Program-made: the position numbers and the translations under genes
Shown here: piece by piece, positions 1 to 8,358 of the stretch
How positions within the stretch are numbered: the stretch's first letter is position 1
Layout: every line of letters starts with the position of its first letter
IMG/VR virus record: IMGVR_UViG_2639763115_000003
Reading direction: 5' to 3' (one strand)
Source of the DNA: a virus
Lineage: Duplodnaviria > Heunggongvirae > Uroviricota > Caudoviricetes
DNA length: 8,358 nucleotides
The notes under the pieces: generated by a model
What the model saw: the letters and a program-made list of their open reading frames with translations, nothing else
Told to the model about the DNA's origin: nothing
Database searches by the model: none

Positions 1-123
1 TTATTGACTTGCAGTTGAAGATAGTGCGCCAGTATTCGGGTCAAAGAATACCGCCCCAATAGAAATAACTGGCGCGTATGGCCCGTTGCCCATTGTTTCA
101 AGGTCAACCATCAAGTGATTCAT
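1..123 (-). CDS. DnaQ-like 3'-5' exonuclease, N-terminal fragment only (40 aa); possibly truncated or frameshifted
   Basis: Hand translation of the minus strand from ATG (plus 121-123) gives MNHLMVDLETMGNGPYAPVISIGAVFFDPNTGALSSTASQ, stopping at plus 1-3. DLETMG resembles the Exo I motif of DnaQ-like exonucleases. AAGGA lies 6 nt upstream and overlaps the ssb stop. Not in the ORF track (<60 aa). Confidence 0.35.
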   Translation of the reverse strand: MNHLMVDLETMGNGPYAPVISIGAVFFDPNTGALSSTASQ

Positions 124-131
124 GTAAGTCC

Positions 132-638
132 TTAAATTGCGTGAATAGCGTGACGAGGGAAGGGGAGAGTTACTGGTGCAAAGGGGATATCGTCGTCAAA
201 ATCCATCGGAGGTTCGTTGTGTTGTGCTGGTGATGATTGCTGCTGTGGCTTCTGTGATTGCCTGCTGGCTGCTTGTTGTTTGCTGTCGCCAATGCCGCCA
301 AGCATTTGCATCACGCCATTAATTCCGACATGAACCTCGGTTGTGTAACGGTCTTGCCCTGACTGGTCTTTCCACTTTCTGGTTCTCAGCATTCCCTCGA
401 AATAAATCTGATCACCTTTTTTCACATACTGCCCCACGACCTCAGCCAGTTTCCCGGATACAGCAACACGATGCCATTCAGTCAATTCCTTTTGCTCGCC
501 AGTATTTTTATCTCGCCATTGTTCTGACGTGGCTATTGTCAGGTTAGCGAACGCTGTTCCTGATGGTGAGTATCGAACTTCCGGGTCTTGTCCTACCCGA
601 CCAAGGATAATCACCTTATTTACGCCTCTGCTTGCCAT
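132..638 (-). CDS. ssb: Single-stranded DNA-binding protein
   Basis: 168 aa with an OB-fold-like N-terminus, a Gln/Pro-rich linker and the canonical acidic C-terminal tail DDDIPF. Its ATG directly abuts the stop of the upstream recombinase (TAAATG). Confidence 0.9.
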
Positions 639-1346
639 TTATGCCGCCTGTTTTAGTTCGTTAACTCTGATGTTCATTACCTGAACGCATTTAGCCTGCG
701 CCTCCTCGTTGCCAGCCATTAATTGCCAGTCACGCTGATAACGCTCGATGAGTTTTTTCTTGTCAGTTTCTGTTGATGCATAATCGCTGAAGTCTTTCAG
801 GATTTGTTCGCAGTCAACCGATGGAGATTTCTGGTTGGTATTTTCTGATGATGGTTTGTTATCTGATGCTGGGATTGCCCATCCCGGCAGCGATGGAGGG
901 AGCCAGTAAAATCCTGTTCCATCCTTCAGTTTTGCCCTGTGCCACCCCTGCTTTTTATCGAGAGATGTTTGTGCGAAACCTTCCTCAAGGTTATACAGAT
1001 ACCGACCGATTCCCCACTGAACGGCAGCGCGCTTCATTGCGCCGGAACGACCACCTTTGACGGCTTCTACCTGCGTGTTTTCAGCAGCATCCCATTTGGT
1101 TACCCATTCGGAATCAATCCTGATTGATATGCCGCATTCAACGCCTCCGTTGTTGGGAATATCGCGGTATTCATTGCGCCATCCTGCTTTGCCGCAAACA
1201 TCGTCCAGGCGTTTCATGATTGCCCTGTTCGTGACATAAGCCAGCACCATAGCCCACACCTTGCCATCGCGTGTTTTACCGCTTTGCTGTATTCGCCATT
1301 CGATATCTTCAGGGCTGAATGGCTCATCGAATTTATTCAAATCCAT
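639..1346 (-). CDS. Rad52-family single-strand annealing protein (Sak-like phage recombinase)
   Basis: 235 aa containing KGG..GAMKRAAVQWGIGRYLY, which resembles the Rad52/Sak annealing-protein signature. GAGGTG RBS 4 nt upstream of the ATG. Sits immediately upstream of ssb, the usual phage recombination-module arrangement. Confidence 0.75.
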   Translation of the reverse strand: MDLNKFDEPFSPEDIEWRIQQSGKTRDGKVWAMVLAYVTNRAIMKRLDDVCGKAGWRNEYRDIPNNGGVECGISIRIDSEWVTKWDAAENTQVEAVKGGRSGAMKRAAVQWGIGRYLYNLEEGFAQTSLDKKQGWHRAKLKDGTGFYWLPPSLPGWAIPASDNKPSSENTNQKSPSVDCEQILKDFSDYASTETDKKKLIERYQRDWQLMAGNEEAQAKCVQVMNIRVNELKQAA

Positions 1347-1354
1347 AATTCACC

Positions 1355-1525
1355 TCAGAATGGACATGGCCCAAGGAAATAACGCTGGTTTAATACTTCG
1401 ACTCGGGACAAATTAAGACATACCCGCATTCCTTCGCGGTCGCCATTATGGCGATACCAGAGAGCTTTCTGCGTGTACATGCGTCTCTGTAACTTGCTCT
1501 CCTTCACTGTGGTTGCAAGTGACAT
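1355..1525 (-). CDS. Hypothetical small protein (56 aa), alternative A
   Basis: Hand-translated: MSLATTVKESKLQRRMYTQKALWYRHNGDREGMRVCLNLSRVEVLNQRYFLGPCPF. GGAG RBS 6 nt upstream of the ATG; its stop lies within the RBS of the recombinase gene. Overlaps alternative B in another frame, so only one of the two may be real. Confidence 0.3.
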   Translation of the reverse strand: MSLATTVKESKLQRRMYTQKALWYRHNGDREGMRVCLNLSRVEVLNQRYFLGPCPF

Positions 1526-1604
1526 GAATATCTCCTTCGTTACCGATTAATTCTTTCATCTGACGAATGAATTCTTCGTCTGACCAGTTATCTGTAAAAC
1601 TCAT
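1446..1604 (-). CDS. Hypothetical small acidic protein (52 aa), alternative B
   Basis: Hand-translated: MSFTDNWSDEEFIRQMKELIGNEGDIHVTCNHSEGEQVTETHVHAESSLVSP. Its ATG overlaps the stop of the Kil-like ORF (ATGA). Occupies the position of P22 arf / lambda gam, just upstream of the recombinase. Confidence 0.3.
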   Translation of the reverse strand: MSFTDNWSDEEFIRQMKELIGNEGDIHVTCNHSEGEQVTETHVHAESSLVSP

Positions 1605-1753
1605 TTCCTGCGATACCACGGAAGGTTGATAGCTGATTTCATCGCTTTATTTGCTTCAAGCCACATTTTTGAATCACCAATAAATCTGGCTATTACTGCT
1701 TTGTTCTGTGCAGCACGAAGCATCTGGTGATTAATGGCTATTTCATTGCGCAT
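1601..1753 (-). CDS. kil: Kil-like small protein (50 aa), putative host cell-division inhibitor
   Basis: Hand-translated: MRNEIAINHQMLRAAQNKAVIARFIGDSKMWLEANKAMKSAINLPWYRRK. GGAGG RBS 4 nt upstream. The FIGDxKM segment matches my recollection of lambda Kil, and the position (after the cIII-like ORF, before the recombination genes) matches lambda gene order. Identity rests on memory, not a search. Confidence 0.4.
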   Translation of the reverse strand: MRNEIAINHQMLRAAQNKAVIARFIGDSKMWLEANKAMKSAINLPWYRRK

Positions 1754-1872
1754 AACGCCTCCAGTTGTTTCTTTGCTGCTCTGATTAATTGTTTAACTCG
1801 GCGTGATAATTCAGATTCGTGCGGGTAGAAAGCGGACATGACGCCGCTACCAGCTAAAATATATTCATTCAT
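1738..1872 (-). CDS. cIII: cIII-like small protein (44 aa), putative FtsH inhibitor
   Basis: Hand-translated: MNEYILAGSGVMSAFYPHESELSRRVKQLIRAAKKQLEALCAMK. Resembles lambda cIII in its N-terminal IAG motif and central amphipathic ES..L..R..K.L region. Its ATG overlaps the stop of the HNH gene (TAATGA). Confidence 0.4.
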   Translation of the reverse strand: MNEYILAGSGVMSAFYPHESELSRRVKQLIRAAKKQLEALCAMK

Positions 1873-2384
1873 TATTTGCTCCTGTAGAATTCGCCGTGAT
1901 GCTTTCTGGCAAAGTCGCAGTAAGCTTTTTTGGCATCTTCTAATTCATTAAAGTACCCTAGATGTTTTTTCTTCCCGTTTAATTTCCCATAGGCAGCCCA
2001 CTTTCTACTTTCCTTCTTCCATGTGACTCCTTTGCAACCTGATTTGTTGAGGGTGTTTATTTTACTATTCATTGAATTCTGTGAGTAAGTTGCAAGCCTC
2101 AGATTGCAAATTCTGTTATCTGTCTTTATGCCATTTATATGGTCGATAATACCTTCAGGCTCAACACCGAAAGTGATAATCCATGCAAGTCTATGTGCAG
2201 CATAGTGTCTTCCGTTAATGAAAATCCTTAAGTAGCCGCTTGTTGTTATTGTTCCGGCAGTTCCACCTATCTTCCTTGCTCCATAAGATTTTAGCCATGT
2301 GAACTCACCAGAAATAGGGTTATATTTGACAACATTATTAATCTCACTTAGGGAAATTAATTCAAGAATCTTTATAAATGCCAT
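1872..2384 (-). CDS. HNH endonuclease with C-terminal AP2 DNA-binding domain (homing-endonuclease-like)
   Basis: The ORF-track 175-aa frame begins at a TTG; the ATG five codons in has an AGGA RBS 6 nt upstream, so I call the start at 2384. HNH-like core (GYLRIFINGRHYAAHRLAWIITFG...IDHINGIKTDNRICNLRLATYSQNSMN) followed by an AP2-like segment (GVTWKKESRKWAAYGKLNGKKKHLGYFNELEDAKKAY). The gene is visibly more AT-rich than its flanks. Confidence 0.75.
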   Translation of the reverse strand: MAFIKILELISLSEINNVVKYNPISGEFTWLKSYGARKIGGTAGTITTSGYLRIFINGRHYAAHRLAWIITFGVEPEGIIDHINGIKTDNRICNLRLATYSQNSMNSKINTLNKSGCKGVTWKKESRKWAAYGKLNGKKKHLGYFNELEDAKKAYCDFARKHHGEFYRSK

Positions 2385-2477
2385 TTTATATCCTATCAAC
2401 TGCGTTCATTAATCAGCGTTTACGCTCATGAATAAACACCTCTCGTGAAGCATTATTGGTATGCGGTAAAGCCGCGC

Positions 2478-2846
2478 TCAGGCGGCTTTGATAGTCATAT
2501 CATCTGAATCAAATATTCCTGATGTATCGATATCGGTAATTCTTATTCCTTCACTACCATCCATTGGAGGCCATCCTTCCTGACCATTTCCATCATCCCA
2601 GTCGAACTCACAAACAACACCATATGCATTTAGGTCTTTTGAAATTGCTATAAGCAGAGCATGTTGCGCCAGCATGATTAATACAGCATTTAATAAAGAG
2701 CCGTGTTTATTTAGTCGGTATTCAGAGTCTGACCAGAAATTATTAATCTGGTGAAGTTTTTCCTCTGTCATTACGTCATGGTCGATTTCAATTTCTATTG
2801 ATGCTTTCCAGTCGTAATCAATGATGTATTTTTTGATGTTTGACAT
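2478..2846 (-). CDS. Hypothetical acidic protein (122 aa)
   Basis: Long ORF with AGGA about 10 nt upstream of the ATG. Strongly acidic, especially the C-terminal half (DWDDGNGQEGWPPMDGSEG...DSDD). No family recognised. Confidence 0.6.
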   Translation of the reverse strand: MSNIKKYIIDYDWKASIEIEIDHDVMTEEKLHQINNFWSDSEYRLNKHGSLLNAVLIMLAQHALLIAISKDLNAYGVVCEFDWDDGNGQEGWPPMDGSEGIRITDIDTSGIFDSDDMTIKAA

Positions 2847-2861
2847 CTATTCATTTCCTCA

Positions 2862-2892
2862 TAGATAAAAAATCGCCCTCACATAAGAGGGC
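2862..2892 (-). terminator. Rho-independent terminator in the pL operon (tL-like)
   Basis: On the minus strand: GCCCTC-TTATGT-GAGGGC hairpin (plus 2875-2892) followed by GATTTTTTATC. Lies between the 83-aa and 122-aa genes. Confidence 0.55.
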
Positions 2893-3028
2893 AAAGAAGA
2901 TTTCCAATAATCAGAACAAGTCGGCTCCTGTTTAGTTACGAGCGACATTGCTCCGTGTATTCACTCGTTGGAATGAATACACAGTGCAGTGTTTATTCTG
3001 TTGTTTGTGCCAAAAATAAAGGCCACCA

Positions 3029-3280
3029 TCAGGCAGCCTTGTTGTAAATGTTGCAGGTATCAAGTAAGTAATTAGATGGAGCGCCATAAATTATGAATTC
3101 ATCGTTTGTCGGGTCCATCTCCATCTCTTGGCCTATTGCCATTCTTGCGTCAGTGTCATCAGCGGCGAAGCATAAAACAGCCCACGCACCCATTGTTTTA
3201 AAAAGAACTGCAATTGGCTGTGGTTTTACTGAATTTGCGTTAGCGCGAAAATCATAAATCGCACTTTCATGAAATTCCAT
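3029..3280 (-). CDS. Hypothetical acidic protein (83 aa)
   Basis: ORF with GAGGTG RBS 4 nt upstream of the ATG. Net acidic. No family recognised. Confidence 0.55.
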   Translation of the reverse strand: MEFHESAIYDFRANANSVKPQPIAVLFKTMGAWAVLCFAADDTDARMAIGQEMEMDPTNDEFIIYGAPSNYLLDTCNIYNKAA

Positions 3281-3420
3281 ATCTCACCTCAAATAAGTGG
3301 TTTGCTGCCTAATTTCATTTTCTGGCGACCAACACAAGTCACACCCATTTCACTGCGTGGCTTGCGGTAGTAAAGATTGTGCCTGTCTTTTAACCACATC
3401 AGGCTCGGTGGTTCCTTCAC

Positions 3421-3477
3421 TTTCCACAGTCAAAGGAAATGGGTAGACTGTTGTTTCCACAGTCAAAAGAAGGGCTT
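3421..3477 (+). repeat. Two direct copies of TTTCCACAGTCAAA, 43 bp apart, upstream of the plus-strand small gene
   Basis: Exact 14-nt repeat at 3421-3434 and 3464-3477. Each copy holds a 9-mer matching the DnaA box TTATCCACA at 7 of 9 positions. The second copy ends 4 nt before the ATG at 3482. Confidence 0.5.
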
Positions 3478-3481
3478 TGTT

Positions 3482-3646
3482 ATGACAGATATTGTTAATC
3501 CTAAAACCAACCCACACGAAGCCGCTCAACAGATTATTGTTGAGCTTATCAGAGCCGGTAATCTTGCCCCTGGCATTGACGGAAAGCCAATCACAGTTGT
3601 TTATGAAAAAATTCTTGATGAGATTATCAGAATAAACAGTAAGTAA
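3482..3646 (+). CDS. Hypothetical small protein (54 aa) on the strand opposite the pL operon
   Basis: MTDIVNPKTNPHEAAQQIIVELIRAGNLAPGIDGKPITVVYEKILDEIIRINSK. ATG at 3482 with AGAAGGG about 8 nt upstream. The 89-aa track ORF begins at a TTG with no RBS, so the shorter form is preferred. Its stop abuts the stop of the convergent 97-aa gene (TAATTA). Confidence 0.45.
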   Translation: MTDIVNPKTNPHEAAQQIIVELIRAGNLAPGIDGKPITVVYEKILDEIIRINSK

Positions 3647-3940
3647 TTAAGAAAACAAAATTTCGAATGCCTGGCGGATGGTTGCAGCATCTTCGTTCGC
3701 CAGTTTTTTTCGTTCATCTGATGACATCGATAACAATGCATTTCTCTCAATCAATGTAGCCAGCAGTTTAGATGCTATATTTTGAACGTCAGGGCTTAAC
3801 TCTAAGAATTTATTTCGACTACGTTCGAGAATAAGTTGTGTAGCGGGTGTATCTTTTAACTCAGATATTTTTATGTCCAATACATCAAGCATTTCTTTCG
3901 TTTTCTCAATTAGTAATTGTTCAATACATGAAATATCCAT
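3647..3940 (-). CDS. Hypothetical protein (97 aa) immediately downstream of N
   Basis: Internal ATG at 3938-3940 with a GAGGT RBS lying inside the end of N; N stops 2 nt upstream. Preferred over the 125-aa track ORF, whose 5' end overlaps N. Predicted helical; no family recognised. Confidence 0.5.
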   Translation of the reverse strand: MDISCIEQLLIEKTKEMLDVLDIKISELKDTPATQLILERSRNKFLELSPDVQNIASKLLATLIERNALLSMSSDERKKLANEDAATIRQAFEILFS

Positions 3941-3942
3941 AA

Positions 3943-4215
3943 TTACCTCGCCGTCAGTTGTTTTGATTTCCGGTAGCCTGCCGCGTAAATGGCTACGTTT
4001 GGCAGGCAAATACTTCCACTGCATTCATCTGCCTTCTTGCAGCGAAGGCTTCCGAGTGATGCTGCTTTGTCTGCCCTGACGCAACCAGAGAGCTTTAGCG
4101 CAATTTTTCGCGCCAGTGCTTCATTACTGCGTCGCTCGGCAATAAGTTCTGCTCTGCGAGCTTTGTAGCGGCTTTTTGCCGTACCTTTGGATTCTTTCCA
4201 GACAATGGTTACCAT
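3943..4215 (-). CDS. N: N-type transcription antiterminator (phage 21-type arginine-rich motif)
   Basis: Contains GTAKSRYKARRAELIAERR, which matches my recollection of the phage-21 N arginine-rich boxB-binding peptide. The second ATG (MVTIVWKESKG...) has a strong AAGGAG RBS 7 nt upstream, so the start is called at 4215, not 4245. The nut sites on both sides have matching CUAACC hexaloops. Confidence 0.8.
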   Translation of the reverse strand: MVTIVWKESKGTAKSRYKARRAELIAERRSNEALARKIALKLSGCVRADKAASLGSLRCKKADECSGSICLPNVAIYAAGYRKSKQLTAR

Positions 4216-4325
4216 GATGGTCTCCTTTAAGTGGCTTTGGCGCATGACGCGTCGAGGTGCTTATCTTCTCGATCGCTGTCTTGCAGCTGCAATTCGCGCC
4301 ATCCCCAAAACCACTCAAGTTCTGG

Positions 4326-4366
4326 TCTCAACGGTTAGGTTGAGAGTCCGTCGATGTTAAAGAGCC
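4326..4366 (-). promoter_or_regulatory. nutL: boxA plus boxB hairpin
   Basis: On the minus strand: boxA GGCTCTTTAACA (plus 4355-4366), then boxB UCUCAAC-CUAACC-GUUGAGA (plus 4326-4345). Located between pL and N. Confidence 0.7.
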
Positions 4367-4404
4367 TGCCAATCTGTTCCGTTTGGCTTCCAGCGTCCTG
4401 CTGA

Positions 4405-4470
4405 TGGCTTAAATTTAAGACTTCTTAATTTATTGGTCAAGTGCATTTTTGAAGAAAACTTAATTTTATG
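4405..4470 (-). promoter_or_regulatory. oL operators and pL promoter
   Basis: P22-type 18-bp palindromic operators: ATTTAAGACTTCTTAATT (4413-4430) and a weaker TTTGAAGAAAACTTAATT (4448-4465). Candidate pL on the minus strand: -35 TTGACC (plus 4435-4440), 17-bp spacer, -10 TAAATT (plus 4412-4417). Confidence 0.55.
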
Positions 4471-4504
4471 GGCGTGAATTTAGTTTGTCTTTGATTTTTA
4501 ACGG

Positions 4505-4529
4505 GAAATAAAAAAGGGGCGAAAGCCCC
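4505..4529 (-). terminator. Rho-independent terminator immediately after the repressor gene
   Basis: GGGGCTTTCGCCCC hairpin (plus 4516-4529) followed on the minus strand by TTTTTTATTT, directly after the c2 stop codon. Confidence 0.7.
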
Positions 4530-5180
4530 TTAAGGAAGGTTTGCTAGCTTGGCATCAACGACAACGCCAATGATTTTACAGTTCCCATTGATTTCAATCA
4601 TTGGGTATTGTGGATTGAGTGGTTTCAGGAATTTTCTACCGGCATCAATAACTAACTTTTTGAATGTCGCCTCGTTTTCCCCTTCAAGTTTGGCGACTAC
4701 CAGCTTTCCATTACGTGGTTCGACTTCTGGGTCGACGAGAATAATCATCCCCTCAGGAATACTCAGTCCTGCCGGGGCAGTCATTGAATCGCCTTTAACG
4801 TCGAGCCAAAAAGAGTCTTCAGAACAATCTACCGTTGTGTCGTACCAGTTATCTATTGCACGCCTATGATATGGCTCTACAGCTTCCATCCAACATCCTG
4901 CGCTTACCCAACTAATTAGAGGATACGAACCTCTTGGATCATGCCTGCTGTGATAGGCAATGTTTGAAAGACTATCCTCTCCTTTCAACAGGTAATCAGG
5001 GGAGCACTGCAAAGCCTTGGCTAAGGCCAATAGGTTTTCGCCATTGGGCTCAGTTTCAGATCGCTCCCATTGGGAAATAGCAACATTAGACACGCCAACC
5101 ATCTTGCCAAGGGCAGCCTGCCTAATCTTGAGTTCTTTTCTGCGAGCGCGAATACGCTCACCCATCAGTTGTGTATTCAT
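4530..5180 (-). CDS. c2: Prophage repressor, P22 C2 type (cI family: N-terminal HTH, C-terminal LexA-like autocleavage domain)
   Basis: 216 aa, MNTQLMGERIRARRKELKIRQAALGKMVGVSNVAISQWERSETEPNGENLLALAKALQCSPDYLLKG... is near-identical to P22 C2 as I recall it. The SxxK-type C-terminal domain (GDSM...KL) is present. Confidence 0.92.
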   Translation of the reverse strand: MNTQLMGERIRARRKELKIRQAALGKMVGVSNVAISQWERSETEPNGENLLALAKALQCSPDYLLKGEDSLSNIAYHSRHDPRGSYPLISWVSAGCWMEAVEPYHRRAIDNWYDTTVDCSEDSFWLDVKGDSMTAPAGLSIPEGMIILVDPEVEPRNGKLVVAKLEGENEATFKKLVIDAGRKFLKPLNPQYPMIEINGNCKIIGVVVDAKLANLP

Positions 5181-5250
5181 AGTTAAGACATCTTAAATAA
5201 ACTTGACTTAAGATTCCTTTGGTGGATAATTTAAGTGTTCTTTAATTTCG
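5181..5250 (+). promoter_or_regulatory. oR operators with pR (and divergent pRM)
   Basis: P22-type operators AGTTAAGACATCTTAAAT (5181-5198) and ATTTAAGTGTTCTTTAAT (5229-5246), plus a weaker middle site. pR: -35 TTGACT (5203-5208), 16-bp spacer, -10 GATAAT (5225-5230). cro RBS GGAG at 5250-5253. Confidence 0.7.
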
Positions 5251-5260
5251 GAGCGAGTCT

Positions 5261-5446
5261 ATGTACAAAAAAGATGTTATTGACCACTTCGGAACCCAGC
5301 GTGCTGTTGCTAAAGCACTAGGCATTAGCGATGCAGCAGTCTCTCAGTGGAAAGAAGTTATCCCAGAGAAAGACGCCTATCGATTGGAAATCGTTACAGC
5401 TGGCGCCCTGAAGTATCAAGAAAGTGCTTACCGCCAAGCGGCATAA
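5261..5446 (+). CDS. cro: Cro repressor (P22 type)
   Basis: 61 aa, MYKKDVIDHFGTQRAVAKALGISDAAVSQWKEVIPEKD... is near-identical to P22 Cro as I recall it. Divergent from c2 across the operator region. Confidence 0.9.
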   Translation: MYKKDVIDHFGTQRAVAKALGISDAAVSQWKEVIPEKDAYRLEIVTAGALKYQESAYRQAA

Positions 5447-5452
5447 GCAAAT

Positions 5453-5494
5453 TGCTCTTTAACAGTTCTGGCCTTTCACCTCTAACCGGGTGAG
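5453..5494 (+). promoter_or_regulatory. nutR: boxA plus boxB hairpin
   Basis: boxA TGCTCTTTAACA (5453-5464), identical to the rrn boxA consensus. boxB UUCACCU-CUAACC-GGGUGAG (5475-5494) has the same CUAACC loop as nutL, with G-U wobble pairs at the two ends of the stem. Confidence 0.65.
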
Positions 5495-5544
5495 CAAACA
5501 TCAGCGGCAAATCCATTGGGTGTGCCGCTATAACTCAATATCAA

Positions 5545-5590
5545 TATAGGAAAATTAACAAATGGCACAAGCAAGCTACAGCAAGCCAAC
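5545..5590 (-). promoter_or_regulatory. pRE (cII-activated promoter for repressor establishment)
   Basis: On the minus strand TTGC-N6-TTGC (plus 5571-5584) lies just inside the start of the cII gene, as in lambda. Confidence 0.45.
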
Positions 5591-5858
5591 ACAGCGAGAA
5601 ATTGATCGCGCTGAAACTGATTTACTCATCAACCTGTCAACGCTTACCCAGCGCGGTCTGGCAAAGATGATTGGCTGTCATGAATCGAAGATAAGCAGAA
5701 CGGACTGGAGATTTATTGCTTCGGTCTTGTGTGCTTTCGGAATGGCATCAGACATCAGTCCGATTAGCAGGGCTTTTAAGTATGCGCTTGATGGACTCAC
5801 CAATAAAAAACGCCCGGCGGCAACCGAGCGTTCTGAACAAATCCAGATGGAATTCTGA
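5562..5858 (+). CDS. cII: cII-family transcriptional activator (P22 C1 equivalent)
   Basis: 98 aa. The C-terminus [19 protein letters not shown] matches the lambda cII C-terminus as I recall it. HTH-like segment [27 protein letters not shown] upstream. Confidence 0.85.
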
Positions 5859-5881
5859 GGGAATTACTGGATCAATCCACA
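5805..5881 (-). ncRNA. oop: oop-like antisense RNA with its terminator, overlapping the 3' end of cII
   Basis: Minus strand reads CGCTCGG-TTGCCG-CCGGGCG TTTTTTATTGGTGAG, which matches the lambda oop terminator as I recall it (hairpin at plus 5811-5830, T-run at plus 5805-5810). A candidate pO -10 CATAAT (plus 5888-5893) lies about 77 nt upstream. The 5' end is inferred, not observed. Confidence 0.5.
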
Positions 5882-5890
5882 GGAGTAATT

Positions 5891-6037
5891 ATGACAAAAC
5901 AACTCAGTCCTTACCAGGACAAAATTCACAAACACATACTACGTGATCGCTTCCTGTCCAGCTTCAAGCAGCCTGGTCGATTCCGGGCTGAGTTGGAAAA
6001 AGTGAAGCTGATGCGGAAGGAGAAAGGTCATGAGTAA
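5891..6037 (+). CDS. Hypothetical small protein (48 aa) between cII and the replication gene
   Basis: Hand-translated: [56 protein letters not shown] 4 nt upstream. Its 3' end overlaps the ATG of the O-like gene. Same position and size as the small ORF I recall in P22 (orf48). Confidence 0.5.
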
Positions 6038-6890
6038 TCTTGCAACCGTAACACATTTAAGGCCTTCACAACGGCCTGTGGAGCGTCGTGTGGCAGAAGT
6101 TGAAGATGGTTATACCCGTCTTGCAAATGCCCTGTATGAAGAGCTTATCGGCGCTGATTTAACGAAAAATCAGAGCAAGGTTGCCCACGCCATATGCCGT
6201 AAAACATACGGCTACGGTAAAAAGATGGATCGCATCTCTGATAGTCAGTTAGCTCAAATTACCAGGCTGCCAAGACAGAAGGTAAACAAGGCCAAGAATG
6301 AGCTTATCGCGATGAAGGTTATCCTTCGCGAAGGCCAGCAAATCGGGCCTAACAAGAACATCGAGGAATGGCAAATCGAAGGGTGTCACTACTCTGGTGA
6401 TAATGTCACTACATTGGTGACAAAAAGTGTCACCAAAACGGTGACAGCGCTGTCACCAAAACAGGGACACACAAAAGAAACTATTACAAAAGAAAAAAGA
6501 AATAATAAAAACACTATGTCCGAAAGTGTTCGGACTGAGTGTGAAAAATCACCTGACCGTCACGAAGAAACCGACAAGGCATTCGAGGAAATATTCTGGT
6601 GTGCAGGCATGCGGAAAGCCGGGAAGAAAAACGCAGCTTCAGCATTCAGAACACAGTTCAGGGAATGGCGTAAAACTACCAGGGGTACGGCAAGCGAGTT
6701 TGCCACGATGCTGGCAGAAGACATCGCATGCAGGAATGGTAAGCAGTTCGGATTCGACAGGTTGTTACCATCGAGCTATCTGAACGGTCAACGCTGGAAC
6801 GACGAGAAGCCAGAAACTATTCAACCACAATCCAAACCATCATCCGCAATCACCGTATCGAAAACTGGCTACGTGTTTTTCGACAGGTGA
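6030..6890 (+). CDS. O: Replication initiator, lambda O / P22 gene 18 family
   Basis: 286 aa with AAGGAG RBS. The N-terminal region ([12 protein letters not shown]...[35 protein letters not shown]) looks like an O-type origin-binding domain, and the iteron origin lies within the gene. The C-terminal domain differs from lambda O. Confidence 0.75.
6380..6520 (+). repeat. Replication origin inside the O-like gene: iterons plus A-rich tract
   Basis: Repeated GTCAC/GTGAC-containing units between 6382 and 6470, including the direct repeat TGTCACCAAAAC (6428-6439 and 6451-6462, 23-bp period) and the inverted pair TGTCACC/GGTGACA. Followed by an A-rich tract (6470-6515). Confidence 0.65.
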
Positions 6891-6893
6891 ACC

Positions 6894-7001
6894 ATGAAAT
6901 CAAAAATCAAATCGCTACTGGTCGCTGGTTATAACCACGGCTGGTTAAGTATTTCGTTTGTCAATTTCTGGTTTAAAAATCTCAATCTGAGGGAATCATG
7001 A
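6894..7001 (+). CDS. Hypothetical small hydrophobic peptide (35 aa)
   Basis: Hand-translated: [44 protein letters not shown] 3 nt upstream. Its stop overlaps the ATG of the downstream primase-like gene (ATGA). Confidence 0.3.
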
Positions 7002-7897
7002 CGCCAAGTGAACTTAGCGACCTGCTTTGGGCGCAGGTTGACAGGGTGGCTCCGCACCTGTTGCCAAACGGCAAGAAAGAGGGGCATGAGTGGGTTGCCG
7101 GTAACGTCAACGGTGACAAGGGAAACAGCCTTAAGGTCAACCTTAGCGGCAAGAAAAAATGGGCTGATTTCGCTGAGGGAGACGGCGGTGACATGCTTGA
7201 TTTGTGGATGGCATGCCGTGGAATTAACCTGCATCAGGCTATGCAGGAAGCGAAAGCATTTCTCGGTATCAAGGATGACGATCACCATTTCGATGCCAAA
7301 CGTGAGAAGAAATTCTCCAGACCTGATCGCAAGAAAATCGCCCGCTACGTTACCAGAACAGAATCCCATCTTGAGTACCTGCAATCGCGTGGCATATCGC
7401 CAGAAGTCGTAAAGCGCTACGAGGTTGTCAGCGGCAAGGTGTGGAATGGAGAACGAGAACTGGATGCTCTGGTGATTCCGTACAAACGCGATGGTGAGTT
7501 GTTGCAGGTCAAGCGAATCAGCACTGAGCGCCCGGACGGGAAGAAAGTCATTATGGCAGAAGGTGATTGCGAACCTTGTCTGTTCGGATGGCAGGCTCTG
7601 GACGCTGGCGTGAGGGCGGTTGTACTTTGCGAAGGCGAAATTGATTGTATGAGCTATGCGCAATACGGCATCTCGGCGTTAAGGACGATTGGAGCAACTG
7701 CGACTCTTGGTGTATCAATGGGGCTTGAGGCTGGTTTTGGTGCAATTATGCGCTTGTATGAATCCAAAGCCGCAAGGGATATGCTTCTTCGTTTGGCTAA
7801 CACAAAAGCAGGAACACCAGCCTATGAAAGAGCGCTAAATAATGCTGCGAATGCTATACGTCCTATACTTGCAAGCCAAATTACAGCAGAACAATAG
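6998..7897 (+). CDS. Primase-like protein with a partial Toprim domain; probably truncated or fused at a deletion junction
   Basis: 299 aa. N-terminal primase-like region ([37 protein letters not shown]) and Toprim motif 1 ([18 protein letters not shown]) are present, but the expected downstream DxD motif is absent. The last 60 or so residues are Ala-rich and unrelated. No helicase gene follows. Confidence 0.6.
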
Positions 7898-7948
7898 AAT
7901 AAATAATTAACTAAGCACATAACCACTGAAAGATAACAAACGCAACGA

Positions 7949-7970
7949 CCCAGCTTCGGCTGGGTTTTTT
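7949..7970 (+). terminator. Rho-independent terminator
   Basis: CCCAGC-TTCG-GCTGGG hairpin followed by TTTTTT on the plus strand. Confidence 0.7.
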
Positions 7971-8028
7971 ATGCCCAAAATTCACCGTAGCCACTCAGCG
8001 ACGTTTCCTTGTATCTGGAGCAAATTAA

Positions 8029-8358
8029 ATGACAGACATTACAGCCAATGTTGTAGTGAGTATGCCTTCGCAACTCTTCACTATGGCGCGTTCTTTTAAA
8101 GCCGTAGCCAATGGAAAAATTTATATCGGTAAAATTGACACTGATCCGGTAAATCCTGAAAACCAGATTCCAGTATATCTGGAACGAGAAGACGGCACTC
8201 ATGTTCAAGTGTCACAACCAATCGTTATAAATGCTGCCGGATATCCGGTATATAACGGACAGATTGCCAAGTTCGTAACTGTGCAAGGCCATTCTATGGC
8301 TGTTTATGATGCGTATGGTTCGCAGCAGTTCTATTTTCCCAATGTGCTGAAGTATGAT
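8029..8358 (+). CDS. Tailspike protein, N-terminal head-binding domain (P22 gp9 family); partial, runs off the window
   Basis: [50 protein letters not shown]...[28 protein letters not shown] closely matches the N-terminus of P22 tailspike as I recall it. GGAG RBS upstream. The frame is open to the window end. Confidence 0.85.

Follow-up and report, generated by a model that had tools for sequence, protein, structure and literature searches.

The window analyzed here (the whole stretch of 8,358 nucleotides) derives from a lambdoid prophage of E. coli, of which a heavily deleted remnant is left. Given the presence of an N antiterminator gene, the operon on its minus strand is the early-left (pL) operon. 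It is N-dependent and reads, in order, N, DUF2528/Ea10-like, HNH, cIII, kil, Erf/Rad52 and ssb. The relevant features, in window coordinates, are:

3943..4245, minus strand: N antiterminator (N peptide; Pfam N_peptide, E=4.8e-17)
2478..2846, minus strand: DUF2528 (lambda Ea10-like; Pfam), upstream neighbour of the HNH gene
2439..2467, minus strand: conserved cIII leader ACCGCATACCAATAATGCTTCACGAGAGG, which lambda, HK106 and mEpX2 also have; its 3' end marks the upstream junction of the cassette
1855..2438, minus strand: whole cassette (leader, HNH ORF and rewritten cIII codons 1-6), from blastn breakpoints and junction sequences
2385..2438, minus strand: leader carried by the cassette ahead of the HNH gene; an AGGA precedes the ATG by six nt
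1872..2384, minus strand: HNH-AP2 endonuclease ORF, 170 aa (Pfam, PHROG, I-HmuI alignment, invariant columns, AlphaFold2, Foldseek)
1879..1883, minus strand: AGGAG, the Shine-Dalgarno of cIII, which lies within the final codons of HNH and precedes the cIII start by six nt (read from the sequence)
1738..1872, minus strand: cIII, 44 aa, HK022-type (Pfam PF08134, E=6.8e-26; translations)
1824..1851, minus strand: conserved hairpin box GGTAGCGGCGTCATGTCCGCTTTCTACC in cIII (alignment, RNA folds); the downstream cassette junction is at its 5' edge
1601..1753, minus strand: kil, downstream of cIII (Pfam Lambda_Kil)
639-1346, minus strand: Rad52/Erf recombination gene, a few genes downstream of HNH
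132-638, minus strand: ssb
4530-5180: LexA-family cI-like repressor

The HNH gene is an intact ORF whose product begins MAFIKIL. A longer minus-strand ORF (1872..2399) opens with TTG, but the ATG at 2384 fits the start of all homologues, so that the coordinates 1872-2384 given in an earlier, sequence-only reading of this DNA are right. The protein is composed of an N-terminal beta-rich region, an HNH_3 core (residues 61-105) and a predicted AP2 fold (residues ~116-166). The HNH_3 model (Pfam PF13392) was covered in full (1-46) at 56.8 bits against a cut-off of 24.8 (E=1.7e-15), and the PHROG search returned phrog_99, 'HNH endonuclease' (E=1.5e-68). For AP2 the Pfam score was 29.2 bits, under the cut-off of 33.3. 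In the AlphaFold2 model of the 170-aa protein (pLDDT 91.4) the C-terminus forms a three-strand-plus-helix domain, which superposes on AtERF1 (1GCC; rmsd 1.2 Å, 51 columns, 33% identity) and also matches the AP2 domain of TEM1 (7ET5; rmsd 1.2 Å), both with a Foldseek probability of 1.00; the E-values of these matches were weak (0.05-0.07), as is expected with a 50-residue domain. Judged on this model the C-terminal domain is an AP2 fold, and the combination of an HNH core with an AP2-like domain, proposed earlier from the letters, was borne out by Pfam, PHROG and Foldseek.

The closest solved structure by sequence is I-HmuI of Bacillus phage SPO1 (PDB 1U3E; E=0.016, residues 46-121). Residues D81, H82, N94 and N103 align with I-HmuI D74, H75, N87 and N96, comprising the general-base His and the metal-ligand/structural Asp and Asn. 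All four are invariant in 39 homologues, and the loss of catalytic His/Asn residues, which the sequence-only reading had named as a refutation, was not seen. I-HmuI was absent from the top 50 of the Foldseek search with the whole AlphaFold2 model; the protein is assigned to HNH by its Pfam match and by the alignment made with phmmer. Purifying selection acts on the whole HNH core, and for the genes of the clade described below pN was ~0.20 against a pS of 0.70-0.83 (dN/dS ~0.07-0.12). No named family was matched in NCBIfam, and Rfam yielded no RNA family within the window. The sole PADLOC match was a weak one to the generic 'HEase' model (E=4.5e-5), no defined defence system being matched, and the neighbouring accessory proteins (DUF2528, the phrog_2471 protein and orf125) gave no PADLOC match.

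The GC content of the HNH gene is 37.6%, versus 44.6% for the whole window, and just 4.7% of 513-nt windows are as low. The claim that the gene is visibly more AT-rich than its neighbours held in part: it is valid with respect to cIII (42.2%) and the recombination genes (48-49%), but not with respect to DUF2528 (37.4%), orf125 (38.1%) and kil (40.5%). Since the adjoining accessory genes are equally AT-rich, the compositional argument for an invasion is weak. We counted this lack of a distinctive composition against the homing explanation considered below.

The last A of the HNH stop codon (TAA, 1874-1872) is at the same time the first base of the cIII start codon (ATG, 1872-1870), which makes up the TAATGA overlap already noticed from the sequence; the downstream ORF, then called cIII-like, is cIII by its match to PF08134. 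The 3' end of HNH reads TAC AGG AGC AAA TAA (Y R S K stop). The ACAGGAG..TAATG junction also occurs in lineages that are just 52-69% identical, and within the clade the TAATG overlap is usual, with the cIII ribosome-binding site located in the last codons of the nuclease. The ...YRSK tail (TAC AGG AGC AAA TAATG) is clade-specific.

Considering that the DNA of the HNH gene matched none of 50,697 phage records, the empty site was located by searching with the flanks. Phage mEpX2 matches the window at positions 29-1854 (97.3% identity) and 2439-3024 (98.3%) and lacks the cassette in between, and HK106 shows the same downstream breakpoint. In these phages about 50-56 bp (about 54-56 bp in mEpX2) stand in the place of the 584-bp cassette (1855-2438), and this replaced stretch holds the native Shine-Dalgarno sequence of cIII (TAAGGAG) together with its first codons (MMHFQL). 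Codons 1-7 of cIII (MNEYILA) come with the cassette, and from codon 8 onward the protein is identical to the cIII of the HNH-free mEpX2 and HK106. The HNH gene itself is an independent ORF between DUF2528 and cIII, with its own ATG and Shine-Dalgarno sequence, outside any intron or intein. The adjoining DUF2528 gene belongs to a 400-bp block (2465-2864) that is likewise present or absent, being missing from locus L004. All four combinations of DUF2528 and HNH presence and absence exist (four-gamete test), with the two indels only 26 bp apart.

Two further observations concern the junctions. A search with the cassette leader among the 50,697 phage records gave only chance matches; two 15-nt blocks (2423-2437 and 2404-2418) are common to this leader and that of the Cedecea copy. 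A reading of ATTAATGAACGCA in the leader as a 'fossil junction' left by serial invasion is not claimed here, as it rests on one 13-mer and the similarity to the Cedecea leader. The core of the hairpin box (1830-1849) is invariant across diverged lineages in the alignment. This 20-nt box was considered as a candidate target of the nuclease; carriers have the box to the same extent, however, and the mRNA hairpin is the same with or without the insert, so that a cIII RNA element or a crossover point explains the box at least equally well.

The gene is carried by 10 of the 5,426 complete E. coli genomes (~0.2%), at an identity of at least 99.4%. The kil/cIII/DUF2528 segment is matched in 1,856 E. 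coli genomes, most of which lack the HNH gene at the exact insertion point. The sequence-only reading had proposed to compare presence and absence at this very position and had named uniform presence with host-like composition among relatives as an argument to the contrary. The position is empty in mEpX2 and HK106 and rarely occupied in E. coli, and the gene is patchy instead of uniform. The carriers span at least eight different prophage backgrounds: upstream of cassette copies that are at least 99.4% identical lie DUF2528, a phrog_2471 gene, Nmad5, another HNH gene or other small genes, the downstream modules contain Rad52, ERF or RecT, and the repressors differ too. The cIII-kil block is conserved beside the cassette in all carriers (loci L003-L005 and L178-L183). 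Across the 10 carriers, 6 of 567 nt vary within the cassette, as compared with 13 of 300 nt in the downstream flank (Fisher p=0.003) and 18 of 326 nt when both flanks are taken together (p=0.0001); the polymorphism of the cassette is around 4-fold lower than that of its flanks. The gene thus appears as a rare, patchily distributed cassette and the comparative data support a mobile, homing-type element, although general lambdoid recombination could yield the same pattern of low cassette polymorphism in varied backgrounds. A 71%-identical match of 139 nt found in 33 E. coli genomes was discarded; it represents a different HNH_3 gene in the nin region, away from cIII. The HNH genes of the sister lineages (L006-type and L007-type) had no match in the 5,426 complete genomes.

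Relatives with 48-69% identity were found in E. coli itself, in Atlantibacter, Yersinia, Cedecea and Pantoea and in an isolated phage, Hafnia phage Meifeng, in each case directly upstream of a Pfam-confirmed cIII; a Serratia relative is probably also located at cIII. All context-examined relatives at ~48% identity or more sit directly upstream of cIII. For more distant loci of the family, cIII within 2-3 kb was recorded in 0 of 79 and 1 of 77 cases. The scan of species-representative genomes recovered only relatives of at most 50% identity, which served as outgroup, as the representatives lack the close clade. In a neighbour-joining tree of 157 proteins the nine distinct cIII-linked proteins group together to the exclusion of all others. 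Between lineages the HNH genes share 67-70% nucleotide identity and the adjoining cIII-kil DNA 61-66%, which is about equal divergence, and the flanks upstream are unrelated. As far as the sequences tell, this is an old, exclusive HNH-AP2 clade that is tied to the start of cIII in several genera, and more than a one-off invasion. A literature search returned no published description of an HNH gene at the cIII start, and no cleavage, target-site or inheritance report for members of the clade; the phage epsilon34 paper describes an HNH fusion elsewhere in the early-left operon.

On the basis of these data we propose, with a probability of roughly 0.6, that the gene encodes a free-standing homing-type endonuclease of the HNH-AP2 kind, from a lineage specialised on a single site, where the cIII leader meets the start codon of cIII. 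The exact empty sites, the rarity and non-uniform presence of the gene and its intact, invariant catalytic residues support the selfish endonuclease in the pL operon that was suspected initially. During lytic growth or upon induction, pL transcripts subject to N antitermination would include the nuclease gene. Its product is probably a monomer; the AP2 domain would bind a sequence in or close to the empty site, and the one HNH site would nick or cut relatives that lack HNH. By analogy with I-HmuI, nicking is the probable chemistry. The damaged copy could then be repaired from an HNH-bearing genome by the phage's own Erf, Rad52 or RecT recombinase, encoded a few genes downstream. In the course of this repair the cassette would be copied in, the upstream crossover falling in the conserved leader and the downstream one in the conserved hairpin box of cIII. 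The altered codons 1-7 of cIII would then shield the carrier from self-cleavage. Since the cassette exchanges the native ribosome-binding site for one embedded in the nuclease gene, cIII should stay expressed and a plain deletion of the nuclease should come at the cost of cIII expression. For the copy in the window homing cannot currently operate, because of its location in a heavily deleted prophage remnant, and this too counts against the proposal.

A further argument against homing is the high mosaicism of lambdoid phages: homologous recombination at conserved linkers alone could give the indels, the four gametes and the varied contexts. The gene would then be an ordinary accessory module that serves the phage, for instance as a nuclease that degrades or nicks the DNA of the host or of competitors, or as a stimulator of recombination beside Erf/RecT, its patchiness being the result of shuffling and loss of modules at linkers. 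In line with this, the adjoining DUF2528 shows an equally clean presence/absence polymorphism without encoding a nuclease, the upstream flanks of the lineages are as unrelated as at any mosaic boundary, and strong purifying selection is what one expects for a gene that is useful to the phage. The similar depth of divergence of HNH and cIII-kil is consistent with inheritance as a block, and judging from these identities long co-inheritance fits at least as well as repeated homing. However, known homing-type nucleases have the same domain architecture (PMC10448857), and a single site kept at nucleotide level across genera, with other family members elsewhere, is typical of elements bound to a target site. 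In addition, polymorphism among the carriers is significantly lower in the cassette than in its flanks, and a frequency of 0.2% of the genomes is very low for a beneficial gene. We therefore regard a role as accessory module as possible but rather unlikely.

Other functions have considerably less to recommend them. Early-left regions of prophages often house exclusion genes, and this, together with the weak 'HEase' match in PADLOC, would be compatible with a prophage nuclease for defence or superinfection exclusion that cuts incoming phage DNA and protects the lysogen. Nevertheless, no defined defence system was matched beyond that generic homing-endonuclease model. Moreover, the gene is located in the pL operon downstream of N and no promoter-like site was found on the HNH strand within 100 nt upstream, so that it should be silent in a repressed lysogen; a defence function is accordingly very unlikely. 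The conserved tight coupling to cIII, and the co-option of AP2 domains as regulators elsewhere (PMC10448857), could point to a domesticated DNA-binding regulator, in which AP2 controls transcription or translation around cIII and the nuclease is a vestige. A vestigial nuclease should decay, whereas here the four catalytic/metal-binding positions are invariant in the 39 homologues and the HNH core is under purifying selection, which makes such a regulator the least probable of the alternatives.

The homing reading can be extended, in a rather speculative way, to the persistence of the element at one regulatory gene across the Enterobacterales. With the ribosome-binding site and start region of cIII supplied by the last nuclease codons, expression of cIII may have come to need both the presence and the translation of the nuclease ('deletion insurance'), and through this coupling the element may have persisted. 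When or how much of the FtsH inhibitor cIII is made may have been rewired, and with it the lysis-lysogeny decision. In parallel, the nuclease may target the conserved 5' region of cIII in rival lambdoid phages during co-infection and may in this way have set the mosaic boundary at the cIII leader.

HNH-AP2 proteins constitute an established family of putative homing endonucleases (PMC2993671; PMC10448857) and are described for phages, cyanobacteria and ciliates (Magnani et al. 2004, PMC520932, cited in PMC10448857). Such genes have been listed for T4-like phages (PMC2993671), and ICP1-like phages contain 'IPA-HNH' genes whose HNH domains, unlike the clear HNH_3 match found here, are too divergent for Pfam HNH_3 (PMC10448857). 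The gene in the window shares with the class the N-terminal HNH and C-terminal AP2, the small free-standing phage ORF, the patchiness and the position at a boundary of genetic exchange. The known cases are mostly found in lytic phages, beside essential replication, structural or nucleotide-metabolism genes, whereas the cIII-linked clade belongs to temperate lambdoid phages, adjoins the non-essential regulatory gene cIII and carries the ribosome-binding site of that gene. It is therefore a new and well-documented case of a selfish gene whose kind is known, and no new kind of system; what is new, on present genome comparisons, is a cIII-linked clade of which every context-examined relative lies directly upstream of cIII. 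HNH-AP2 genes are recognised yet almost uncharacterised as putative homing endonucleases, and work on phage homing comes mostly from lytic phages of the T4, SPO1 and ICP1 types. The locus thus offers a genetically tractable lambdoid coliphage system, with an empty site defined to the nucleotide, mEpX2 and HK106 as partners in culture collections, a relative in Hafnia phage Meifeng and the cIII leader plus start as candidate target region. It also illustrates how an element that supplies the ribosome-binding site of the following gene from its own 3' end can settle in an operon and would leave that gene active. In addition, the locus represents one concrete boundary of the lambdoid mosaic that may be nuclease-driven.

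The resemblance to other phage nucleases is partial. I-HmuI shares the D-H...N...N active site, the preceding beta-rich DNA-contact region, the monomer size and the single active site; it is, however, intron-encoded with a helical/HTH C-terminal domain, where the protein in the window is free-standing with AP2. I-HmuI nicks one DNA strand. The free-standing homing genes of T4-type phages encode Seg (GIY-YIG) and Mob (HNH) proteins, e.g. SegB (PMC2330249) and MobE (PMC2790892; for review see PMC2988022), and are likewise intergenic ORFs whose presence varies among closely related phages. Seg and Mob bias inheritance by cutting the genome without the homing gene near the insertion, with co-conversion of flanking markers and with recombination provided by the phage that hosts them. 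Their activity has been demonstrated, whereas the gene in the window is known from sequence comparison and a model; moreover, the T4 Mob proteins combine HNH_3 with a zinc finger (PMC10448857), as opposed to HNH_3 with AP2 in another phage group. Finally, the terminase-associated HNH proteins of cos phages (PMC3592412) are similar in being HNH nucleases of lambdoid-type/siphophage genomes, but they are encoded beside cos/terminase, represent other HNH subfamilies, which have zinc-binding CxxC pairs, and function in DNA packaging. The protein in the window is an HNH_3-AP2 protein without CxxC pairs in its sequence, encoded in the early-left operon between Ea10-like and cIII.

The window comes from a lambdoid prophage of P22/HK-like type and spans its immunity and early region; it shares 99.99% identity with part of the E. 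coli 2017-02-2CC chromosome. The sequence-only reading had placed the HNH ORF in a pL operon, and this is borne out by the order of the minus-strand genes listed here. In lambda, ea10 is followed directly by cIII and kil, without an intervening gene.

Features of the window (N to ssb in order of transcription)
3943-4245, minus, N-type antiterminator, first in transcription order
between N and the phrog_2471 gene, minus, small accessory ORFs
3029-3280, minus, phrog_2471 gene
2478-2846, minus, DUF2528 gene, the equivalent of lambda ea10
1872-2384, minus, HNH ORF, between the DUF2528 gene and cIII
1738-1872, minus, cIII
1601-1753, minus, kil
between kil and the annealase gene, minus, two small ORFs
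639-1346, minus, Rad52/Erf-type annealase
132-638, minus, ssb, last in transcription order
4530-5180, minus, LexA-family cI-like repressor
plus strand, cro, cII and a replication gene

The HNH gene alone gave no megablast match in 50,697 phage records, whereas its flanks do match. Phage mEpX2 aligns to positions 29-1854 (97.3%) and 2439-3024 (98.3%) and has around 54-56 bp in place of the 584 bp at 1855-2438 (the cassette); the downstream breakpoint in phage HK106 also lies at 1854. In the orientation of transcription the empty allele reads ...GCTTCACGAGAGG / CATTTTCGTTATGCAATCAAATATAAGGAGTTACCCATGATGCACTTTCAGCTCGC / GGGTAGCGGCG..., that is, a leader also present in lambda followed by cIII's own Shine-Dalgarno sequence and first codons (MMHFQL). 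In the window the middle part of this allele has given way to a 54-nt leader, to the HNH ORF and to cIII first codons that have been rewritten (MNEYILA); from codon 8 onward, mEpX2, HK106 and the window have the same cIII protein. With the Shine-Dalgarno sequence and first codons exchanged in this way, the cassette takes away the ribosome-binding site of cIII and brings a new one. The proposed TAATGA overlap is indeed present, as the HNH stop TAA (1874-1872) and the cIII ATG have one base in common, and an AGGAG (1883-1879) lies inside the last HNH codons (TAC AGG AGC AAA TAA), six nt from the cIII ATG, a spacing equal to that of the empty allele.

A 901-bp segment around the HNH gene (kil/cIII and/or DUF2528) was matched by 1,856 of 5,426 complete E. 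coli genomes. The full gene was recovered from only eight and an IS1-truncated copy from two more, all at an identity of at least 99.4%; with mEpX2 and HK106 lacking it at the exact position, it is not uniformly present. The ten copies sit in strikingly different prophages, which differ in their repressors, in the upstream neighbour (DUF2528, the phrog_2471 gene, Nmad5, a second HNH gene or other small ORFs) and in the recombination module past kil (Rad52 plus ssb, ERF or RecT). All four combinations of DUF2528 and HNH were found, with indels only 26 bp apart: both genes (window, loci L003 and L178), HNH only (L004), DUF2528 only (mEpX2, many prophages) and neither (HK106). The DUF2528 (lambda Ea10-like) gene itself is a clean 400-bp present/absent block (2465-2864), absent from L004, L179-L183 and HK106 and present in the window, L178, mEpX2 and lambda. 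Ten carriers of the cassette were compared for polymorphism, eight on E. coli chromosomes together with the window and IMG/VR contig L098. They showed 6 variable sites in 567 nt of cassette, against 13 in 300 nt of the downstream flank (Fisher p=0.003) and 18 in 326 nt of both flanks (p=0.0001). This is as expected if the cassette spread later than the surrounding DNA, and leaves the mode of spread unproven.

The ORF is real: it starts at the ATG at 2384, in agreement with all homologues, and encodes 170 aa. The HNH core is a full-length match to Pfam HNH_3 (E=1.7e-15, 56.8 bits, cut-off 24.8), and the ORF matches phrog_99 'HNH endonuclease' (PHROG, E=1.5e-68). Since the AP2 Pfam score (29.2 bits) fell just below the cut-off (33.3), this domain was checked by structure. 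In an AlphaFold2 model based on 39 homologues (mean pLDDT 91.4), the predicted C-terminal three-strand-plus-helix domain fits the AP2 domains of AtERF1 (1GCC; rmsd 1.2 A, 51 columns, 33% identity) and TEM1 (7ET5; rmsd 1.2 A), both with a Foldseek probability of 1.00 and with weak E-values (0.05-0.07), as the domain counts only 50 residues. By sequence, the nearest protein of solved structure is I-HmuI, an intron endonuclease of SPO1 (1U3E, E=0.016), whose active-site residues D74, H75, N87 and N96 align with D81, H82, N94 and N103; these four are invariant in the 39-homologue alignment, so the catalytic residues have not been lost. The proposed AT-richness stood only in part: at 37.6% GC the gene lies below the window (44.6%) and only 4.7% of 513-nt windows are this low, but the upstream DUF2528 gene is equally AT-rich (37.4%). 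Given that orf125 (38.1%) and kil (40.5%) are low in GC too, composition does not set the gene apart from the accessory genes of the operon.

The relatives proved to be bound to the cIII site. Those at 64-69% identity (P0003, P0004 from another E. coli and P0006, Atlantibacter hermannii according to NCBI) are all exactly 170 aa long and lie directly upstream of cIII with a one-base TAATG overlap, followed by kil. Relatives at 48-55% identity are likewise located directly upstream of cIII: a metagenomic lineage also found in an isolated Hafnia phage, Yersinia sp., Yersinia rochesterensis, Cedecea neteri and Pantoea latae. In the last two the overlap gives way to a short spacer, and the Shine-Dalgarno sequence is a separate one. 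Meifeng, Y. rochesterensis and Serratia were inspected after the cIII-site rule had been set and thus served as blind tests. In Hafnia phage vB_HpaM_Meifeng (MW749008; L184 2959-3114) a 52-aa cIII homologue missing from the annotation (Pfam Lambda_CIII, 26.7 bits, cut-off 25.7) overlaps the stop codon of the gene annotated as 'putative endonuclease', and the Serratia odorifera copy is followed by a 56-aa cIII-like ORF (MMYAIAG...) without a Pfam match. More distant members of the family, by contrast, seldom have cIII close by. On contigs taken from one genome per species, cIII occurred within 3 kb in 1 of 80 family loci, the closest one (Pantoea, 50% identity); on 80 viral contigs it was near only the identical copy, a Pantoea-type copy and one 47% relative, which lies just downstream of cIII (L115). 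When 157 distinct family proteins were placed in a neighbour-joining tree, the nine cIII-linked proteins formed an exclusive clade. Between lineages pS is 0.70-0.83 (saturated) and pN around 0.20; given the resulting dN/dS of around 0.07-0.12, the protein has long been kept functional.

These early-left operons also contain other, unrelated HNH genes: immediately 5' of this HNH (L179 3936-4352), in the recT/gp157 interval (L183 1150-1617), in the kil/erf interval (L010 1129-1599) and over the cIII 3' end (L115 1965-2513). The pL recombination region has the look of an HNH hotspot. A different HNH_3 gene is located in the lambdoid nin region between a DUF1364 gene and rusA (L097 2310-2834, E. 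coli CFSAN064035, and 32 further genomes).

The best-conserved DNA of the HNH gene is its 3' end, where ACAGGAGCAAATAATG recurs in four lineages and near-identically in two more; the ...YRSK tail that encodes the AGGAG is clade-specific in the 39-homologue alignment. In L006, L007 and L009 the ORF is inserted exactly between the leader and the ATG of cIII, with a lambda-type leader box TATGCAA(T) kept just 5' of the HNH start. The leader of L006 (~3940-3960) also holds a palindrome GCGCTCTTAAGAGAGCG containing a boxA-like CGCTCTTAA. The window's 54-nt leader (2385-2438) has two 15-nt blocks, GTTTATTCATGAGCG and CGCTGATTAATGAAC, in common with the Cedecea neteri copy (L015 ~2920-3000), even though the proteins are only ~50% identical. 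It further contains ATTAATGAACGCA, the HNH-stop/cIII-start junction of L009, which may be the trace of an earlier junction, or else a regulatory site. Over cIII codons 8-14 a 20-nt box, TAGCGGCGTCATGTCCGCTT (1830-1849), is invariant across lineages with or without HNH, in DNA that is otherwise ~65% identical. It forms a hairpin ~20 nt past the AUG, and considering that carriers possess it too and that the insert leaves the mRNA fold unchanged, it may be no more than a translational element of cIII.

Four features are hallmarks of a free-standing homing endonuclease gene: the domain architecture, an active site that is intact, a present/absent polymorphism precise to the nucleotide and the clade-wide fidelity to one site. 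HNH-AP2 genes are an acknowledged class of these (PMC2993671; PMC10448857, citing Magnani et al. 2004). We put active or recently active homing-type mobility at a probability of roughly 0.6. An ordinary mosaic accessory nuclease is a distinctly less probable explanation. Some points do speak against homing: clean indels and shuffled contexts can arise from lambdoid mosaicism alone, and DUF2528 next door behaves in the same present/absent manner while encoding no nuclease. Furthermore, the HNH gene has diverged between lineages about as much as the cIII-kil DNA beside it (67-70% vs 61-66%), which is equally compatible with long inheritance as a block. We give little weight to a role in defence, which derives solely from a weak generic 'HEase' PADLOC match, or to a regulator, a reading contradicted by the invariant catalytic residues.

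For homing, the following mechanism is the most likely one. Expression would be driven by pL during lytic growth; no promoter-like site was found just upstream of the gene on its strand, and the only nearby terminator-like hairpins lie further upstream (2894-2873 and 3040-3019). The AP2 domain would recognize a site within or close to the empty cIII leader/start, where the single HNH site would nick or cut. Repair from an HNH-bearing genome could then be carried out by the annealase of the phage itself, whose gene lies a short way downstream in the operon, with crossovers in the conserved leader and the invariant cIII box (1830-1849). In all carriers the first seven cIII codons have diverged (MNEYILA, MNNFAVF, MNTIALY and MNAYLIS vs MMHFQLA), which would fit target-site immunity. 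Our literature search recovered no published description of an HNH gene at the cIII start. The kind of element is well known; new is the documented lambdoid-phage lineage, whose empty site is defined and which embeds a ribosome-binding site for the gene downstream.

A further point against homing is that the window's prophage is a deleted remnant. Truncated genes lie at its left end, where an exonuclease gene and a host gene with an Hpt domain, both truncated, abut each other (window 1-130; L003 3968-4424). On the right side, which has no nin, lysis and morphogenesis genes, a toprim-domain gene is directly followed by a tailspike (head-binding) gene (window 6998-8358; L003 11299-12901). The 125-aa ORF at 3647-4024, without a Pfam or PHROG match, overlaps the N 3' end by 82 nt, as listed and in the RefSeq annotation; an internal Met at codon 29 (ATG 3940-3938), just past the N stop, would give a non-overlapping product of 97 aa.

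Follow-up and report, generated by a model that had tools for sequence, protein, structure and literature searches.

Two small acidic early genes between N and cIII of a lambdoid Escherichia coli prophage: ea10 and a gene of the ral slot

What are the two small acidic proteins that are encoded between N and cIII of this lambdoid prophage, and are they, as a sequence-only reading of the DNA had proposed, DNA mimics or other inhibitors of host defence? The window, by which is meant the whole stretch of 8,358 nucleotides that was analysed, carries two open reading frames (ORFs) on its minus strand just as that reading had placed them, one of 122 aa at 2478-2846 and one of 83 aa at 3029-3280, each with an ATG start behind a good Shine-Dalgarno sequence (GAGGAAATGAATAG-ATG and GAGGTGAGAT-ATG, respectively). 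The proteins are indeed both net acidic: the 122-aa protein has a pI of 4.31 with 23 D+E and 9 K+R (net -14), and the 83-aa protein has a pI of 4.24 with 12 D+E and 5 K+R (net -7). The C-terminal half of the former, described as strongly rich in Asp and Glu, is the richer half with 13 D/E and 3 K/R compared to 10 D/E and 6 K/R in the N-terminal half, and only the word "strongly" is a mild overstatement. The location between N and cIII was likewise confirmed by the flanking genes, an N-type antiterminator at 3943-4245 (Pfam N_peptide, E 4.8e-17) and cIII at 1738-1872 (Pfam cIII, E 6.8e-26). Kil, an annealase of the Rad52 type and an SSB are encoded further downstream, and the N-cIII interval also contains a gene for an HNH-AP2 endonuclease and two further ORFs, one of 97-125 aa on the minus strand and one of 54 aa on the plus strand. 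The ORF pair are real genes, because the 122-aa product matches DUF2528 (PF10800) at E 3.8e-46 and the 83-aa gene has a dN/dS of 0.115 relative to its homologue in Salmonella phage S9-5, which makes it a real protein under purifying selection. Taken as a whole, the locus consists of two independent accessory genes, both catalogued before, of the N-antiterminated pL (early-left) operon together with a regulatory spacer, in a lambdoid prophage of E. coli. These identities are shown by the sequence comparisons below; the explanation as a whole, which includes a mechanism of binding that we infer, is held with slightly better than even confidence.

As sequences both genes were known before, the longer as a named lambda gene and the shorter as a catalogued and functionally screened one, and both are common, being present in thousands of sequenced prophages of E. 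coli as well as in reference phages (lambda, phage 21 and the Stx, HK and mEp phages). The window is 100% identical to a prophage in E. coli 2017-02-2CC; of the 5,426 complete genomes of E. coli, only one has this exact arrangement, and 2,339 contain pieces of the window. New in the present analysis are a model of Ea10 without a solved match, the presence of DUF2528 in the early regions of Mu-like phages, the conserved motifs of that family, and the selection on the 83-aa gene, its position and its independence of ea10.

Alignment to lambda identifies the 122-aa gene as ea10, the orthologue of lambda ea10: 119 of 122 residues are identical (98%), and the three substitutions are V51L, S70K and N84D. 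The sequence-only reading had recognised no family for either protein, which does not hold for this one. Its residues 16-119 cover positions 1-104 of the 104 in the DUF2528 profile (156.3 bits, gathering cutoff 22), phrog_646 is matched at E 2.5e-70, and in PGAP it goes by the name "DUF2528 family protein" (WP_000065359.1). The exact sequence is found on at least 1,000 contigs. PADLOC and NCBIfam gave no match for Ea10 or the 83-aa protein. The length of Ea10, the position of its gene (3' of tL2a and 5' of cIII-kil) and the flanking DNA are the same in lambda as here, but lambda has no HNH-AP2 cassette between ea10 and cIII, where such a cassette intervenes in this prophage. Ea10 is an abundant early lambda protein that was once confused with the kil product (PMC3961180). 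It is non-essential by CRISPRi, and lambda without ea10 shows normal growth in laboratory E. coli (PMC10695390); its role has been called "not fully understood" (bioRxiv 10.1101/2024.10.31.621285). A literature search found no paper giving Ea10 a function, and in the supplement of the lambda Y2H study it is present only as a clone. Ea10 is among the last abundant early proteins of lambda without an assigned function, and the earlier interpretation was right to leave function open.

An alignment of 41 diverse homologues yielded a confident AF2 model of Ea10 (pLDDT 93.8, pTM 0.85), which predicts a compact alpha/beta domain: a beta-hairpin (4-22) is followed by four helices (28-79), then by a long conserved loop, a strand (101-107) and an acidic tail. 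A Foldseek search of this model against 350,542 solved chains returned nothing at E<=0.001, a PDB profile search with Ea10 gave no match, and a fold search of BFVD gave one uncharacterised relative. Since the Foldseek and PDB profile searches matched nothing solved, Ea10 is predicted to have neither an Ocr, an ArdA nor an OB/SSB fold. SPFH/Band-7 domains (HflK, HflC, stomatin, flotillin) and the EF-Ts core domain are named among the closest known systems. Across the DUF2528 family M1, Y7, D22, H23, T27, F37, F81, E90, G91 and G97 are invariant, and N35, R44, W92, P93, D96 and G100 nearly so. The motifs of the family are a D-H pair at the end of strand 2 and an EGWPxMDG loop, and Ea10 of this prophage carries D22, H23, E90, G91, W92, P93, D96 and G97. 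Judged from the family alignment, it is this pair and this loop that are conserved in DUF2528, not an acidic surface.

These features bear on the proposal that Ea10, the 83-aa protein or both imitate the DNA backbone by means of surface carboxylates, as Ocr, ArdA and Arn do, and inhibit type I R-M systems or other defence enzymes that bind DNA. The proposal has its attractions, as both proteins have a pI of 4.2-4.3, their genes lie within the Ral accessory region, and Ocr (T7 gp0.3), ArdA and Arn are likewise small, acidic and early-expressed proteins of phages or plasmids. The charge per residue of Ea10 (-0.115) is near that of T4 Arn (-0.098), and the product of orf184, a gene of the neighbouring slot, is another acidic protein, which an abortive-infection system senses. 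However, the charge densities of Ocr (-0.239) and ArdA (-0.160) are much more negative than those of Ea10 and of the 83-aa protein (-0.084), the predicted fold of Ea10 matches neither Ocr nor ArdA and resembles no solved DNA mimic, and its conserved residues are not arrays of carboxylates. Moreover, orf60, the mEp234 homologue of the 83-aa gene, was negative for EcoKI in the log of Silas et al. (bioRxiv 10.1101/2023.04.06.535777). Fold, conserved residues, charge density and the negative EcoKI result leave the DNA-mimic idea unsupported, and we regard it as unlikely for either protein.

A different function is implied by the records of Stx phages, phage 21 and DE3, in which homologues of Ea10 are labelled either "ea10" or "ssb". 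By the second label, which has found its way into many records, Ea10 would be an ssDNA-binding protein aiding early recombination or replication, and the gene does lie near recombination genes, the downstream module being exo/bet/gam in lambda and a Rad52-like annealase with an SSB here. The family assignment speaks against this function: DUF2528 was the only match to Ea10 at E<=0.1, with no SSB or OB-fold Pfam and specifically no match to the SSB HMM (PF00436). The predicted arrangement of beta-hairpin, four helices and strand is not the beta-barrel of an OB-fold, and no SSB chain appeared in the structure searches. The net charge of -14 is also unfavourable, the window has a genuine SSB gene of its own at 132-638, RefSeq/PGAP have dropped the "ssb" label, and the literature search found no report of DNA binding. 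The label is less supported than the DNA-mimic reading, and a role of Ea10 in ssDNA binding appears very unlikely; "single-stranded DNA-binding protein", for which fold, family and charge give no support, should not be propagated as an annotation.

A DUF2528 profile search gave 233 hits, the best 120 of which are all single-domain proteins with no fusions among them; full-length members are 113-135 aa long, and the exceptions are partial or mis-started E. coli entries. Two candidate fusions (P0045 and P0119), combining Gam or Kil with DUF2528, look like deletion chimeras and were rejected. Members with 40-50% identity are encoded directly after MuA (rve) and MuB (AAA_22), with Mu Gam, GemA and Mor following them, in early regions of Mu-like prophages from Salmonella, Serratia and Oceanobacter. 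Other early-region members, from Burkholderia phage phiE255 and Stenotrophomonas phage phiSHP3, are about 29% identical to the Salmonella query (P0097). DUF2528 is thereby shared by lambdoid and Mu-like temperate phages and is wider than the lambdoid group. Since the same stand-alone domain occurs in Mu-like early regions, the target of Ea10 would be conserved across gamma- and beta-proteobacteria. The presence in Mu-like phages and the D-H/EGWPxMDG motif predict a broadly conserved target and provide sites for mutagenesis.

The invariant D, H, T, E and D of Ea10 would fit the pocket of a small enzyme or of a ligand-binding protein as well as they would fit a protein interface. Ea10 could then be an enzyme or a "sponge" for a ligand, such as an immune-signalling nucleotide, with a putative pocket made of D22-H23, T27, N35, R44, E90 and D96. 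Several polar residues are invariant across phages of gamma- and beta-proteobacteria, the domain is compact, confidently modelled and free of fusions, and the high abundance of Ea10 would suit a stoichiometric sponge. The structure searches, on the other hand, revealed no resemblance to the anti-defence sponges in the PDB (Acb4 only at E ~4 and TM 0.15) or to any hydrolase, and the hosts of the Mu-like and lambdoid carriers have no obvious signalling defence in common. We find a pocket of this kind rather improbable. The reading that we prefer, while placing it somewhat below an even chance, is that Ea10 and the 83-aa protein are soluble cytoplasmic proteins of the first lytic minutes, each binding a specific protein of the host or of a competitor. 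They would then act neither as DNA mimics nor by binding ssDNA, and the contact or active surface of Ea10 would most likely be formed by the D22-H23 pair and the E90-G-W-P-P-M-D-G-S-x-G loop.

The 83-aa protein is H0090 of VT2-Sakai and differs in a single residue from the mEp234 copy (AFM76313.1). It matches phrog_2471 over residues 1-83 of 83 (E 1.2e-60) and, as in NCBIfam and PADLOC, has no match in Pfam. The gene was found in 56 phage records, 54 of them at 95-99% identity, and its carriers, all of them temperate enterobacterial phages, are Stx phages, HK106, HK633, mEp234 and two P22-like Salmonella phages (75%). Homologues are confined to the Enterobacteriaceae, at 70% identity or more, and when 1.84 billion representatives were searched exhaustively with HMMER, only two genuine 50%-identity clusters, of its own family, were retrieved. 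Two long repeat proteins that also scored (P0122 and P0123) were rejected as sums of many weak repeat matches, and P0123 is SprB-like. A sequence search of the PDB gave only noise at E>0.09, and the AF2 model, built from 11 homologues, is unreliable with a pLDDT of 55; therefore structure gives no support to a binding role of this protein. The gene comes first after N in prophages of E. coli, Citrobacter, Klebsiella and Enterobacter, and after the N/sieB module in Salmonella phage S9-5, which covers every context examined; in lambda, phage 21 and P22 this slot is occupied by ral. On the strength of these sequence comparisons it is a narrow-range enterobacterial orphan of the "ral slot", first after N or the N/sieB module. 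Phages mEp234 and S9-5 (Salmonella) carry the 83-aa gene and lack ea10; lambda and phage 21 carry ea10 and lack the 83-aa gene. As each is found without the other, the two are independent mosaic cassettes and not a pair. Neither protein showed similarity to P22 gp17, orf78, orf87, Ral or the neighbouring proteins of S9-5 and mEp234.

Ral of lambda and P22 is a restriction alleviation protein that stimulates the type IA methyltransferase. The 83-aa gene has in common with ral its slot, as first pL gene after N or N/sieB, and its downstream flank. The proteins differ in that Ral is basic (pI 8.8) and the 83-aa protein acidic (pI 4.2), and the latter gave no alignment to lambda Ral at E<=100 and none to P22 Ral. 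The 83-aa gene occupies the position of ral, and position alone does not make its product a member of the Ral family.

Experimental information on this gene is available from the screen by Silas et al., who expressed 200 accessory genes in ECOR strains and used T2-T7, P1 and lambda as challenge phages (bioRxiv 10.1101/2023.04.06.535777). Supplementary File 3 of that study lists AFM76313.1 of mEp234 as UDP0060 ("orf60"); Ea10 is absent from the library (bioRxiv 10.1101/2023.04.06.535777). The "Ral" region was the second-highest-scoring accessory region and holds known counter-defence genes, and the genes with a phenotype were orf7, 24, 48, 63, 92, 98, 116, 126, 143, 145, 148 and 184, orf60 not being among them (bioRxiv 10.1101/2023.04.06.535777). 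The log for MG1655 with lambda, which is a test of EcoKI, has only ardA, ral and ocr as hits with orf60 in the library (bioRxiv 10.1101/2023.04.06.535777). Sub-threshold effects of orf60 are possible in such a screen, and its lack of a reported phenotype may mean that it acts beyond defence or that its targets were absent from the screened hosts. Under the preferred reading of the two products as binders of specific proteins, the 83-aa protein would most likely be a host-specific counter-defence or takeover factor, interchangeable with Ral and directed against something other than EcoKI. A more specific version would have Ea10 as an early protein of novel fold that neutralises a conserved factor of host defence or DNA metabolism through its D-H/EGWPxMDG surface, and the 83-aa protein as a hitherto undescribed factor of counter-defence, host-specific and alternating with Ral; this is conceivable and, in our estimate, doubtful.

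The 83-aa protein, and possibly Ea10, could alternatively serve competition among phages and prophages, by superinfection exclusion or by control of prophages and satellites. Exclusion genes of the sieB type lie in the same region of lambda, P22 and S9-5, and the 83-aa family is restricted to temperate enterobacterial phages. Two other genes from the same accessory region are involved with systems of P4 satellites or of prophages, orf184 of mEp237 triggering the gop-beta-cII abortive system and abc1 interacting with P4 (bioRxiv 10.1101/2023.04.06.535777). The 83-aa gene, however, lies on the lytic pL transcript behind N, and the scan revealed no promoter-like site of its own; therefore it would not be expressed from a repressed prophage. 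The exclusion hits named in the screen notes are UDP79, UDP183, cor and imm, and no exclusion phenotype was logged for orf60 (bioRxiv 10.1101/2023.04.06.535777). A role in such competition is quite improbable, and the preferred reading remains that of early lytic proteins binding specific partners.

The 182-bp spacer between the two genes (2847-3028) is about 98% (96-98%) identical to the ral-ea10 spacer of lambda, and the differences from lambda inside the sRNA are confined to the terminator loop. The region corresponding to LPR1 (2866-2955, minus strand, about 88 nt) has its 3' end at tL2a and a 5' end estimated from the published length, and it folds much more stably than shuffled sequence (z -5.1); Rfam gave no match for the spacer. 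The GC-rich tL2a terminator hairpin, found in a terminator scan at 2894-2873 on the minus strand, is followed by a T-run (a U-run in RNA). By homology the spacer carries the orthologue of lambda LPR1 with tL2a. LPR1 of lambda is an Hfq-dependent sRNA that raises translation of host dnaN and supports phage replication (bioRxiv 10.1101/2024.10.31.621285). This sRNA and its terminator had been overlooked in the sequence-only reading. A second hairpin resembling an intrinsic terminator (3040-3019, minus strand; AAGGCTGCC-TGAT-GGTGGCCTT followed by TATTTTT) overlaps the stop codon of the 83-aa gene, and mEp234 has a rho-independent terminator annotated at this place. The 83-aa gene accordingly lies 5' of two terminators, one of them the 3' end of LPR1, and ea10 lies 3' of both; as the terminators precede ea10, its expression would depend on N-mediated read-through. 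Any knockout or cloning of either gene must leave LPR1, which lies within the interval, undisturbed.

The mosaic anatomy of the region is apparent from its matches to other phages. Positions 2434-3045 are shared with lambda and phage 21 (96%), 2434-3341 with VT2-Sakai (97%) and 2867-3342 with mEp234 (98%). A 58-nt piece at 3357-3414 has its counterpart 5' of sieB in lambda and P22, and 4024-4400 matches N and nutL of phage 21 (99%). The HNH-AP2 endonuclease cassette occupies 1855-2433, with none in lambda, phage 21 or VT2-Sakai. The hairpin at 3040-3019 marks the mosaic junction with lambda and phage 21.

A further occupant of the Ral region is orf184 of mEp237, a small acidic protein (107 aa, pI 4.1) with no similarity to the 83-aa protein. 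It carries "GWxPxMxxGEG", which resembles the Ea10 loop; homology to Ea10 was rejected, as the likeness is one of motif only (BLASTP E 0.25, hhalign probability 3.5%). K-A-A-stop is the common ending of Ral, the 83-aa protein, orf184 and Ea10, and the genes of the Ral slot have in common their downstream homology and a hairpin, both of which start within the last codons.

The sequence Lys-Ala-Ala-stop is a C-terminus common to Ral, the 83-aa protein encoded in the Ral slot, the product of orf184 (a numbered accessory gene of phage mEp237) and Ea10, the 122-aa DUF2528 protein (window positions 3029–3045 and 2478–2490; 3′ ends of lambda ral and mEp237 orf184). The same codons make the 5′ arm of a hairpin, in the forms AAGGCTGCC TGA ... 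and AAAGCCGCC TGA GCGCGGCTTT, and among the Ral-slot genes it is at the Lys-Ala-Ala codons that the shared downstream homology starts. The Lys-Ala-Ala gene end looks like a reusable cassette boundary.

Between the two genes, on the minus strand, sequence matching to lambda identified an orthologue of the Hfq-dependent sRNA LPR1 with its terminator tL2a (2866–2955, terminator hairpin 2894–2873). It is identical to its lambda counterpart except in the terminator loop, and the fold z-score of the region is −5.1. The orthologue lies within the coordinates that the sequence-only reading assigned to the two small acidic proteins and was not mentioned there.

On the 3′ side of ea10, a free-standing cassette (1855–2433) carrying a minus-strand HNH-AP2 homing-endonuclease gene is placed between cIII and the 3′ flank of ea10. 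The gene is listed as an ORF at 1872–2399, with the likely ATG at 2384, and matches the domains HNH_3 (E 1.8e-15) and AP2 (E 1.2e-6). Lambda, in contrast, has just a 72-bp spacer at this position, and comparison of the cIII-ea10 site in lambda, phage 21 and VT2-Sakai found the cassette in none of them.

The place occupied by sieB in lambda and P22 is here taken by a 54-aa ORF on the plus strand (3482–3646, within the region 3357–3646), which matches phrog_27767 (E 3.9e-9) and the PGAP hypothetical protein WP_000129979.1. In front of it lie a 58-nt stretch (3357–3414), whose counterpart in lambda and P22 is found upstream of sieB, and a pair of 18-nt direct repeats with the sequence TTTCCACAGTCAAA(G/A)GAA (3421–3438 and 3454–3471). 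This ORF may have an operator of its own and be expressed from the prophage.

The neighbouring N gene is chimeric, with 222 nt at the 5′ end that match phage 21 and 81 nt at the 3′ end that match VT2-Sakai and mEp234. Its 3′ end is overlapped by 82 nt, in another frame, by a 125-aa minus-strand ORF (3647–4024), in which an internal ATG at 3940, directly after the N stop and behind GGAG, would yield a 97-aa protein. No family match was obtained for this ORF, YcgL being reached at E 0.02–0.03 only.

A 56-aa minus-strand ORF (1355–1525) falls in phrog_1723, labelled 'recombinase', and has a close homologue in AFH20475.1 of HK633, which is orf168 in the library of Silas et al. It is overlapped by a further acidic ORF (1446–1619, net charge −10) that is annotated as a separate gene in mEp235.

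The acidic, partner-binding tip of SSB is normally C-terminal. The phage SSB encoded at 132–638 (minus strand) runs 17 residues past ...MDFDDDIPF, so that the tip is internal, and mEp235 has a gene of equal length. Adjoining ssb, to the left of the window in the identical prophage of E. coli 2017-02-2CC (L016, 1–224), PGAP annotates a 3′-5′ exoribonuclease-domain gene as an incomplete pseudogene that abuts a partial Hpt-domain gene, and the prophage looks truncated at its left side.

Transposable Mu-like phages and prophages also carry DUF2528/Ea10 homologues in their early regions; the hosts are Salmonella, Serratia, Oceanobacter, Burkholderia (gp34 of phiE255) and Stenotrophomonas (orf4 of phiSHP3) (loci L005–L009, L014 and L015). 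In those of Salmonella, Serratia and Oceanobacter the homologue follows MuA/MuB. Across the whole set, the genes next to the homologue differ from phage to phage; among them are Mu Gam, GemA, Mor, an HU-like protein and RdgC.

Follow-up and report, generated by a model that had tools for sequence, protein, structure and literature searches.

A small prophage gene behind a predicted portable sieB-type promoter and its convergent early partner: a candidate exclusion/antidote cassette in the sieB slot of an Escherichia coli prophage remnant

Why should a lambdoid prophage carry a small gene that is read against its own early-left (pL) operon, and what could such a gene do? The question is raised by an 8,358-nt stretch of DNA (the window, meaning the whole stretch that was analyzed), in which a 54-aa ORF, here called X, runs head-on into a gene of that operon, here called Y. 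The original prediction held that X has a promoter of its own and could be expressed in the lysogen while pL is repressed, that two 14-bp repeats in front of it resemble DnaA boxes and are possible sites for a regulator, and that the X and Y transcripts overlap as antisense.

Origin of the Window and Flanks of the Cassette

A segment of the E. coli 2017-02-2CC chromosome matches the window at 100% identity and is, by PGAP annotation, a lambdoid prophage early region. The annotated minus-strand genes are ssb, a Rad52-type recombinase gene, kil (1601-1753), the genes for an HNH endonuclease and a DUF2528 protein, and an 83-aa gene, with a 125-aa hypothetical, N and cI farther right on the same strand; cro, cII, O and the gene for a toprim protein are on the plus strand. 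Among the pL-operon genes X is the only plus-strand coding sequence annotated by PGAP, in agreement with the claim that it is the sole gene read against the early-left operon. The host element is a defective prophage remnant of ~13 kb inserted in torS, and because it has tailspike and acyltransferase genes at one end and a truncated exonuclease gene at the other, it cannot be a functional phage.

The cassette that holds X and Y is bounded on its right by a gene for an antiterminator N of the P22 gene-24 type (3943-4215, minus strand), identified by PGAP and by a match to Pfam N_peptide with an E-value of 5e-17. On its left, the ORF list contains a minus-strand reading frame (3289-3420) that is what remains of a lambda/21-type N gene at its 3' end, closing with WLKDRHNLYYRKPRSEMGVTCVGRQKMKLGSKPLI and a stop. 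The sequence at 3200-3374 matches the N 3' end of phages Gally and HK633, and intact N genes with the ending ...GRQKMKGKSIxLI are found at the loci L042, L047 and L056. Given this remnant, recombination appears to have brought the cassette into an ancestral N gene.

X Is a Protein-coding Gene of a Small Orphan Family

X (3482-3646, plus strand; WP_000129979.1) encodes a 54-aa predicted helical-hairpin protein and is recognized in the ORF list, by PGAP, under the product name hypothetical, by a match to the unnamed family PHROG 27767 (E 1e-9) and in family alignments. It starts with ATG, 7 nt after the Shine-Dalgarno sequence AAGAAGGG (3467-3474, plus strand), with which the conserved cassette ends, and its stop codon (3644-3646, plus strand) directly abuts that of Y (3647-3649, minus strand) with a gap of 0 and an overlap of 0, exactly as described from the letters of the window.

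A word-based search with X returned three near-identical clusters only. The profile search that had been proposed as a check, run against 1.84 billion representatives, gave 21 matches, of which ~14 are true small-protein clusters and the remainder long repetitive proteins; it places X in a small orphan family and yielded no named family or function. The ~14 clusters of the family (at 50% identity) comprise proteins of 57-68 aa with the common pattern M-S/T-D...NP...P..AA(Q/Y)Q...E(L/M)I(R/K)AG followed by a second helix, and the motif NP..P..AAxQ..xELIRAG is preserved at identities of 24-61%. The 60-aa relatives of X differ from one another by 109 synonymous and 44 nonsynonymous changes, a pN/pS of 0.108, while a pN/pS above 1.7 is found for four of their five other frames and 0.225 for the remaining one, which is antisense; the 60-aa relatives are under purifying selection. 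The 54-aa subclass itself is almost invariant in its DNA, so that purifying selection is not measurable on this allele alone. Its one divergent copy (L030), with 2 synonymous and 9 nonsynonymous changes, is also mutated in the two repeats and the -10 element, beside an intact Y, a pattern that looks like decay. Purifying selection, a conserved start codon with a conserved Shine-Dalgarno sequence and homologues are thus all found at the level of the X family, and show X to be a genuine protein-coding gene.

An AlphaFold2 model of X (pLDDT 79) is a two-helix hairpin with helices at residues 11-24 and 37-53. Foldseek comparison of this model with the PDB and BFVD gave no match below E = 3, and searching PDB sequences with X and Y profiles returned noise only. 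Scans of X, Y and their relatives with Pfam, NCBIfam and PADLOC produced no useful family match, and scans with PHROGs hit unnamed families only. No match to X or Y was obtained by tblastn in 50,697 phage records, where the sole blastn match was 74 nt of the promoter in one Salmonella phage; a literature search for WP_000129979 found no mention of it.

The Predicted Promoter of X Is of the sieB Type

The first copy of the repeat, TTTCCACAGTCAAA, lies at 3421-3434 on the plus strand, overlaps a predicted -35 hexamer TTTCCA (3421-3426) and aligns with the -35 side of the P22 sieB promoter. The predicted -10 hexamer TAGACT (3444-3449, plus strand) follows TTTCCA after 17 bp and falls, column by column in the alignment, on TAAACT, the -10 of P22 sieB. 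The second copy, again TTTCCACAGTCAAA (3454-3467, plus strand), spans the predicted transcription start at ~3456 and the first bases of the 5' untranslated region. By an arithmetic estimate, about 0.002 such close pairs of exact 14-mers would be expected by chance in 8.4 kb. The repeats are an exact pair, as claimed, albeit not a tandem one, being separated by a 19-bp spacer with a period of 33 bp. As predicted sigma-70 elements the hexamers are weak, matching the consensus at 8 of 12 positions (TTTCCA, 17 bp, TAGACT), and a consensus promoter scan of the window did not list them.

In the annotated P22 record (BK000583) the sieB promoter occupies 29690-29720 and its RNA begins at 29727, 7 nt past the -10, where the second of P22's own repeats also begins; from the alignment the X transcript is predicted to start near 3456. 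The value falls within the range of 3440-3480 that had been proposed, as a predicted rather than a mapped start. The sequence at 3357-3414 is nearly identical to the block upstream of sieB in lambda, P22 and HK620, and in all three phages the two repeat positions are taken by copies of another direct repeat, ACCCCTACAG. The repeat alleles differ in sequence, being TTTCCACAGTCAA at the X locus and ACCCCTACAG in P22, lambda and HK620. In its other features the X promoter agrees with the sieB type: it lies between the ral-side genes and N and points against pL, and it shares the homologous upstream block and the positions of the -10 and the RNA start. That ACCCCTACAG occurs twice at the same positions indicates that a repeat at -35 and again at +1 is a common trait of this promoter type, which exists in two sequence versions. 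The view that X has its own promoter in a lysogen-type arrangement thus holds at the level of homology, that is by slot, orientation, abutting stops and alignment with the P22 sieB promoter. We consider it probable that X is a real accessory gene, transcribed on its own from a sieB-type promoter.

Several other readings of the repeat region were tried and set aside. Judged by eye against consensus sequences, a LexA box fails on its CTGT-N7-ACAG spacing and is not conserved, promoters of the sigma-E, sigma-S and sigma-54 types are unsupported, and so are IHF sites and a lambda Int arm-type site, for which CAGTCA was the sole match. Neither a minus-strand promoter with TTGACT nor a second promoter past copy 2 has a conserved -10, again by eye, and a 59-aa minus-strand ORF across the repeats (3350-3529) has an upstream part that varies with the downstream gene.

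A Portable Module with Exchangeable Cargo

Both repeat copies and TAGACT are invariant at eight loci in three genera (E. coli, Citrobacter and Edwardsiella), while the spacers vary; these eight loci were found through their proteins and not through the motif. A pattern scan located the module in genomes of Izhakiella, Trabulsiella, Pantoea and Erwinia as well, and in 25 to 71 contigs of IMG/VR, the number varying with the portion of the pattern that had to match. Where loci were ascertained by one repeat copy, the other copy proved to be conserved too, with the core TCCACAG(T/C)CAA, and in 55 sequences ascertained without TCCACAGTCAA, the core of copy 2, that core is at least 90% conserved. 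Lack of conservation of the repeats and the ORF in related prophages had been named as grounds for abandoning the original prediction; instead, the module is kept across genera and the X family is conserved.

Conservation runs through the AAGGA-type Shine-Dalgarno sequence and ends just before the ATG, where there is a mosaic joint. In all classes of downstream gene (cargo), AAGGA or AAGGG stands 6-10 nt before the ATG. The cargos related to X are 54, 57, 60, 64 and 67-69 aa long; among the unrelated ones are an 80-86-aa coiled-coil protein, an 80-aa protein, a 92-94-aa protein (with one weak match to GhoS) and a 63-70-aa zinc-ribbon protein, and at least five unrelated small-protein classes stand behind the same promoter. 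Because both repeat copies and TAGACT are nearly invariant across genera, and the spacers and the downstream gene are variable, we read the predicted promoter together with its ribosome-binding site as a portable cassette.

This constancy bears on what the repeats could bind. They had been put forward as sites for a regulator, and a role as operators of the 54-aa protein is not supported, for the repeats stay constant while the cargo is swapped among unrelated families, which makes a cargo-encoded regulator acting at them unlikely. We infer instead that the twin 13-bp elements are promoter-embedded putative sites for a factor that the cargo does not encode.

Could this factor be DnaA, so that X expression would be coupled to the DnaA status of the host, as the original prediction proposed? 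The count behind the proposal is literally true, since CTTTCCACA and GTTTCCACA each match TTATCCACA at seven of nine positions; there is a third DnaA-like match on the same strand, TTAACCACA at 3390, and box positions 4-9 (TCCACA) are invariant in both repeat copies. Matches of this quality nevertheless occur at chance level, with 24 sites of two mismatches or fewer in the whole window against 25.9 ± 5.0 in shuffled sequences. Conservation, moreover, is not centered on the 9-mer: the core TCCACAG(T/C)CAA is shifted 3' of it, box positions 1-3 are free to vary between loci, and the conserved GTCAA lies outside the box. Homologous sieB-type promoters have ACCCCTACAG in the same positions, which is not DnaA-like. 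The offset of the conserved core argues against DnaA as the selected function, although the protein itself may still bind there, and we regard a DnaA-coupled control of X as very improbable.

A Structured Block Left of the Promoter

Within the conserved upstream block, two interleaved helices (3381/3385-3413) are predicted to give the minus-strand (pL) RNA the topology of an H-type pseudoknot. Helix A pairs GCCTG (3381-3385) with CAGGC (3400-3404), and helix B pairs AACCAC (3392-3397) with GTGGTT (3408-3413). Both are preserved by compensatory changes in 44 distinct sequences, in which GCCGGG/CCCGGC replaces GCCTG/CAGGC and the pairings CCACGC/GCGTGG, TCACGC/GCGTGA, CGCGC/GCGCG and AACCACT/AGTGGTT also occur; the mean lengths of the two helices are 5.6 and 5.4 bp, as against about 3.0 bp in shuffled sequences. 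The same block stands upstream of sieB in lambda, P22 and HK620. The third pseudoknot loop is A-rich (AAAAGA at the X locus, AUAAACAU in Citrobacter). Rfam reported nothing at its gathering score, and nothing credible at E ≤ 1. One possibility is that the pseudoknot provides a processed antisense RNA with a stable structure at its 3' end.

Predicted Transcript Ends and Antisense Overlap

A terminator-like element for the X transcript lies at 3671-3710 on the plus strand, with an 11-bp stem (3671-3681 paired with 3693-3703) followed by U7 (3704-3710) and a predicted folding energy of -17 kcal/mol (z = -1.9). Starting 25 nt past the X stop, the hairpin and U7 occupy 25-64 nt inside Y, antisense to the 3' part of the Y coding region; the U-run there falls on the lysine codons of ERKK. 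Read on the minus strand, the stem is preceded by A residues, and the element is therefore no terminator for pL transcripts. The 60-aa and 84-aa cargo classes have a similar hairpin with a T-run 50-60 nt past their stops.

If the X transcript ends at this element, its mRNA would overlap Y by ~60 nt. Every pL transcript that extends past Y is, for its part, fully antisense to X and to the X promoter. The contention that the two transcripts must overlap as antisense is thereby plausible, with the hairpin and U7 inside Y and pL transcripts obliged to cross X, the ends in question being predicted ones.

Gene Y and Its Pairing with X

Y (3647-3940, minus strand) is the first pL gene after N and encodes an acidic, all-helical protein that we take, with the original prediction, to be 97 aa long. 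Its ATG at 3940 lies two bases past the N stop and is preceded by a GAGG Shine-Dalgarno sequence. The 125-aa version of PGAP is less good, because the 28 additional residues are an alternate frame of the N 3' end and also appear in front of unrelated ORFs (P0020 and P0024). A structural model of Y (pLDDT 59) was too poor to be searched with.

The 54-aa X is always accompanied by the 97-aa Y, in ten mosaic contexts. The partner of the 60-aa X, Y99, is a Y homologue of 99-106 aa with ~30% identity, and here the two 3' ends overlap by 14 nt. For the 57-aa X the partner is a 54-aa protein with 40% identity to the C-terminal half of the 97-aa Y, and for the 64-aa X a 58-aa protein with 27% identity to the same half, so that it is the part of Y closest to X that co-varies with the X class. 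In Edwardsiella the X-Y pair is found between cI and N, not after N, which indicates that the two genes move together. Throughout, Y holds the first or second place among the genes of the pL transcript, and nearly every cargo class has a small convergent partner of its own. The Y99 core is also found in E. coli fused to a different tail beside the unrelated 84-aa cargo, and one 80-aa cargo has no Y partner.

X and Y do not have the properties of a type II toxin-antitoxin system, being convergent, served by different promoters and devoid of a Pfam or PADLOC match. Their co-inheritance could reflect their position between two recombination linkers, namely the N 3' end and the promoter module.

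Discussion

The slot that X occupies is that of sieB. In lambda, sieB (34482-35036, plus strand) and N, which ends at 35037 on the minus strand, meet at abutting stops, as X and Y do, in the same place and with the same orientation against pL. About 2,000 E. coli genomes have the same flanks around a gene annotated as super-infection exclusion protein B, and the X-Y cassette is present in only 6 of 5,426 complete genomes; PGAP names neighboring alleles in the slot 'super-infection exclusion protein B', and X 'hypothetical'. Both P22 and lambda sieB lie, like X, between the ral-side genes and N, converge on N with stops that abut or nearly do so, and have the homologous upstream block and a promoter with a direct repeat at -35 and +1. 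As for the biology of the P22 locus, Ranade and Poteete reportedly showed in 1993 that SieB is made in the lysogen, that Esc protects the phage itself and that the sas antisense RNA switches translation. In the P22 sieB/esc/sas region, as at X, read-through from pL necessarily gives an antisense RNA, and control by sas RNA has been described there (PMC7067206).

The likeness concerns the site and its control, and the proteins differ. SieB has roughly 190 aa, whereas X, a soluble hairpin of 54 aa, shows no likeness to it by sequence or profile; neither X nor Y matches a SieB family in Pfam or NCBIfam or any defence family in PADLOC. P22 Esc is an in-frame internal product, whereas the candidate antidote at the X locus is a separate convergent gene. 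The layout recurs in HK620, where the plus-strand gene hkaP, annotated as putative superinfection exclusion, converges on hkaQ, a small minus-strand gene directly past N, behind the same conserved upstream block. The HK620 proteins (164 and 120 aa) are, however, unrelated to X and Y, the repeat is of the sieB type and the exclusion role is itself putative.

Comparative genomics of HK97 and HK022 gave rise to the concept of the moron, an autonomous promoter-gene-terminator unit inside an operon. With its own predicted promoter, Shine-Dalgarno sequence and terminator-like hairpin, its orientation antisense to the lytic operon and its variable cargo, the X unit resembles the morons of prophages (discussed in PMC7067206). 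It departs from them in that the conserved portable part is the expression module, that the joint falls exactly between Shine-Dalgarno sequence and ATG, and that there is usually a convergent partner. Face-to-face units with overlapping 3' ends, in which one transcript can silence the other, are also known from lambda cII/oop and P22 ant/sar; unlike in those systems, both partners at the X locus are protein-coding, and Rfam finds nothing there.

Taken together, we propose that 3381-3940 is a two-gene accessory cassette, or moron, in the sieB slot, with X as an exclusion factor and Y as its antidote, and we give this reading a probability of roughly 0.45. The sieB-related module, with its -35 in copy 1, TAGACT, a start near 3456 and the Shine-Dalgarno sequence, would transcribe X rightward, against pL. 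Because the module is independent of pL, X would be expressible in the repressed lysogen and would be made there, from a transcript of roughly 255 nt ending at the hairpin and U7 inside Y. As the first gene past N on the pL transcript, Y would be made only when pL fires, upon induction or from an infecting phage, and the same transcription, running antisense through X and its promoter, would shut X down by convergent transcription and RNA pairing. By analogy with sieB, X may be a lysogen-expressed factor that hinders lambdoid phages upon superinfection and harms those that arrive without a cognate Y, and Y may be the immediate-early antidote that lets a phage with the same cassette escape. Such a combination of protein and antisense control would mirror SieB/Esc/sas of P22. 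This exclusion/antidote function of X and Y, taken by itself and drawn by analogy, is tentative and rather doubtful. It would explain why the coding parts have diversified in pairs behind invariant control sequences. A bolder extension, in which X and Y are cognate helical exclusion-effector/antidote pairs diversified into specificity classes behind the portable promoter, with the twin elements and the pL-RNA pseudoknot as shared control of all sieB-slot cargos, we consider unlikely.

One competing view is that X and Y have nothing to do with each other, X being a lysogen-expressed accessory gene with a host-directed or other role and Y an ordinary early pL accessory. It draws on the flanks, which are conserved linker-like sequences found in many unrelated cassettes, on the presence of the same promoter before five or more unrelated protein classes, on the Y99 core beside the unrelated 84-aa cargo and on the 80-aa cargo that lacks a Y. 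What speaks for a functional link is that nearly every cargo class has its own small convergent partner, that the pair has been relocated as a unit in Edwardsiella and that the X-adjacent segment of Y co-varies with the class of X. Independence of the two genes is a serious possibility, if still a somewhat unlikely one. A pair with the roles reversed would have Y as a host-toxic early protein like Kil and X as the antidote of the lysogen, the 3' end of X RNA being antisense to leaky Y message. The place of Y directly past N, among pL genes that harm the host such as kil, would suit this, as would the terminator of X inside Y, by which the final ~60 nt of Y coding sequence have their complement in X mRNA. 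In the sieB precedent, however, it is the lysogen-expressed gene that is the effector, and for an antidote to be silenced by pL read-through just as Y appears would seem counterproductive unless that is the intended design, so that reversed roles seem to us quite improbable.

The plus-strand unit might also act solely through its RNA, antisense to pL and Y, with the 54-aa ORF untranslated or incidental. Antisense control by sas in the P22 sieB region (PMC7067206) offers a parallel, and the absence of measurable purifying selection on the 54-aa allele itself would fit. The conserved Shine-Dalgarno sequence and ATG, the amino-acid motif kept across 24-61% identity, the pN/pS of 0.11 in the 60-aa relatives against values above 1.7 in four of five other frames, and the PHROG family match (E 1e-9) all point to translation, and make an RNA-only function exceedingly improbable.

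The locus is a variant of the known sieB moron arrangement, with uncharacterized proteins and a recognizable portable promoter. Should our model be wrong, the annotation would still gain by a small gene that is real, a revised start for the gene next to it and that portable promoter. If it is right, the sieB slot is not the home of one exclusion gene alone and would be a hot spot at which one expression module serves many small prophage proteins, each with a phage-borne partner. This would provide a set of compact, tractable candidate exclusion/anti-exclusion pairs of 54-100 aa, and a defined 13-bp motif by which lysogen-expressed cargo in prophages of Enterobacterales could be spotted from sequence. 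Under the bolder extension, the logic of SieB/Esc/sas would reach further, to swappable defence/counter-defence cassettes across the prophages of Enterobacterales.

Prophage context

The element is a deleted prophage remnant of about 13 kb in torS. At 1872-2399, between the DUF2528 gene and the cIII-like gene, the minus strand encodes an HNH endonuclease that carries an AP2-like domain; most related prophages have no HNH endonuclease at this position, and the gene looks like a homing-endonuclease insertion. The plus-strand gene at 6998-7897 encodes a toprim-domain replication protein of 299 aa, whereas its counterpart in the related prophage L003 has 968 aa and a weak LAGLIDADG match. A tailspike and an acyltransferase directly follow the 299-aa protein (window/L131).

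Origin of the cassette and other cargos of its promoter

Left of the cassette formed by the 54-aa gene X and its convergent 97-aa partner Y, the minus strand at 3289-3420 carries the relic of a lambda/21-type N gene, from the part that encodes the C terminus (ending in YYRKPRSEMGVTCVGRQKMKLGSKPLI and the stop codon). Unlike this relic, the functional N in the window is of the P22 gene-24 type, and the older N gene seems to have been the recombination target that received the cassette. The promoter module of X (two repeats, -10 and Shine-Dalgarno) also precedes unrelated small cargos, namely 92-94-aa proteins (L048, L049, L056, L107, L108, L111 and L114), 63-70-aa zinc-ribbon proteins (L073, L091, L113, L115, L123, L125 and L126) and 80-86-aa coiled-coil proteins (L027, L032, L039 and L078). 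One 92-94-aa cargo gave a weak, sub-threshold match to GhoS (E 0.006). Small convergent partners are present for the 84-aa and 92-94-aa classes in the loci examined (L027, L032, L039, L048 and L056).

Two interleaved helices, GCCTG/CAGGC and AACCAC/GTGGTT, lie left of the promoter at 3381-3413 (both strands), and comparison of 44 distinct sequences revealed that both are kept through several distinct compensatory changes. The same block is found upstream of sieB/hkaP in lambda (L019), P22 (L060) and HK620 (L130), and it had no Rfam match. Judged from sequence, the helices on the pL-strand RNA would fold into an H-type pseudoknot whose loop 3 is A-rich.

Genes X and Y

Within X, an in-frame DNA repeat (plus strand, 3528-3553 and 3606-3631; 81% identical, 78 nt apart) places the motif (Q/K)I(I/L)xE(L/I)IR in both predicted helices of the protein; the repeat was not seen in other family members. 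The PGAP annotation of an identical E. coli segment begins Y as a 125-aa call in an alternate-frame stretch of N (minus strand, 3941-4024). Sequence comparison shows this to be a recurrent start-site mis-annotation, because in other prophages the same 23-28-residue prefix precedes downstream ORFs that are unrelated (P0020, P0024 and P0014-P0019).

A divergent X/Y copy (L030, SRR9067158 contig, 294-953) has nine nonsynonymous and two synonymous changes in X, mutations in both promoter repeats and the -10, and one nonsynonymous and three synonymous changes in Y. Its X side may be decaying, or the assembly may be poor. In Edwardsiella piscicida (L025 and L026, 2940-3490), a pair comprising a 60-aa X relative and a 106-aa Y homologue has the same promoter and is located between cI and N rather than after N; in that position, expression of Y from pL would not require antitermination.

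Follow-up and report, generated by a model that had tools for sequence, protein, structure and literature searches.

What gene stands between the replication genes and the tailspike of this P22-like element, and how did the two come to be neighbours? In the 8,358-nt stretch of DNA analysed here (the window), an O-type replication initiator gene (6030-6890) is followed by an ORF of 299 codons on the plus strand (6998-7897), annotated in RefSeq as a 'toprim domain-containing protein' (WP_072039592.1), and then, after a spacer of 131 nt, by the start of a tailspike gene on the same strand (8029-8358; head-binding domain, Pfam Head_binding 5e-65), which continues past the window end. A sequence-only reading had noted that the replication module runs into the tailspike, with coordinates and a description that proved right, and had proposed a large internal deletion in a defective prophage.

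Composition of the 299-codon ORF

Searched separately, the two parts of the ORF match different genes, the first a primase-helicase and the second a gp16-type late gene. The first 228 of 626 primase-helicase codons (6998-7681, plus strand) are 99.1% identical to nt 1-684 of Sf101 gp45, after which the similarity stops, and residues 1-228 share 99% identity with the N-termini of both the 626-aa Sf101 gp45 and BL12 WP_001331794. The last 71 codons and the stop (7682-7897, plus strand) derive from a region equivalent to the gp16-tailspike region of BL12, with 91% nucleotide identity that runs unbroken through the tailspike start. Residues 229-299 (...ITAEQ) correspond to the last 71 residues of the 613-aa BL12 gp16-type DNA transfer protein in their own frame, and gp16 codon 543 is fused in frame to primase-helicase codon 228. 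In intact prophages such as BL12 the gp16-type gene directly precedes the tailspike, and a precomputed Pfam match to PF26808 (Phage_P22_gp16) is on record for the chimera. The sequence-only reading had suspected that an Ala-rich C-terminal stretch of about 60 residues was foreign and fused in frame at residue 230/231, with an ejection protein or ant as the donor. The foreign origin, the fusion and the frame stand, as does the ejection protein; the foreign part is 71 residues long, the junction lies at 228/229 and Ant drops out as the donor.

The intact 626-aa protein combines Toprim_2 with AAA_25/DnaB_C, the helicase domain occupying residues 355-594 in Sf101 gp45. As had been read from the window, the chimera carries the first Toprim motif only: the Toprim glutamate motif (CEGEID) is kept and the DxD motif (SMDVDDVG) lies past the break. 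Pfam Toprim_2 covers the chimera weakly and in part, in an alignment that runs on into the gp16 portion, and the Pfam matches on the chimera include no AAA_25 or DnaB_C, the helicase domain with its Walker A motif being absent. Residues 1-228 thus resemble the N-terminal region of T7 gp4 and Twinkle-type primase-helicases (Toprim_2 plus DnaB_C) with its first Toprim motif; unlike these, the chimera has neither DxD motif nor helicase domain, so it does not count as a functional member of that group. Because these parts are missing, the fusion protein is presumably without function. With regard to the gp16 side, the full ejection protein (~610 aa, after gp7 and gp20) is not kept, as 71 residues remain and gp7 and gp20 are gone. 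Judged from these comparisons, the 299-aa ORF is an in-frame primase::gp16 chimera, a deletion scar rather than a gene in its own right.

The ORF is intact, in frame and annotated in RefSeq as an ordinary protein, as would be expected of a genuine, conserved short primase-like gene of intact phages in its natural layout. Proteins that span the whole N-terminal part, however, either go on as the 626-aa primase-helicase or end in some other foreign tail, those covering the C-terminal 71 aa are gp16 or other chimeras, and the element is devoid of any morphogenetic gene. A full-length homologue with the same C-terminus was looked for by protein search and none turned up in any intact phage; identical 299-aa proteins occur only in the same torS-torT remnant of closely related isolates. 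A native short gene is, in our view, very improbable.

Even less credit is due to the idea that two prophage fragments were misjoined during assembly. It could draw on the origin of the window from a single complete genome and on the occurrence of the arrangement in just 1 of 5,426 complete E. coli genomes, but the joint and its flanks are identical in three other assemblies or runs of different dates, one of them a 2014-era accession, and a 2-bp overlap offers no repeat able to mislead an assembler. These three (GCA_043185435.1, GCA_000812765.1 and SRR8613816) carry the same chimera in the same context and differ from the window, in this order, by 7 substitutions and one gap in 20.9 kb, by 2 substitutions in 11.4 kb and by 0 in 3.9 kb. 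Since the identical joint is found in three more assemblies, it is not an assembly error; it is real and inherited, and marks a single narrow clone.

Two deletions in a torS-torT prophage

A three-way alignment together with a base-level comparison puts the internal joint at 7680-7681, where the parents, GGCGTTA^TCCGTG in the primase gene and CAGGATA^AGGACG in gp16, overlap by 2 bp (TA). In the alignment, the primase parent reads ...GGCATCTCGGCGTTA|TCCGTG..., the gp16 parent ...CAACAGGATA|AGGACGATTGG... and the window ...GGCGTTA|AGGACGATTGG..., with only TA (7680-7681) shared by both parents. Database matches change partner at the same point. With the whole window as query, 7681 is the last matching position for Sf101, mEp043 and hundreds of E. 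coli prophages (7678 for ES18), and with 7640-8358 as query the match from 7680 onward is to a gp16-family ejection gene and then the tailspike of E. coli prophages, at 88-91% identity.

The intact P22-like prophage of BL12 at argW carries both parent genes. The interval between the breakpoints of the parents measures 20,546 bp on BL12 (argW prophage) and 21,195 bp on strain 165 (torS-torT prophage). The size is given as a range because these phages are mosaic: the right arm of the element is BL12-like, and its early region is like mEp235 and strain 165. On BL12, the missing interval holds 26 whole genes and two partial ones, including ninB, a methyltransferase gene, ninE, ninF, the genes for an antirepressor, RusA, holin, endolysin and Rz, and those for terminase, portal, scaffold, coat, gp4, gp10, needle, gp14, gp7 and gp20. 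The alignments to these intact prophages, by which the breakpoint was positioned, bear out the proposed large internal deletion as a single event. We consider it almost certain that one illegitimate deletion in a Lederbergvirus-type P22-like prophage at torS-torT made the ORF. It removed ~20.5-21.2 kb, comprising the helicase half of the primase-helicase gene, the nin region, the late-gene activator, the lysis, packaging and head genes and most of gp16.

The whole window is 100% identical to the chromosome of E. coli 2017-02-2CC (NZ_AP027764.1, 3062655-3071012, reverse strand). Once 20 kb of flanking DNA on either side is included (L001), the gene order starts with yccM, a torS 3' fragment, a 3'-5' exonuclease stub and ssb; continues with a Rad52/Erf-type annealase gene, kil, cIII, an HNH endonuclease gene, DUF2528, N, cI, cro, cII, DUF2740 and O; and ends with the 299-aa ORF, the gene for the 733-aa tailspike, that for a 653-aa AT3+SGNH acyltransferase, which is read from the other strand, a short partial ORF and torT. 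The phage-derived stretch measures ~12.5 kb between torS' and torT. Its retained early region (132-6890) was delimited from ORFs, RefSeq products, precomputed Pfam matches and the identity of the immunity region, and contains, apart from O, ssb, the annealase gene, kil, cIII, the HNH gene, DUF2528, N, cI (imm21-like, 216 aa), cro, cII and DUF2740, with a cI-cro-cII region 98% identical to mEp235 and phage 21. The annotation from torS' to torT, inspected for surviving head or lysis genes, holds none, nor any nin, packaging, late activator or complete ejection genes. The element therefore fits the earlier description of a defective prophage that keeps cI, N, recombination genes and a receptor-binding protein, the tailspike.

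The gene order of the element follows that of intact P22-like prophages throughout, and the place it occupies is known as an attachment locus. Strain 165 carries such a prophage intact between torS and torT, with torS whole and int and xis adjoining, and the tailspike adjoins torT in many other strains, including LF82 and NRG857C, which makes torS-torT a regular attachment locus. A phage satellite (PICI or P4-like) was considered and rejected, as the element lacks an integrase and any packaging-related genes, has its replication gene truncated and is collinear with a decayed P22-like phage.

Downstream of the joint, the native gp16-tailspike arrangement is preserved. The spacer holds an intrinsic terminator (7947-7974, plus strand), whose stem-loop and T-run a terminator scan placed at 7947-7966, and the equivalent site is annotated 'terminator' in HK620 and epsilon34. 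The tailspike gene is intact with 733 codons and is followed on the opposite strand by the intact acyltransferase gene (Pfam Acyl_transf_3 and SGNH).

Two findings go beyond the sequence-only reading, namely a second deletion at the left end and a breakpoint position that appears not to be random. At the left end, the host torS 3' fragment (Hpt domain; 1-34, minus strand; RefSeq) is 97% identical to the torS 3' end of strain 165, in a match that ends at window position 34. The match of strain 165 to the phage 3'-5' exonuclease gene, of which an N-terminal stub of ~32 codons remains (29-123, minus strand, partial CDS), begins at 29. Base-level comparison with both strain 165 parents places the joint at 32-34, with the overlap GTA: torS ...GCGCCAGTA is joined to exonuclease ...GGTATTCGGG, the parents torS ...GCGCCAGTA|ACTGACC and exonuclease ...CTCCGGTA|TTCGGG giving GCGCCAGTATTCGGG. 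This second deletion, independent of the internal one, took out 6,548 bp in strain 165 coordinates (~6.5 kb). With it went attL, int, xis, the ea genes, the anti-RecBCD gene, most of the exonuclease gene and, at ~2.4 kb, most of torS, so that neither integrase nor excisionase is left in the torS-torT element. The element is doubly defective and, from its gene content, probably unable to excise, replicate or form particles. Furthermore, as torS is cut to its last 372 bp (L001 19667-20038), the lineage should lack TorS-dependent induction of torCAD.

Several further features of the locus were observed. In the N region, the annotated ORFs for a 125-aa hypothetical protein and for the N-peptide antiterminator (3647-4024 and 3943-4215, minus strand) overlap by ~80 nt. 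The free-standing HNH_3 + AP2 endonuclease gene between cIII and DUF2528 (1872-2399, minus strand; product WP_000874115.1) looks like a mobile homing-type insertion; it is missing from the otherwise collinear prophages of TW10590 and strain 165 and present in L012. Between the acyltransferase gene and torT, 120 bp (L001 32380-32499) are 91% identical to the intS 3' end of argW-type prophages. As the same fragment is also found in the intact prophage of strain 165, an argW-type phage seems to be the source of the right arm of the torS-torT prophages. Finally, gfcD is truncated and frameshifted directly beside ymcE in the strain of the window (L001 16151-18310, compared with L011 44856-49501), and in strain 165 ymcF, cspG, cspH, gfcA, gfcB and gfcC stand between the two; this loss is a separate chromosomal deletion ~2 kb from the prophage remnant.

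Recurrent breakpoints in the primase-helicase gene

The protein search with the chimera, which was not designed as a survey, returned nothing longer than 521 aa and hence a sample rich in truncated and fused proteins. Mapped on the intact primase, 21 of the matches consist of a primase N-terminus followed by an unrelated tail, and 14 of these break at just four residues: 118 (P0032-P0035), 127 (P0026 and P0030), 228 (the window, P0001, P0002, P0006, P0010 and P0037) and 300 (P0007 and P0011). The partner differs in each and may be coat, the start or the middle of gp7, two kinds of gp16, a side tail fibre, a Dam methylase, terminase, a myovirus tail chaperone or others. The contigs retrieved show that the carrier prophages have differing repressors and gene sets as well, so the events are independent. 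At the DNA level, the four breaks lie at gene nt 355, 380, 684 and 901 (GTTACC, AGTACC, GTTATCC and GTTACC, respectively) and are exactly the four matches to TA-Y(0-3)-CC among the 27 TA dinucleotides of nt 1-940; clustering this strong was reached in no simulation run. Two more TA(Y)CC sites lie further along the gene, at nt 979 and 1215, and the O gene has a GTTACC at nt 735-740. With regard to the overlaps, TA is kept at 12 of the 13 joints with known parents (as TA, TAC, TACC, TATC or GTA), the remaining one keeping A only. Of 11 right-hand sites, 5 show the motif on the opposite strand, where the background rate is ~0.1 (P = 0.004). The joint of the window comes from such a pair, its left site reading TTA|TCC on the top strand and its right site reading the same on the bottom strand.

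We give an even chance to the reading that the gene contains four fragile TA(Y)CC sites, window position 7681 among them, at which a sequence- and strand-specific discontinuity would start deletions. Besides the clustering, the retained TA, the inverted motif and the different immunity regions of the carriers, it can call on two complete genomes that use such sites with the other side retained: LR-03 has ...CTTGTA|CCAGAA at primase nt 354, with the CC side kept, and the tailspike remnant of VE-F10 starts with TTACCC, also on the CC side. Against it stand the origin of the chimeras from one protein search limited to matches of up to 521 aa, the derivation of the motif after the data had been seen and the several right-hand sites that do not carry the motif. 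Moreover, ordinary microhomology that does not contain TA is seen at the singleton breakpoints and at further joints of these remnants, and the nuclease or primer start is hypothetical. For the O gene, the protein search gave just one foreign-tail fusion (P0225) and one internally deleted in-frame O protein (P0224), neither at a motif site. Searches with the full-length primase and O proteins were dominated by full-length proteins and added almost no chimeras. Within this non-survey sample, the motif-bound recurrence is well supported as a pattern. We extend it tentatively, at somewhat less than an even chance, to the general proposal that TA(Y)CC sites (often GTTACC or GTTATCC) are broken repeatedly in P22-like and related lambdoid prophages of Enterobacteria, by an as yet undescribed mechanism of decay that would be sequence- and strand-specific. 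The literature searches made turned up no report of recurrent breakpoints in this primase-helicase gene.

As for how a fragile site might work, the strand with the motif would be interrupted just 3' of TA, a replication fork that reached the interruption would shed an arm with a ...TA-3' end, and the self-complementary TA would let two of these arms pair and give the deletion joint. An interruption 3' of TA would be expected to produce what is seen, a terminal TA and, on the deleted side, a constant asymmetric motif that is often inverted between the two ends. The source might be a phage-encoded HNH-type nickase, a junction-resolving enzyme or the primer starts of a primase. Candidates are, for the first, a nickase with a short site, since these phages carry several HNH genes, the one at 1872-2399 being an example; for the second, RusA, encoded in the deleted nin region, which cuts 5' of CC; for the third, primer starts of the T7-gp4-like primase itself, given that T7 primers begin with pppACC. 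Paired site-specific nicks, or fork collapse at nicks, would similarly place one endpoint at a short asymmetric motif, and share with the present joints the inversion of the motif between the ends, which about half of the events show, and the tiny self-complementary TA overlap. They differ in that the nickase is hypothetical here and the fit of the motif at the second site is imperfect.

Other causes were considered and rejected. No IS or transposase is present at any of the 13 joints inspected, which speaks against IS-mediated deletion, and no longer hidden homology exists between the parents beyond 1-4 bp. An integron-type G|TT crossover and a 4-bp gyrase-type stagger both conflict with the flanking bases that survive in the products. 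Likenesses to DnaA boxes, REP arms, IS target sites and gix/hix half-sites disagreed with the position of the cut.

An intein or homing site was likewise discarded, as the insertions that occur in this gene lie away from the hot spots. One, found in O157:H7 Z570 (L019 2613-3636) and many O157 and O111 genomes, interrupts Walker A (GHGK|T) at nt 1112 with 1,026 bp in frame; it starts around ...ACPLNEP, ends ...HN|T, gives a 968-aa annotated protein and looks like an intein. The other is a NUMOD4+HNH gene inserted in L026 (5009-5508) at the very start of the primase gene, where it replaces 8 bp. L026 carries a second HNH gene between scaffold and coat (7844-8419), and the two insertions suggest that homing-endonuclease genes move around within this phage group.

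Additional remnants and fusions were found in the course of these searches. LR-03 (L020 3861-9903) is a heavily eroded argW remnant with at least three internal joints, in which a 151-bp primase island (nt 354-504) lies between an ERF fragment and a gp16-like fragment. The deletion joint of VE-F10 reads ...GCCA|TTACCCATCC, another TTACC site. The L012-type joint was not found among complete E. coli genomes. In-frame fusions of other proteins (O, Q, Ant, a lysis protein, gp20 or gp7) to a gp16 C-terminus were seen in P0065, P0067, P0069, P0072, P0073, P0075, P0076 and P0078, with a different gp16 break position each time. In view of their number, it seems that decaying P22-like prophages commonly end up with a deletion that stops just upstream of the tailspike.

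Persistence of the remnant and its meaning

The element is a cryptic prophage and an ordinary decay product of a P22-like phage. The intact prophages of strain 165 and BL12 and the phages Sf101, HK620 and CUS-3 have the same gene order and 88-99% nucleotide identity over the retained parts, and supply the 'before' state of both parent genes; in contrast to the element, they have not lost int and xis, nor the 20-21 kb with the nin, lysis and morphogenesis genes. The cryptic lambdoid prophages DLP12, Rac, Qin and KplE1/CPS-53 were likewise turned into chromosomal remnants by internal and terminal deletions, keep regulatory, recombination and conversion genes and do not form particles. The present element differs from them in its origin from a P22-like podovirus at torS-torT, its complete tailspike, its primase::gp16 ORF and its limitation to one narrow clone.

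That the remnant persists by domestication, some of its parts being useful to the host (the candidates are repressor immunity, the O-antigen acyltransferase and possibly the tailspike), is in our view less likely than not. Such a use would be consistent with cI, tailspike and acyltransferase genes that are all full length according to ORFs, annotation and Pfam, and with the many independent remnants that keep a tailspike and a modification gene. One of these, a smaller argW remnant in VE-F10 (L028 3874-7434) and four other complete genomes, five in all, with torI and a few ea genes, lies beside intS and tRNA-Arg; it has the identical acyltransferase (WP_021544677.1) and the 3' two-thirds of the tailspike gene, devoid of the first 760 nt, at 99.6% identity. 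Its retained acyltransferase fits selection for a conversion gene, but a recent origin explains it equally well. Similarly, the carriers of the present element differ by few substitutions in 20 kb, so their intact genes may reflect a recent event, and the benefit of immunity or of the acyltransferase is a candidate one. The imm21-type repressor, intact like its operator region, probably still confers immunity, and the acyltransferase would be the part most likely kept by selection.

In this case, two microhomology deletions left an in-frame fusion that is annotated as a normal 'toprim domain-containing protein', which calls for caution in annotation, and the remnant illustrates what tends to stay, namely immunity, the tailspike and the O-antigen acyltransferase. 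The unexpected part is the repeated use of the four TA(Y)CC positions by unrelated prophages. If specific nicking or priming at TA(Y)CC were confirmed, prophage inactivation would be partly sequence-programmed rather than random, and these sites would make illegitimate recombination in E. coli directly accessible to testing.
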